Positions 1 through 64,000 of a stretch of DNA of 64,000 nt are shown in pieces. How positions within the stretch are numbered: the first letter of the stretch is position 1; each line of letters opens with the position of its first letter. Origin of the DNA: Patescibacteria group bacterium. Its GTDB lineage: Bacteria > Patescibacteriota > Patescibacteriia > UBA9570 > JAHJKD01. Location: contig JAZDOC010000019.1 of NCBI GenBank assembly GCA_043798935.1, positions 10,322 through 74,321 on the forward strand, read 5' to 3'. Under the pieces are notes generated by a model, which worked only from the letters and a program-made list of their open reading frames with translations, was not told the DNA's origin and ran no database searches. The translations under genes and the position numbers were made by a program.

Positions 1-240
1 TTTCGCATTGTTTTTTTCGCCAACTGGAAAAAACTGGCACGAAAGCCACGGTTAAAGCCGCCACAAATAAATTCATGATAAAATCCGGAATTAAAAAACT
101 GGCACTATAAATGTCTAACTCGGTGCTGGCGCCAAATTGTCCGGCCAGTAATCTATCTCTAAGCAATCCAAAGCCATAGCTTCCAATTGACGATACAGCT
201 AACAACCCTGCACCAAAACTAATTGATTTGTTAAATTTCA
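1..240 (-). CDS. murJ: Lipid II flippase MurJ/MviN family, N-terminal part (gene continues beyond window start)
   Basis: Reverse-complement of 1-240 translates from ATG (238-240) as MKFNKSISFGAGLLAVSSIGSYGFGLLRDRLLAGQFGASTELDIYSASFLIPDFIMNLFVAALTVAFVPVF; LRDRLLA..FGAS.ELD.Y..SF.IP matches the conserved MurJ N-terminus. Not in the ORF track because it runs off the window edge. Confidence 0.55.
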
Positions 241-399
241 TATTAATATGATAAAGTTTCTAAACCGGCTTGTCCAGATCAGATTGTATAGCTTGTCTAG
301 GTCAGGTGATACAATACATTATTATCAAACATTGGTATTCATTTGCTATATTCTGATATATTTGTTATTATCTAACTGAAATTTAAAACATGATTTATT

Positions 400-545
400 C
401 TAGCTATCACTAGAAAAGTGTTCCGAAGAAAGCTGAATATTTAGCGATTAGACCGGAACGGGTAAGCCCGTAATAGCAGTAATTAAGTATAATTTAAGGT
501 GGTACCGCTCAAATGAGCCCTTATTGATAAGGGTTTTTTATTTAT
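400..545 (+). promoter_or_regulatory. T-box leader (tRNA-sensing riboswitch) upstream of ileS
   Basis: Conserved T-box sequence AAnnnGGTGGTACCGC at 491-509 (aatttaaggtggtaccgc) directly upstream of and partly complementary to a terminator hairpin. Stem I candidate gttccg(420-425)...cggaac(454-459). GNRA-like hairpin acggg-taag-cccgt at 457-470. The position before an aaRS gene is typical. Confidence 0.6.
518..545 (+). terminator. Intrinsic terminator of the ileS T-box leader (attenuator)
   Basis: cccttat(518-524)-tg-ataaggg(527-533), a 7-bp stem, followed by TTTTTTATTTATT. It ends 13 nt before the ileS ATG. Confidence 0.6.
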
Positions 546-557
546 TAAAATATAAAT

Positions 558-3401
558 ATGACGGAAAAAAAAAACAAATTTATAAATTTTGAAGAAGAAA
601 CATTAAAATTTTGGAATGAAAAGAAAATATTCGAAAAGAGCTTAGCTAAAGAATCGCCTCAAGGTGATTATGTCTTTTATGACGGTCCGCCATTTGCGAC
701 CGGCACGCCTCATTACGGGCATATTGTGGCATCACTAATGAAAGATGCTGTGCCGCGATTCTGGACCATGAACGGTTATCGTGTTGAACGACGTTGGGGC
801 TGGGATTGCCATGGATTGCCCATTGAAAATATCGTGGAAAAAGAAATGAATATTTTGAGCAAGAAACAGATTGAAGACGAGATTGGTATTGAAAAATTTA
901 ATGCCAGTTGTCGAAGTAAAGTTTTGATGTATGCTGATGAATGGAAAAAATTTATTCCCCGCATGGGTAGGTGGGTTGATATGGAAAATGCTTACAAAAC
1001 CATGGATCCTGATTTTATGGAAAGCATTTGGTGGGTATTCAAACAGCTTTGGGATAATAAATATATTTACGAGGGTCATAAATCCATGCATATTTGCCCC
1101 AGATGTGAAACCACCTTATCGCAATCTGAAGTTTCTCAAGGCTATAAAGAAGTTAAAGATATTTCAGTGATCGCAAAATTTAAACTTTTGGATGAAGATA
1201 ATACTTATATTTTAGCATGGACTACCACTCCGTGGACTCTACCTGGAAATGTTGCATTAGCCGTGGGCAACAATATTTACTATGTAAAAGTAAAAGCTGA
1301 TGGCGTACATTATATATTAGCGAAAGATGTGGTTGAGAAAATATTTGGTGATAAACCTTATGAAATTATTGAAAATTTACGCGGGATGAATTTATTGGAT
1401 AAAGCGTACGAGCCTTTATTCCCATATTTTGATAATCCGAATAATCGAGAAAAAGGTTTTCATGTTTACGATGGTGATTTTGTAATTACCGAAGAAGGAA
1501 CCGGCATTGTTCATATTGCACCGGCTTTTGGTGAAGACGATATGAAGCTCGGGCAGAGAAACAATTTGCCTTTCATTCAACATGTTGACAGCTCCGGACA
1601 CATGCAAAGCGAAGTGGTTGATTTTGCCGGTCAGAGTGTAAAACCATCAGAAGATCCACAAGTCATGGATATTAAAATTTTAAAGTGGTTAGCCGAGCAT
1701 GATAAATTATTTTCTAAAGAAAAATATACTCATACTTACCCGCATTGCTGGCGTTGTGATTCGCCATTATTAAATTATGCTACATCATCATGGTTCGTTA
1801 ATGTAACGGCTATGAAGGAAAAAATGATTAAATTAGCCGAAGAAATTAATTGGGTGCCGGCACATATTAAGCACGGTCGTTTTGGTAAATGGTTGGATGG
1901 TGCCCAAGACTGGTCTATTTCACGTCAGCGTTTCTGGGGGTCAGTGCTTCCAATTTGGCGCTGTGATAAATGCCAAGAAACACAAATATTTGGATCCAAG
2001 CAAGAATTAGAACAACGAACCAATCAAACCATAACCGATTTGCACAAAGATCAAATGGATAAAATAGTTTATGACTGTGATAAATGTTCCGGTGTTATGC
2101 GTCGTATTCCAGATGTTTTAGATTGTTGGTTTGAATCCGGTTCCATGCCTTATGCGCAAATGCATTACCCCATTGAAAATAAGGAAAAATTTGAGGCAAA
2201 TTTTCCGGCCGAGTTTATTGCCGAAGGAGTGGATCAAACTCGTTGTTGGTTTTATTATTTACTTGTTTTAGCCACCGGTGTTAAAGCTAAAATTCCTTTT
2301 AAAAATGTAATTGCGAATGGCATCGTACTTGCTGAAGACGGACAAAAAATGTCCAAACGTTTAAGAAATTATCCTGATCCAAATCAAGTTATCAACAAAT
2401 ATGGCGCCGATGCTTTGCGTTATTATTTATTAACTTCACCCGTTATGAAGGGCGATACTTTATTATTTTCCGAAAAGGTAGTTGATGAAGTATTTAAAAA
2501 GTTAATCATGATATTGGAAAATGTTTTAACTTTTTACAAAATGTATGCGACCAGCGGAATAGTTGGCACAACAAATTCGACAAATGTTATCGATCGTTGG
2601 ATATTGGCTAAACTTGAAGTTCTAAAACAAGAGGTAACAAACCAAATGCGCGCTTATGATTTGGTATTAGCTTCCCGACCCATTATCGAGTTTGTTAGCG
2701 AGCTTTCCACGTGGTATTTGCGTCGTAGCCGGGATCGTTTTAAGAGTGCAGATTTAGACGACAAAAATAATGCATTAAGTACTATGGCTTATGTTTTAAA
2801 TACGCTGAGTAAAATTTTAGCACCATTTACACCTTTTACAGCTGAACGTTTGTATCAGCAAGTATTTGGCAGTTTAGAGTCAGTGCATCTTGAAGCGTGG
2901 CCGACGGCGCAAAGCGAATTGATCAATGAAAGCTTATTAAGCGACATGAAAAAAATTCGCGAAGCCGTTGAGAAAGGTTTAGCGCTACGGGAAGAAGCTA
3001 AAATTAAAGTTCGCCAACCATTAAATAATTTACAAATTATAGAAGCGGTTGAAGATGAGAATCTATTAGCTTTATTAAAAGCCGAAGTAAATGTTAAAAA
3101 TATTTCCATCGGATCAGACTACCAACTCGATACTGCGCTGACTCCAGAATTAGTGAACGAGGGATTGCTTCGCGAACTAGTGCGCGCAATTAATGCCATG
3201 CGAAAGAAATTATCTCTAACTATCGCAGATAAAGCGTTAGTAACTTATCAGACAAACGATGTAGCTTTAGTTAAAATAATTAAAGATAATTTGAAATATT
3301 TAATGGCCAAAACAAAAACTCAAGAATTTATTGCTGGCCCGGCTGATCAAGAAGTAAAAATTAATGACAAAGTAATTAATTTGAAAATTGACAAAGTATA
3401 A
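558..3401 (+). CDS. ileS: Isoleucyl-tRNA synthetase
   Basis: 947 aa. Class I HIGH motif PPFATGTPHYGH, KMSKR (KMSKS variant), GWDCHGLPIE, CWRCDSPL zinc knuckle. Matches the overall IleS architecture. Confidence 0.9.
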   Translation: MTEKKNKFINFEEETLKFWNEKKIFEKSLAKESPQGDYVFYDGPPFATGTPHYGHIVASLMKDAVPRFWTMNGYRVERRWGWDCHGLPIENIVEKEMNILSKKQIEDEIGIEKFNASCRSKVLMYADEWKKFIPRMGRWVDMENAYKTMDPDFMESIWWVFKQLWDNKYIYEGHKSMHICPRCETTLSQSEVSQGYKEVKDISVIAKFKLLDEDNTYILAWTTTPWTLPGNVALAVGNNIYYVKVKADGVHYILAKDVVEKIFGDKPYEIIENLRGMNLLDKAYEPLFPYFDNPNNREKGFHVYDGDFVITEEGTGIVHIAPAFGEDDMKLGQRNNLPFIQHVDSSGHMQSEVVDFAGQSVKPSEDPQVMDIKILKWLAEHDKLFSKEKYTHTYPHCWRCDSPLLNYATSSWFVNVTAMKEKMIKLAEEINWVPAHIKHGRFGKWLDGAQDWSISRQRFWGSVLPIWRCDKCQETQIFGSKQELEQRTNQTITDLHKDQMDKIVYDCDKCSGVMRRIPDVLDCWFESGSMPYAQMHYPIENKEKFEANFPAEFIAEGVDQTRCWFYYLLVLATGVKAKIPFKNVIANGIVLAEDGQKMSKRLRNYPDPNQVINKYGADALRYYLLTSPVMKGDTLLFSEKVVDEVFKKLIMILENVLTFYKMYATSGIVGTTNSTNVIDRWILAKLEVLKQEVTNQMRAYDLVLASRPIIEFVSELSTWYLRRSRDRFKSADLDDKNNALSTMAYVLNTLSKILAPFTPFTAERLYQQVFGSLESVHLEAWPTAQSELINESLLSDMKKIREAVEKGLALREEAKIKVRQPLNNLQIIEAVEDENLLALLKAEVNVKNISIGSDYQLDTALTPELVNEGLLRELVRAINAMRKKLSLTIADKALVTYQTNDVALVKIIKDNLKYLMAKTKTQEFIAGPADQEVKINDKVINLKIDKV

Positions 3402-3410
3402 AAAGCGTTT

Positions 3411-4034
3411 ATGGCGATTACATTTAAGTCACCCGGCGTTATAATTACATATAAAGATTATAAAGAAGCTGACCGGTTGTATACGATTTACACTTTAAAC
3501 TATGGCAAGCTTCATTTGCGAGCCGTGGGAGTTAAAAAGATAAAGTCCAAATTAAGCGGTCATCTCGAGCCGTTATGTGAGAGTGATTTATTCATGGCGA
3601 AAAGTAAAACCATTTCTATTATTGGCGGTGCCAGAATAATTAATAGCCATAAGAAAATTAAATTAGACATAGATAAAATCAGAATTATTAATTATTGTTT
3701 AGCGATTTTTAATGATTTGGTTTTAGAAGAACAAGCTGATGAAGAATTGTATTGTTTGTTAACTGGGTTATTGGATTTTGCAAACAGTTACAGTATAAAT
3801 GAACTTATTGAAATTTCATTTGTTTTAAAACTGCTAAATAATCTTGGCTTGCAACCAAATTATTCAGATTATAATAATGATTTGGCAAAAATATTAAGTT
3901 TTTTAAGTCGAGATGATTTTGCTAGTGTTAGCAGATTGCGTTTAACTCAAAAACAGTGGGTTATCCTAAATAATACATTTATAAATCTGATAAAAATTAA
4001 TCAGAATAAAGAATTTACAAAGCTTGTAAAATAA
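3411..4034 (+). CDS. recO: DNA repair protein RecO (short form)
   Basis: 207 aa. N-terminal OB-fold pattern GVIITYKDYKEADRLYTIYTLNYGKLHLRAVGVKK..S.L...LEPL follows the RecO consensus (GIVL..Y.E.DRI..L.T...GK.....G.++). Confidence 0.6.
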   Translation: MAITFKSPGVIITYKDYKEADRLYTIYTLNYGKLHLRAVGVKKIKSKLSGHLEPLCESDLFMAKSKTISIIGGARIINSHKKIKLDIDKIRIINYCLAIFNDLVLEEQADEELYCLLTGLLDFANSYSINELIEISFVLKLLNNLGLQPNYSDYNNDLAKILSFLSRDDFASVSRLRLTQKQWVILNNTFINLIKINQNKEFTKLVK

Positions 4035-4048
4035 AGTATAATGGTCTC

Positions 4049-5989
4049 ATGTCAAAAGCAATTAAAACCAATAAAAGTTCAAAAAAAGTCATTAATCCTA
4101 CAGAAATTGAAGAAGACCTTAAAAATGAAGAAATTAAGAAACAAGATAACGACGTAAAAAATGAAGAGTCTAAACCAGAAGTTGAGGAAGAAAAACCAAA
4201 AATAAAAAAAACAGACACCTCAGAAAAAAACAAGGCTTTTTTTAAATTTCAAGACCATAAATCAAAGAAAAAAACAAATCAAAATACTGAACAAATCGAT
4301 GATATTTATCAAATTCAAGACGGAGAAGAAATTGACATGACAAAAATGGAAAAAAAGCCTACTAAAAGCAAAGGTTTGTTTGTATTTTTTACTTTGATTT
4401 TTTTAATGATACTAGCCGGTGCTACCGTAGCCGGATTTTATGTTTTTAATAATGATTTTTCCGATAGTAGCGGTGGAAAAGTCCAATTATCAATAAACAT
4501 GGCTGATGAAATTGCTTCAGGCGATCAATTGGAAATTAAAATTGTCTATGACAATCAAGACACAGCCTCAATCAAGGAGGGAACAATATCTATTCATTAT
4601 CCAGATGGTTTTTATTTTCAAAAGGCCGATCCTCAGCCAAATACTTCTGATAATTCTTGGAATATTGCTAATATCGCCGGTGGAGCCGGTGGAAAAATTA
4701 CTATTACTGGTCAGATGGTTGGTGAATTAAATGCAATTAAAGAATTTACCGGGTTTATTACTTATTTACCCGACAACTTTAATTCTACTTTTCAAAATAC
4801 AAATAAAAAAAGTATCACAATTAACGATACCATTGTAAACTTAGAAACTAGCTTGCCACAGATTGCGGTTTCGGGTCAGGAAATAGAATATAAAATTAAA
4901 TTTACTAATACGGCTGATTTGCCACTACCGAATGTAAAAGCGGTTGTCACTTACCCAGATGGTTTTTTAGTAAGTTCAGCTGATCCGCAAGCAACGCTTA
5001 ATAACAACACTTGGCGTTTCGAAGAATTGGAGTCTAATGTGGAAAAAGAAATTATTATTAAAGGTGTATTAAATGGCGATGAATCGAAAAGTAGGGAATT
5101 TAAATTTCAACTTGGCCTGGAAGAGCCTAACGGAGCATTTAATTTACAAAATGAAAAAGTCGATGCTATCTTATTAGTTAAACCGGATTTATCGCTCAAA
5201 TTAGAAGGCCCCGATTCAGCAAAAGCCGAAGATGAAATTACTTATAATATTACAATTAGCAATAATTCCGACATTGCCATTAACAACATTATTGCTAAGT
5301 TAAAAATTGATAACGAGCTAGCCACCAAAAAAATCTATACTTTAGATGAAATTACATCTTTAAGTCCGGGCGAGAAAAAAGATTTAACCCAAGTTGTTAA
5401 AATCAAAAAGAAACTGCCAGAAGGCACAAAAAATGTTGATGCTACTTTAAGTATTGATCAAGCAAAAGTTGAAAACCAGGCTATTAGTATTTCTACTCAA
5501 GCAACTAAAGAAAGTTATTTTCAGGCCGAGCTAAGTTTCAATGCCGAAGCTCGCTATTATGATGACGATCTTACCAAAATAGGTCAAGGACCAATTCCAC
5601 CTGTAATCGGCCAAACCACGGCTTATGTAGTGTATTGGGATTTAGCATCAATTAGTGGTGAAGTTTCTAATATTGAAATTTCCGCACCGCTGGCAGAGTA
5701 TATCAATAAAGTCGAATCCGACGACAATATTAAATATGATGCCGAAACTAATCAAATATCTTGGAAAATAAAGAAATTAGCTGATAGTGCATCTAAACAT
5801 GGTAAATTTACAATTTATATAACACCCACGAAAGATTTAATCAACAAACTTTTAGTAATTACTAAGGAAGCTGTAATTAATGCTATTGATACCAATAGCC
5901 AACAAAATATTTCTTTTACTAATGCGCAATTAACTTCTGATTTACCAAGTGATCCGGCCGCTTCTGGAAAAGGCGTGGTCGAGCAATAA
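4049..5989 (+). CDS. Membrane-anchored surface protein with tandem DUF11/CARDB-like beta-sandwich repeats
   Basis: 646 aa. K/E-rich low-complexity N-terminus (about 110 aa), a single TM helix (LFVFFTLIFLMILAGATVAGFYVF), then at least 3-4 degenerate repeats of about 110 aa (e.g. GDQLEIKIVYDNQ..YPDGFYFQKADPQ / GQEIEYKIKFTNT..YPDGFLVSSADPQ / AEDEITYNITISNN). Confidence 0.55.
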   Translation: MSKAIKTNKSSKKVINPTEIEEDLKNEEIKKQDNDVKNEESKPEVEEEKPKIKKTDTSEKNKAFFKFQDHKSKKKTNQNTEQIDDIYQIQDGEEIDMTKMEKKPTKSKGLFVFFTLIFLMILAGATVAGFYVFNNDFSDSSGGKVQLSINMADEIASGDQLEIKIVYDNQDTASIKEGTISIHYPDGFYFQKADPQPNTSDNSWNIANIAGGAGGKITITGQMVGELNAIKEFTGFITYLPDNFNSTFQNTNKKSITINDTIVNLETSLPQIAVSGQEIEYKIKFTNTADLPLPNVKAVVTYPDGFLVSSADPQATLNNNTWRFEELESNVEKEIIIKGVLNGDESKSREFKFQLGLEEPNGAFNLQNEKVDAILLVKPDLSLKLEGPDSAKAEDEITYNITISNNSDIAINNIIAKLKIDNELATKKIYTLDEITSLSPGEKKDLTQVVKIKKKLPEGTKNVDATLSIDQAKVENQAISISTQATKESYFQAELSFNAEARYYDDDLTKIGQGPIPPVIGQTTAYVVYWDLASISGEVSNIEISAPLAEYINKVESDDNIKYDAETNQISWKIKKLADSASKHGKFTIYITPTKDLINKLLVITKEAVINAIDTNSQQNISFTNAQLTSDLPSDPAASGKGVVEQ

Positions 5990-5991
5990 TC

Positions 5992-7080
5992 ATGAATCAT
6001 TTTAAAATACTCAAACAAAAAAATGGTTTTAGACGCGGTCTTTTAAAAACCGCTCATGGCAATATTAAAACGCCGTTTTTCATGCCCATTGCCACCCGAG
6101 GCTCGGTAAAATTTTTGCATAATCAAGATTTTAAAACTTTAAAAAATCAAATTTTATTAAGCAATACTTATCATTTATATTTACGGCCTGGTTTGGATGT
6201 TTTACAAAAAGCGCAAGGTCTTCATGCTTTCATGAATTGGCATAAACCAATTCTTACTGATTCCGGCGGGTATCAAGTTTATTCTCTTAAAGAAATGCGC
6301 CAAATTCAAGCCCGTGGTGTTAAATTTAAATCGACTTATGATGGATCAAATCATTTTTTTACGCCTGAAAAAGTTATTGATATTCAAAAAATAATCGGCT
6401 CCGATATTATGATGGTGCTAGATGAATGCACTCCTTATCCGTGTGCTAAAGATTATGCCACTAGTTCTATTGAATTAACCACTAATTGGGCAGAGCGCAG
6501 TTATAAGCATTTTAAAAAGAAAAAAAGCTCGGCACTTTTGTTTGCCATAGTTCAAGGGTCTACTTATAAAGATCTTCGCGAAAAAAGTGCGCGCGATTTA
6601 ACCGCCATTTATTTTGATGGTTTTGCCATTGGAGGGTTAGCCGTGGGGGAACCGGTTGAAAAAATGTATGAATCCATTGAATGGGTTTCGCCACTTTTAC
6701 CGGAAGATAAACCGCGCTATTTAATGGGCGTTGGTCAGCCCGAACAAATTTTAGAAGCCGTGCGTCGCGGAGTCGACATGTTTGATTGTGTTTTGCCTAC
6801 CCGAAATGCCCGACATGGATTTTTATATGCCAATTTGAAATTAGCTAAAAATTTATCGAGTTTAAAATACGACATTTTACGCATTACTAAAACTGATTAT
6901 AGAACAGATTTGCATGTACTAGATAAAAATTGCTCTTGTACAACTTGCAAAAGCGGTTATTCGCGGGCTTATATTCGTCATTTGTTTTCGGTTAATGAAC
7001 CGCTGGCTATGCGTTTATGCACTGTACATAATGTAAATTTTTATTTAAACTTAATGCGTCAAATTAGAGATAATATTTAA
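5992..7080 (+). CDS. tgt: Queuine tRNA-ribosyltransferase
   Basis: 362 aa. FMPIATRGSVKFL, LTDSGGYQV, DECTPYP, LMGVGQPE, zinc site CSCTTCKSGYSRAYIRHL. Confidence 0.9.
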   Translation: MNHFKILKQKNGFRRGLLKTAHGNIKTPFFMPIATRGSVKFLHNQDFKTLKNQILLSNTYHLYLRPGLDVLQKAQGLHAFMNWHKPILTDSGGYQVYSLKEMRQIQARGVKFKSTYDGSNHFFTPEKVIDIQKIIGSDIMMVLDECTPYPCAKDYATSSIELTTNWAERSYKHFKKKKSSALLFAIVQGSTYKDLREKSARDLTAIYFDGFAIGGLAVGEPVEKMYESIEWVSPLLPEDKPRYLMGVGQPEQILEAVRRGVDMFDCVLPTRNARHGFLYANLKLAKNLSSLKYDILRITKTDYRTDLHVLDKNCSCTTCKSGYSRAYIRHLFSVNEPLAMRLCTVHNVNFYLNLMRQIRDNI

Positions 7081-7102
7081 TAATAATAAAAATTAATAAA
7101 AT

Positions 7103-7280
7103 ATGCTTAGTTTAAACTTAATTTTCTCTGTTGCCATTGGCATTTTAGTCGCCCTGATTATTTTTGCCATAATAAAGAAATTATTCAAGTTCTTCTTTAT
7201 TATACTAGTGGTTTTAGCATCTTTGGGGTTTGCTTGGTATGTAATTATTAAACTCGGCATTGAATTTAGCTTAACTTAAA
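7103..7280 (+). CDS. Small hydrophobic protein (59 aa, 2 predicted TM)
   Basis: ATG at 7103; MLSLNLIFSVAIGILVALIIFAIIKKLFKFFFIILVVLASLGFAWYVIIKLGIEFSLT*. Below the ORF-track size cutoff; it fills the tgt to next-gene gap. Confidence 0.35.
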
Positions 7281-7283
7281 AAT

Positions 7284-7658
7284 ATGGAGCAATACGTGAG
7301 CGAATACCGAGATATGAAAAAAGTCTATGCTTTATGGGCTGGATTAATAATATCGAATGCCATGTATTTTTTTGTTATCTATTATCTCAATTTAAATACT
7401 GATATTTTAAAGCCATTTTTACAATGGCCGCGATTTTTTATATTAATTTTAAGTTTTCAGCTTTTACTAATAGCTCTAGCAGTTTTTTTTAAATTTTCTC
7501 AGCATCGTGAGCATATTGCCTGGGTCATGGCCGACAGTGTCGGAGTAATTGGTTTTTTGTATTTTTGGCTATGGGGGTATAATCCTTTTTTCTATGCCAA
7601 CTTTGCTACTTCGTTTTTACTGATTCTAATTCTCGGGCCATATCTTCATTTTGATTAA
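7284..7658 (+). CDS. Integral membrane protein, function unknown
   Basis: 124 aa, 3-4 hydrophobic helices, no recognisable motif. Confidence 0.5.
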   Translation: MEQYVSEYRDMKKVYALWAGLIISNAMYFFVIYYLNLNTDILKPFLQWPRFFILILSFQLLLIALAVFFKFSQHREHIAWVMADSVGVIGFLYFWLWGYNPFFYANFATSFLLILILGPYLHFD

Positions 7659-7692
7659 TAAACTAATTAATTTAATAATTTATAATAAATAT

Positions 7693-8853
7693 ATGACTCA
7701 ACATGATAAATTACCCAAACCATCTAAACCAGTAGATCCTCGCGATCCTTCAGTTGATGCAGGTGAAACGAATGCTAGAATAGAAGCACGAAGAAAAATT
7801 GATAATTCAATGAAAGTTTTAAGAGAGTTTTTATTTAAAAGTTATCAATCACCACAGGAACAGTATCGTGAAATCAGTAATAATAGAGCTCATTTTGATA
7901 CATTGTTTAAAAATAGTGAACATTTGAGAGGTGCTGATATCAGCGGCTTACAAGCCATTGAACAACAATTTTGTATTTTATTATTGGGTAATGACGATTT
8001 TTTATATGACCCAGACATGCGAGTAATCGCACAGAAATTAGTGCGCTTGAATAATGATGTTGAACAAAGAATTTTTCCTGATCGCTATACTTCTCTTGAA
8101 GCCGCCGAAGCCATGGAAAAAAGTCAACATGCTATACAACCGACAGATAACTCGATGATAATGGGCTTGCAAAGGCTTACTTATTTACGAATGGCTACTG
8201 ATCCTAAGACTGTTCATGGACAGATGCAAAAAGCTTTAAAAGACAAGCCAGCATCTATACGCAGAGATCCACAAGTTTCTACTGGTGATTTCGAGGATAG
8301 TCCTGGGCTTAGGGATGAATCAGCTACAATTAGGCATTATGCTGAAGGTGTAGTGCCGACATATAGTGATCAAGCGGAACCAGCCTCAACTCAACCTGCC
8401 GTGGTTCGTATCGAGCGTCAAAGCCCGGAGCAACTACATGCCAGAATCTTAGAAGGATTAACCGGCATGAAACGCGATCTTGAGTTTATCAAACAAGCAA
8501 TTGATAATGGCGCTACTAATTTATTAGGATTTAAAAGCAATGAACAATATAAAGATTTAGTTACATTATTCGATAATAGTGAATTCCAACCTATAGATTA
8601 TGAAAGAGAGCTCTTGGACTTACAAACCCAATTTGATGGCCTACAAGCACAACATCCGGAAATAATGGCCACAGCCATACGGATTAATTTTGAATTTGAT
8701 TTATTAAGTAAATGGTTAGAGAGTACTAGATCAACCGTAACTCCCATTAACAGAGGCTTAAAATTTAAACAAACAGCATACCATGATGCTGTACAAAGCC
8801 AGAGTACGTCTATTGGTTTTTGGGCCAGGGTTAAAAAAACATTAGGCATTTAA
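7693..8853 (+). CDS. Hypothetical soluble protein, compositionally atypical (orphan)
   Basis: The ORF is open from TTG at 7651, but the first ATG is 7693 (MTQHDKLPKP...). No TM helices and no known motif. It is Q/E/R/D/P-rich and poor in K/I/N compared with neighbouring genes. Local GC is visibly higher. Confidence 0.55.
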   Translation: MTQHDKLPKPSKPVDPRDPSVDAGETNARIEARRKIDNSMKVLREFLFKSYQSPQEQYREISNNRAHFDTLFKNSEHLRGADISGLQAIEQQFCILLLGNDDFLYDPDMRVIAQKLVRLNNDVEQRIFPDRYTSLEAAEAMEKSQHAIQPTDNSMIMGLQRLTYLRMATDPKTVHGQMQKALKDKPASIRRDPQVSTGDFEDSPGLRDESATIRHYAEGVVPTYSDQAEPASTQPAVVRIERQSPEQLHARILEGLTGMKRDLEFIKQAIDNGATNLLGFKSNEQYKDLVTLFDNSEFQPIDYERELLDLQTQFDGLQAQHPEIMATAIRINFEFDLLSKWLESTRSTVTPINRGLKFKQTAYHDAVQSQSTSIGFWARVKKTLGI

Positions 8854-8908
8854 AATTAGATCAAATATAAGGTTGCTGGCTAAAGTCAGCCGATTAAAAG
8901 AATTTTGA

Positions 8909-8938
8909 TTGCAAATGAAACATATTTTATGGTATAAT
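8909..8938 (+). promoter_or_regulatory. Putative sigma70-type promoter with extended -10
   Basis: TTGCAA (8909-8914), 18-nt spacer, TGgTATAAT (8930-8938), 40 nt upstream of the 8979 ORF. Confidence 0.35.
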
Positions 8939-8978
8939 AAAACTTGATTTAAATTTTAACAAATTAATATTAAAAATC

Positions 8979-9302
8979 ATGGATGAGGCCATGTTTCCTA
9001 GAACTGCACGCTTACCGATTCATGAACAAGCCATCAAAACTGCTAAAATGAGATCAGAGTTGAAAACAATTAATCCCAGTAAAACTATTACCGGTGCAGA
9101 ACAAGATATTGAAAATTGGCATATTGATTTATTATTTTCTAAATTACAAGATTGGCTACAAACTAGAATTACTCATATTAAATATAGCTTTGAGCTGGTT
9201 GATTTTATAGATATTCCATATATTGATATATTAATCGATAAAATAAGGTCTTATCAATTAAATAATCGTGATGAGAGATTGATATATATTCGAAATAATT
9301 AG
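8979..9302 (+). CDS. Hypothetical protein (107 aa)
   Basis: ORF only. No motif. Composition is similar to the 7693-8853 gene. Confidence 0.4.
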   Translation: MDEAMFPRTARLPIHEQAIKTAKMRSELKTINPSKTITGAEQDIENWHIDLLFSKLQDWLQTRITHIKYSFELVDFIDIPYIDILIDKIRSYQLNNRDERLIYIRNN

Positions 9303-9422
9303 CATATTTGCACATCCAAATAAAAGATATTAAAGTAAAATAAGTCGTCAGGCTGAAAACGCCGCTTATAGCGCTTTAATGAAAATCGAACCTTTAATTG
9401 AAATAGAAGATTTATAATTTAC

Positions 9423-9803
9423 ATGACACTAATTTTAAATACAATAAAATTTATTGCCAAAGACATTGTTGGCAATGTGTTTTATTTTCCAATTTGGTGG
9501 TACACGGCCGGGGCATTTAAAATTTTGCGTCGAATTAAAAATGATATACAAAGTTTTGCTCGTGAATTAAGTATCGGTATATTATTTCGTTATCTATTTA
9601 AACCCATGTATGGGCTGACTGATTTTTGGAGCCGGGTAATTAGTTTTATGGTACGAATAGTCCATTTCGCAGTTTTATTAATCGTCACGATTATTTGGGT
9701 ATTAATTTTATTGTTTTTATTTTTAATTTGGCTGGCTTTGCCATTATTTGTGGTTTATAATCTTTTGTACCAAATCGGCGTAGTTGAAAAATTATTTATA
9801 TGA
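9423..9803 (+). CDS. Small integral membrane protein, translationally coupled to the downstream Clp-like ATPase
   Basis: 126 aa, 3 TM helices. Its stop TGA (9801-9803) overlaps the ATG (9800-9802) of the next gene as ATGA. Confidence 0.5.
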   Translation: MTLILNTIKFIAKDIVGNVFYFPIWWYTAGAFKILRRIKNDIQSFARELSIGILFRYLFKPMYGLTDFWSRVISFMVRIVHFAVLLIVTIIWVLILLFLFLIWLALPLFVVYNLLYQIGVVEKLFI

Positions 9804-12568
9804 GCTTTAACCAAAACAACAAATCATTTCAAATGGTTGCCTGCCCGCGCTGTGATGGTTATGGATATGCTTTGAATTTAAAAGGCGAACATGTTAAATG
9901 CGCTCATTGCCAAGAAACCGACAGTATGTACGGTTTCGTGGATGATCAAATTTTATATTGGCATAAAGAAATAAATAATTTTACAATTATTCAAGAAAAA
10001 AGTCAGGCACTAATAAAAAATTTTATTAATTTTATTTTAATTTTATTAAGCATTGTCGGTTTCACTGCCCTGGCGTGGCATTTTTTTCAAAATCAAAATT
10101 CTAGCTCGCACTTTTTTAATTTATTATTTTCTCGACACGATTTAGTTTTATTATTCTGGGTATCAGTAGTTGGTGATATGTATATTTATTATCGTCTTTC
10201 TTTAGATAGTGAACGCAAAATTAAAATCAGAGCGCGTGAACTGGGGGCTGAATTAAAACTCATTAAACAATCTTTGAATTGGAAAATTTTATATAGCACC
10301 GATGCAAGTAAAAAATTAAACATTGCCAAATTCTTCAATCAAGAAGCTTTGCAAATTATTAACAGCGCTTATCTGATGGCTCTGCATAATAAGCAACACG
10401 AAATTTTACCCATCGATTTATTAATTGCTGTTTCTAAAAGCCAAGATGTGCACATGATTTTAGCACGCTTAAATATATATTATAAAGATTATTACGATAA
10501 AATCCGTCATGTTTTAACTCATCATTCGGCGACTGACGAACGCGGTTTAGATTTTGGCGCGGCCATTGAAAAAGCATTTTTAGCCGCTTATTTTCAGGCT
10601 TATAAAAATCGCCGCGAACTAGTGACGCCGGTAGAATTATTAATGGGTTTGCTTGAAGCAGATAAATTAACCCAAGATATTTTTTGCGATTTAAATATTG
10701 ATTTACAGCAAATTACCAATGTTTGCGAGTGGATCCATTTAGATAAACAACTAATTAAATGGGCTCGTCACCATCGCTCTTTATCTCGCTCCAAACCTAA
10801 AAATCACATGAATCGGTCCATGACAGCTCGCCCTACAAAAACCCTGGATAGTGTTTCACAAGATCTAACCATTCAAGCTAAATATAATCACTTTTTACCG
10901 CTGGTAGGTCGTGAAAAAGAAATTGCCGAATCTTTTCGAATTTTAAAAGAGGGGCGGGGATCGGTAATTTTGCTCGGTGAATCCGGAACCGGTAAAACCA
11001 CTATACTTGAAGGCGTGGCTCAACTAATGGCTAGTGAAGATGTGCCGGAAAATTTACAGGATAAACGTTTAGTTTCGCTTGACCCAGGAGTATTGATTGC
11101 CGGAGCCAGTGGTGTTGGCGGGCTGGAAGGACGCATGGTGCAAATTTTAAACGAAATCGTAATGGCCGGAAATGTAATTCTAGCCATTGAAGATATTCAT
11201 AATTTACTTAATGCCAGGTCTACTCAATCCGGTAGCGATGTGGGTGAAATTTTAATGAATTATATTTCTCAAGGTTATATTCAGGTACTGGCTACTTCTA
11301 CAACCCAAGAGTTTAGAAAATACATCGCTAACAAAGAAACCTTCCTGCGCCGATTTCAAGTGGTTAAAATTTCCGAGATGTCGATCGATGAAGCTATTAA
11401 TGTTTTAGAAGCGCGCGCCGGATTTATTGAAGCCAAAGAAAAAGTTTATTTTTCATATTCAGCGCTTGAGTCTTGCGTGAAGTTAAGTGAGCGTTATATT
11501 AAAGATCGCCACTTACCATCTAAAGCTCTGGATATTTTAGAAGAGTCGGCTATTTATTGTAGAGAGAAAAAAGGCGTCGGCTCATTAGTTAATAAAGACG
11601 ACGTGGCGACGGTGTTAGCTGAAAAAACAAATGTTGAAGTAAATTCAATTACTCAGTCTGAGGCTAGTAAGCTGTTAAATTTGGAAGAATTAATGCACGA
11701 GCGAATAGTAGGGCAAAACGAAGCCATTGATGCGATTGCCAAAGCCTTACGACGCGCCCGAGAAGATCTGCGTGATAATAATCGGCCCATAGCCAGCTTT
11801 TTATTTTTGGGTCCGACTGGTGTGGGTAAAACCGAAACCGCTAAAACCATAGCTGAAGTATATTTTGGCGACGAAAAAAATATGATTAGGCTTGATATGA
11901 GCGAATACCAGTCTTCTCAAAGCGTGTCTAAGATGATTGGCGATGAAGACCATAAAGGCTATCTTACTGAGGCTATTCGTCAGCAACCATTTTCCATTAT
12001 TCTGCTGGATGAAATTGAAAAAGCTCATCCAGACATATTGAATTTGTTTCTTCAGGTTACTGATGACGGCCGGCTAACCGATGGCCAGGGACGCACCATA
12101 GATTTTACTAACGCTGTAATTGTGGCCACATCGAATGCGGCGACACAAGCAATTCAAGACGGCATAAAAAGTAATTTACCTTTTAGTGATATTTATGACG
12201 GCTTAATGGATGGAGTATTAGAACAATATTTTAGAGTCGAGTTTTTAAATCGCTTCGATAAAATTGTTATTTATAAACCTCTCGAACAGGATCAAGTAAT
12301 TGAAATAACCAGACGGTTGCTCATCAAATTAGCTGACCAATTAGAACAAAAAGGCATTATTTTTGATGCCGAAGATGAAGCGGTACAAGTGTTAGCTAAA
12401 AAAGGTTATAGTCAGAAATTTGGTGCTCGTCCATTAAAGCGTATTCTCCAAGATACGGTTGATGATGCTCTGGCTAAACTAATGCTTAGTAATTCCATTG
12501 GTCGGCGCGATAGTGTTTTACTCAAAGCTAATGGAGAACTGGAAATCCAAAAAGCTGAAAAACTGTAA
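9800..12568 (+). CDS. ClpB/ClpC-family double-ring AAA+ ATPase with N-terminal C4 zinc ribbon and transmembrane anchor
   Basis: 922 aa. CPRCDGYGY..CAHCQ (res 15-38). Two hydrophobic helices (about res 75-135). Two Clp_N-like repeats. D1 Walker A GESGTGKTT and Walker B AIEDIH (DE to ED). D1/D2 linker about 25 aa with no ClpB M-domain. D2 Walker A GPTGVGKTE and Walker B ILLDEIEKAHPD. LPF where ClpC has the VGF ClpP-docking loop. Confidence 0.8.
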   Translation: MSFNQNNKSFQMVACPRCDGYGYALNLKGEHVKCAHCQETDSMYGFVDDQILYWHKEINNFTIIQEKSQALIKNFINFILILLSIVGFTALAWHFFQNQNSSSHFFNLLFSRHDLVLLFWVSVVGDMYIYYRLSLDSERKIKIRARELGAELKLIKQSLNWKILYSTDASKKLNIAKFFNQEALQIINSAYLMALHNKQHEILPIDLLIAVSKSQDVHMILARLNIYYKDYYDKIRHVLTHHSATDERGLDFGAAIEKAFLAAYFQAYKNRRELVTPVELLMGLLEADKLTQDIFCDLNIDLQQITNVCEWIHLDKQLIKWARHHRSLSRSKPKNHMNRSMTARPTKTLDSVSQDLTIQAKYNHFLPLVGREKEIAESFRILKEGRGSVILLGESGTGKTTILEGVAQLMASEDVPENLQDKRLVSLDPGVLIAGASGVGGLEGRMVQILNEIVMAGNVILAIEDIHNLLNARSTQSGSDVGEILMNYISQGYIQVLATSTTQEFRKYIANKETFLRRFQVVKISEMSIDEAINVLEARAGFIEAKEKVYFSYSALESCVKLSERYIKDRHLPSKALDILEESAIYCREKKGVGSLVNKDDVATVLAEKTNVEVNSITQSEASKLLNLEELMHERIVGQNEAIDAIAKALRRAREDLRDNNRPIASFLFLGPTGVGKTETAKTIAEVYFGDEKNMIRLDMSEYQSSQSVSKMIGDEDHKGYLTEAIRQQPFSIILLDEIEKAHPDILNLFLQVTDDGRLTDGQGRTIDFTNAVIVATSNAATQAIQDGIKSNLPFSDIYDGLMDGVLEQYFRVEFLNRFDKIVIYKPLEQDQVIEITRRLLIKLADQLEQKGIIFDAEDEAVQVLAKKGYSQKFGARPLKRILQDTVDDALAKLMLSNSIGRRDSVLLKANGELEIQKAEKL

Positions 12569-12572
12569 AGAT

Positions 12573-12601
12573 TTGCTGTTTTTTAAAAAATATTTTATAA
12601 T
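12573..12601 (+). promoter_or_regulatory. Putative promoter of glyQS
   Basis: TTGCTG (12573-12578), 17 nt, TATAAT (12596-12601). Confidence 0.35.
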
Positions 12602-12642
12602 ATTGAATATCTTAATCTTTAAATTCTCAATTTATCATCATT

Positions 12643-14022
12643 ATGTCCGATAACAATGATCTTATGGACAAGATTGTTTCTTTAAGTAAAAGACGCGGTT
12701 TTATTTTTCCATCGTGCGAAATATATGGCGGTTTTGCCAATTCCTATAGCTATGGCCCTTATGGAGTAGAGCTGAAAAATAATATTAAAAAATTATGGTG
12801 GAAAATGTTTGTCCAACAAAGAGCCGATATTTTTGGTATTGATGGACCGATTATTTTGCATCCAAAATTATGGCAAGCGTCTGGCCATACATCCGGTTTT
12901 AACGATGCTCTAATTGACTGTAAAAAATGCAAAGAACGATATCGGGCTGATCATTTGATTTCTGAACAATTAAATATTGACGCCGAAGGCAAAGAGCCCG
13001 AGGAAATGACCGACGTTATTAATAATAATAACATTAAATGTCCTAAATGTGGCCAACAAGATTTTACGTCAGTTCGCCATTTCAACGGCATGTTCAAAAC
13101 ATATTTTGGAACCCAAGAAACAGAAGAAAACATGACTTATTTACGCCCGGAAACAGCCGGAGCTATTTTTGTTGATTACAAAAACGTTGTCGACAGTTTG
13201 CATCCTAAATTACCATTTGGTATAGCTCAAATTGGCAAAGCTTTCCGCAATGAAATAACTCCTGGCAATTTTATTTTTCGAACACGCGAATTCGAGCAAA
13301 TGGAAATTGAATATTTTATTAATCCTGATAAATGGCAGGATATTTTTAAAAATTGGCAAAAACAAATGCTTCTCTGGTGTTCGGCTATTGGTTTGCAAAA
13401 AGACAACTTAAATATTTATGAGCATGCACCCGAAAAATTAGCCCATTATTCTAAAAAAACCATCGACATTGAATTTAAATTTCCCTTTGGCACAAAAGAG
13501 CTTTATGGTTTGGCTTATCGAACAGATTTCGATTTAAAAAGTCATGCCGAAGCGTCTAAGCAAAAATTAGAATATATTGATGCTGAAAATAATGCTCGCT
13601 TTATTCCCCATGTAATTGAACCAACTTTTGGCTTAGATCGAAGCATCTTAGCTGTATTATTATCGGCTTATCATGAAGAAACAGTAAAAGATGAAACCCG
13701 CGTTGTTTTAAAACTTAAACCAGAATTAGCGCCGGTTAAAGTAGCTGTTTTACCACTCAGCAAAAAACCCGAATTAAGCAGTGTGGCAGAAAAAGTAATG
13801 TTGAGTCTTAAAGATATTAACGGCGTCGAGTACGACGCAACCCAAAGCATTGGTAAGCGCTATCGTCGTCAAGATGAAATCGGCACACCATATTGTGTCA
13901 CTATCGACTTTGAAACTTTAAATGATGAAGCCGTGACAGTTCGCGAACGCGATAACATGAAGCAAGAGAGAATTAAAATAAGCGAATTAAAATCATATTT
14001 ATATAATAAATTAAATGGTTAA
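12643..14022 (+). CDS. glyQS: Glycyl-tRNA synthetase, alpha2 (archaeal/eukaryote-like) type
   Basis: 459 aa. RRGFIFPSCEIYGGFANSYSYGPYGVELKNNI and class II motifs (FRNEITPG, GLDR) are typical of the single-chain GlyRS. Confidence 0.9.
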   Translation: MSDNNDLMDKIVSLSKRRGFIFPSCEIYGGFANSYSYGPYGVELKNNIKKLWWKMFVQQRADIFGIDGPIILHPKLWQASGHTSGFNDALIDCKKCKERYRADHLISEQLNIDAEGKEPEEMTDVINNNNIKCPKCGQQDFTSVRHFNGMFKTYFGTQETEENMTYLRPETAGAIFVDYKNVVDSLHPKLPFGIAQIGKAFRNEITPGNFIFRTREFEQMEIEYFINPDKWQDIFKNWQKQMLLWCSAIGLQKDNLNIYEHAPEKLAHYSKKTIDIEFKFPFGTKELYGLAYRTDFDLKSHAEASKQKLEYIDAENNARFIPHVIEPTFGLDRSILAVLLSAYHEETVKDETRVVLKLKPELAPVKVAVLPLSKKPELSSVAEKVMLSLKDINGVEYDATQSIGKRYRRQDEIGTPYCVTIDFETLNDEAVTVRERDNMKQERIKISELKSYLYNKLNG

Positions 14023-15280
14023 AAAGAAAATATTGGCTAACGGTTTGGCTGTTATCCAGGTTCCGCAAAAAGAAACTGCGGCCGTCACAGTTTTAGTAAT
14101 GTGTAAAGTAGGTTCTCGTTTTGAAGCTAAGGATGAAAACGGGGCATCGCATTTTATTGAACACTTAATGTTCAAAGGCACTAAAAAAAGGCCAAACACA
14201 CTTTTAATTTCCAAAGAATTAGATAAAATTGGCGCTGAATTTAATGCATTTACAGGCAAAGAGTACACTGGCTATTACATCAAAGCCAGTCATGAAAATC
14301 AAAAAATAGCTATTGAAATATTATCTGATTTATTATTTTCTTCATTATTTGCCAGTAAAGAAATCGATCGCGAAAGGGGAGTCATTATTGAAGAAATAAA
14401 CATGTACGAAGACAATCCCATTATGCACTGTGATGAAGTTTTAGAAGAATTGGTCTTTCATAAAAATCACAGTTTAGGACAGTTAATCAGCGGGTCGCGC
14501 AAAAATATACAAACAATTCGCCGTGAAAAATTATTAGCGTATAAAAATCGATTCTATTATCCTAAAAACATGTTGATCGCTGTTGCTGGCCGAGTAAATA
14601 CAAAAACCAATCTATTAATTAATAAATATTTTAATATTCCCATCACTAATCGTACAGCAAATAAATACCAAAGATTTACTGAATTTCAACATCAAGCACA
14701 AGTTAAAACTATCTACAAGAAAACCGAGCAAGTTCAATTTGGTTTAGGTTTCACTGGCTTGGCTCATAATCATAAATTAGCTCCGGCATTAAATTTGCTT
14801 AGCATAATTTTGGGCGGAAACATGAGTTCCCGTTTGTTTATTAATATCCGCGAACGACAGGGATTATGTTATTACATTCGCTCGGAAAATTCATCTTTTT
14901 TTGATACTGGCATGTTTGCTGTTATGGCTGGCCTAGATAAAAAAAGAATCAAATTAGCCACTAGCGCTATTGTTAAAGAATTAAAATTAATTGCTCAAAA
15001 GGGAGTGACGTCGGAAGAGCTTAAAAAAGCCAAAAGTTATTTACGTGGTAAAATTAATCTAAGCCTTGAAGATAGTGAATCTTTAGCTTCGTGGTATGCC
15101 AAACAACAAATGCTTGGTAATAAACTACTTTCGCCACGTGAAAAATTCAAACAATATGAAAAAGTTACTGAAAAACAAATACTAACAGTGGCTAAACAAA
15201 TTATAAATTTAAAAAAAAGTAATTTGGTATTAATAGGTCCAGATCGTAACGCCTCTTCATTTTTATCTTTATTAAAATAA
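14015..15280 (+). CDS. M16 family zinc metallopeptidase (insulinase-like)
   Basis: 421 aa. Inverted zinc motif HFIEHLMFKGT (HxxEH) near the N-terminus. About 420 aa is typical for M16B. Confidence 0.8.
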   Translation: MVKKKILANGLAVIQVPQKETAAVTVLVMCKVGSRFEAKDENGASHFIEHLMFKGTKKRPNTLLISKELDKIGAEFNAFTGKEYTGYYIKASHENQKIAIEILSDLLFSSLFASKEIDRERGVIIEEINMYEDNPIMHCDEVLEELVFHKNHSLGQLISGSRKNIQTIRREKLLAYKNRFYYPKNMLIAVAGRVNTKTNLLINKYFNIPITNRTANKYQRFTEFQHQAQVKTIYKKTEQVQFGLGFTGLAHNHKLAPALNLLSIILGGNMSSRLFINIRERQGLCYYIRSENSSFFDTGMFAVMAGLDKKRIKLATSAIVKELKLIAQKGVTSEELKKAKSYLRGKINLSLEDSESLASWYAKQQMLGNKLLSPREKFKQYEKVTEKQILTVAKQIINLKKSNLVLIGPDRNASSFLSLLK

Positions 15281-15293
15281 TTTATTAATAATT

Positions 15294-16385
15294 ATGAGTA
15301 AACCAATAAGTGAAGTTCAAATAAATATTTCCACCAAAACAATTCTGAAAATAATGTTTTTAGTTTTGCTCCTGTTTTTCCTATACAATATCATCGAAAT
15401 AATCAGCGTTGTTTTTGTAGCCTGGGTTTTAGCTTCAGCTGTCGATCCATTAGTCGATAAATTACAAAGATATAAAATACCGCGTCCACTTTCGATTTTA
15501 ACTTTTTACATTATTTTAATTTTAATTATAGTTTTAGCTTTTACCTTGTTCATTCCGGCATTTAGTCAGGAAATAACAACTCTTACTAAAGATTTTCCAA
15601 GCTACTACGATACAATTCTAAAAAATTTGGATAATTTTAAAAATTCAGGTAATCAATTTGGAGTGATAAATATCGTACAAGCTGTTTTAGACAGTATGGG
15701 TGATGCTCTTAAAAAAATCAGCACGAGTTTATTTGGTGTGGCCACTGGTGTGGTAAGTGCGGCGATGTCGATTTTTGCTGTATTTGTTATTACTTTTTAC
15801 ATGACTATTCAAGAAGAAGGAATTAAATCATTTATTCAGTCGATTACGCCAGCCCATTATCAACCTTACATAGTAAAAAAATTAAATCGCATCCAGGAAA
15901 AATTAGGTTATTGGTTGTGGGGGCAGATAGTGCTTATGATTTTTATCGGTGTGCTTACAGCTATTGCTTTAAAAATAATTGGAATTAAATATATTTTAGT
16001 TCTAGCGTTGTTTGCCGGGTTATGTGAATTTATTCCAATTATCGGTCCAATTATCGCGGCAGTTCCGGCAGTATTATTTTCGTTAATCGATATCGGTGAT
16101 TCACCAGTTAAGCCGATTTTAGTAATAGTAGTTTACATAGTAATTCAACAAATAGAAAATCAATTTTTGGTTCCTAAAATTATGCAGCGCGCTGTTGGTC
16201 TAAATCCGATCGTGGTAATTGTAACCATATTAATCGGTGCCAAAATTGGTGGCATAGTCGGTGTTATTATAGCAGTCCCAGCAGCTAGCATACTTAGTAT
16301 CTTTTTGGAAGATTTTTTTGAATCGCAAAAACAAGAAGCAAATAAATTAGAAGGTGAAGAATATATTAATGAACAAATCAAATGA
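15294..16385 (+). CDS. AI-2E family transporter (PerM/UPF0118)
   Basis: 363 aa, 8 TM. Conserved C-terminal region IPIIGPIIAAVPAVLFSL...QQIENQFLVPKIM. Confidence 0.75.
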   Translation: MSKPISEVQINISTKTILKIMFLVLLLFFLYNIIEIISVVFVAWVLASAVDPLVDKLQRYKIPRPLSILTFYIILILIIVLAFTLFIPAFSQEITTLTKDFPSYYDTILKNLDNFKNSGNQFGVINIVQAVLDSMGDALKKISTSLFGVATGVVSAAMSIFAVFVITFYMTIQEEGIKSFIQSITPAHYQPYIVKKLNRIQEKLGYWLWGQIVLMIFIGVLTAIALKIIGIKYILVLALFAGLCEFIPIIGPIIAAVPAVLFSLIDIGDSPVKPILVIVVYIVIQQIENQFLVPKIMQRAVGLNPIVVIVTILIGAKIGGIVGVIIAVPAASILSIFLEDFFESQKQEANKLEGEEYINEQIK

Positions 16386-17824
16386 AGAAAAATAAGTATT
16401 ATTTAACCACCGCAATTCCATATGTAAATGCCAAGCCGCATATTGGTTTTGCATTAGAGGCTATTCAAACCGACGTTTTAGCTCGCTATCATCGCTTAAT
16501 CGGCGATAATACATATTTTTTAACCGGCACTGATGAAAATAGTTTAAAAAATGTCCAGGCTGCCGAAAAAGAAAAAATTTCACCGCAGGAATTATGCGAT
16601 AAATACGCTGATAATTTCAAGGATCTAAAGGAAATTCTTACCCTGTCTAATGATGATTTTATTCGTACCACCGAACCGAGGCATAAAGAAGGTGCCCAAA
16701 AATTTTGGCAGGCATGCAAAAGCGAAGATATATATAAAAAAAAGTACGAAGGGCATTATTGCGTCGGTTGTGAAACATTCTATACACCTAAAGATTTAAT
16801 CGATGGACTGTGTCCGGAACATAAAACCAAACCGGAAATAATTAAAGAAGAAAATTATTTTTTTCGACTATCAGCTTATCAGAATAAATTAATTCGGCTG
16901 ATTGAATCGGGTGAATTAGATATCGTGCCCAAAGAGCGAAAAAATGAAATTTTAAGTTTCATTAATAGTGGTTTAGAAGATATTAGTATTTCACGCTCGG
17001 TAAAACGCGCTAAAAATTGGGGCATACCCGTACCGGGCGATGATAAGCAAATTATGTATGTTTGGTTTGATGCTCTAAGTAATTACATTACCGCCGTTGG
17101 CTATGCTAATGATCCGGAAAAGTTTAAAAAATACTGGCCCGCAGATTTACATGTTATCGGCAAAGGAATAATTAGATTTCACGCGGTTTATTGGCCAGCT
17201 ATGTTATTGTCAGCCGGCTTATCTTTGCCACGGCGAATTTTTGTTCATGGTTATATTACTTCAGAAGGTCAAAAAATGAGTAAATCTTTAGGAAACGTTG
17301 TCGATCCATTAGAAATTGCTGAAGATTACGGCACCGATGCTTTGCGCTATTTTTTACTGCGCGAAATTCCACCCACCGGCGATGGCGACTTTTCCATGAA
17401 GCGTTTTGTTGATCGTTACAATGCTGATTTAGCTAACGACTTGGGTAATCTGGTTAGCCGTGTTTCTAACATGATTGAAAGATATTTTAAAGGCGTATTA
17501 CCGTCGGTTGAAGTTGAGAATGAATATGACTTGGAAAAAGTAAATATTCTAATCAGTCAATTCAGATTTAACGAAGCATTGGAATATATTTGGCAGATAA
17601 TCAGAACGGCAAACAAATATGTAGAAGAGGAAAAGCCATGGGAGCTTTATAATATTAAAAATATCGATAAATTAGCCAAAGTTCTTACTAAATTATTAGT
17701 CACTATCAAAGATATTTCATTAATCTTAGAACCTTTTTTACCTGAAACCGCCGAAGAAATTCAAGATCATTTCAATCAAAAAATAATTGCCAAATCCGAA
17801 CCTTTGTTTCCTAGAGTATTATAA
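16382..17824 (+). CDS. metG: Methionyl-tRNA synthetase (short form, no C-terminal dimerisation domain)
   Basis: 480 aa. HIGH-region AIPYVNAKPHIGF, zinc knuckle CVGCETFY...CPEH, KMSKSLGN. Confidence 0.9.
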   Translation: MKKNKYYLTTAIPYVNAKPHIGFALEAIQTDVLARYHRLIGDNTYFLTGTDENSLKNVQAAEKEKISPQELCDKYADNFKDLKEILTLSNDDFIRTTEPRHKEGAQKFWQACKSEDIYKKKYEGHYCVGCETFYTPKDLIDGLCPEHKTKPEIIKEENYFFRLSAYQNKLIRLIESGELDIVPKERKNEILSFINSGLEDISISRSVKRAKNWGIPVPGDDKQIMYVWFDALSNYITAVGYANDPEKFKKYWPADLHVIGKGIIRFHAVYWPAMLLSAGLSLPRRIFVHGYITSEGQKMSKSLGNVVDPLEIAEDYGTDALRYFLLREIPPTGDGDFSMKRFVDRYNADLANDLGNLVSRVSNMIERYFKGVLPSVEVENEYDLEKVNILISQFRFNEALEYIWQIIRTANKYVEEEKPWELYNIKNIDKLAKVLTKLLVTIKDISLILEPFLPETAEEIQDHFNQKIIAKSEPLFPRVL

Positions 17825-17829
17825 TTTTT

Positions 17830-18660
17830 ATGCTAATCGATTCCCACGCTCACGTAAATTTTAAACAGTTTGAAAAAGATCGGGCTGAAGTTATTCAGCG
17901 AACTTTGGATAAAGGAATTCAAATGATTAATGTGGGCTCGCAATATACAACCAGTGAGCGTGCCGTGGAAATTGCTAATGAAAATGAAAAAGGTATTTAT
18001 GCGGCTATTGGCTTGCACCCGATTCATTTAGAAGACCAAGTTTACGAAGACTTGATTGACGGCGAGAAAATAGAATTTCGCACTCGGGCTGAAAAATTTG
18101 ATTATGACAAATATAAACAGCTAGCTAAAGACAATAAAGTTGTCGCCTTAGGCGAAACCGGATTAGATTTTTATCATATCCAAAGTAAAGACAAAGAATC
18201 AATTTTAAAATTACAGAAGCAAACCTTAGCGGAACATTTAAATTTAGCCTGCGAGCTTAATAAACCAGTTATCTTGCATTGCCGTGATGCTTACCAGGAA
18301 ATGTTAGAATTTTTACAAGAGCGCAATGAAAAAATAAATGGCGTGATTCATTGTTATAGCGGTACTTACGAGCAAGCACTGCAATACATGGAACTGGGTC
18401 TTTATGTTGGGTTTACCGGAATTATTACATTTAAAAATGCTAAAGATATTCAAGCCGTGGCCAAACAAATCCCTATAGATAGAGTATTAGTGGAAACAGA
18501 TTGTCCATATCTTGCGCCCGAGCCATATCGCGGTAAAAGAAATGAACCTAGCTATGTACAGTTTGTCGCCGATAAAATTGCTGAGCTAAAGAACGAAAGT
18601 AAAGAAATGGTTTACGATATAACAACCAGCAATACTAAAAAATTATTTAATTTAAATTAA
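17830..18660 (+). CDS. tatD: TatD family metal-dependent hydrolase/DNase
   Basis: 276 aa. MLIDSHAHVN start, GETGLDFY, HCRDA, ETDCPYL. Confidence 0.85.
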   Translation: MLIDSHAHVNFKQFEKDRAEVIQRTLDKGIQMINVGSQYTTSERAVEIANENEKGIYAAIGLHPIHLEDQVYEDLIDGEKIEFRTRAEKFDYDKYKQLAKDNKVVALGETGLDFYHIQSKDKESILKLQKQTLAEHLNLACELNKPVILHCRDAYQEMLEFLQERNEKINGVIHCYSGTYEQALQYMELGLYVGFTGIITFKNAKDIQAVAKQIPIDRVLVETDCPYLAPEPYRGKRNEPSYVQFVADKIAELKNESKEMVYDITTSNTKKLFNLN

Positions 18661-19608
18661 ATGGAAAATTATTTGTTAGGTGTAATTATTGTTTTGTTGG
18701 TAGCCAGTTTTTTCGGATTTATCGCGTTAAGTCGAAAAATAAAAGCGCTCAGTGAAAAAAATTTAGATGAAAAGTCTTTTTTACTTTTAAACCAAAATGT
18801 TCAAGGCATGCAATCCCGGCTCGATAAAGTTTCTGACGGATTAAACACACGCCTTGATAATGCCGCCAAGGTAATTGGTGAGGTTAATAAAGAATTAGGA
18901 CAAGTTCAGGAAATGGGTCGGCAAATGAAAGACTTGCAAGATTTTTTACGATCGCCAAAACTTCGCGGAAATATTGGTGAACAAGTTTTACGAGATTTAT
19001 TAAGTCAATATTTCCCGCAACACTATTTTGAGCTTCAACATAAATTTAAAACCGGTCAGATTGTAGATGCGATTATTAAAACCGATCAGGGTTTTTTAAG
19101 TATCGATGCCAAATTTCCTTTGGAGAATTTTCAAAAAATGGCGAAAAGCGACAGCGAAGCTGAAAGTAAGCTTTTCTTGCGTGAATTTATTAAAGATGTT
19201 CGTAAACATATTCGGGACATCTCGAGAAAATATATTTTACCCGAAGAGGGCACGATCGACTTTGCTGTTATGTATGTACCGAGTGAAGCTATTTATTATG
19301 AAATTATTCGCTCTGAAGATGATTTGCATGTGTATGCGCAAGAGAGTAAAGTGTTAATCGTTTCTCCAAACAGCTTTTTTTATTTTCTAAAAGTTATTAT
19401 GATGGGTTTACAAGGACGAAAAATTGAAGAAGCAACAAAGCGCTTGCTGTCTACATTTCAAGCTATGAGTAAAGATAGTGAGAAAATGGGTGAGGATCTA
19501 AGCGTATTGCATTCGCATATTTCAAATGCTTCTAGTGCCATGGAAAGAGTAAACACAGGCTATGTAAAATTAACCAATAAAATAGACCAGATTAAATTAT
19601 TAAAATAA
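18661..19608 (+). CDS. rmuC: DNA recombination protein RmuC
   Basis: 315 aa. N-terminal TM helix, coiled-coil, RmuC core with IDAKFPLE motif. Confidence 0.75.
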   Translation: MENYLLGVIIVLLVASFFGFIALSRKIKALSEKNLDEKSFLLLNQNVQGMQSRLDKVSDGLNTRLDNAAKVIGEVNKELGQVQEMGRQMKDLQDFLRSPKLRGNIGEQVLRDLLSQYFPQHYFELQHKFKTGQIVDAIIKTDQGFLSIDAKFPLENFQKMAKSDSEAESKLFLREFIKDVRKHIRDISRKYILPEEGTIDFAVMYVPSEAIYYEIIRSEDDLHVYAQESKVLIVSPNSFFYFLKVIMMGLQGRKIEEATKRLLSTFQAMSKDSEKMGEDLSVLHSHISNASSAMERVNTGYVKLTNKIDQIKLLK

Positions 19609-19612
19609 TAAT

Positions 19613-20293
19613 ATGTTTAAACCTGAAAAATATTTTGATTTAGAAAATTTCAAGCATTCTACAATTTTTAAAGATATAAATTTAGTTTGGGAAGTATTGC
19701 CTAAAATAAATTCGTATATTCTCGAAAATATTAAACCGCAAAATCTCGGGCAGTTAATCAGTACGGCTTATATCGACGATAATGTTGAAATTGGCGAAGG
19801 CACCATAATTGAACCTAATGTGGTCATAATTGGTCCGGCCATTATTGGTAAAAATTGCCATTTACGATCTAGTGCTTATTTGCGCGGTAATGTAATAATC
19901 GGTGATAATGTTGTAGTTGGAAACAGCACAGAAGTTAAAAATTCTATATTATTCAATAATGTAAATATTCCACATTTCAATTATGTTGGTGATAGCGTTT
20001 TGGGATATAAAGCACATTTAGGAGCTGGTGTGATTTTATCAAATACTAAAACACCACCGTCACCCATAAAAATACAAACTTTAGAAAAAAAATATGAAAC
20101 AAATTTAATTAAATTTGGCGCAATTATTGGTGATAAAACTGAAATTGGTTGCAATGCCGTGATGAACCCTGGTACTATTATCGGTAAAAATTGTTTGGTT
20201 TATCCGGGTACAATTTTTAAAGGAGTTTCACCTCATGATGCTATTATAAAATCACGTCAGGAACAAGAAGTAGTTATTAAATTAAAAAAATAA
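19613..20293 (+). CDS. Hexapeptide-repeat (left-handed beta-helix) transferase-family protein
   Basis: 226 aa. Repeated [LIV]G.N hexapeptides (IIGPAIIGKNCHL..GNVIIGDNVVVGNSTEVKNSILF..). The N-terminal 60 aa is not a nucleotidyltransferase fold. Confidence 0.5.
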   Translation: MFKPEKYFDLENFKHSTIFKDINLVWEVLPKINSYILENIKPQNLGQLISTAYIDDNVEIGEGTIIEPNVVIIGPAIIGKNCHLRSSAYLRGNVIIGDNVVVGNSTEVKNSILFNNVNIPHFNYVGDSVLGYKAHLGAGVILSNTKTPPSPIKIQTLEKKYETNLIKFGAIIGDKTEIGCNAVMNPGTIIGKNCLVYPGTIFKGVSPHDAIIKSRQEQEVVIKLKK

Positions 20294-20312
20294 TTAACAA
20301 TTTTAAAAAACT

Positions 20313-20726
20313 ATGAGCGAACACAATTGCGAAGCATTGGTAATTGCCTGTATAGATTTCAGGCTAATCGATAACACAAATAAATGGCTAACCGATTTAG
20401 GGTTGGAAAAAAAATACGATTTTTTAGGAGTTGGTGGGGCATCAAAACAATTAGCTAGTCCGGATAAACCAGAATACAAAGAATTATTATTAGAAAATAT
20501 TAAAATATCTGTAAATTTACATAATATTAGTAAAATTTACATAATCCACCATGAAGATTGCGGTGCTTATGGCGGTAAAAAAGCTTTTGAAAATTCAGAA
20601 AAAGAACGAGAATTTCAGATTAATGAAATGAAAAAAAGCCAGGAAATTATTAAATATCTATATCCCGAACTGGAAATTATCAAAATCTACGAAAAGCTAG
20701 ACGGTTCTATGGAAGTAGCTATGTAA
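20313..20726 (+). CDS. Small beta-carbonic-anhydrase-like protein
   Basis: 137 aa. ACIDFR (cf. CxDSR) and HHEDCGAYGG (cf. HxxCG) match the two beta-CA zinc-ligand motifs, but the protein is shorter than canonical enzymes. Confidence 0.35.
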   Translation: MSEHNCEALVIACIDFRLIDNTNKWLTDLGLEKKYDFLGVGGASKQLASPDKPEYKELLLENIKISVNLHNISKIYIIHHEDCGAYGGKKAFENSEKEREFQINEMKKSQEIIKYLYPELEIIKIYEKLDGSMEVAM

Positions 20727-20765
20727 TTGGATAACTTATCCACAAATTTAGATTAAAAACCAGTA

Positions 20766-20794
20766 TTGACGTTTTGGGCATAAAAACCTATAAT
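20766..20794 (+). promoter_or_regulatory. Promoter of the atp operon
   Basis: TTGACG (20766-20771), 17 nt, TATAAT (20789-20794), 27 nt upstream of the atpI/Z start. Confidence 0.45.
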
Positions 20795-20821
20795 TATCGC
20801 GTTGCTATTTAAATAAATATT

Positions 20822-21118
20822 GTGGATTATTCACAAAATAACGAAAACAAACCAAAAGACCAAGAAAATTGGTGGCAAGATGGTTATCGGGCATTTATTC
20901 AAATAAGTGGCTGGATAGCCGCGCCTATTATCGCAGCGCTTTTTATAGGTGATTGGCTAGACACTAAATATCAATCCGGAAGCAAATATTTATTAATATG
21001 TATCGCGATTGCTTTCGTAATTTCCAATGTGGGTCTGGTCAAAGAAGTTCTAAATTATAATAAAAAACTTAACAAAATAGAAAGAACTAGTAAAGATAAA
21101 CCGAATGAGCCAAGCTGA
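20822..21118 (+). CDS. atpI: ATP synthase protein I / AtpZ-like small membrane protein
   Basis: 98 aa, GTG start, two TM helices, sits immediately upstream of atpB as in many atp operons. Confidence 0.5.
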   Translation: MDYSQNNENKPKDQENWWQDGYRAFIQISGWIAAPIIAALFIGDWLDTKYQSGSKYLLICIAIAFVISNVGLVKEVLNYNKKLNKIERTSKDKPNEPS

Positions 21119-21950
21119 AGAACTACACACTGAAGCGACCACGCCGGCAAATAGCCATAGCGAAAGTCATGAAATCACATTATTTGCCGAACCAATAATA
21201 AATATTGGTAATTTTGAAATAAATAATTCATTCATTAGCTCTTGGGTAGTTGTTTTATTTGTAATTATTTTAGTAATGATTTTAAAATCAAAGTTAAGTA
21301 AAATACCTCGGGGAATTCAAAATATATTTGAAATGGTTTTAGAAGGTGCTCTAAATATGGCTGATAGCGTAACCGGCGATCGTAATAAAAGTATGAAATT
21401 ATTTCCGGTTGCATTCGGATTATTTATTTTTATTTTGTTGAATAATTGGCTTGGGCTTCTACCTGGTGTAGGCACAATTGGTTTTTACGAAAATGGTGAA
21501 ACATTTGTACCGTTTTTACGTGGTGCGACGGCCGATCTTAACACTACTTTTGTTTTAGCAATCTTTAGTATCATTTTTACTCATGTAATGGGCATTATTG
21601 CAATTGGCGCTTGGAAGCATTTAAATAAATTCATCGGAATTAAATTATTTTTAGAAATTCCCAAAAAAATAAGAAAAGAACCCACAATTATTTTAATCAA
21701 TCCTATAAAAGCTTTTGTAGGATTGATCGAAATAGTCGGTGAAATCGCTAAAGTTGCATCACTAGCTTTTAGGTTATTCGGAAACATTTTTGCCGGAGAA
21801 GTATTATTGGCATCAATGATGGCGCTCATGTTTGTTATAGTACCGATTCCATTCATGTTTCTAGAAATTATTGTTGGTCTTATTCAGGCATTAATATTTG
21901 CAATGTTAGTGCTAGTTTTCGGCACCATCAGTATGCAAGATTCACACTAA
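21105..21950 (+). CDS. atpB: F-type ATP synthase Fo subunit a
   Basis: 281 aa. RLFGNIFAGE motif with the essential Arg. Confidence 0.9.
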   Translation: MSQAEELHTEATTPANSHSESHEITLFAEPIINIGNFEINNSFISSWVVVLFVIILVMILKSKLSKIPRGIQNIFEMVLEGALNMADSVTGDRNKSMKLFPVAFGLFIFILLNNWLGLLPGVGTIGFYENGETFVPFLRGATADLNTTFVLAIFSIIFTHVMGIIAIGAWKHLNKFIGIKLFLEIPKKIRKEPTIILINPIKAFVGLIEIVGEIAKVASLAFRLFGNIFAGEVLLASMMALMFVIVPIPFMFLEIIVGLIQALIFAMLVLVFGTISMQDSH

Positions 21951-21988
21951 TTAATTATTAATATAATTGGCTCCGACATTAAAAATAA

Positions 21989-22234
<246 letters not shown>

Positions 22235-22304
22235 TGATTTTTTCATTAAGCCCTCAATTATTGGGGGCTTGGAAAAAAATCATTAATTATAAAATTATAT
22301 AAAT

Positions 22305-22802
22305 ATGGAAGAAATTATAAATACATTTCACATTGAATGGGAGCTAATGCTTGGTCAAATCATTAATTTTGCTATCGTAGCGTCGGTACTATGGTTCTTT
22401 GCTGTGAAACCTTTAATGAAAATCATGAAAGATCGAACCGAAACCATTGAAAAAAGCTTGCGTAATGCTGAAAAAATAGAAGTTAATCTTAAAGAAACCG
22501 AAGAAATTCAAAAACAGGAAATTACTAAGGCTAAAAAAGAAGCTCAGGAAATAATTGAAAAAGCTAATTTGGTGGCCGAAAACAGTAAGCAAGATTTTGT
22601 AAAAAAAGCTGAAGAACAAATATTAGATTTAAAAAATAAAGCCAAACAACAAGTTGCTGAAGCTAAACAAGAAATGTTAAAGGAAATTAAAACCGAAGTA
22701 GCGGATCTAGTAGTTCTAACAGTCAAAAAATTAATCGATAAAGATTTATCATCCAGTGAACAAAAAGAATTAATCAACAAAACCATTAAAGAAGTAAAAT
22801 AG
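22305..22802 (+). CDS. atpF: F-type ATP synthase Fo subunit b
   Basis: 165 aa. N-terminal TM then a long charged helix; operon position. Confidence 0.8.
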   Translation: MEEIINTFHIEWELMLGQIINFAIVASVLWFFAVKPLMKIMKDRTETIEKSLRNAEKIEVNLKETEEIQKQEITKAKKEAQEIIEKANLVAENSKQDFVKKAEEQILDLKNKAKQQVAEAKQEMLKEIKTEVADLVVLTVKKLIDKDLSSSEQKELINKTIKEVK

Positions 22803-23194
22803 TGAAACTCAAATCTCGTCAATACGCGATTGCGTTATATCAAAGCTTAAAAGAATGTCCGCCCGATAAACAAAACGAGCTAATCGCTAGTTTTGTTAAA
22901 ATTCTGCAAAAAAATAAACAGTTAAAATTAATGAACAAAATAATTCTTGAATATAGTAATTATACAAAAGAGCGAAGTGGAATAGTAAATGTACATGCCA
23001 CTGTAGCTAGCGCCGTAAATATTGATGATTTTAAAAAAGAGTTAGTTTCGCAATTAGGTAAGGACATAGATTTACAAGTACAAATTGATCCTACAATTAT
23101 GGCCGGATTAATTCTGCAAATCGGTGATACATTAATCGATGGTTCAGTAAATAATCAATTAAACATATTAAAAAATAAATTAATTAATAGCTAA
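22802..23194 (+). CDS. atpH: F-type ATP synthase subunit delta (OSCP), short
   Basis: 130 aa, GTG start overlapping the atpF stop. C-terminal conserved block [22 protein letters not shown]. Confidence 0.7.
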
Positions 23195-23199
23195 ATTAT

Positions 23200-24729
23200 A
23201 TGGCTGAAGTAAAAGATCAAATTATTGATTTGTTAAAAAAGCAAATCTCAGATTTCGAAGGTAAAGCAGAAGTATCTGAAGTTGGAACAGTATTAGAAGT
23301 AAAAGACGGCGTGGCTTCGATAAATGGATTAAGAAATGCCATGAGCCAGGAAATGCTAGAATTTTCGGCTGGTGATGAAAAAGTTTACGGTGTGGCTTTA
23401 AATCTTGATGAGGATCAAGTTGGTGCCATGATACTTGGTGATTATGAAAAAATTAAAGAAGGTGACACAGTAAAACGAACTCAAAAAATTCTGTCGGTTC
23501 CAGTATCCGAAAAAATGATTGGCCGAGTTATTAACCCACTAGGTATTCCAATGGACGGAAAAGGGGATATTAAGACCGATATACTATATCCAATAGAAAA
23601 AATTGCTCCTGGTGTTATTACTCGAAAATCAGTAGATACTCCTGTTCAAACAGGTATTAAAGCTATTGATGCTATGATTCCGATCGGTCGTGGACAAAGA
23701 GAGCTAATTATTGGTGATCGTCAGACTGGTAAAACCGCAGTAGCGATTGACACAATTATTAATCAAAAAGGAAAGGACTTAATTTGCATTTATGTAGCTA
23801 TTGCACAGAAAGAATCTAAAGTTGCTCGCTTAGTAGCCAAATTAGTGCAAGAAGGCGCTATGGAACATACAATTATTGTAAATGCGGCTGCTTCTGAATC
23901 GGCTGCTCTTCATTATATCGCTCCTTATGCCGGATGTGCTATTGGCGAATATTTTGTTGATCAAGGAAAAGATGTGCTCGTTGTGTATGATGATCTTTCC
24001 AAACAAGCCATTGCTTATCGTCAAATATCATTAATTTTAAAACGACCTCCAGGACGTGAAGCTTACCCGGGTGATATTTTTTATGCTCACTCTCGATTGC
24101 TAGAACGTGCTTGTCGGTTAAACAAAGATTTTGGCGGAGGCTCTTTAACAGCCTTGCCCATCATTGAAACACAAGCCGGCGATATTTCAGCTTATATTCC
24201 AACCAATGTAATTTCCATTACCGATGGCCAAATTTTTCTTGAATCAGAATTATTTTACCAAGGTATTCGTCCAGCTTTAAATGTTGGCTTATCCGTGTCT
24301 CGTGTAGGTTCAGCGGCTCAAACCAAGGCCATGAAAAAAGTAGCTGGTCCTATGAAATTAGATCTAGCTCAATATCGAGAACTAGCCGCTTTTGCTCAGT
24401 TTGGATCTGATCTCGATAAAGAAACACAAAAACAATTAGAAAGAGGTAAGAGAACAGTTGAAATTACAAAACAAGCTCAGTATTCTCCAGCATCAGTGGC
24501 TAACCAAGTAGTTTCAATTTATGCTGTCACTCATGGATACATGGATGATGTAGCGGTAGAAAATATTTTATCTTTTGAAAAAGAGCTATTAAAATATGCC
24601 AATGAATTATCGGTTGATTTAATGAATAATTTGAATCAAACCGGCGATTGGAATGATGAAATTGAAGCTCAAATTAAAAAGACAATTGAAAATTTTCGTC
24701 AAACCAAAGACATGTCGCAAACCAGCTAA
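23200..24729 (+). CDS. atpA: F-type ATP synthase subunit alpha
   Basis: 509 aa. Walker [10 protein letters not shown]; alpha-specific blocks. Confidence 0.95.
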
Positions 24730-24757
24730 GATAAAAATGAATAATTTATAAAATTTT

Positions 24758-25663
24758 ATGTCGGGTGGATTACAAGATATTAAAAAAAGAATAAAATCTG
24801 TTAAGAATATTAAACAGGTCACTAAAGCCATGGAAGCTGTATCGGCCTCTAAAATGCGCAAATCAGTGGCCGCCGCTTTGACATCAAAAAATTATTCAAA
24901 TTTGGGTTGGCAATTAATTAATAATTTGGCCAAAGTCACTGATGAAAATAAGCATCCATTATTAAAGAAAAAAAATAAAATTAATAATTTGTTGTTAATC
25001 TTTTTAACCTCAGATAAAGGTTTATGCGGTGGTTTTAATTCACAAATTATTCGGCAAATGGAGCAGTTCTTAAAAATTAATAACGATAAAAATATCGATG
25101 TAATTGCAATTGGCAAAAAGGGCCAAAGAGTACTTAAGAAAATCAATAAAAATATTATTGGTGCTTATCAAAATATGTCGAACGAGGTTAGTCCAAATAT
25201 GTTGCGACCCATTGCCAAAACAGCCTTGGATGGTTTTATGCAAGGAAAATACGATCAGGTAAATATTGTTTTTACAGATTTTAAATCAGCTATGAATCAA
25301 GTGCCAATTGTTAGACAATTATTACCTTTACAAAAAGATTTTCAAAATTTAGTAGGTGACGCTAAAAATGAAAAAACCACAAACGAAACCGATGATGTTC
25401 TAGAATATATATTCGAACCAAATACTGAAGAATTATTAGATTTCATTTTACCGCGATTATTAGAAATTCAAATTTATCAAGCTGTTCTTGAATCTAATGC
25501 ATCTGAACATTCAGCTCGTATGTTAGCCATGAAAAATGCTACTGATAGCGCCATCGACATGATTCATGATCTAACTTTAACTTATAATCAAGCCCGTCAA
25601 GCATCAATTACTCAGGAAATTGCTGAAATCTCAGCTGGCCGAGCCGCTCAAGAAGAAAATTAA
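24758..25663 (+). CDS. atpG: F-type ATP synthase subunit gamma
   Basis: 301 aa. IKKRIKSVKNIKQVTKAMEAVSASKMRK N-terminus and C-terminal ITQEI.EI.GA.A. Confidence 0.9.
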   Translation: MSGGLQDIKKRIKSVKNIKQVTKAMEAVSASKMRKSVAAALTSKNYSNLGWQLINNLAKVTDENKHPLLKKKNKINNLLLIFLTSDKGLCGGFNSQIIRQMEQFLKINNDKNIDVIAIGKKGQRVLKKINKNIIGAYQNMSNEVSPNMLRPIAKTALDGFMQGKYDQVNIVFTDFKSAMNQVPIVRQLLPLQKDFQNLVGDAKNEKTTNETDDVLEYIFEPNTEELLDFILPRLLEIQIYQAVLESNASEHSARMLAMKNATDSAIDMIHDLTLTYNQARQASITQEIAEISAGRAAQEEN

Positions 25664-25702
25664 TTTCTTAAAATATCCAATATAAATAAATAATAATTAT
25701 AG

Positions 25703-27076
<1,374 letters not shown>

Positions 27077-27082
27077 AAAACT

Positions 27083-27526
27083 ATGTCTGAAAAAACAATA
27101 AAACTAATCGTCACGGCGCCACAAGGAAATTTATATAATGATGAACTAGAACAAATTACTGCTACTACTATGCTTGGTGAAATAACAATTCTACCAAATC
27201 ACATACCGTTAATTTCCATTTTACAATCCGGGGAATTAATAATTCAAAAAGATGGTAAAAAAATTCCGTTTGCAGTTTACGGTGGTTTTATTGAAATTAA
27301 AAATAATAATGAAGTTATTATATTAGCCGATTCAGCTGAACATGTTGATGCCATAGACGAAGCTAATGTTGAAGCTGCCGCTAAAAAAGCCGAGGAAATA
27401 TTAAAAGAGAAATTTAATACTAGCGATTATGAAGATGCGGCTTTGAATTTAGCCCGCGAACAAGCACGTTTAAGAATCGTTAAAAAGTATAAAAATCAAG
27501 GTATTCGTACCAGCCATCAAAATTAA
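27083..27526 (+). CDS. atpC: F-type ATP synthase subunit epsilon
   Basis: 147 aa, operon position, beta-sandwich plus helical hairpin pattern. Confidence 0.85.
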   Translation: MSEKTIKLIVTAPQGNLYNDELEQITATTMLGEITILPNHIPLISILQSGELIIQKDGKKIPFAVYGGFIEIKNNNEVIILADSAEHVDAIDEANVEAAAKKAEEILKEKFNTSDYEDAALNLAREQARLRIVKKYKNQGIRTSHQN

Positions 27527-27565
27527 TATAATTAAATTTGAAATAATAATTTTTTAAGTATTTTT

Positions 27566-28978
27566 ATGATGTTAAAAAAAGTCAAATTTGTTCTTCTGAC
27601 AGTAGTAATTACTTTAATGCCAGTTGCAATGTTTGCTTCTGAGCAGGCTTCTGAAGAGAGTAATGCCGGAGAACACGGGGCAGCCGTGCTATTTGCAATA
27701 ATTGCTCTGCTTGTCATTTTATCCAAAGTAGGTGGTTTAGTTGAGAAATTCGGTCAACCGGCCGTACTTGGAGAATTAATAGCTGGTGTAATTTTAGGAA
27801 ATTTAGGATTAGTTGGCATTCATTGGTTTGGCTGGTTAAATGGTAATGAAATCATTGCTTTTTTAGCCGAGCTAGGAGTAGTTATTTTATTATTTCAAAT
27901 TGGTCTGGAAAGTAATTTAGCTGATATGAAAAAAGTGGGTGTTTCAGCTACTATTGTTGCCGTAGTCGGTGTGGTGCTTCCGTTTGTATTAGCTACATAT
28001 TTAATTGGACCTTGGATCTTACCTGGATTAGCATCGAATGCATATTTATTTTTAGGAGCATCTTTAACTGCAACTTCGGTTGGTATTACAGCCAGAGTGT
28101 TTAAAGATTTAAATAAATTAAAAACAAAAGAAGCGCAAATTGTTCTTGGTGCCGCTGTTATCGACGATATTTTAGGATTATTAATTTTAGCTGTTGTGAG
28201 TGCAATTGCTACCACTGGTTCAGTATCTGCTGGAGACATTGGAATGATCAGCTTTAAGGCCATAGCATTTTTAGTTGGTGCTGTTGCTATCGGCAGAGTT
28301 TCAGCTCCTTATATTGGCAAAATATTTTCAAAAATGCACACTGGTATTGGTATGAAGCTTGGTGTAGCATTTTCTTTTGCATTAGTATTTGCTTATCTGG
28401 CATCCTTAGTAGGCTTAGCTCCGATTGTCGGAGCATTTGCAGCTGGGTTATTACTGGATCCAGTGCACTTTAAAGGATTTAAAAGCGCATCCATAGTTGA
28501 TGATATTAAAAAGATAATACCAAAATTAAAAGACAAAGAAACTGAGGAAGAAATAAAAGAGCTTATTAATCATCATCAACATCGTCATATTGAAGATCTG
28601 ATGGAAGGCATTGCTTATATTTTTGTGCCGATCTTCTTTATTTATACTGGTATGCAGGTTAAACTAGAAACAATGTTCGATATGAGAGTTCTAGGTATTG
28701 GTTTGGTTATTACCGTTGTGGCCATGATTGGTAAAATAGCTTGTGGCTTTGTGGTTAAAAAACCTACAAATAAATGGATTGTTGGTTTTGGTATGATACC
28801 TCGCGGTGAAGTAGGTTTAATATTCGCAAATATTGGAAAGTCTTTAGGCGTAATGAGTGATGAAGCATTTAGTATTGTGATTATTATGGTAATATTAACA
28901 ACTCTGTTAACGCCACCGATTTTAAGTATGCTTTTAAAAAGACAAAAAGAGCCTCAATTAGAAATTCAAAACGCTTAA
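27566..28978 (+). CDS. Monovalent cation:proton antiporter, CPA2 (Kef/NapA-like) family
   Basis: 470 aa, about 12 TM. GLE/GLS motifs of CPA2 cores. His-rich cytoplasmic insert HHQHRH. Confidence 0.75.
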   Translation: MMLKKVKFVLLTVVITLMPVAMFASEQASEESNAGEHGAAVLFAIIALLVILSKVGGLVEKFGQPAVLGELIAGVILGNLGLVGIHWFGWLNGNEIIAFLAELGVVILLFQIGLESNLADMKKVGVSATIVAVVGVVLPFVLATYLIGPWILPGLASNAYLFLGASLTATSVGITARVFKDLNKLKTKEAQIVLGAAVIDDILGLLILAVVSAIATTGSVSAGDIGMISFKAIAFLVGAVAIGRVSAPYIGKIFSKMHTGIGMKLGVAFSFALVFAYLASLVGLAPIVGAFAAGLLLDPVHFKGFKSASIVDDIKKIIPKLKDKETEEEIKELINHHQHRHIEDLMEGIAYIFVPIFFIYTGMQVKLETMFDMRVLGIGLVITVVAMIGKIACGFVVKKPTNKWIVGFGMIPRGEVGLIFANIGKSLGVMSDEAFSIVIIMVILTTLLTPPILSMLLKRQKEPQLEIQNA

Positions 28979-29005
28979 AAATTCAAAAATAATTATAAAA
29001 TAATA

Positions 29006-29032
29006 AACCCCGTTAAAAGCGGGGTTTATTTG
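29006..29032 (+). terminator. Rho-independent terminator after the antiporter gene
   Basis: aaccccgtt-aaa-agcggggtt, an 8-bp stem (one G-U pair), followed by TATTTGTG. Confidence 0.7.
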
Positions 29033-29048
29033 TGATATAATAACTATT

Positions 29049-31946
29049 ATGGAATTATTCAATAATCTTAATAATGAGCAAATATCAGCTGTTAAGCATA
29101 CTGCCGGTCCATTGCTTATAATTGCTGGCGCTGGTACTGGTAAAACCACGGTTATTACTAGAAAAATTGCCTATTTGATAACGCAAAAAAATATTTCGGC
29201 TGATCAAATATTAGCACTAACATTTACCGACAAAGCAGCTTCAGAAATGGAAGAACGAGTAGAAAGCTTACTACCTTTTGGATATTTTGATTTATGGATT
29301 TCAACTTTTCATGCTTTTGGTGAAAAGATTTTAAAAAATCACGCACTTGATATCGGATTGCCCAACGATTTTAAACTGTTATCCGAAACCGAGCAATGGT
29401 TATTAATGAGACAGCATTTAGAAAACTTCGATTTGGATTATTACAAACCCAAAGGGAACCCCACTAAATTTATTCAAGCTTTAATTACGCATTTTTCACG
29501 CTTAAAAGATGAAGATATTTCACCAGACGAGTATCTGGAATATGCAGATAATTTAAAATTAGATCAAGATTTAAGCGAGACTGAAGCCACTCAAGAAATA
29601 AATCGAATCAAAGAATTAGCTAATGCCTATCATAAATACCAAAAATTACTATTAGAAAATAATTCATTAGATTTTGGTGATTTAATTACTTATACAATCA
29701 AGCTCTTTAAAGAGCGGCCTAATATTTTAAAACAATATCAAAAACAGTTTAAATATATTTTAATTGATGAATTTCAAGATACTAATTATGCTCAATATGA
29801 TTTAATTAAATTGTTATCAGCGCCTAATAACAATTTAACGGTTGTTGGTGACGATGACCAAGCAATATATAAGTTTAGGGGCGCTTCGATCTCAAACATA
29901 TTAGAATTTAAAGAAGATTACAAAGATGCCACTGAAATTGTATTAATTAATAATTATCGTAGTGGTCAAAAAATCTTAGACACGGCGTATAATTTTATAA
30001 ATATCAATAATCCCAATCGGTTAGAAACAAAATTAAAAATTAACAAAAATCTAATTAGCTGTGTTGATAATAAAGCTCAAGTCGATCATTTACATTTTAA
30101 AACTAAAGAAGATGAAGCAATTGGGATTGTTAAAAAGATATTAGAAATCAAAAAAAATGATGCATCCATTTCCTGGAATGATATCGCAATTTTAGTCAGG
30201 GCAAATAATCAGGCCGATTTAATTACTCCGTATTTACAGCGTCAAGATGTACCATTTCAGTTTATGGCCTCAAAAGGATTGTTCGCTAAACCAATCATCT
30301 TAGATTTACTCGCATATTTACGAATGCTTGATAATTATCATGAAACTCGTTCTTTATATAGAGTTCTAAACATGGCTATCTTTAATTTTCAACATGAAGA
30401 AATATTAGAATTGTTAAATTATGCTTATCAGAAAAATATTTCTCTTTATGAAACTTTAAAAATTAAACCTAGTAAGAAGACCGAAAAAGTTTTAACTTTA
30501 ATTGCCAAACACACTAGCGACTTACGTTTTAAAAGCGTGGGGCAAATTTTACTGGATTTTTTAGAGGATTCAGGATATTTAAAAAATATCACAAAAAAAG
30601 ACAATCAATCTTCACGCGAAAATGTTTTATATTTGAATCAATTTTATAAATACATTGAAAAATTCGAATCTGCAACGAATGATAAAACTGTAAAAAAATT
30701 TATCGAAGAAATAAACATGTTTGAAGCTGCCGGAGAAGAAGGTACTTTACAGCCCGATTTTGAAGAAGGTCCACAAACCGCAAAGATTATGACTGTGCAC
30801 GCGGCCAAAGGTCTTGAATTCGCGTATGTGTTCATCATTAATATGGTAGATAAACGATTTCCATCGATTAAGCGAAATGACCCAATTTCTATTCCCGAGC
30901 AATTAATTAAAGAAACTGTTCCGACCGGGGATGTTCACTTGCAAGAAGAAAGACGATTATTATACGTGGCCATGACTCGTGCCAAGAAAAATTTATTTTT
31001 TACCAGCGCCGAAGATTACGGCGGTATCCGTAAAAAAAAATTATCGCAATTTTTAATTGAAGCTCAACTGGCAAACGAAAAAAAGCCCTTGCCAACTGGA
31101 AAAGTAAAATTTTCCGCCAAAGAAAAAAATGATGCAACCAATAAAGAGTTGTTAGTGATAAAAAACATTCCTCAAAAGTTTTCATTTACGCAATTAAAAG
31201 TTTTTGAAACTTGCCCTTGGCAATATCGTTTTTCTCACATTTTACATATTCCGGTCAAAGGTAAGGCTAGTTTTTCATTTGGAAAAACCATGCATAATAC
31301 ATTATATCGTTTTTTTCAAAATATGTACGAGCAAGGTAATTCACAGCAAAGGGATTTATTTGTGGTTATTAATAATAAAGCGGAGGGTAAAAAAACGCAC
31401 TCTCGCTTGCAAGAAAAAGATTTATTAGACTTATACGAATCAGAATGGATTGACGATTGGTTTTTTTCCAAAAAAAATAAACAAGAATACCATAAAAAAG
31501 GTAAAGAAATATTAAAAAAGTTTTATGAGCTTCATAAAAATAGCTGGCCGATAATTCAAGATTTAGAAAAAGGCTTCAATTTGAAGATAGATAAATTTAT
31601 TATTAAAGGCGCAATTGATAGAATCGATAAATTAGAGAATAATCAAGTTGAAATAATTGATTATAAAACCGGCACTGTACCAAAGCAAAAGAAAGATAAT
31701 GAACAACTATTAATATACGCCATGGCGGTAAAGGAAGTATTCAGGCAAACACCAGTAAAATTAACTTATTACTATTTGGAAGACAATCAGCCAATTAGCT
31801 ATGAAATTAAAGAAGAAGATTTATTAAAAACTAGAAACTGGATTTTAGAAAAGATTAATAAAATTTTAGTATCGGATTTTACAGCAACACCTGGTTTTCA
31901 CTGTAAAAATTGTGATTATTATTCAATTTGCGAGTTTAGAAAATAG
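29049..31946 (+). CDS. UvrD/PcrA-family helicase fused to a C-terminal RecB/AddB/Cas4-like iron-sulfur nuclease domain
   Basis: 965 aa. N-terminal motif I AGAGTGKTT and UvrD motifs (DEFQDTN, YRS). C-terminal about 280 aa with upstream Cys (CPWQYRF), PD-(D/E)xK-like IDRIDK..EIIDYKTG, and the terminal CX2CX5C cluster CKNCDYYSIC. Confidence 0.8.
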   Translation: MELFNNLNNEQISAVKHTAGPLLIIAGAGTGKTTVITRKIAYLITQKNISADQILALTFTDKAASEMEERVESLLPFGYFDLWISTFHAFGEKILKNHALDIGLPNDFKLLSETEQWLLMRQHLENFDLDYYKPKGNPTKFIQALITHFSRLKDEDISPDEYLEYADNLKLDQDLSETEATQEINRIKELANAYHKYQKLLLENNSLDFGDLITYTIKLFKERPNILKQYQKQFKYILIDEFQDTNYAQYDLIKLLSAPNNNLTVVGDDDQAIYKFRGASISNILEFKEDYKDATEIVLINNYRSGQKILDTAYNFININNPNRLETKLKINKNLISCVDNKAQVDHLHFKTKEDEAIGIVKKILEIKKNDASISWNDIAILVRANNQADLITPYLQRQDVPFQFMASKGLFAKPIILDLLAYLRMLDNYHETRSLYRVLNMAIFNFQHEEILELLNYAYQKNISLYETLKIKPSKKTEKVLTLIAKHTSDLRFKSVGQILLDFLEDSGYLKNITKKDNQSSRENVLYLNQFYKYIEKFESATNDKTVKKFIEEINMFEAAGEEGTLQPDFEEGPQTAKIMTVHAAKGLEFAYVFIINMVDKRFPSIKRNDPISIPEQLIKETVPTGDVHLQEERRLLYVAMTRAKKNLFFTSAEDYGGIRKKKLSQFLIEAQLANEKKPLPTGKVKFSAKEKNDATNKELLVIKNIPQKFSFTQLKVFETCPWQYRFSHILHIPVKGKASFSFGKTMHNTLYRFFQNMYEQGNSQQRDLFVVINNKAEGKKTHSRLQEKDLLDLYESEWIDDWFFSKKNKQEYHKKGKEILKKFYELHKNSWPIIQDLEKGFNLKIDKFIIKGAIDRIDKLENNQVEIIDYKTGTVPKQKKDNEQLLIYAMAVKEVFRQTPVKLTYYYLEDNQPISYEIKEEDLLKTRNWILEKINKILVSDFTATPGFHCKNCDYYSICEFRK

Positions 31947-31957
31947 CCAAAATATAC

Positions 31958-31986
31958 TTGGCAAAATTCTCAAAATTTGGTACAAT
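31958..31986 (+). promoter_or_regulatory. Putative promoter upstream of the 32044 membrane-protein gene / pheST
   Basis: TTGGCA (31958-31963), 17 nt, TGgTACAAT (31978-31986). Confidence 0.4.
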
Positions 31987-32043
31987 TCATTTTATTAACC
32001 GTGCACAAAAAAAACAAGAATATATATAGAATAAGCCATTAAA

Positions 32044-32457
32044 ATGAGTTTAAAAAAGTATCTAATTTTAATGTTTTTAGCCACAATAATTTGCTGGCTG
32101 TCTTGGTTAACTGTAGTATTGTATATAAATTGTAATGTTAGCGATAACGTGGGTTTTATTTGTTTTTTTGCTAGCTTATTTTTCTCCCTACTTGGTACCA
32201 TCTCATTAATTAATCTTGTTTTACGATTATTAATAAAGCGCCATGATCTGCCTTATAAACATATTGGCATTTCATTAAGGCAATCGTTATGGTTTGCCAT
32301 TTTAATTGTGGTTTCACTAGCTCTTTTAGGTCAGGATTTATTTGTTTGGTGGTCGGTTGGCTTACTACTAATTGGATTAATTATTCTGGAAGGTTTCTTT
32401 TTATCACAGTCATATCAAAAACAAGAAATAAATAAAAATAAAGTTAAAAAATTTTAG
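32044..32457 (+). CDS. Small integral membrane protein (137 aa, 4 TM)
   Basis: Hydrophobic ORF with no motif. Immediately precedes pheS. Confidence 0.5.
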   Translation: MSLKKYLILMFLATIICWLSWLTVVLYINCNVSDNVGFICFFASLFFSLLGTISLINLVLRLLIKRHDLPYKHIGISLRQSLWFAILIVVSLALLGQDLFVWWSVGLLLIGLIILEGFFLSQSYQKQEINKNKVKKF

Positions 32458-32466
32458 TTTAATAAT

Positions 32467-33486
32467 ATGAAAGCAGAATTATTAAAAATAAAACAAGAAA
32501 TTACCGATGCTATTAAAAATGTCAAAGATTCCGGTACTCTGGAAGAATTGAAAAATAAATATTTAAGCCGTAAAAATGGCAAGTTAACCATTTTACTTAA
32601 AGGGTTAAAAGATCTTACTTTGGATCAAAAAAAAGAAATTGGTCAATTTGCTAACACAGTAAAAAAAGATGTAAGTTTAATTATTGAAACTGCTAAACAA
32701 AATATTGAAAACCATAGCACTAACCAAAGTCAAGATTTTGATGTTTCATTACCCGGAAAAAAAATAAATACCGGTACCATTCACCCGCTTACTCAAATTC
32801 GTTTAGAAGTCGAAAAAGTTTTTAAATCTATGGGTTTTAAAGTTTATGAAGGTGAAGAATTAGTATCTGATTTTTATAACTTTGAAAGCTTAAACATTCC
32901 GTCGGATCATCCCGCCCGCGATATGCAAGATACTTTTTTCATTAAAGATCATCCTGATAAAGTAATGCGTACTCACACTTCGGCCATGCAAGTTAAAATT
33001 ATGGAAAACAACAAACCTCCTTTAAAAGTTATTGTTCCGGGTAGAGTATTTCGAAATGAAGCGACAGATGCATCGCACGAACACACATTCCACCAAGTTG
33101 AGGGTTTTGTAGTTGGTGAAAATATCTCCATTGCTAATTTGGTTTGGACACAAAAAAAATTATTATCAGCAATATTTGGTAAAGAAGTAAAAGTTCGTCT
33201 GCGCCCAGGATATTTTCCGTTCGTAGAACCTGGTTTTGAACTCGATTGCTCTTGTTTAATCTGTGGTGGTAATGGTTGTCCAGTGTGCAAACAAAGTGGT
33301 TGGGTAGAGCTTATTCCCTGTGGCATGATTCACCCGAAAGTTTTTGAATCGGCTGGATATCCTAAAGGTAAATATAGTGGTTTTGCATTTGGTATGGGCT
33401 GGAGCCGACTGGCCATGATGAAATACGGTATCGATGATATTCGCTTATTCATGAGCGGTGATTTAAAATTTTTAAAACAATTCTAA
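32467..33486 (+). CDS. pheS: Phenylalanyl-tRNA synthetase alpha subunit
   Basis: 339 aa. Class II motifs FRNEATDASHEHTFHQVEG, GMGWSRLAM. Confidence 0.9.
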   Translation: MKAELLKIKQEITDAIKNVKDSGTLEELKNKYLSRKNGKLTILLKGLKDLTLDQKKEIGQFANTVKKDVSLIIETAKQNIENHSTNQSQDFDVSLPGKKINTGTIHPLTQIRLEVEKVFKSMGFKVYEGEELVSDFYNFESLNIPSDHPARDMQDTFFIKDHPDKVMRTHTSAMQVKIMENNKPPLKVIVPGRVFRNEATDASHEHTFHQVEGFVVGENISIANLVWTQKKLLSAIFGKEVKVRLRPGYFPFVEPGFELDCSCLICGGNGCPVCKQSGWVELIPCGMIHPKVFESAGYPKGKYSGFAFGMGWSRLAMMKYGIDDIRLFMSGDLKFLKQF

Positions 33487-33487
33487 T

Positions 33488-35890
33488 ATGCTATTAAGCT
33501 TAAATTGGTTGAAAGAGTACGTCGATATAAAAGAAACTCCGGAAAGGGTAGCTGATCTTTTTACTATGCATTCAGCTGAAGTAGAAGCAGTAAAACCTCA
33601 GGCGCAATTACTAGAAAAAGTCGTGGTAGGACAAATTAAAAAGATTAAAAAGCATCCCAATGCCGATAAATTACAGATAGTTGACACTGCAATAGGCAAA
33701 GATAATATTGTTCAAATTGTTTGTGGTGGCACTAATTTAAAAGAAAACATGTTTGTGGCAGTTGCTAAAATTGGTGCTCAAGTAAAATGGCATGGTGAAG
33801 GGGATCTGGTAACTTTAGAAAAAGTTAAAATTCGAGGTGAAGAAAGTAATGGTATGATATGCCTCGATAGTGAAATAGGGCTCGGCAAAAATATTGGTAC
33901 AGAAATTATGGATCTTTCTATTTACACAGATCAAAAATTGAAAATTGGTCAATCTTTAGGCAACGCTTTAGATCTTAACGATTATATAATTGAAATTGAT
34001 AATAAATCCTTAACGCATCGATCAGATTTATTTTGTCACATCGGCATGGCTCGAGAATACGCCGCTATCACAAATCGTCAACTTAAATTACCAAAATTTT
34101 CTAAAATTAAATGCCTAAAAGAAAAGTATAAACTAAATATTGAGGTCGAAGATTATAATGATACAATCAGATACATGTCTATTGTGTTAGATGATATAAA
34201 AATTGCACCGGCACCGCTTTGGATGCAACGTCGTTTAGAAGCCGTCGGCATCAGATCCATAAATAATGTTGTCGATATTACCAATTTTTTGATGATGGAA
34301 TACGGACATCCCGTTCATGCTTTTGATTACCAAAAAATAAACGGTCAATTATTTAGAATCAGACGAGCTAAAAAAGGCGAGTTTATTACAACATTGGATG
34401 GAGAAAAAAGAAAACTAGATGAAAGCATTTTAATTATTGAAGATAGTAATAAAATTACAGATTTAGCCGGAATTATGGGCGGCCAAACTTCAGAAATTAA
34501 TGCTAATACTAAAACAATTGCTTTCGAAGTCGCTGATTTTAATAAAACACTCATTCGAAAAACCGCTAATAAATTAGGACTTAGAACCGAAGCGGTGGTT
34601 CGATATGAAAAGGGCTTGGGTTTAGATTTAAGCGATCTGGCTATGGCACGCGGCGTATCTTTATTTGAAGAATATGCCGGTGCTAAAGTTGCTTCCAAAC
34701 TATACGATAAAAAGAAAATAAATTTTAAGCCAAAAACAATTAATTTAAATATAGATTTAGTAAAGAAAAATATTGGCATTGAAATCAAGCGAGCTCAAAT
34801 TATTAGCATATTAAATAATTTGCAGCTTGCAGTGAAAGATAAAAAAACCTGTTTAGAAGTAACAATCCCGGTATTTAGAACCGATTTAAATATTCCGGAA
34901 GATTTAATTGAAGAAATTTCTCGAATTTATGGTTACGATAATATTCCGCTAATGCCTTTACAGGGATATTTGGAACCCACTAAACAATTACCAGATCTAG
35001 AATGGGGCGATTATTTATCTCAAAAATTAGCTAGCTGGGGTTTTAATGAAGTTATGAATTATTCTTTTTACGGCGATAGAGAAATTGAGAAATCACTATT
35101 TGACGAACAATGTCATGTCCAAATTGCTAATCCTTTAAGTGAAGAACAAAAATATTTACGCATTGCATTACTTCCTCATTTATTATCAAATATTTCCAAA
35201 AATTTAAAAAATAATTTCACTGGTCTTAAATTATTTGAAATTGGACATGTTTATTATCCTAATTCCGAATACAAAATATTAAACTGTGCTTTAACCGGCG
35301 ATAATCGAAATATTTATTTTACAGCTAAAGGAATAATGGAAGCATTGCTAAAAGAAACTAATATCAAGTATCATATTTACGATATCAATAAAAATCAGGA
35401 AAAGAAAAGATATTTGCACAATATGTTCGATACCAATACTAATGCTGCCGTCGTTATTAACGACAAAGTTATTGGCGTAATCAGCTCAATTAAAAAACAA
35501 GTTTTAGATAATTTCGGAATTAATAATTTTGTGGCTTGTTTTAGTTTCGATCTCATTGCTTTATCAAAGCAAGCGACAACTTCAAAAAAATACAAACCTC
35601 TTTGCAGATATCCTGAAGTTAATATCGATCTGTCGATTATTGTCGATAACAATATTAAATGGCAAGAAGCATACAATGAAATTATTGGATATAATGAATT
35701 GATTAAATCAGTCGAATTATTCGACGTTTACCAGGGTGATAAAATAGAACAAAATAAAAAAAGTTTTGCCATGCATATTGTTTTTCAAGATGAAAACAAG
35801 ACATTAGCCATGAAAGATATTGAAATGTATCGCGATAATATTATGAAATTGTTGAATACAAAATTTCATGCAATTTTAAGAGATAAATAA
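33488..35890 (+). CDS. pheT: Phenylalanyl-tRNA synthetase beta subunit
   Basis: 800 aa. MLLSLNWLKEYV N-terminus, B3/4 and B5 domains, C-terminal anticodon-binding domain. Confidence 0.9.
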   Translation: MLLSLNWLKEYVDIKETPERVADLFTMHSAEVEAVKPQAQLLEKVVVGQIKKIKKHPNADKLQIVDTAIGKDNIVQIVCGGTNLKENMFVAVAKIGAQVKWHGEGDLVTLEKVKIRGEESNGMICLDSEIGLGKNIGTEIMDLSIYTDQKLKIGQSLGNALDLNDYIIEIDNKSLTHRSDLFCHIGMAREYAAITNRQLKLPKFSKIKCLKEKYKLNIEVEDYNDTIRYMSIVLDDIKIAPAPLWMQRRLEAVGIRSINNVVDITNFLMMEYGHPVHAFDYQKINGQLFRIRRAKKGEFITTLDGEKRKLDESILIIEDSNKITDLAGIMGGQTSEINANTKTIAFEVADFNKTLIRKTANKLGLRTEAVVRYEKGLGLDLSDLAMARGVSLFEEYAGAKVASKLYDKKKINFKPKTINLNIDLVKKNIGIEIKRAQIISILNNLQLAVKDKKTCLEVTIPVFRTDLNIPEDLIEEISRIYGYDNIPLMPLQGYLEPTKQLPDLEWGDYLSQKLASWGFNEVMNYSFYGDREIEKSLFDEQCHVQIANPLSEEQKYLRIALLPHLLSNISKNLKNNFTGLKLFEIGHVYYPNSEYKILNCALTGDNRNIYFTAKGIMEALLKETNIKYHIYDINKNQEKKRYLHNMFDTNTNAAVVINDKVIGVISSIKKQVLDNFGINNFVACFSFDLIALSKQATTSKKYKPLCRYPEVNIDLSIIVDNNIKWQEAYNEIIGYNELIKSVELFDVYQGDKIEQNKKSFAMHIVFQDENKTLAMKDIEMYRDNIMKLLNTKFHAILRDK

Positions 35891-35911
35891 TAAATAAAAT
35901 ATATTATATAA

Positions 35912-37963
<2,052 letters not shown>

Positions 37964-39763
37964 TTAAGCTGCTTTTTTTTCTTGAGATTCTTGAATTTTG
38001 ATATCAGGCCGTTTATTTCTAGTGTCCATGGCCTGAGCTCTAATTATATCAACATTTTTAGAATAGGCAACTCCAGCTCTTCCGCTTGAATCTCGTGTTT
38101 CTCTGTGGAACGCCCTAATTCCAGATTCTGAATTAATTTCAAACATATTAACTCTAACTCCGTTAGATCTCAAATCTCTTGAAAATTGAGAAACAAGTCT
38201 AGATCTTGTAAATAAATCCGTGATTTTATCTTTGAATCTAGATAATATCGGAATTCTTTCTAAAAGTATTGCGACTTGTTCATCGATAGCTTGAATATTT
38301 ACACTTCCATTTCTAAGAACTCGCGCCATAATGCTTACATCTCCCATTTCATCGGCAATAGGTTTTTCTGATACAGGCATAGTGTGGCGACCTACCATTT
38401 CAACATTACCAGTATCAATTTGCATTTCAGTATAATGTTGATTTGCATCAAGCACAACTGCATCAGAAGCATTTTCACCGGCTAAACCTTGCAGTCGAGC
38501 TTCACCTCGTGCTAGTGCATCATTACGCCTATTTGAATACCAATTACTAAATTTTCCCATTAATTTAGAACCCACCGGCATTTGACCAATTCTATGCATA
38601 ATATATTTAGAAGCTCCTCTAAGTCCAGGAAAATAACTCATGCTATAAGACAAGGAAGGCTCTCTCTCATACATATATTGTAATGTTTGCGGTAGCCAAG
38701 AAACAATTGTTACTCGGTGTTCGGCACCGTGTTTTTTAATTAAACTTAATATTTCATCAAGCATTTCTGCATTAAAATCTTTAATGTCAATATTAATTTT
38801 AGTAGTTTTATTTTCAGTTTTGTCAAGCATGTCGAACATCTTCTCTAAAGTAATTAAGTGGCCGCCATCTTTTAATTCTATATTTTGAAGTTCATCAGCA
38901 TTAAGATCTGCAATCCTTTCACCGCGTCCGCCTAAGTGACCAAGCGTTACATTATGATGGATCATGGCGCGACCATCTTTGCTCTTTCTAATATCAAATT
39001 CCATTTCTGGAACATTCTCTTCAAGTGCTTGGCGGATATTTTCACCCGAAGCCTCGTCATGGCCGAATCCACGTTCTCGATGAGATAATATTGGTGATTT
39101 ATGTTGAGCATCTAATGTAATTATAGCTAAATCTACTTCGGCAGATATTATCGCATTTAATACAGCGCTTCCATTTTCTTTACCAAGATGCATTTTTAGA
39201 TTTGCTGCAATAAATTTATGCAAGTATTCGATGTGGCTTCCGAATTCAATTTCAGAATCAAAAAATTCATTTGTAGGCTTGCCAAGTTCTAACAGAATTT
39301 CTGGAATAGCCGCTTCAATATCTGCACGCACATCATCACCTAATCCTAGTTCATCACAATAAGCATCTAAATTTTCAGAATGATTAAGATATTCAAATTT
39401 ATCAAACAACATTTGTTGCGCACGTTCCTGCTCCAAAATAATTTCTCGTGCTTCCATTATGGAATCCTTCGCTGTTAATTCTAAGTCATCATTAACTGCT
39501 TGAGTTAAATCAACTAAGTGTTCATTGATATATTTATGCTCTGTTGCTGGTGCTTTTTCTCGATTAAGAGTAGCTCTAAATATTTTTTCATCGGCATGAC
39601 TTGTATATTGAGGAGACTGAGGCTCGTCAGTAGGTTCACTGCGACCTAATAGTTTATTTAATCCCGGAATCCGATCTAAAAAACTTCTAGTGTTGGATTG
39701 AGAGCTTGGTAATGAGTGGTCAGTTGAAGATTTTGGATTTTTATGTTCTAAATTTCCGAGCAT
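37964..39763 (-). CDS. Large hypothetical protein with a glycerophosphodiester-phosphodiesterase (GDPD/PLC-like)-type catalytic motif set; disordered N-terminus
   Basis: 599 aa. SHRERGFGHDEASGENIRQALEE...EFDIRKSKDGRAMIHHNVTL resembles the GDPD HR(G)..ENT..E.D..TKDG..V..HD pattern. The N-terminal 60 aa is S/P/T/Q-rich. Composition is atypical for this genome. Convergent with gyrB (stop codons abut). Confidence 0.6.
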   Translation of the reverse strand: MLGNLEHKNPKSSTDHSLPSSQSNTRSFLDRIPGLNKLLGRSEPTDEPQSPQYTSHADEKIFRATLNREKAPATEHKYINEHLVDLTQAVNDDLELTAKDSIMEAREIILEQERAQQMLFDKFEYLNHSENLDAYCDELGLGDDVRADIEAAIPEILLELGKPTNEFFDSEIEFGSHIEYLHKFIAANLKMHLGKENGSAVLNAIISAEVDLAIITLDAQHKSPILSHRERGFGHDEASGENIRQALEENVPEMEFDIRKSKDGRAMIHHNVTLGHLGGRGERIADLNADELQNIELKDGGHLITLEKMFDMLDKTENKTTKINIDIKDFNAEMLDEILSLIKKHGAEHRVTIVSWLPQTLQYMYEREPSLSYSMSYFPGLRGASKYIMHRIGQMPVGSKLMGKFSNWYSNRRNDALARGEARLQGLAGENASDAVVLDANQHYTEMQIDTGNVEMVGRHTMPVSEKPIADEMGDVSIMARVLRNGSVNIQAIDEQVAILLERIPILSRFKDKITDLFTRSRLVSQFSRDLRSNGVRVNMFEINSESGIRAFHRETRDSSGRAGVAYSKNVDIIRAQAMDTRNKRPDIKIQESQEKKAA

Positions 39764-39840
39764 AATAATTAAATTAATGATAATTAAAAATATTTTAAAG
39801 AACAGCTATATTGTAGCATAATATCTTTTATACTTCTATA

Positions 39841-39869
39841 TTGACAATAATTTTAATTAGCGTTATAAT
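39841..39869 (+). promoter_or_regulatory. Consensus sigma70 promoter of secE-nusG-rplKA
   Basis: Perfect TTGACA (39841-39846), 17-nt spacer, perfect TATAAT (39864-39869), 51 nt upstream of the secE ATG. Confidence 0.55.
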
Positions 39870-39920
39870 CTAATCACAATAAATTTTAAGGGCCAGAGGG
39901 CCTTTTTAAGATTAAAAAAT

Positions 39921-40160
39921 ATGACAACATTAACAGAAAAATTCGTTAAGAAAAATAAAAATCCCAACAAAGAAAGGTTCAATTTACGGCGTTATTTAAA
40001 TAATTCTAAAGATGAACTTAAAAAAGTTGCTTGGCCTTCAAAAAAAGAAGCTTGGCGGCAAACATGGATTGTGATTGCCATGAGTTTAGGCGTGGCAGCA
40101 TTTCTAGGTGTTTGGGATTGGTTATTCAATTACATTTTAGAATGGTATTTAAAAATTTAA
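39921..40160 (+). CDS. secE: Preprotein translocase subunit SecE
   Basis: 79 aa with a single C-terminal TM helix, immediately upstream of nusG. Confidence 0.7.
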   Translation: MTTLTEKFVKKNKNPNKERFNLRRYLNNSKDELKKVAWPSKKEAWRQTWIVIAMSLGVAAFLGVWDWLFNYILEWYLKI

Positions 40161-40181
40161 TTTAATATAAAATAAAACTAT

Positions 40182-40727
40182 ATGCCAAAACAAACAGGCA
40201 AACAGGGCCGGCGATGGTATGTACTTCATACATATTCAGGGTACGAAGAAAATGTTGCCAATAATTTACGCCAGAGAATTGAGTCTATGGACATGGAAGA
40301 CAAAATTTTCAATGTATTAGTACCAACTGAAAAAAAGATTAAAATTAAAAACGGCAAAAGAAAAATAATTACTGAAAAAATATTTCCTGGATACGTTCTA
40401 GTGGAAATGATTGTAACAGATGACTCTTGGTATGTTGTGCGTAACACTCCAAATGTAACCGGTTTCGTTGGCTCTGGTACAACACCAACTCCTATTTCCG
40501 AAGAAGAAGTTAAAGAGCTACAACGTCGTATGGGTATTGAAGAACCAACTATGAAAGTAGACTTCATGAAAGGCGATCCAATTCGCATTGTAGACGGTCC
40601 ATTTAAAGACATGGAAGGTAAAGTAGAGGACATTGATAATGAAAGAGGCAAAGTAAAAGTAATGGTATCAATGTTTGGCCGAGAAACCCCGGTTGAACTA
40701 GATCCATTACAAATTAAAAAAGTATAA
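40182..40727 (+). CDS. nusG: Transcription termination/antitermination factor NusG
   Basis: 181 aa. NGN domain (WYVLHTYSGYE) and KOW motif GDPIRIVDGPFKDMEGKVEDID. Confidence 0.9.
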   Translation: MPKQTGKQGRRWYVLHTYSGYEENVANNLRQRIESMDMEDKIFNVLVPTEKKIKIKNGKRKIITEKIFPGYVLVEMIVTDDSWYVVRNTPNVTGFVGSGTTPTPISEEEVKELQRRMGIEEPTMKVDFMKGDPIRIVDGPFKDMEGKVEDIDNERGKVKVMVSMFGRETPVELDPLQIKKV

Positions 40728-40770
40728 TAATTAAACAAACCCGTATTTTATTACGGGGAACAATAAATAT

Positions 40771-41196
40771 ATGGCAAAGAAATTAAAAGCATTAGTAAAA
40801 TTACAAATACCAGCTGGCGCTGCTAATCCTGCACCTCCAGTCGGTCCGGCTTTAGGCCAACACGGTGTTGCGATCCAGGATTTCTGCACAAAATTTAACA
40901 ACAAAACCAAAGATCAAAAAGGCGATATTCTACCAGTGGTTATTACAATTTACGAGGATCGATCTTTCGATTTTATTGTAAAAACTCCACCCGCAGCTGA
41001 GCTTCTTAAAAAAGCCGCTAAAATTCAAAAAGGTTCAGGCAAGCCACTAACTCAAAAAATTGCTAAAGTCACTAAAGCGCAGATTAAAGAAATTGCCGAA
41101 ACAAAAATGCCTGATCTTAACGCCAAGAATTTAGAAGGCGCCATGAATACGATTGCCGGCACAGCACGTCAGATGGGCATCGAAGTTGTTGAATAA
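40771..41196 (+). CDS. rplK: 50S ribosomal protein L11
   Basis: 141 aa. [23 protein letters not shown] signature. Confidence 0.95.
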
Positions 41197-41259
41197 TTAT
41201 TTATTAAGTGGAAGGGTTAGTGTCTCTAATCCGTAAATACCACAAAAAATATATTTTTT

Positions 41260-41943
41260 ATGAAAAAAAGAAGTAAACGCTATTTAACAGCGTTAGCAAA
41301 AGTTGAAAAAAACAAAGCCTATTCTGTAAGCGAAGCAATTGAAATTATTCAATCGAATCCTACAAAATTTGATCCCGCAGTAGAAGTACACATGAATTTA
41401 GGAATCGATCCTAAAAAAAGTGATCAATTAATCAGAGCAGTTGTAAGTTTGCCTCATGGTACAGGTAAAACAAAAAGAGTTATTGCTTTTGTTAGCCCTG
41501 ATCAAGAAGCCGAAGCTAAAGAAGCTGGTGCTGATCTAATTGGTAATGATGAAATGATTCAAAAGATTAAAACTACCGGAAAAATAGAATTTGATGTAGC
41601 TGTTGCTACACCCATGATGATGAAAAAAATTGGCCCCATTGCAAAAACATTAGGTCAAAAAGGTTTAATGCCTAACCCTAAAGCTGAGACAGTTGGTCCG
41701 GATGTGAAAAAAATGATTACAGCTGTAAAATTAGGAAAAATTGCTTATAAAAATGATGAATCAGCTAATGTTCATGCCATGGTTGGAAAGGTTAGCTTTG
41801 AAAAAGAGAAATTAGTAGTAAATATCCAAACATTTATTGATAGTGTTCGCAAATCAAAACCAGCTGCTTCAAAAGGAACATACATAAAGAATGCCGTAAT
41901 TTGCACAACCATGGGTCCAAGTGTTAAGCTAAACTTAGTTTAA
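41260..41943 (+). CDS. rplA: 50S ribosomal protein L1
   Basis: 227 aa; typical L1 blocks. Confidence 0.95.
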   Translation: MKKRSKRYLTALAKVEKNKAYSVSEAIEIIQSNPTKFDPAVEVHMNLGIDPKKSDQLIRAVVSLPHGTGKTKRVIAFVSPDQEAEAKEAGADLIGNDEMIQKIKTTGKIEFDVAVATPMMMKKIGPIAKTLGQKGLMPNPKAETVGPDVKKMITAVKLGKIAYKNDESANVHAMVGKVSFEKEKLVVNIQTFIDSVRKSKPAASKGTYIKNAVICTTMGPSVKLNLV

Positions 41944-41961
41944 TATTTAATTTTAAAATAT

Positions 41962-42480
41962 ATGGATACTATCCGACCCTCATGGGACGATTATTTTATG
42001 AGTATAGCCCGCATAGTTTCTACCAGAGCAACTTGTGATCGCTTACATGCTGGTGCTGTGCTGGTAAAGAATAAAAGGATAGTTTCAACCGGATATAATG
42101 GATCGCCACCAAATTTAGCTCATTGCAACGATACTGGGCATCTTTTAGAAGAAGGGCACTGTGTTCGGACGATTCATGCCGAACATAACGCACTTTTACA
42201 AGCCGCGGTTATTGGCGGTACTTCAACTAAAGACACCACGCTATATTCTTTATATAGTCCATGTATTCATTGCGCAAAATACATTGTAGCCGCCGGAGTA
42301 ACCAGAGTAGTAGTTGGCCAAATATATCGTAATGAGCAGGTTAAAGAGTATTTAGAAAGTGCGGGCTTACAATACGATGTTTATCAACCAAATGAAAATT
42401 GGGATAAATTTGCTTCCAATTTATTCTTAAATGAAATTGAAAAAAAGGACGCAGCTAAAATACAATTAACTGAAAAATAA
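41962..42480 (+). CDS. dCMP deaminase (cytidine/deoxycytidylate deaminase family)
   Basis: 172 aa. Zinc-ligand motifs HAEHNAL and PCIHCAKYI. Confidence 0.8.
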   Translation: MDTIRPSWDDYFMSIARIVSTRATCDRLHAGAVLVKNKRIVSTGYNGSPPNLAHCNDTGHLLEEGHCVRTIHAEHNALLQAAVIGGTSTKDTTLYSLYSPCIHCAKYIVAAGVTRVVVGQIYRNEQVKEYLESAGLQYDVYQPNENWDKFASNLFLNEIEKKDAAKIQLTEK

Positions 42481-43056
42481 ATGCCCCTGATTATTGGTTT
42501 AACAGGTGAAAAGCTATCAGGCAAAGGTGCGGCCAGTGACTATTTGTCATTAAAATATAGAGCTAAACATTATAGATTTTCACTTATTTTAGACGACATT
42601 GCATCACGATTATATTTACCAAAAACTCGTGATAATTTAATTGATATTGCTTTAGCATTAAGAAGTAAATTTGGTAATGAAATACTAGCTCATGTATTAA
42701 AAAAAGATATCGAGAATGAAAAGCCGGATATCTGCATTGTCGACGGCATGCGTTATTTCGAGGAATATAATATTCTGAGCACATTAAGTAACTTTTATTT
42801 AATTTCTATTACTGCACCGCTTGAAGTCCGTTATCAACGAGCACTCGAAAGACAAGAAAAAGTCGACGAAATAAACATGAGTCTTGATGATTTTAAAAAA
42901 CAAGAAATGGCTGCTACGGAAATAGCGATTACTGAGCTAAATAAAAAGGCTGATTTCCAAATCAATAATACCGGCGATGTTTCAGAGTTGCATACCAAAA
43001 TCGATGAGATTATGAACGATTTAAACACTAAAATAAAAATAAATGCCGGAAACTAA
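42481..43056 (+). CDS. P-loop nucleoside/nucleotide kinase-like protein, function unassigned
   Basis: 191 aa. N-terminal P-loop IIGLTGEKLSGKGAAS. Sits between dCMP deaminase and thyX. Confidence 0.4.
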   Translation: MPLIIGLTGEKLSGKGAASDYLSLKYRAKHYRFSLILDDIASRLYLPKTRDNLIDIALALRSKFGNEILAHVLKKDIENEKPDICIVDGMRYFEEYNILSTLSNFYLISITAPLEVRYQRALERQEKVDEINMSLDDFKKQEMAATEIAITELNKKADFQINNTGDVSELHTKIDEIMNDLNTKIKINAGN

Positions 43057-43756
43057 TATAAATGTCACTTTACTTACTCATACTAAAGATGTCGAGCAAA
43101 CCATTGTCGCCGCGATTCGGCAGTGTTACAGCCCTAAGGGAGGCGCCGAGCTTAAAGAAACTACCAAACCTGAAGTGACGACCAGATTAATCAAACAAAT
43201 TATAGCTTCGGGCCATACATCTACAATCGAACATGCATCATTTACTTTTGCGGTCCAAGGTGTTTCGCGCGCTTTAACTCATCAACTAGTACGCCATCGT
43301 GTAGCATCATATTCACAGCAATCTCAACGCTATGTTGAAGAAAAAAATGAATTAGCTTTTATTGTTCCGCCAAAAATTAAAAAAAATCAATTAGCTCAGC
43401 AAATTTACATTGATCAGGTTAAGCTAATTCATGAAAATTATAAAAAATTAATTGCTATGGGTATTAATAAAGAAGATGCCCGATATTTATTGCCCAATGC
43501 CGCCGAAACTAAAATCATTATCACTATGAACGCGCGCGAATTGTTACATTTTTTTGAAAAACGTTTATGCACTCGAGCTCAATGGGAAATTAGAATTTTG
43601 GCAGGTAAAATGCTCTTTTTGGTAAGAGAAGTGTCACCACTAATCTTTTCGCATGCCGGTCCTACTTGTGAAACCGAAAAAATATGCTGGGAAGGGGATC
43701 TGTCTTGCGGTAAATGGAAAAATATTCAAGGCGGAGAATTAAAATCTCGAATTTAA
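43043..43756 (+). CDS. thyX: Flavin-dependent thymidylate synthase
   Basis: 237 aa. ThyX signature RHRVASYSQQSQRY (RHR..S.SQ.S.RY). Confidence 0.9.
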   Translation: MPETNINVTLLTHTKDVEQTIVAAIRQCYSPKGGAELKETTKPEVTTRLIKQIIASGHTSTIEHASFTFAVQGVSRALTHQLVRHRVASYSQQSQRYVEEKNELAFIVPPKIKKNQLAQQIYIDQVKLIHENYKKLIAMGINKEDARYLLPNAAETKIIITMNARELLHFFEKRLCTRAQWEIRILAGKMLFLVREVSPLIFSHAGPTCETEKICWEGDLSCGKWKNIQGGELKSRI

Positions 43757-44626
43757 ATGAATTGGTTATATTTAGGCTGTATTTCGTTAGTAGCTTTTTC
43801 CACGATTAATATTTTTGATCGTAAATTTTTAGGTGAATTTAAAATACACCCCATGGTTTTTCCGGCAATTGCAACTACGCTCGGAACTTTTTTTACATTT
43901 ATTTTAACACTAATTATTATTGGTTGGCCTCAAGAAATTCCGATGAACGTAATCTATTACGGTATAATAATTGGTATATTTAATTTCACTAGTTCATCTT
44001 TTTTTTATTGGTCCTTATCACAAGCTTCCTTAGCAAAAGTTATCGCGCTAGATAGAATTAAACTTATTATTTCGTTAATCATTGCAGTTTTATTTTTTCA
44101 AGAAAAATTCATCTGGTTATGGATTCCTGGAGCGGTCCTGATTCTATTCGGCAATTATTTATTAATAAAAAAAAGTAATAGCATATCAACAAAACTGGAA
44201 TTAGGCGCTTTGCTAATGTTAATTTCTGGTTTTATTGGTGGTTTTCAAATTATTCCGGAAAAAATTGGTGTGACAATCGGCCTGCCTATTCTGGTAGCCT
44301 TAGTCGCCAGCGTCACTAGATCAATTCTTTATATATTAACCGCCGTAATATTTCGTCGTCATCATTTTAAACATTTTTTTTCGCGTTTACGAGTAGTTAA
44401 ATGGTCGATGGCATTGTTATTTAGAAGTTTTTGCAGTGCATCTGGCTGGGTTGCATTCTATTATGCATTAAATTTAGCTTTAATTAGTAAAATAACCCCG
44501 CTTTTACAACTCCGACCAGTATTAACAATATTTTTTGCCTGGTTTTTTCTAAAAGAGAAGGCGACAAATAAACGATTATTTGCTACAATAGTTATTACAA
44601 TTGGCGCATTATTAATTATATTATGA
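43757..44626 (+). CDS. EamA/DMT-superfamily transporter
   Basis: 289 aa, 10 TM in two 5-TM halves. Confidence 0.6.
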   Translation: MNWLYLGCISLVAFSTINIFDRKFLGEFKIHPMVFPAIATTLGTFFTFILTLIIIGWPQEIPMNVIYYGIIIGIFNFTSSSFFYWSLSQASLAKVIALDRIKLIISLIIAVLFFQEKFIWLWIPGAVLILFGNYLLIKKSNSISTKLELGALLMLISGFIGGFQIIPEKIGVTIGLPILVALVASVTRSILYILTAVIFRRHHFKHFFSRLRVVKWSMALLFRSFCSASGWVAFYYALNLALISKITPLLQLRPVLTIFFAWFFLKEKATNKRLFATIVITIGALLIIL

Positions 44627-45252
44627 TCGGTAAATTTATAGTTTTTGAAGGAGGCGAGGGAAGTGGAAAAACATTCCAAATTGCACTGCTTCAAAAAAAA
44701 TTAAAAAAATTAGGGAAAAAAGTTATAGTTACTCATGAACCTGGTGGCACTGCTCTGGCCGAACAGATTCGTCATGTTATTTTATTTCCGCAAAAAAAGA
44801 AACCCGAGGCTAAAACAGAACTTTTCTTATTTTTGGCGTCGCGACAGGAACACGTAGTTGAAAAATTAATACCCGCTTTAAAAAAAGGATATTATGTATT
44901 ATGTGATCGCTTTTCCGGTTCAACTCTAGCGTACCAAATCGGTGCACGCGGTTTAAAAGATGAAAAATTAATAATTGTCATGGATAAATTCGCTAAAAAT
45001 AATCTTAAAGAAGATTTAGTAATTTATTTAGATGTAGATCCAAAAATTGGTTTAGCTAGACGAAAAAAAGATACATTAGCAAATAATTTAACTAGTTTTG
45101 ATAAAGAAACTTTAACTTTTCATAATAAAGTTCGAAAATATTTTAATAAACTAGTTAAAAATAATAAAAACTGGGTAAAAATTAACGCTAATAAAACATT
45201 AAGTGAAAACGAAACCGAAATTTATGAAATTATTAGTAAAAAAATTAAATAG
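44623..45252 (+). CDS. tmk: Thymidylate kinase
   Basis: 209 aa. FIVFEGGEGSGKTF P-loop, DRF motif (CDRFSGST). Confidence 0.8.
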   Translation: MIGKFIVFEGGEGSGKTFQIALLQKKLKKLGKKVIVTHEPGGTALAEQIRHVILFPQKKKPEAKTELFLFLASRQEHVVEKLIPALKKGYYVLCDRFSGSTLAYQIGARGLKDEKLIIVMDKFAKNNLKEDLVIYLDVDPKIGLARRKKDTLANNLTSFDKETLTFHNKVRKYFNKLVKNNKNWVKINANKTLSENETEIYEIISKKIK

Positions 45253-45649
45253 TTTAGCCAAACTTCCAGTTTATGCTCATGAAACCGATGCCGGAATGGA
45301 TATTTTTTCATTCGAAGAATATATGCTAAAACCGAATGAACGGCATTTATTTAAAACCGGAATTGCCATTAGTATTCCAGAAAATCATGTGGCTCTGGTT
45401 TGGGATAAAAGTGGTTTAGCCGTAAACAATGGAATTAAAACCATGGCTGGAGTAATCGACGAAGCTTATCGCGGAGAAGTCCAAATATTGATAATCAACT
45501 TATCTAATAAAAATTATCTGGTACAACAGCATCAAAAAATAGCCCAGTTAATTATTCAGTGTAAAGAAACAGTAGAAATTAACGAAGTTAATGATTTAAA
45601 TAACACCGATCGTGGTCAGAAAGGTTTTGGTAGCACCGGATTAAATTAA
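45224..45649 (+). CDS. dut: dUTP diphosphatase
   Basis: ORF open from GTG 45203, but ATG 45224 gives a canonical N-terminus MKLLVKKLNSLAKLPVYAHETDAGMD. Motifs KSGLA..G and GVIDEAYRGE. Confidence 0.85.
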   Translation: MKLLVKKLNSLAKLPVYAHETDAGMDIFSFEEYMLKPNERHLFKTGIAISIPENHVALVWDKSGLAVNNGIKTMAGVIDEAYRGEVQILIINLSNKNYLVQQHQKIAQLIIQCKETVEINEVNDLNNTDRGQKGFGSTGLN

Positions 45650-45653
45650 TTTT

Positions 45654-46379
45654 ATGGAAAAAGAGTTAAAAAAAATTATTGCATTTATTCAAAAAAACGT
45701 GGGTCGAATGAATATTGTAATTGGCTTAAGCGGTGGATTAGATTCATCCGTTTGCGCTTTTTTATCGCACCGAGCAATTTCCAAAGAAAAAATATATGCC
45801 TTAATTATGCCATCGCAATTTACCCCGAAACAAGACATTAAAAATGCCCAATTAGTTGCTAATATTTTAGAAATTGAAAATGAAATTATTAATATTGATT
45901 CGATTATTAAAGTTTATACAGAACAAACAGATTTTATTAAAACAAAAAAAACTCTGGGCAATTTACAAGCACGCGTCAGAATGAGTTTGTTGTATGCTAT
46001 GGCAAATAGTAGTAATAGCTTAGTAATGGGTACGGGTAATAAAAGTGAAATAATGACCGGCTATTCCACAAAGCACGGCGATGGGGGCGTGGATTTACTG
46101 CCGATTGGCGATTTATATAAGACTCAAGTAAGAGAATTAGCAAAATTTATAAATGTACCAGAGGGTATTATTAATGCAAAGCCAACGGCCGGATTATGGA
46201 ATAATCAATATGATGAAGATGAATTAAAAATCACCTATAGCAAATTAGATAAAATATTATCATGCCTGGAAGCTAAAAAAAGCACTAAGCATTTTAATTC
46301 TCATGATGTTGATCTAGTTCAACAATATATAAAACTGTCAGAGCATAAACGCAAAAAAATACCAATTTGTAAAATATGA
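45654..46379 (+). CDS. nadE: NH3-dependent NAD+ synthetase
   Basis: 241 aa. PP-loop GLSGGLDSSV. Confidence 0.85.
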   Translation: MEKELKKIIAFIQKNVGRMNIVIGLSGGLDSSVCAFLSHRAISKEKIYALIMPSQFTPKQDIKNAQLVANILEIENEIINIDSIIKVYTEQTDFIKTKKTLGNLQARVRMSLLYAMANSSNSLVMGTGNKSEIMTGYSTKHGDGGVDLLPIGDLYKTQVRELAKFINVPEGIINAKPTAGLWNNQYDEDELKITYSKLDKILSCLEAKKSTKHFNSHDVDLVQQYIKLSEHKRKKIPICKI

Positions 46380-46891
46380 ATAAACTCAATGCATTATTTA
46401 TCGGTCGCTTTCAGCCTTTTCATCTGGGTCATTTATCAGTAGTGGAACAATTAGCCCGCGATATAAATATTGGTCACATTATTATTGGTGTCGGCAGTTC
46501 TCAGTATCACTCGACATTAGAAAACCCATACACTTTTAAGGAGCGCGAAACAATCATTAATGCCTGTCTAACATCACGGATATCAAAAACATTTTCAGTC
46601 TGTGCTATTCCTGACATTCATAATGCAGAAACTTGGGTTAATCATGTTAAAGCGTTAGTGGAAAATTTTGATGTTGTTTATACTGGAAACAACTGGGTTA
46701 AATCTTTGTTTGACAAAAAAAATGTTCCAACTCATGATGTTGAATTCAAAGTAGATATTACTGGAACCAAACTACGCCAAATGATATTCAGTAAAAATAA
46801 CAAAGAATGGAAAAAATACGTTTGTTCTAACAGTATAAATTTAATTCAAAATGCGAAACAACGATTTGATCAAGAAAATCAATCAGCTTAA
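46376..46891 (+). CDS. nadM: Nicotinamide/nicotinate mononucleotide adenylyltransferase, archaeal NadM type
   Basis: 171 aa. GRFQPFHLGH (H/T)xGH nucleotidyltransferase motif as in archaeal NMNAT. Overlaps the nadE stop (ATGA). Confidence 0.7.
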   Translation: MNKLNALFIGRFQPFHLGHLSVVEQLARDINIGHIIIGVGSSQYHSTLENPYTFKERETIINACLTSRISKTFSVCAIPDIHNAETWVNHVKALVENFDVVYTGNNWVKSLFDKKNVPTHDVEFKVDITGTKLRQMIFSKNNKEWKKYVCSNSINLIQNAKQRFDQENQSA

Positions 46892-47756
46892 AAAGAAAAA
46901 AAACGCTGTTATCTTGGTTCATAATTATCAATATCCGGAAATTTATGATGTGGCCGATTATATTGGTGATTCATTAGAATTAGCCCGAGCCGCAGCAAAA
47001 ACCAATGCCAAAATCATAGTTTTTTGTGGTGTTGATTTTATGGCCGAATCAGCCAAAATATTAAATCCGGAAAAAAAAGTTTTATTACCGGCTCTTACAG
47101 CCCGTTGCCCTATGGCCGCCATGGTAGATATTAAAGAGCTAAAAAAAATGCAACTTAAATATCCGAAAGCAAAAACAGTTTGCTATGTTAATACCACGGC
47201 TGAAACCAAGGCTAACTGCGATGTTTGTTGTACTTCTGCTAACGCCGTTAAAGTAGTTGCTAGCGTAAAAAATAAACAAATTATCTTTGCGCCCGATAAA
47301 AATTTAGCTCTTTACGTTCAATCACAATTACCTAAGAAAAAAATTATTCCATGGAATGGATTTTGCTATGTACACTCTAAAATTTTAAAAGAACAGATTA
47401 AACAAGCTAAAGACAAACATCCTCAAGCTGTAGTAATTGCTCATCCCGAATGTCCATCCGACATTATTAATTACGCCGATTATATAGCATCTACTTCGCA
47501 GATGATTTCTATTTCTAAAAAATCTAAAGCTAAAGAATTCATTATCGCTACTGAAGGCGGTATGATCAATCGTTTACAACGTGAAGTAAAAAATAAAAAG
47601 TTTTTTGCAGTTGGCGGTTTTTGCATTCAAATGAAAAAAAATTCATTAAGCAAAATTCATGATGTTTTAATTAATGAAACAAACGAGATAGTTGTGCCCG
47701 AAAAAATTCGTAAATTAGCAAAAAAATCGCTAGATAAAATGCTTAAAATAAAATAA
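46851..47756 (+). CDS. nadA: Quinolinate synthase
   Basis: 301 aa. NAVILVHNYQ near the N-terminus and conserved Cys for the 4Fe-4S cluster. Confidence 0.85.
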   Translation: MRNNDLIKKINQLKKKKNAVILVHNYQYPEIYDVADYIGDSLELARAAAKTNAKIIVFCGVDFMAESAKILNPEKKVLLPALTARCPMAAMVDIKELKKMQLKYPKAKTVCYVNTTAETKANCDVCCTSANAVKVVASVKNKQIIFAPDKNLALYVQSQLPKKKIIPWNGFCYVHSKILKEQIKQAKDKHPQAVVIAHPECPSDIINYADYIASTSQMISISKKSKAKEFIIATEGGMINRLQREVKNKKFFAVGGFCIQMKKNSLSKIHDVLINETNEIVVPEKIRKLAKKSLDKMLKIK

Positions 47757-47757
47757 T

Positions 47758-48651
47758 ATGAATATTAAAACAAAAAATTTAAAAAAATATTATATTCAGA
47801 AAAATTCTCTTGATATTAAAAATAAAAATTATTTAACCGAGTTAAAACAATTTTATCAAAATTTTTTAAATAATGATTTGCAAAAAACAGGGGACATTAC
47901 TACAAACATGCTGTTAGGCAATAAAAAATGCATTGTTAATGCGGCAATATATGGCAAAGAAAATGGCGTTATTGCAGGTGTTGAAGAAATCAGATGGATT
48001 TTAAAACAAAACAAAATAAAATTTATTCAACATGTAAAAGACGGTGAATATATAAAAAATAAACAAGTAATTTTAGAGTTAAAAGGCGATTTAAAAACCA
48101 TATTAAAAATCGAAAGAATATTATTAAATCTTTTACAACGTCTGAGCGGAATTGCCACTTGTACTAATTATTACAATGAGATTATTAAATCTCGTTGTTT
48201 AATTACAGCTACACGCAAAACATACTGGGGCCTTTTAGATAAAAAAGCAGTGGTCGTCGGCGGTGGCGGTACGCACCGCTTAGGTTTATATGATTTTATT
48301 TTAATTAAGGATAATCATATTCAGGCAATTAAAAATAATTTAGAGAGAAAAATAAAATTAATTAAACAAAATAAACTATTTTGGGAAATTGAAGTTTCAA
48401 CTTTCGAGCAAGCAATTGATTTTGCTAAATTTATGCCTGACGCCATAATGTTTGATAATTTTAAACCTCGGATTATTAAGAAAGCATTAAAATTATTAAA
48501 GCCACAATATCCAAAAATGCTTTTTGAAGCGTCTGGAAATATCGATGCTGAAAATATAAAAAAATATTCCAAAACCGGCGTTGATATAATATCGATCGGC
48601 AAGCTCACTCATTCCGTAGACAATTTAGATATCAGCTTAGATATATTATAA
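47758..48651 (+). CDS. nadC: Nicotinate-nucleotide pyrophosphorylase (carboxylating)
   Basis: 297 aa. TRKT..GLR-like blocks (ATRKTYWGLLDK) and IMFDNF. Confidence 0.8.
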   Translation: MNIKTKNLKKYYIQKNSLDIKNKNYLTELKQFYQNFLNNDLQKTGDITTNMLLGNKKCIVNAAIYGKENGVIAGVEEIRWILKQNKIKFIQHVKDGEYIKNKQVILELKGDLKTILKIERILLNLLQRLSGIATCTNYYNEIIKSRCLITATRKTYWGLLDKKAVVVGGGGTHRLGLYDFILIKDNHIQAIKNNLERKIKLIKQNKLFWEIEVSTFEQAIDFAKFMPDAIMFDNFKPRIIKKALKLLKPQYPKMLFEASGNIDAENIKKYSKTGVDIISIGKLTHSVDNLDISLDIL

Positions 48652-48653
48652 TT

Positions 48654-50141
48654 ATGAACAATAAATACGATTTTATAGTTATCGGTTCGGGTGTAGCTGG
48701 TTTAAATTTTGCCTTGCAAGCGTCTAGTTACGGTACAGTAGCTATTATCACAAAAAAAGAATTAATGGAGAGTAATTCCAATTATGCCCAAGGTGGAATA
48801 GCGGCTGTAATCGATAAACATGATAGCACGCAAAAACATATTGCCGATACTTTAAAAGCCGGATGCAACATAAACAATAAACACGCTGTTGAAGTGATGG
48901 TAAAAGAAGCGCCTAAACAAATTCAGCATTTATTAGATATCGGCGTTGGTTTTAATAAAACTAATGGGCAACTCGATTTAACTCAGGAAGGTGGGCACAG
49001 CGCCAGGAGAATTGCTCATGCTAAAGACGCAACCGGAAAAGAAATTGAACGCGCTCTAATTTATAATGTCCGGCAACATAAAAGAATATCAATTTTTGAA
49101 TCTCACTTAGCATTTAAATTACTTGTAAAAAACAACATTTGTTCCGGGGTTTTAGTTTTAAATAACGATTCAAATAAAGTCGATCAATTTAACGCTCAGT
49201 GTGTTATAATTGCCACTGGAGGCGCGGCGCAAATATTTAAACGTAATTGTAATCCTAAAATTGCCACCGGTGACGGTGTTTCCATGGCTTTTACTGCCGG
49301 AGCAAAAATTAAAGATTTAGAATTCATTCAATTTCATCCCACAGCACTGGCTTTAAAAAACAAGCCGGCATTTTTAATTTCTGAAACTGTGCGCGGCGAA
49401 GGTGGAATTCTAGTTAATTCAAAACATGAAAAATTCATGGCTAAATATCATCCCCTAAAAGACCTAGCACCTCGTGATATTGTTAGTCGAGCGATTTATA
49501 ATGAATTAAAAAAAGGACCAGTTTATATCGATATTAAATCGCGCGGAAAAAAATATTTAAAAACCAGGTTTCCCTACATATATGACCAGCTTTGGTGGTA
49601 TGGAATTTTTATGGATAAAGATTTAATACCAATTGCCCCAGCCGCTCATTATATGTGTGGCGGAATAGCTACTGATACTTATGGTCGAACAAATATTATG
49701 GGATTGTTTGCTTTTGGCGAAGTAGCTTGTACGGGCGTTCATGGTGCTAATCGTTTAGCTTCGAATTCACTTTTAGAATGTTTGGTCTTTTCTAATCGCG
49801 CTTTGAAATCGGCAATGAAATATTCTAAACAATCTAAATATCAAATTTTTACGACAAAAAAGCCAAGATATCTGGCGATTGATTTAAATAAAATTAATCT
49901 TCTGAAAAAAAATATTCAACGAATTATGTGGAAAAATGTTAGTATCGAAAGAGAAGTAAAAAAAATGCATAAAACACTAAATAAGCTTAATGAAATTAAA
50001 AACACCTTAGATAAATTATATATAAAAGGTGTAAATAGAAATTTAATTGAAGTAAAAAATCTATGCCAAGTAGCAATATTAGTTACAACTTCCGCAATTA
50101 ACCGAAAACAAAGCATTGGCTGTCATTTCTTAAAAACATAA
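48654..50141 (+). CDS. nadB: L-aspartate oxidase
   Basis: 495 aa. FAD-binding VIGSGVAGL and the succinate-dehydrogenase/fumarate-reductase flavoprotein fold. Confidence 0.85.
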   Translation: MNNKYDFIVIGSGVAGLNFALQASSYGTVAIITKKELMESNSNYAQGGIAAVIDKHDSTQKHIADTLKAGCNINNKHAVEVMVKEAPKQIQHLLDIGVGFNKTNGQLDLTQEGGHSARRIAHAKDATGKEIERALIYNVRQHKRISIFESHLAFKLLVKNNICSGVLVLNNDSNKVDQFNAQCVIIATGGAAQIFKRNCNPKIATGDGVSMAFTAGAKIKDLEFIQFHPTALALKNKPAFLISETVRGEGGILVNSKHEKFMAKYHPLKDLAPRDIVSRAIYNELKKGPVYIDIKSRGKKYLKTRFPYIYDQLWWYGIFMDKDLIPIAPAAHYMCGGIATDTYGRTNIMGLFAFGEVACTGVHGANRLASNSLLECLVFSNRALKSAMKYSKQSKYQIFTTKKPRYLAIDLNKINLLKKNIQRIMWKNVSIEREVKKMHKTLNKLNEIKNTLDKLYIKGVNRNLIEVKNLCQVAILVTTSAINRKQSIGCHFLKT

Positions 50142-50185
50142 TTTTCCTTGATTATTATTATTTATTTTGATAACCTACATTAAAT

Positions 50186-51685
50186 ATGATAAAATATGAA
50201 GCTGTTATTGGATTAGAAATTCACATCCAATTAGCCACCAAATCAAAAATGTTCTGCGGTTCCGATAATAAAGACACCCTAGAACCCAATGTTAACGTCT
50301 GCCCAATTTGTATGGGTCATCCTGGTACTTTACCGGCCGTTAACCGTGAAGCTGTTGAAATGGGTATTATTTTAGGGTTAGCTTTAAACTGTGAAATTAA
50401 CAAAGAAACTAAGTTTGATCGTAAACATTATTTTTATCCTGACTTGCCAAAAGGATACCAAATATCTCAATACGACGAACCATTAGCTAAAAAAGGCACT
50501 TTAATGGTTTATCCAGACGGCTTATCAGGATACACTATCAGAATCAACCGTCTTCATCTGGAAGAAGATGCGGCTAAAAATATTCATACCGCAAATGGAA
50601 CTTTAATCGATTTTAACCGCGCTGGTACACCGCTAGCTGAAATTGTAACCGAACCAGATATAAAAACACCGCTTGAAGCCAGATTGTTTTTACAAGAACT
50701 GCAAATGATAGCCAGATATTTAAATGTATCTAATGCCGATATGGAAAAAGGTAATTTGCGATGCGATGCAAACATATCCATGCGTCCGGTTGGCGAAGAT
50801 GCTTTATATCCAAAAATTGAAATTAAAAATTTAAATTCATTTCGATCGGTTGAGCACGCTCTAAAATATGAAATTGAAAGACAAGCTAAATTGTGGGAAG
50901 AAAATAATGCTCCAGAAAAAGAAGAGACCAGAGGTTGGGATGAAAAAAAACAAGAAACAGTATTACAGCGCACCAAAGAAGACGCGGCTGATTATCGATA
51001 TTTCCCTGAGCCCGATATTCCGCCATTAACTTTTACCGATCAAGAAATACAAACGTATAAAATGCGCTTGCCTGAATTACCACACGATCGACGAGAACGT
51101 TTTAAAGACGAATATTTTTTAAACTATGTTGATGCTAAAGTAATAACTTCCGATCCCAGGGTTAGTGATTTTTATGAAAATAGCATTTCCGAACTGCGCG
51201 CTTGGCTAAATTCTTTAGATAACACTAATGGTTCAGATGATGAAATTTGGAATAAAAACGGCGAAAAATTATGCCGGATAGCTAAAAATTGGTTAACCAC
51301 GGATATTTTTGGATTATTAGCAAAAACAAACCAGGATTTCCGGGATTTAAAAATTACTCCAGAGAACTTTGCTGAATTTATTACGCTTATTTATGAAAAT
51401 AAAATTAATTCATCAGCGGCCCAAGCTATCTTAAAAATTATGTTCGATCGTGGCGCTGATCCTTCACAGGTTATGGAAGAAGAGAATTTAGAACAAATTC
51501 AAGACCAGGATTCTTTATCGACTGCTTGCGATGAAGCTATAAAAATTAATCCAGTTTCTGTTGAAGATTTTAAAAATGGCAAAGACAAAGCCTTAATGTT
51601 TTTAGTCGGTCAAGTAATGAAACAAATGAAAGGCAAAGCTAATCCACAAATAATTACAGATTTGCTTCGAGATAAATTAAAATAA
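50186..51685 (+). CDS. gatB: Asp/Glu-tRNA(Asn/Gln) amidotransferase subunit B
   Basis: 499 aa. MIKYEAVIGLEIHIQL N-terminus and C-terminal GatB/YqeY domain. Confidence 0.9.
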   Translation: MIKYEAVIGLEIHIQLATKSKMFCGSDNKDTLEPNVNVCPICMGHPGTLPAVNREAVEMGIILGLALNCEINKETKFDRKHYFYPDLPKGYQISQYDEPLAKKGTLMVYPDGLSGYTIRINRLHLEEDAAKNIHTANGTLIDFNRAGTPLAEIVTEPDIKTPLEARLFLQELQMIARYLNVSNADMEKGNLRCDANISMRPVGEDALYPKIEIKNLNSFRSVEHALKYEIERQAKLWEENNAPEKEETRGWDEKKQETVLQRTKEDAADYRYFPEPDIPPLTFTDQEIQTYKMRLPELPHDRRERFKDEYFLNYVDAKVITSDPRVSDFYENSISELRAWLNSLDNTNGSDDEIWNKNGEKLCRIAKNWLTTDIFGLLAKTNQDFRDLKITPENFAEFITLIYENKINSSAAQAILKIMFDRGADPSQVMEEENLEQIQDQDSLSTACDEAIKINPVSVEDFKNGKDKALMFLVGQVMKQMKGKANPQIITDLLRDKLK

Positions 51686-52060
51686 GATTTTTTAATAATT
51701 TTAAAAATTAAATTATGATAAACAATATGCAATGCTACTAGCGAAGGGGCAATGTTTTATTTTAGTTTGGATCATGTTGTTTGTCTTTGTGCTTATTACG
51801 CTGGAGAATATACTTATCGACATATTGATGACATGACAGTTGAATGCTTAGGGGCTGAGTAATGTTTTATTGTGGAAAACTATAAATTAATAGGCTTGTT
51901 ATTTTAAAAAACATCTGTTAGTATACTACGGAGAGTTTATTAAGTAAGGTTAATAAATTTAATGAAAATTGAATCTACAGCTAAATTCGATCAATTAACT
52001 AAAAGTGTTTTTTAACTCCGTAAATCGGGGTTTTTTTATAAATTAATATACATTAATATC

Positions 52061-52939
52061 ATGAACTGGATACTATTATCAATCTTAGCCGCCGGTCTAT
52101 ACACAGTTATTTATGTAATTGATAAGTTAATGATTGATAATCTCATTAAAAAACCAAGCTTGGCAGCAGCTGTTTCTAGTTTAAGCACATTTGCATTTTT
52201 TATCGCTACTTCGATTATCAAAACTGATATAACATTTGATAATCCAAAAATTATCGTTTTATCTTTATTGGCTGGTGTTGTAAATGGTCTTACTATATTG
52301 TTATATTACTACATTTTAAGTAAAGAAGAGATGTCGCGTTTCATTCCGGTTTTATCTTTAATGCCGGCTTTTGTAATTATACTTTCTTATTTTATTCTTA
52401 ATGAAACTTTCTCAACCATTATTTATGTTGGTATATTTTTAGTAATTATTGGTTCGATATTAATATCTTTAAAAAAATCAGATTTAAAAATAAAATTAAA
52501 CCTATCTTTTTTATTGGCTATATTAACAGCCATGGGGTTTGCTGTAAAAAATGTTTTAATTAAATTAGGTTCACAAAGTATAGATGTGCACGAAGTTAAT
52601 TATTGGCTAGGTATAGGCGCAGGTCTAATGTTTTTCATATTTTTAACTAAAGGATGGGATAAGAATAAAAAAATAATAAAAGCATCAACAATACTATTTT
52701 TTGTTGATTTAATATCAGCCGGAACATTTTATGTTTTAGCAATAGCTTTATCGCATGGTCCAGCATCGCTTGTGTCTTCAATGATCCAGTTAAAATTAGT
52801 GTTTACTTTTATAGTAGCTATAATATTTTCAGTCTTCTTCCCGAAAATATTAAAAGAAAAATTAAGCAAATTTATTATAATTCAAAAGACTTTCGCGATT
52901 ATTATAATTATTTTCGGAGCATTATTAATAATTAATTAG
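52061..52939 (+). CDS. EamA/DMT-superfamily transporter
   Basis: 292 aa, 10 TM. Confidence 0.6.
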   Translation: MNWILLSILAAGLYTVIYVIDKLMIDNLIKKPSLAAAVSSLSTFAFFIATSIIKTDITFDNPKIIVLSLLAGVVNGLTILLYYYILSKEEMSRFIPVLSLMPAFVIILSYFILNETFSTIIYVGIFLVIIGSILISLKKSDLKIKLNLSFLLAILTAMGFAVKNVLIKLGSQSIDVHEVNYWLGIGAGLMFFIFLTKGWDKNKKIIKASTILFFVDLISAGTFYVLAIALSHGPASLVSSMIQLKLVFTFIVAIIFSVFFPKILKEKLSKFIIIQKTFAIIIIIFGALLIIN

Positions 52940-52950
52940 AACAAAATATC

Positions 52951-53922
52951 ATGGAAAAATGGGATCTTAAAAATCAAATGTTAGAAGCTGTAAAAGCTAA
53001 AGGCGGGTGGGTTAATTTACACGGTCATTTTGACAAGGCTTACTATATTAGTAAAGAAGGATTAGAAAAATCTATGTTAGACATGGAAGCAAAATGGAGA
53101 TTAAGCGATGAATTAAAAAGAACTGCTACTCAAGAAGAAGTTGAAACCAGAATTAAAACTGCATTAGATAAATTAATAGAGCAGGGAACTCAGGCTACAG
53201 TTAGTTTTATCGACGCGTACGACGCAGTTGGACACAAAAATATTGACGCTGCATTAAAAATTCAAGAAGAATGTAAAGATAAAATTATTTTTAAAATTGC
53301 AACTCAACCGTTAGGTGGACTTAATGATAAAAAAGCTAGAAATTTATATGAGGAAATTACAGCTAAAGCTGACTTTGCCGGTGGACTACCTTCTTATGAT
53401 AGGCCAAATGATGATGAAAATTATGATCATTTATTTTCAATCGCAAAAAATTTAAACAAAGCAATTCATGTTCATATTGATCAAGAAAACAATCCTGACG
53501 AAAGAGATACTGAAAAATTAATTAAATACACAAAAAAATATGGCTATGAAGGTAGAGTAGTAGAAATTCATGCATTATCAGTTTCTGCTCAACCAAAGGA
53601 ATACAGAACAAGAATATATAAAGAAATGGCTGATCTAGGTATAAAGGTTGTAGTTTGTCCGGCAGCTGCGTTAGCTATGAGACAATTGGATCCTAAAATA
53701 GCACCTCTACATAATTCAATTGCTAATGTGCCAGAAATGTTGGAAACAGGTGTTACAGTAGGGTTAGGAGTAGATAATATTTATGATTTTTATCAACCAT
53801 TCATTGACGCTGATATGTGGGTTGAGATGAGGATGCTGCAGGAGGCATGCAGGTATTACCGATTTGATTCGCTTGTTGATATTGCCACTACTAATGGACT
53901 AGAAATTTTAAACATTAAATAA
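52951..53922 (+). CDS. Amidohydrolase-superfamily protein, cytosine-deaminase (CodA)-like
   Basis: 323 aa. N-terminal HxH (NLHGHFD). Central HVHIDQE..E (cf. CodA HCDE). C-terminal GLGVDN..D..P acidic cluster. Confidence 0.5.
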   Translation: MEKWDLKNQMLEAVKAKGGWVNLHGHFDKAYYISKEGLEKSMLDMEAKWRLSDELKRTATQEEVETRIKTALDKLIEQGTQATVSFIDAYDAVGHKNIDAALKIQEECKDKIIFKIATQPLGGLNDKKARNLYEEITAKADFAGGLPSYDRPNDDENYDHLFSIAKNLNKAIHVHIDQENNPDERDTEKLIKYTKKYGYEGRVVEIHALSVSAQPKEYRTRIYKEMADLGIKVVVCPAAALAMRQLDPKIAPLHNSIANVPEMLETGVTVGLGVDNIYDFYQPFIDADMWVEMRMLQEACRYYRFDSLVDIATTNGLEILNIK

Positions 53923-53924
53923 AT

Positions 53925-55292
53925 ATGATTAAAAAAAATAATAAACGATACGAGCTTTGGCAAAAAGGCTATAATATCGATGATGAAGTTTTTAAATTTA
54001 CGGTTGGTAAAGACCAGGTTTATGATCTGAAATATGCTCGACAAGACATTTTAGGTTCAATTGCTCACGCCGCTGGTCTTAAAAAAATCGGTGTATTAAC
54101 AGCGAGTGAATTTTCTAAATTAAAAAAAGAATTAGCAGGACTTTATAAGCAAGTTGGGCAAGGTAAATTTGTTATTCCAGAAACTGATGAGGATGTTCAT
54201 ACAACTGTTGAAAATCATGTCACAAAAAAATATGGGTCTTTAGGTAAAAAAATGCATACTGGAAGAAGTAGGAATGATCAATGTATAGTAGATCAGCATT
54301 TATATGCTAAAGATAAAGTGCTTGATATTTTGTATCACACCTTAGAAAGCGCTAAAATTTTTTATGAATTTGCTAAAAAATATGAAATGATCCCTATGCC
54401 GGGCTATACTCATATGCAAAGAGCTATGCCGGCTTCAGTTGGAATGTGGATGGGGTCTTTTTTAGAAAGCTTAATCGATAACATTAAAATTCTAAAATGC
54501 GCGTATGAAATTAATGATCAGTCTGCTTTAGGTAGCGCGGCTGGATTTGGAGTGGGTTTAAATTTAGACCGAGAGTATACAGCAAAATTAATGGGCTTTA
54601 AAAAAGTACAAAAAAATTCTATGTATGTTGCAGCCGGAAGAGGCATGATAGATTCTAATGTTATCTATGCATATTCATGCATTATGAATACTTATGCAAA
54701 GCTTGCCGGAGATATTTTAATGTTTACTATGGCTGAATTTAAGTACTTTCAATTGCCGGATAAATTTTGTACTGGGTCGTCTATTATGCCCCAAAAGAAA
54801 AATGGAGATGTGTTCGAATTAGTTCGAGCTAAAAGTAAAATTATGTTTGGTTTATTAGTAACTGAAATGGGCTTATACATGAACACGCCTTCCGGTTACA
54901 ATCGTGATTCACAATTATCTAAAGAACCAATGATGGAAAGTTCAGAATTAATGGAAAATACAGCCAAGATTATTAATCTTACTATTCCAGGATTAGAACC
55001 AATTGAAGAAAATCTTCGCAAAGCTTTCTCACCCGATATATATGCTACAGATTATGCATTAGAATTAGTTAAACAAGGAATGCCTTTTAGAGATGCTTAT
55101 CGAAAAGTTGCTAATGAAATTGATAAACTTGAAAGTCGTGATCCTGACAAAAATATTAGATCTAAAACACACATTGGCGCGACCGGCAATTTACAGCTAA
55201 ATAAAAGTTTGGCTGAAATTAGACAACATCAAGCCTGGTTAAAAAAAGAAAAAACTAACTTTGACAATGCCATTAAAAAACTTTTATCCTAA
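53925..55292 (+). CDS. argH: Argininosuccinate lyase-like (fumarate-lyase superfamily)
   Basis: 455 aa. LGKKMHTGRSRNDQ and the superfamily signature GSSIMPQKKNGD (ArgH: GSSIMPQKKNPD). No argG is present in the window. Confidence 0.65.
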   Translation: MIKKNNKRYELWQKGYNIDDEVFKFTVGKDQVYDLKYARQDILGSIAHAAGLKKIGVLTASEFSKLKKELAGLYKQVGQGKFVIPETDEDVHTTVENHVTKKYGSLGKKMHTGRSRNDQCIVDQHLYAKDKVLDILYHTLESAKIFYEFAKKYEMIPMPGYTHMQRAMPASVGMWMGSFLESLIDNIKILKCAYEINDQSALGSAAGFGVGLNLDREYTAKLMGFKKVQKNSMYVAAGRGMIDSNVIYAYSCIMNTYAKLAGDILMFTMAEFKYFQLPDKFCTGSSIMPQKKNGDVFELVRAKSKIMFGLLVTEMGLYMNTPSGYNRDSQLSKEPMMESSELMENTAKIINLTIPGLEPIEENLRKAFSPDIYATDYALELVKQGMPFRDAYRKVANEIDKLESRDPDKNIRSKTHIGATGNLQLNKSLAEIRQHQAWLKKEKTNFDNAIKKLLS

Positions 55293-55295
55293 AAT

Positions 55296-56123
55296 ATGGT
55301 CTCTTCTAGATTCTTAAGACATTTGGCTAGACATGATGGTGACGTTAGGCTAGCAAAAAAATCTGCAGATAATGATCGCCGATTAGCGTTCATTAATCAA
55401 AGAGATAGAAAACAAGCTGCATTAAAAAAACCTCATCAAGATCCAGCACTTTCTACTGGTGAACAAGCGACCGATTTAATGCTAGAAAGTGAAATGCTAG
55501 AAACAAAACCAGAAGAGAAACTAGAAACGGAACGCGAAAAAACAATCAGAGAATTAAGAGAAAGGGCGGAAAGAAAATTTAATGCCTGGGTAAATCAACA
55601 CGGGGCTAATCGCGAACTCTCAATAAACGAAAAATATTTACTTTTTTTAGCTTGTTATGAACAAGCTAATGATCCGACAAATATGGAAATTGCCGTTTTA
55701 AGACAGCAACCTAATCTTTTGTTATTTGTCGCAGTAGAAAGATCATCAGCTAATCGAAAAGAATTTAGTGAGGATGATCGTCAAGTTTTAAGGGCCATTG
55801 ATCCAACTTTACGACATGCTCAAGATTTAGTGAATAATCATTTTTATATTTATGAAGATCGCTTTTTGCAAAGTTTAGAAATGTTTGTCCAAGGAGATTT
55901 GGTTATAATGAATGCGTATGAAGATTGCTTGCCTAATAGTAAAACAGCGCAAGAAATTTTAGTAGAGCAGCTACAAAATCTAAAAAAATTAGGTTTCAGA
56001 GAAGTTGTATCACCATTTATGCTTGAGGGTATGGTGGTAGTAAGGGATTTATCCTTAGAAGATAGAAAAGTCAGAGGAATCGATTCTGGAAAATGGGACA
56101 ATTATTGTGTATATTATAAATAA
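55296..56123 (+). CDS. Hypothetical soluble protein, compositionally atypical (orphan)
   Basis: 275 aa, R/E/Q/D-rich, no motif. Sits between argH-like and pyrD. Confidence 0.5.
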   Translation: MVSSRFLRHLARHDGDVRLAKKSADNDRRLAFINQRDRKQAALKKPHQDPALSTGEQATDLMLESEMLETKPEEKLETEREKTIRELRERAERKFNAWVNQHGANRELSINEKYLLFLACYEQANDPTNMEIAVLRQQPNLLLFVAVERSSANRKEFSEDDRQVLRAIDPTLRHAQDLVNNHFYIYEDRFLQSLEMFVQGDLVIMNAYEDCLPNSKTAQEILVEQLQNLKKLGFREVVSPFMLEGMVVVRDLSLEDRKVRGIDSGKWDNYCVYYK

Positions 56124-56147
56124 TATAAAAATGTTATAATATTTACC

Positions 56148-57059
56148 ATGAACACACAAATAAATTTTCTCAAAAAAAAATTCAAAAATCCTTTAGTTTT
56201 AGCCTCAGGAATTAGGGGATTAACCGGAGCCAACATGGCCAAAGTTATTAGAGATGGCGGTGGAGGCGTAACTTCAAAATCAGCTTCTCTTGAAGCTAGA
56301 ACCGGACACGCTAATCCCACCATGAGCGGAACTGAGCATTATTTTATTAATGCTGTAGGTTTTTCAAATCCTGGAATCGGCAATGTAATCGAAGAGATTA
56401 AAACTTATAAAAAATTAACTAATACACCGATTATCGGTAGTATTTTCGCCGGCGATATTAAAGGATTTGGTATAATTGCCAAAAAAATGGACAAAGCGCC
56501 AATTGATATTATGGAAGTGGATATTTCTTGCCCAAATGTCATGCAAGAATTTGGTGAACCTTTAGCTTTTAGCGCCAAAGCCGCTGCGGCTGTCACTAAA
56601 TTGGTCAAAAAAAACACTAAAAAACCTATTACAGTAAAACTGTCGCCCGGTGCCTGGAACATTGCTGAAATCGCAGTTTCTTGCGAAAAAGCTGGTGCTG
56701 ATGCCATTACAGCAGTGAATACAATGCCCTCAATAATGATTTCGGCTAAAGCCAGCAGGCCGGTATTAACAAATGGCATTGGCGGCATGAGTGGACCAGC
56801 TTTAAAACCAATTGCACTAAGATGTGTTTGGCAAATCGCTCAAGCCGTAAAAATTCCGATTATTGGCACTGGTGGCATTACAACCGGTGAAGACGCTATT
56901 GAAATGATGATGGCCGGAGCCAGTTTAGTTGGCGTTGGCACAGCATTTTATTATCGCGGTCCAAAGACAATGAAATTAATTAATGATGAAATTAAACAAT
57001 TCATGAAAGAAGAAGGGATTAAAGACCTTAAATCAATAATTAAAAAAGCTCATGTCTAA
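56148..57059 (+). CDS. pyrD: Dihydroorotate dehydrogenase, class 1B catalytic subunit
   Basis: 303 aa. NPLVLASG..., FMN-binding glycine-rich blocks. Followed by an overlapping pyrK. Confidence 0.85.
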   Translation: MNTQINFLKKKFKNPLVLASGIRGLTGANMAKVIRDGGGGVTSKSASLEARTGHANPTMSGTEHYFINAVGFSNPGIGNVIEEIKTYKKLTNTPIIGSIFAGDIKGFGIIAKKMDKAPIDIMEVDISCPNVMQEFGEPLAFSAKAAAAVTKLVKKNTKKPITVKLSPGAWNIAEIAVSCEKAGADAITAVNTMPSIMISAKASRPVLTNGIGGMSGPALKPIALRCVWQIAQAVKIPIIGTGGITTGEDAIEMMMAGASLVGVGTAFYYRGPKTMKLINDEIKQFMKEEGIKDLKSIIKKAHV

Positions 57060-57828
57060 ACCAATAATTTGTAAAATTTTAAAAGTTAAAACTGAAACGC
57101 ATAAAATAAAGACTTTTACAATTGATTATAAACTTGATGCCAAGCCCGGGCAATTTGTAATGCTGTGGCTTCCCGGTGTAGACCAAAAGCCTATTTCCAT
57201 TTCTTCACAAACAAAAAACAATTTTGATTTAACTATTTTTGAAATCGGACCAGCTACTAAAGCCATGATGAAATTAAAAGTCGGGGATACAGTCGGTATT
57301 TCCGGTCCCTATGGTAAAGGATTTAATATAAAGCCTAAATCAAACATCATTTTAGTTGGCGGTGGTTGTGGATCGGCGCCATTAAAATTAGTTGCAGAAG
57401 AGGCTAAAAAATTAAAATGTAAAGTTGAATTTATTTCCGGAGCCAGAACCAAAAAAGACGTCTTATTTCCCGGATCATGTTTAGTCACCACAGACGACGG
57501 TTCAGCTGGGTTTAAAGGGTATCCAACTCAAAAATTAGAAGAATTATTAAAAAACAAAAAACAAAAATATTCAAAAGTGTATACTTGCGGACCAGAACCA
57601 ATGATGAAAGTATTGGTCCAAATTTGTAAAAAATATAAAGTCCTATGTGAAATTTCCATGGAACGATATATGAAATGCGGTTATGGGGTTTGCGGTCAAT
57701 GCGCCGTCGATCCATTAGGAATATGTATCTGCCAGGATGGACCAGTATTTTCCGGCCAGCTAGCCGAAAAAATCACCGAATTCGGCAAATATCATCGCGA
57801 TAAATCCGGAACAAAACATAATTTTTAA
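57052..57828 (+). CDS. pyrK: Dihydroorotate dehydrogenase electron-transfer subunit
   Basis: 258 aa. FAD/NAD-binding fold with C-terminal 2Fe-2S Cys cluster CGYGVCGQCAV...CICQDGPVF. Confidence 0.8.
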   Translation: MSKPIICKILKVKTETHKIKTFTIDYKLDAKPGQFVMLWLPGVDQKPISISSQTKNNFDLTIFEIGPATKAMMKLKVGDTVGISGPYGKGFNIKPKSNIILVGGGCGSAPLKLVAEEAKKLKCKVEFISGARTKKDVLFPGSCLVTTDDGSAGFKGYPTQKLEELLKNKKQKYSKVYTCGPEPMMKVLVQICKKYKVLCEISMERYMKCGYGVCGQCAVDPLGICICQDGPVFSGQLAEKITEFGKYHRDKSGTKHNF

Positions 57829-57836
57829 TTTAATAT

Positions 57837-58796
57837 ATGCCAGAACAACTATTAAGACCAGAAAGTGGTCTGACAAAAAAATTAAAAAATCTGGAATGGG
57901 ATCTAACAAACAGTGAGGATAGAGAATTATTTTATAAAGCGCTGAGCATTGTCCGTATGGTAGAAGCGATTGTACGTGAAAAAGACGGTCAAGATTTACA
58001 ACCTGAAGATGCTAAAAAAGTGTATGCTGAAATAGCTGCCAATTTTTCAAATACAGAGTTGCAAAGAATGGGCCAATTAGCCTTTCCGCAATGGTTTTCA
58101 GCCGATCGTTTACCATCCTATGAAAAAATTAAACAAGGTGTGGGCGTGCCACATATTATTACTGCTAACAAAGAAATGGGCAGATACATCGCTGAAAGTG
58201 AATCTGATAAACCGGAAATTTTAGATTTGGGAGCTGGTACCATGGGAACGGGTGTATTAGTAGCAATGGCCTTGAATGAACAAGGTAAGCAAGCAGTTAT
58301 AACTGGTGTTGAATATACGCCAAAATTAGTTGATGTTTCTAGAGAAACTTCACAAAAAATTATGGCTGAAATGCCGAATATTAATGTTAGAATTGAACCA
58401 AATGATATTGAAAATTTTGTACAACAGGCCAAAGCCGAGGGAAAAACATATTATCATGTCACGGCATCTTATGTGATACATCACTTAAAAAAAGATAATC
58501 AGGAAAAATTAATTGCTGATGTATTTGAAGTTGTTAAACCCGGCGGCTCACTTCAAATTGCTGATCCACAAGAAGGTATTTCACAATTCAATTTGAAAGT
58601 TTTGTTACCAAATGAACCTGAAGGAATTTTTGCTGAATTTACCAGTCCAGATGAAATGGTTGAATTTATGAAAAAAGCTGGATTTGTAAATGTTGAAGTA
58701 GTATTGCGGGATGATCCACAGCACCCGGACAATCCGGGTAAAACAGAGGGCAACTATACCGGTTATTTAGTACGTGGAATTAAACCTAAAGAATAA
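57837..58796 (+). CDS. Class I SAM-dependent methyltransferase-like protein, compositionally atypical
   Basis: 319 aa. Motif I ILDLGAGTMGTG and VKPGGSL. Inserted between pyrK and pyrE. Confidence 0.55.
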   Translation: MPEQLLRPESGLTKKLKNLEWDLTNSEDRELFYKALSIVRMVEAIVREKDGQDLQPEDAKKVYAEIAANFSNTELQRMGQLAFPQWFSADRLPSYEKIKQGVGVPHIITANKEMGRYIAESESDKPEILDLGAGTMGTGVLVAMALNEQGKQAVITGVEYTPKLVDVSRETSQKIMAEMPNINVRIEPNDIENFVQQAKAEGKTYYHVTASYVIHHLKKDNQEKLIADVFEVVKPGGSLQIADPQEGISQFNLKVLLPNEPEGIFAEFTSPDEMVEFMKKAGFVNVEVVLRDDPQHPDNPGKTEGNYTGYLVRGIKPKE

Positions 58797-58808
58797 TTAA
58801 TAAAATAT

Positions 58809-59450
58809 ATGAACCAAGAACGAGCAAAAAAAATTGCAAAATTATTGTTAAAAATTAAAGCGGTAACTCTAAACGTAGAAAAGCCCTATCGATATACTTC
58901 GGGAATATTATCGCCAATTTATTGCGATAATAGATTGATTATGTCTTATCCGGAAAAAAGAAAAGAAGTAGTACAAGCTTTTTTAGACATGATTAAAGAA
59001 GAAAATTTAGAATTTGATGTTGTAGCCGGAGTGGCTACAGCCGGCATTACGCATGCGGCATTTATTGCCGAAAAATTAGACTTACCCATGGCCTATATCA
59101 GATCCAGTAAAAAAGAACATGGCAAAGAAAATAAAATCGAAGGAAAAATCGACGACGATCAAAAAGCTTTGATTGTTGAAGACTTAGTCAGCACCGGTGG
59201 CAGCTCGGTTGACGCTGCCACGGCCGTAAAAAAAGTTACCGATTGCATTGCAGTTTTTACCTATGAAATGGAAAAAGCTAAACAAAAATTTGCTGATGCC
59301 AACATTAATCTTTACACTTTATCAAATTTCTCAACCTTAATGGAAGTAGCTGTCGAAGAAAATTATATTACTAACGAACAAAAAAACATTGCCCTTGAAT
59401 GGAACAATGATCCTCAGGGCTGGGGCAAAAAAATGGGTTTTGAAAATTAA
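58809..59450 (+). CDS. pyrE: Orotate phosphoribosyltransferase
   Basis: 213 aa. PRPP-binding LIVEDLVSTGGS. Confidence 0.85.
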   Translation: MNQERAKKIAKLLLKIKAVTLNVEKPYRYTSGILSPIYCDNRLIMSYPEKRKEVVQAFLDMIKEENLEFDVVAGVATAGITHAAFIAEKLDLPMAYIRSSKKEHGKENKIEGKIDDDQKALIVEDLVSTGGSSVDAATAVKKVTDCIAVFTYEMEKAKQKFADANINLYTLSNFSTLMEVAVEENYITNEQKNIALEWNNDPQGWGKKMGFEN

Positions 59451-59496
59451 AATTTAGCCCCTGGCTTTAGCCAGTAGGCGCCATAATAAATTATAT

Positions 59497-60255
59497 ATGA
59501 CATACGAACAAAAACTACAATCCGCGAAAAATCCAACCGCTCAAAAATTATTAGAGTTAATGCTAGAAAAACAAACTAATCTATCTATTGCAGCAGATTT
59601 AACATCTGGTGCTGAAATTTTAGATTTACTGGATAAAATCGGTTCAGAAATATGTGTGGCTAAAATGCACATTGATGTACTGACAGATTTTTCAAATGAT
59701 TTCATAAATAAACTTGTTGAGCTGAAAGAAAAGCATAATTTTTTAATTTTTGAAGATCGAAAATTTGCCGACATAGGTAATACTGTAAAAATGCAATATG
59801 CTCAAGGAATTTATCACATAGTTGACTGGGCTGATATTACTAATGCCCATACAGTTCCAGGACCAGGAATTATCGAGGGATTAAAAGAAGTGGGGTTACC
59901 AAAAGGCCGAGGATTATTGCTTTTAGCTGAAATGACACCTGAGGGCACACTTGCCAAAGGCGAATACACCCAAGCTTCCATAAAAATGGCTCAAGAACAC
60001 GATGACTTCGTGTTTGGTTTCATTACCACTAAACAATTAGTCGATGATCCAAAATTCATAAATTTCACTCCTGGCGTTAAATTTGGCGGCGGCGGCGATG
60101 GGCTTAAACAACAGTACAACACACCAGAAAACGCCATTTCTAGCGGCTCAGACGTGCTTATAGTGGGACGTGGCATCTACGAAGCCCACAATCCAGCTGA
60201 AGAAGCTAAGAAGTATAGGGAAGAAGCTTGGAAAGCTTATGAAGGCATGACCTAG
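59497..60255 (+). CDS. pyrF: Orotidine 5'-phosphate decarboxylase
   Basis: 252 aa. DRKFADIGNTV (DxKxxDIxxT) catalytic motif. Confidence 0.8.
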   Translation: MTYEQKLQSAKNPTAQKLLELMLEKQTNLSIAADLTSGAEILDLLDKIGSEICVAKMHIDVLTDFSNDFINKLVELKEKHNFLIFEDRKFADIGNTVKMQYAQGIYHIVDWADITNAHTVPGPGIIEGLKEVGLPKGRGLLLLAEMTPEGTLAKGEYTQASIKMAQEHDDFVFGFITTKQLVDDPKFINFTPGVKFGGGGDGLKQQYNTPENAISSGSDVLIVGRGIYEAHNPAEEAKKYREEAWKAYEGMT

Positions 60256-60288
60256 ACAAACTAGGTCATAACAATGTTATGATTGACC
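60249..60288. other. Two adjacent stem-loops between convergent pyrF and the miaB-like gene (no U-tract)
   Basis: gacctag-acaaa-ctaggtc (60249-60267) overlaps the pyrF stop. An imperfect second hairpin, ggtcataac..gttatgattgacc, follows. Confidence 0.3.
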
Positions 60289-60293
60289 TTGTG

Positions 60294-61559
60294 TCAATCA
60301 GATAATTTGCCTTCCATCCTAAAACTGTCAACTTGAATAATCTTAATATCTACAAATTCACCCACTAATTTTTTAGTTTTTGGTGCCTTAAAACGAACGG
60401 TTACATTTTGTTCGGTTCGTCCCAGCCAATGAACTTTACGATATTTTTCCACTAAAACTTTGACTTCTTTATTTAAATATTTTTTGTTATAATCCAGCGC
60501 TGTATCATCAAGAATTTTTTCTAATTCATGGTTTCTTTTGATTTTAATTTCTCGGCTTACTTGGTTTTTCATTTTCGCCGCCGGAGTGCCTGGCCTAATT
60601 GAGTACTGAGCAATAAAAGCCATATTAAATTTAATTGTTTTCATTAATTTAGCAGTATCAGCAAACTGCTTACTGGTTTCACCCGGGAAACCAACTATAA
60701 TATCAGTTGAGAGGGAAACATCTGGAATATTGTTTTTAATCTTATTTATTAAGTTAGTGTATTGTTTAATTGTATAAGGTCTATTCATTCTTTTTAAAAC
60801 CGTATCATTTCCAGATTGAACCGGTAAATTGATTTGTTTGCAGATATTTGGATACTTCGCAATAACTTGAATTAATTTTTCCGAAAAATCCTTAGGATGC
60901 GGTGAAGTAAATCGAATCCAAATATTTTTATCTAATTTAGCAATTTTTTCTAACAGGGCAGGGAAATCGATTTCTGTTTCTTTGTCCTTTCCATAAGAAT
61001 TAACATTTTCACCGAGAAGAGTTATTTCTTTATAACCTTTTTTTACTAAATTTTTGCACTCTTTAATAATTTCCCGAGAAGATCTGGACCATTCACGTCC
61101 ACGGGTGTATGGCACGGCACAATAAGTGCAATAGTTATTACAACCGATTATAATAGGAACAACCGCCTGAAATTTTGAACTATAAATCGGCTCAACTTTT
61201 AAATAATTACTGGGCAATCGCAAATCAGTTTGTTTTAATAATTTTGGTAATTTTTTTAAATCTTTAATATTGAACATCAAATCAAATTTAGGTTTGAATT
61301 TTTCAATATCTTTATCTAAAACACAACCGGTTAAAACTGTAATCAATTCACCTTTGCGCTGACGCTTTTGCCACCATCGAAACTTTCCGTATATCCGGTC
61401 AATACCGGATTGTCTAATCGAACAAGACACGACCACAATTAAATCAGCTTTTTTATCATCATCGATTTTTTTATAACCCAAATCCTGCAAAACGTGTTCA
61501 ATCCGCATGGCATCAGATTTATTCATCTGGCAGCCTAAAGGCCAAATCCAATATCTCAT
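60294..61559 (-). CDS. MiaB/RimO-family radical-SAM methylthiotransferase
   Basis: 421 aa. MTTase N-terminal domain (three Cys), radical SAM CNNYCTYC, C-terminal TRAM domain. Confidence 0.8.
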   Translation of the reverse strand: MRYWIWPLGCQMNKSDAMRIEHVLQDLGYKKIDDDKKADLIVVVSCSIRQSGIDRIYGKFRWWQKRQRKGELITVLTGCVLDKDIEKFKPKFDLMFNIKDLKKLPKLLKQTDLRLPSNYLKVEPIYSSKFQAVVPIIIGCNNYCTYCAVPYTRGREWSRSSREIIKECKNLVKKGYKEITLLGENVNSYGKDKETEIDFPALLEKIAKLDKNIWIRFTSPHPKDFSEKLIQVIAKYPNICKQINLPVQSGNDTVLKRMNRPYTIKQYTNLINKIKNNIPDVSLSTDIIVGFPGETSKQFADTAKLMKTIKFNMAFIAQYSIRPGTPAAKMKNQVSREIKIKRNHELEKILDDTALDYNKKYLNKEVKVLVEKYRKVHWLGRTEQNVTVRFKAPKTKKLVGEFVDIKIIQVDSFRMEGKLSD

Positions 61560-61622
61560 ATTTACTTATTAATTGATATTTGATAGAATATTAACAAAGT
61601 TTGACATTTTATTCAATAAATT

Positions 61623-61859
61623 ATGAAGATGTCTAAAAAGAAAATAATACTATATATAATAATAACCATTGTTGGTGTATTTATCATTTTTACAAACTAT
61701 TTAATCGCAACCGAGAAAATACTTTTTTCTTGGGATTCTGATTTTATGTGCAAGCCAGTCTGTTTTGCGCCTTACAACTGTCTGCAAAAAGGAATAGCAT
61801 TTAATTTTGATAATTATAAAAAAGAAATTATAGTCATTAATGACAGCTGTAAAAAATAA
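61623..61859 (+). CDS. Small Cys-containing protein with N-terminal hydrophobic segment (possible secreted/membrane peptide)
   Basis: 78 aa ORF between two convergent genes. N-terminus KKKIILYIIITIVGVFIIF. Four Cys (CKPVCF..C..C). Confidence 0.3.
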   Translation: MKMSKKKIILYIIITIVGVFIIFTNYLIATEKILFSWDSDFMCKPVCFAPYNCLQKGIAFNFDNYKKEIIVINDSCKK

Positions 61860-61873
61860 TTCTAAATATAAAA

Positions 61874-63613
61874 TTATAAATCAAACGATTTATTAATGAT
61901 ATTTTTTTTTATTTGATCAATAAATTCTATTTTAGAAATTTTTCGCGCTTCTTTTTCACCTCGAAATCTCACCATTAAATCAGCTGATTCCATTTCTTTA
62001 TCGCCAATAACAAGTAAATAAGGAATTTTTTGTTTAATCGCTTTTCTGATTTTATTACCGACCGTCTCGGCTGTTAAATCTAACTCAACACGCAAATCAT
62101 TTTTTTTGAATTCTTCAGCTAATTGTCGGCAATGTTCTTCATGTTTTTCACCAACTGAAATTATCGTCACTTGAACAGGGGATAGCCAAACCGGAAAATT
62201 GCCGGCAAAATGTTCAATTAAAATTCCTAAAAATCTTTCTACTGCCCCGTAAATTACGCGGTGCATCATAACCGGTCTTTTTTTGTTTCCTTCTTTGTCG
62301 ATATAAGTTAAATCAAATCTTTCCGGCAAATTCATATCAACCTGAATAGTAGCGCATTGCCAAGTGCGTCCCAAAGCATCTTCCAAATGCACATCTATTT
62401 TTGGACCATAGAAAGCTCCATCGCCGGCATTAATTTTAAATTCGCGCTTTGTTTTGATTAATGCTTTTTCCAACATTGAAGTGGATAATTCCCAAGCACT
62501 GTCGGTGCCGATGGATTTAACCGGACGAGTAGACAATTCTAAATGATACTTTAAACCAAATGTAGAATACATTTCATCAATAATATTTAATATTTCAAGA
62601 ACTTGATCCTGAATCTGATGTTCTTCTACAAAAATATGGGCATCATCCTGATGAAAAGTTCGTACTCGAAATAATCCAGCTAATACTCCAGATTTTTCGT
62701 GCCTGTGAACTTGGCCAATCTCACCAATTTTTAAAGGAAATTCTTTATATGAATGCAAATCTTCTTTATAAGCCAGCATTCCGCCTGGACAATTCATAGG
62801 TTTAATCACATAAATATTTTCATCAATTTCCGAAGTATACATATTTTCCCGATAATAATCCCAATGACCGCTGGTTTCCCATAATGCTTTATTAAACATA
62901 ATAGGTGTTTTAATTTCCTGATAATTATATTTAATGTGCACTTCACGCCAATACTTTAATAATTCATTCCAAATTATTAATCCATTGTTTAAAAAGATGG
63001 GGAAGCCTGGCCCATATTCACTCATGGTAAACAGCTTTAATTCTTTACCTAATTTACGATGGTCTCTTTTTTCAGCTTCTGCAATTAGTTCTAAATGTTT
63101 TTTTAATTCTGCCTCAGTTTTAAAAGCCACGCCATAGATTCTAGTAAGCATTTTATTTTTTTCATCGCCCCGCCAATACGCACCGGCAATTTTTGTGAGT
63201 TTAAATGCTTTGGGATCAATTTCTGAGGTATTATTTACATGCGGTCCGTCACATAAATTATGAAATGAACCACTGTCATAAAAATTTACCTTTTTATTCC
63301 CTTTGCTTTCTAATTCTTTAGTTAATTCAGTTTTGTAAGGATCATTTTTATAAAATTTTAAAGAATCTTCAATAGAACTTTCAGATTTGATAAAATCAAT
63401 TTTTTGTTGTAATAATTTTTTTATTCTTTTTTCCAATTTTGGTAAAATATTATCATTAATAGGTTCGGCTAATTCATAATCCTGATAAAAGCCATTATCA
63501 ATACATGGGCCAACTCCTAATTTTGCATCTGGATAAATATCTAAAATCGCCATAGTCATAACATGCGAAAGCGAATGACGAATTTTATCAATTTCAGAAT
63601 TATGTTCGGTCAT
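61874..63613 (-). CDS. thrS: Threonyl-tRNA synthetase lacking the N-terminal TGS domain
   Basis: 579 aa. It begins in the editing (N2) domain: HSLSH and CDGPH. Class II motifs (RDHRKLG, FHQDDAHIF) and a C-terminal anticodon-binding domain. Confidence 0.9.
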   Translation of the reverse strand: MTEHNSEIDKIRHSLSHVMTMAILDIYPDAKLGVGPCIDNGFYQDYELAEPINDNILPKLEKRIKKLLQQKIDFIKSESSIEDSLKFYKNDPYKTELTKELESKGNKKVNFYDSGSFHNLCDGPHVNNTSEIDPKAFKLTKIAGAYWRGDEKNKMLTRIYGVAFKTEAELKKHLELIAEAEKRDHRKLGKELKLFTMSEYGPGFPIFLNNGLIIWNELLKYWREVHIKYNYQEIKTPIMFNKALWETSGHWDYYRENMYTSEIDENIYVIKPMNCPGGMLAYKEDLHSYKEFPLKIGEIGQVHRHEKSGVLAGLFRVRTFHQDDAHIFVEEHQIQDQVLEILNIIDEMYSTFGLKYHLELSTRPVKSIGTDSAWELSTSMLEKALIKTKREFKINAGDGAFYGPKIDVHLEDALGRTWQCATIQVDMNLPERFDLTYIDKEGNKKRPVMMHRVIYGAVERFLGILIEHFAGNFPVWLSPVQVTIISVGEKHEEHCRQLAEEFKKNDLRVELDLTAETVGNKIRKAIKQKIPYLLVIGDKEMESADLMVRFRGEKEARKISKIEFIDQIKKNIINKSFDL

Positions 63614-63617
63614 AAAT

Positions 63618-64000
63618 TTACTTAATAATTATATTTTCAATAATAAATGGTGTTGTTTTCACCCAAAAAGGTGAGAATGCTACTTTAACTTCTTTAATCG
63701 AAACAAAATTTTCTAAATATTGTTTAACTTGATTTTCAGTTTTATTGGTTAATTGATTTTTATCAATGAGATCACCCTTTGCATCGATAGTAGCCGTTCC
63801 GGCACATTGAATAGTTACAGAATTAATTCCATTTTCATTAATAAATGAATACTTCGGTGTTTTTTTAACTGTTATTTTAGAATTTTCGTTTTTAATTTGT
63901 TGAAATTCTTGTTTACATATTTTTTTAAGATTATCAGCTGTTAAACTGATATAAAAAATTTCAGCTGTACTATCAACTGCAACACTGCTGGCTTTGTCGC
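63618..64000 (-). CDS. Hypothetical protein, C-terminal part (gene continues beyond window end)
   Basis: The minus-strand frame is open from the window edge to TAA (63618-63620): ...DKASSVAVDSTAEIFYISLTADNLKKICKQEFQQIKNENSKITVKKTPKYSFINENG...FWVKTTPFIIENIIIK*. No motif recognised. Confidence 0.35.
   Translation of the reverse strand, partial: DKASSVAVDSTAEIFYISLTADNLKKICKQEFQQIKNENSKITVKKTPKYSFINENGINSVTIQCAGTATIDAKGDLIDKNQLTNKTENQVKQYLENFVSIKEVKVAFSPFWVKTTPFIIENIIIK

Follow-up and report, generated by a model that had tools for sequence, protein, structure and literature searches.

What is known about machines of the Clp/Hsp100 type, and about AAA+ machines at membranes, to which the ATPase analysed here could be compared? 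Hsp100/Clp proteins are the textbook example of soluble motors that thread polypeptides. The soluble ClpA has an N-domain, D1 and D2, in this order and without an M-domain; its pore loops carry KYR in D1 and GYVG in D2, its D1 Walker B reads DE, and an IGL loop serves for docking to ClpP. ClpC and ClpE are soluble as well, with a short M-domain (UVR), an LGF or VGF ClpP loop and intact pore loops, and ClpE has an N-terminal zinc finger ahead of the two-ring Clp body. ClpB, with its coiled-coil M-domain and pore-loop tyrosines, is independent of ClpP. FtsH and Msp1/ATAD1 are anchored N-terminally, so that the entry side of the AAA+ ring faces the membrane; FtsH has a single AAA ring, whose pore loop is aromatic and to which a C-terminal M41 metalloprotease is fused. 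Torsin, finally, is related to Clp/Hsp100 and belongs to the ER and nuclear envelope of eukaryotes. It lacks aromatic pore loops, associates with the membrane through an N-terminal hydrophobic domain and is controlled by the membrane cofactors LAP1 and LULL1; it forms a single Clp-D2-like ring without an intrinsic arginine finger, which is supplied by LAP1/LULL1 (PMC5425593). In the literature that we searched, a bacterial Hsp100 with a membrane anchor is not described, in keeping with the preliminary description of the present locus, which had called such a machine uncharacterised.

The window, that is the whole stretch of 64,000 nucleotides of Patescibacteria DNA that was analysed, contains two overlapping reading frames on the plus strand, as initially reported, with the stop codon of a 126-aa frame and the ATG of a 922-aa frame sharing the tetranucleotide ATGA at 9800-9803 (Table 1). 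The architecture of the larger product recurs in about 85 Patescibacteria protein clusters, with identities ranging down to about 33%. Its N-terminal extension is genuine and does not stem from misannotation. An exhaustive HMMER search of 1.84 billion cluster representatives found the N-terminal module in no more than 319 of them, and in an N-terminal position every time. All organisms with the family are uncultured. In the following, motif counts refer to 85 members, counts on full-length relatives to a subset of 79, topology statistics to 77 members and D2 conservation to an alignment of 73. In the same genomes as the family, soluble Hsp100 paralogues of the canonical kind were found (six loci), their KFRG/KYRG, DE and GYIG/GYVG motifs being intact; because of this co-occurrence, we regard the family as a specialised paralogue and not as the general disaggregase of the cell.

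Table 1. Positions in the window of the gene pair, of the segments of the encoded ATPase and of a candidate accessory gene.
Feature	Positions	Strand	Basis
Candidate lineage-specific accessory gene, 124-aa multi-pass membrane protein	7284..7658	+	Neighbour clustering, TM scan
Gene for small conserved membrane protein, 126 aa	9423..9803	+	ORF list, homologues, HMM, AF2
Gene for two-ring Clp/Hsp100-type ATPase, predicted to be membrane-tethered, 922 aa	9800..12568	+	ORF, Pfam, NCBIfam, AF2
C4 zinc ribbon (residues 11-53; CPRC at 15, CAHC at 34)	9830..9958	+	Motifs, AF2
TM1 core (residues 75-93)	10022..10078	+	KD 2.27, Hessa dG -1.2, AF2
Second predicted membrane helix (residues 114-138), signature FW.S...D...YYR (Asp126)	10139..10213	+	AF2, conservation
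Clp_N-type helical N-domain (residues ~175-330)	10322..10789	+	NCBIfam ClpA alignment start 182, PF02861, AF2
D1 AAA+ ring (residues ~345-590)	10832..11569	+	Motifs, HMMER alignment to ClpC 6em9
D2 AAA+ ring (residues ~620-825)	11657..12274	+	Motifs, HMMER alignment to ClpB 1qvr
ClpB_D2-small C-terminal domain (residues 828-906), sensor-2 GARPL	12281..12517	+	PF10431, 1.1e-18

The ATPase starts with a zinc ribbon, which the preliminary description had recognised from its CPRC and CAHC motifs. This assignment stands, as two CxxC motifs are present in 63 of the 79 full-length relatives and the AF2 model folds the region 11-53 into five beta strands, at a block-mean pLDDT of about 82-89. The first knuckle of the window protein fits the pattern CxxCxGxG, as it does in 52 of these 79 relatives; the ribbon is absent in some lineages (L002, L009, L004 and L006). 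Like ClpE, the protein thus has a zinc element N-terminal to the two-ring body; here, however, transmembrane helices come after the ribbon. A ClpX-type zinc-binding domain was rejected, since for three N-terminal modules Pfam gave no match to the zf-C4_ClpX profile even at E <= 10. Sub-threshold matches to DnaJ_CXXCXGXG, Anti-TRAP and BSD2_CRD were obtained in distant members only, where the cysteine-rich profile of DnaJ (PF00684) reached at best 18 bits against a cut-off of 32.7, the window protein giving no such match.

Of the two hydrophobic helices proposed to follow the ribbon, TM1 is clear. It sits within a long AF2 helix (60-97) that opens with a conserved juxtamembrane YW.K motif, and it is found by KD in all full-length relatives but in no canonical ClpC; likewise, a segment with dG < 0 occurs within the first 200 residues in 64 of 79 full-length relatives, compared with none of 35 canonical ClpC proteins. 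The second helix is only marginally hydrophobic by the Hessa scale, but is modelled as a helix by AF2, and its signature is conserved (F119 in 65, W120 in 68, S122 in 62, D126 in 56 and R132 in 70 of 85 members). Positive-inside statistics over 77 members, with K+R values of 3.5 / 1.1 / 3.6, support, together with the AF2 helix, a predicted hairpin with both termini inside. Thus, the predicted insertion of TM1 and the K+R pattern agree with the membrane anchoring that had been proposed for the ATPase. As the anchor is N-terminal, it would bring the D1 face next to the bilayer, as in FtsH and Msp1/ATAD1, and the earlier comparison to an FtsH-like topology is fair in this geometrical sense. In contrast to FtsH, the family has two Clp-type rings and neither an aromatic pore loop nor a fused protease.

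Our analysis also upholds the assignment of the body to the two-ring Clp/Hsp100 proteins, with Pfam matches to AAA_2 (7.9e-51), ClpB_D2-small (1.1e-18), AAA_lid_9 (1.3e-11) and AAA, the last in two stretches, and with PDB sequence matches to ClpC, the best overall (462 bits), ClpB and ClpA. The D1 ring is closest to that of ClpC/MecB (B. subtilis and S. aureus; 3j3t, 6em9) and the D2 ring to that of ClpB/Hsp104 (195 bits; 1qvr, 4d2q), while the order of N-domain, D1 and D2 is that of ClpA (1ksf, 6w1z), with which the protein aligns continuously over residues 323-901. The NCBIfam ClpA model aligns in a single stretch over residues 182-899, and Clp_N (PF02861) is contained in the precomputed Pfam list of the identical protein P0014 and appears as helical repeats in the AF2 model. 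Unlike ClpA, the family is predicted to be membrane-bound and has lost the KYR and GYVG pore loops, the DE Walker B of D1 and the ClpP-docking loop. As already noted in the preliminary description, a ClpB-type M-domain is missing: the two Walker A motifs are 278 residues apart, as against 337 in ClpC and 404 in the ClpB-like paralogue of locus L004, and a 62-column gap opens in the alignment with ClpC. Together with the corresponding spacing of E. coli ClpA, the range is about 278-281. Moreover, PF02151 (UVR) and PF23569, which are present in the canonical matches from P0095 onward, are absent in family members. Without the coiled-coil M-domain, coupling to DnaK/Hsp70 is not expected.

In the D1 ring, Walker A (GESGTGKT, 393-400) is intact and the arginine fingers (RRFQ) are present. 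Walker B, however, reads ILAIEDIH, with IEDIH (463-467) in place of IDEIH, as had been pointed out before; across the family, ED is found in 57 of 85 members and the canonical DE in none, the remaining forms being DN, PN, NN, PD and others. The pore loop reads AGASGVGGLE where AGTKYRGEFE is expected, that is KYR is replaced by GVG in an independent HMMER alignment to ClpC (6em9), and only 2 of 85 members have an aromatic residue in this loop. Distant members degenerate progressively, losing the Ser/Thr or Lys of Walker A, Walker B and the arginine fingers of D1. Because Walker B is ED and never DE, and because the pore-loop tyrosine is missing, D1 would most likely be a nucleotide-binding but hydrolysis-impaired ring with a role in assembly or regulation, although, judged by sequence, the ED form might keep slow hydrolysis.

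The catalytic elements of D2, on the other hand, are intact, with Walker A GPTGVGKT (671-678), Walker B LLDEIEK (735-741), sensor-1 N779 and the arginine finger R818. In the 73-member alignment, these motifs and sensor-2 vary little or not at all (R818 nearly invariant, G875, A876, R877 and P878 of sensor-2 invariant), and the Walker B pattern DExEK is found in 85 of 85 members. However, the pore loop is cut down (711-722, KMIGDEDHKGYL): in the alignment with ClpB (1qvr; HMMER), 'pgyvgy' faces a gap of 6 residues, and the 'PPGYVGY' loop is missing. Only five of the 85 members keep a GYxG loop, which in some of them reads GYAG, while in many others the shortened loop is itself partly conserved as IG.PGQ.G.L. 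As the five are scattered over the tree, which is a rough neighbour-joining tree without support values, repeated loss is implied, and this suggests that the D2 pore loop was lost repeatedly while the ATPase motifs stayed under selection. As five members keep it, the ancestral protein plausibly threaded substrates. The loss of the pore-loop tyrosine in both rings, which we regard as the chief feature of the protein, is a point that the preliminary description did not contain.

What, then, is the small protein encoded ahead of the ATPase? It has the motifs YFPIWWY..G and F.PMYG..D..R.ISF..R, after which about 40 hydrophobic residues make up its C-terminal part. A search gave 13 homologues, and 14 columns are invariant in the alignment of the small protein with its relatives. 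The AF2 model (pLDDT 81.4) consists of long helices at 2-48 and 68-117, of which the N-terminal one is rich in aromatic residues, and is without an AAA+ fold; one very strong transmembrane segment (84-102, Hessa dG -7.6) lies within the hydrophobic stretch, and the protein would span the membrane between one and three times, three being the number given in the preliminary description. Thus, both gene products have at least one predicted inserting segment (dG -1.2 for TM1 of the ATPase, -7.6 for the small protein). No match to the small protein was found in Pfam, NCBIfam or PADLOC, nor in a PDB fold search with the AF2 model at E <= 0.001. We also considered an intramembrane salt bridge between Asp126 of the ATPase and Arg71 or Arg78 of the small protein, but found no co-variation, the arginine being kept where the aspartate is lost (L017, L027 and L030); this neither supports nor excludes such a bridge.

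The association of the two genes is strict. Among related loci, which were retrieved with an alignment of the IEDIH region of D1 as query, 28 distinct ones could be evaluated; in all 28, a partner HMM places the small gene directly upstream of the ATPase gene, the true junctions measuring about -13 to +8 nt. This substantiates the earlier expectation that the small gene would be kept, and does so into very distant relatives, as the synteny holds at identities of about 38-42% and in differing wider gene contexts. The two-gene membrane module appears to be restricted to Patescibacteria. There is no universal third gene among the neighbours of the pair, and recurring neighbours are confined to sub-lineages; they include a 124-aa membrane protein, a 172-aa TM-anchored methyltransferase-like protein, DUF4013, Glycos_transf_4 and tgt/queH. 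In eight other loci, the gene that immediately precedes the small gene encodes a homologue of the 124-aa protein, and within the window two ORFs without a Pfam match stand between its gene and the pair; as this gene is not universal, its membership of the system is uncertain. A scan for promoters and terminators gave results no different from shuffled AT-rich sequence and does not define the limits of the operon.

How do these features bear on function? The source annotation of the family, 'ATP-dependent Clp protease ATP-binding subunit', implies a membrane-tethered ClpP partner comparable to ClpA, ClpC or ClpE, with which the ClpA-like domain order lacking an M-domain and the N-terminal zinc finger, found also in ClpE and ClpX, would agree. 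However, the docking loop is absent (783-803), about 13 residues being deleted where ClpC has LGF, and this deletion is common to all 85 members, a single VGL match in the region being incidental. While the preliminary description was right that a ClpP-docking motif is lacking, its view of LPF as a variant docking tripeptide arose from an alignment error: LPF aligns without gaps to WPY of T. thermophilus ClpB, in a segment that is ClpB-like in length, and the position varies within the family (LTS, LNS, ATS, EPL and others). The scores against NCBIfam are far below the cut-offs, both for ClpA (TIGR02639, 490.1 bits versus 993.15) and for ClpB (TIGR03346, 552.4 bits versus 1232.1), and tblastn searches for clpP, clpX and ftsH found none within the 64-kb window, which is weak evidence and says nothing on the genome as a whole. 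We therefore consider a protease subunit very improbable. The least probable of the readings is a role in anti-phage defence or in a conflict system, for which the PADLOC matches of the D2 region to DolB (1.9e-35) and PDC-M37B (1.5e-32) could be cited; these are, however, confined to the generic AAA_2 domain and have no counterpart in the partner, and the pair lies among housekeeping genes (tgt, glyS, recO, M16 peptidase, rpoB/C) and is vertically conserved across Patescibacteria lineages.

A more serious alternative is the unfoldase or extraction machine of the preliminary description, in which a hexamer whose D1 points toward the membrane would use the zinc ribbon, Clp_N or the small partner to capture membrane or membrane-proximal proteins and would thread them into the cytoplasm, in an FtsH- or Msp1-like geometry without a protease. 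Indeed, the N-terminal anchor would set the substrate-entry (N-domain/D1) face at the membrane, D2 is by its motifs a fully competent ATPase, the GYAG loops of some members make ancestral threading plausible, and the missing protease and ClpP loop are consistent with a stand-alone unfoldase. Yet the tyrosine pore loops of both rings are missing in the window protein and in about 80 of 85 relatives, their repeated loss argues against threading as the conserved function, and D1, to judge by its motifs, would be unable to add normal hydrolysis. With KYR changed to GVG in D1, the GYVG loop of D2 deleted and GYxG kept in so few members, this proposal is not supported and we think it unlikely. The same losses, together with the progressive degeneration of D1 and a separate class of about 600 aa that comprises, besides the N-terminal module, no more than Clp_N and a degenerate D1, could indicate a decaying paralogue, a membrane scaffold or pseudo-enzyme which binds ATP for oligomerisation only. 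This appears improbable, however, in view of the D2 catalytic motifs, whose near-invariance across such divergent members argues for strong purifying selection on hydrolysis.

Our analysis agrees best, though with slightly less than an even chance of being right, with a membrane-tethered, ClpP-independent, D2-driven two-gene complex with a non-threading ATP cycle. In this complex an Hsp100/Clp-derived AAA+ protein, presumably a hexamer, would be tethered at the cytoplasmic face by its N-terminal hairpin and would have an obligate membrane partner of about 120 aa from the same transcript, a physical interaction that we infer from synteny and translational overlap. It would operate without ClpP, the docking loop being gone, and without DnaK, the M-domain being gone. 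With D1 impaired, D2 would be the sole catalytic ring; since its tyrosine-bearing pore loop is deleted in this lineage as well, its hydrolysis would not power processive polypeptide threading, but would drive a cycle of conformational change or assembly by which a membrane-embedded partner or client is remodelled or regulated, with the zinc ribbon and Clp_N acting as recognition elements. Canonical-style threading by the complex is, from its sequences, unlikely, although the shortened D2 loop could grip a substrate in a non-canonical manner.

In its logic, the proposed complex resembles most closely the eukaryotic Torsins with their transmembrane cofactors, with which it would share the absence of aromatic pore loops, an N-terminal hydrophobic membrane association and a membrane-protein partner. 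This is an analogy of logic and not of membership: while Torsin is one-ring, luminal and eukaryotic, the family is two-ring, is placed on the cytoplasmic side and keeps R818 in D2, and its partner, unlike the Torsin cofactors, is tiny and has no AAA+ fold. Since the arginine finger is thus provided by the ATPase itself, activation need not be the role of the partner. By this analogy, one may speculate, with considerable doubt, that the pair is a convergent bacterial counterpart of Torsin, in which a non-threading Hsp100 ring built into the membrane would form an obligate complex with a tiny conserved cofactor and, by ATP hydrolysis in its one active ring, would remodel membrane or envelope assemblies in the ultra-small Patescibacteria. 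To our knowledge, no bacterial Clp/Hsp100 protein has been described that remodels membranes or the envelope with a non-threading ring.

The family keeps a fully conserved catalytic D2 ring but drops the M-domain, the ClpP loop, the catalytic glutamate of D1 and both tyrosine paddles, and as a predicted integral membrane protein that is always paired with a small partner it departs from the soluble Hsp100 proteins. This challenges the assumption that threading is the mode of all bacterial Hsp100 proteins. The pair would offer a simple prokaryotic system for the role of a pore-loop-less Clp-type ring at the membrane, a question that is still open for the Torsins, too. The label 'Clp protease ATP-binding subunit', in turn, is an automated misannotation of the family, which could mislead reconstructions of metabolism and proteostasis in Patescibacteria.

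What kind of protein does the larger gene of the pair encode? Judged by its sequence, the Clp protein is a member of the Clp/Hsp100 superfamily with two AAA+ rings, D1 and D2 (Pfam matches AAA_2, 7.9e-51; ClpB_D2-small, 1.1e-18; AAA_lid_9; AAA). It carries a generic database label, 'Clp protease ATP-binding subunit', and fails the tests that define ClpA, ClpB, ClpC, ClpE, ClpX-ZBD, FtsH and Torsin; all NCBIfam equivalog models score far under their cut-offs (ClpB 552 vs 1232, ClpA 490 vs 993). The nearest solved structures are those of soluble ClpC, ClpB, ClpC1, ClpE and ClpA, and a literature search for a membrane-anchored bacterial Hsp100, or for the small partner, yielded no description. 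The ATG of the Clp gene overlaps the stop codon of the small gene as ATGA, in a window of about 33% GC in which almost all genes share one strand (of 49 ORFs that reach 150 aa or more, 45 lie on the plus strand). Over the whole window (1-64000), cumulative GC skew climbs near-monotonically, consistent with a single replichore, and ARAGORN finds no tRNA genes in these 64 kb.

Ahead of Clp_N, the protein bears a zinc ribbon and a membrane hairpin. The C4 ribbon proposed in the preliminary description is in place, with CPRC at residue 15 and CAHC at residue 34; its cysteine motifs are kept in 63 of 79 full-length relatives, and residues 11-53 form a beta ribbon in the AF2 model, which is a confident one (mean pLDDT 85.9). 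The first knuckle fits CxxCxGxG, and DnaJ-CR-like profile matches are sub-threshold. Of the two hydrophobic helices that had been read from the sequence, TM1 (residues 75-93; KD 2.27, Hessa dG -1.2) is unambiguous, while the second (114-138), which bears the family signature FW.S...D...YYR, is only marginally hydrophobic yet is modelled as a helix by AF2. A KD scan detects an N-terminal TM segment in every full-length relative and in no canonical ClpC; the stricter Hessa test is passed by 64/79 relatives as opposed to 0/35 canonical ClpC. Across 77 members, the K+R count is 3.5 for the N-flank and 3.6 for the C-flank, compared with 1.1 for the 20-residue loop between the helices, which under the positive-inside rule supports a predicted N-in, loop-out, C-in hairpin, the orientation that a cytoplasmic ATPase requires.

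The small protein, which may span the membrane three times as first described or fewer times, has one very strong TM segment within a ~40-residue hydrophobic stretch, together with an aromatic N-terminal helix, and its 13 word-index homologues share the strongly conserved motifs YFPIWWY..G and F.PMYG..D..R.ISF..R. Searches with it gave no match among Pfam, NCBIfam and PADLOC models or PDB folds. Its conservation beside the Clp gene is borne out from both sides. A scan with the family-specific D1 region yielded 20 loci from GTDB species representatives, several of them named Candidatus Kerfeldbacteria; in 18/18 of those whose contig extends to the Clp start, the ORF directly upstream matches the small-protein HMM. 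Three distant Clp relatives, one of them of Paceibacterota type with a dead D1, are likewise preceded, at a distance of 1-12 nt, by a homologous small ORF (E 1.4e-40, 4.4e-39 and 2e-13). Conversely, in all seven loci found through small-protein homologues the next gene downstream is a long Clp gene, and the wider contexts differ. The Clp protein is an Hsp100 derivative integral to the membrane, and the small membrane protein encoded with it is its obligate partner.

No universally linked third gene emerged among the neighbours of the compared loci; a 124-aa membrane protein, a ~172-aa methyltransferase-like protein, DUF4013, Glycos_transf_4, tgt/queH and a canonical Hsp100 paralogue recur within sub-lineages only. 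The two ORFs that separate the 124-aa gene from the pair in the window look like an insertion. The ~172-aa protein, which has a TM helix at its N-terminus and a DLGCG.GK motif like that of SAM methyltransferases, is encoded directly 3' of the Clp gene in nine loci of one sub-lineage (L008, L013, L017-L020, L022, L026, L028) and nearby in two more (second ORF downstream in L024, upstream in L015). The same 3' position is taken by DUF4013 in seven other loci and by Glycos_transf_4 in three (L004, L006, L030); in L030 the Glycos_transf_4 gene overlaps the stop codon of the Clp gene. These methyltransferase-like, DUF4013 and Glycos_transf_4 neighbours may hint at an envelope-related context. In one relative, L032, an inserted bAvd/RVT_1 pair resembles a diversity-generating retroelement.

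Coordinates of the gene pair and of neighbouring features in the window and in two loci of relatives
Feature	Coordinates	Strand	Remarks
124-aa multi-pass membrane protein (window)	7284-7658	+	in 8 other loci a homologous ORF immediately precedes the small gene
ORF between 124-aa gene and pair (window)	7651-8853		400 aa, TTG start; no Pfam match
ORF between 124-aa gene and pair (window)	8979-9302		107 aa; no Pfam match
Small gene (window)	9423-9803	+	ORF, 126 aa
Clp gene (window)	9800-12568	+	ORF, 922 aa
Canonical Hsp100 paralogue (L004)	213-2858	-	881 aa; ClpB-length M-domain (Walker A spacing 404)
bAvd accessory protein and RVT_1 reverse transcriptase (L032)	2172-3563		between tgt and the small/Clp pair

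How far does the family extend? A full-length search breaks sharply: about 80 clusters, all of Patescibacteria type, align over 95% or more of the query, N-terminus included, and beyond them follow canonical ClpC proteins with UVR and NBD_SMAX1 domains at 61-70% query coverage. Several module-bearing GTDB representative MAGs (L011, L016, L017, L019, L022, L028, L029) are titled 'uncultured Gammaproteobacteria bacterium'; with a Patescibacteria-type module, they are probably mislabelled bins. An exhaustive HMMER search of 1.84 billion proteins (E <= 1e-3) recovered the N-terminal module in 319 representatives, invariably at the N-terminus; the proteins measure about 900-930 aa, fragments being shorter. 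A distinct class of ~600 aa (P0162, P0171, P0180, P0183, P0186, P0189, P0192, P0195, P0215 and P0223) shares the zinc-ribbon and TM module and Clp_N, has a D1 whose Walker A is often degenerate, and stops consistently at '...VPYTKILK', the D1/D2 junction; its members either have no D2 or have it encoded by a separate gene. One homologue, P0172 (1231 aa), has an extra C-terminal ~300 aa ending in a hydrophobic segment, which may be a second membrane anchor, and a basic tail. Genomes with the membrane-anchored protein also encode canonical Hsp100 paralogues that are soluble and keep their motifs intact; such a paralogue lies near it in six loci (L004, L006, L017, L018, L024, L026). The paralogue in L004 has TIGFNAQ, an IGF-type motif, at the ClpP-loop position, an unusual combination with its M-domain that resembles the engineered BAP variant of ClpB.

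When 85 family members are aligned with canonical ClpC by MAFFT, the result agrees with independent HMMER alignments to solved structures on the pore loops and catalytic motifs of the two rings. The Clp protein lacks both the ClpP loop and the M-domain, has a non-canonical Walker B and no pore-loop tyrosine in D1, and combines intact catalytic motifs with a truncated pore loop in D2. The M-domain had rightly been called absent (Walker A spacing 278 vs 337 in ClpC, with a 62-column gap), and the IEDIH Walker B of D1 is genuine and conserved, with ED in 57/85 members and canonical DE in none of the 85. What the preliminary description overlooked is the loss of the pore-loop tyrosines in both rings. 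The D1 loop reads AGASGVGGLE, compared with AGTKYRGEFE in ClpC, and only 2/85 members have an aromatic residue in this segment; in D2, 'PPGYVGY' is deleted as a 6-residue gap relative to Thermus thermophilus ClpB (1qvr), and GYxG is retained by only 5/85. A rough NJ tree recovers the family as a single clade that a long branch separates from ClpC, and the five GYxG-keeping members sit at three separate places among loop-less lineages. This scatter implies that the threading paddle was probably lost repeatedly while the ATPase remains under selection.

What could such a module do? We tentatively favour a non-threading remodeller or regulator, at somewhat less than an even chance. The Clp protein would assemble as a hexamer with its D1 face against the membrane, where six hairpins and the partner subunits would make a ring; D1 would bind nucleotide chiefly for assembly or regulation, D2 hydrolysis would power a conformational or assembly cycle rather than processive threading, and the zinc ribbon and Clp_N would act as recognition elements. 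The membrane-embedded extractase or unfoldase originally proposed agrees with this geometry and with the GYxG-keeping relatives; it is, however, at odds with the loops of the window protein, and we consider it rather unlikely. A largely scaffolding pseudo-enzyme is improbable. In its favour, more distant members show a D1 Walker A of GK[N/D/M/R/K/G] or without its Lys, and lost Arg fingers; against it, the D2 Walker B is DExEK in 85/85 members, and a 73-member alignment shows little or no variation in the D2 Walker A, sensor-1 (N779), Arg finger (R818) and sensor-2 (GARP). There is only a slight chance that the Clp protein serves ClpP: the LPF once placed at the docking position aligns gap-free to the WPY of ClpB and is unconserved, and the LGF of ClpC sits within a ~13-residue insert absent from the whole family. 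A defence role carries similarly little weight.

For the favoured remodeller or regulator, Torsin offers the closest precedent in logic: a Clp/Hsp100 relative without aromatic pore loops that associates with membranes through a hydrophobic domain at its N-terminus and is under the control of transmembrane cofactors (PMC5425593). Unlike Torsin, the Clp protein has two rings, its own Arg finger, a cytoplasmic face and a tiny partner without an AAA+ fold. The Clp/partner module is a real, conserved and lineage-restricted system that is mechanistically puzzling.
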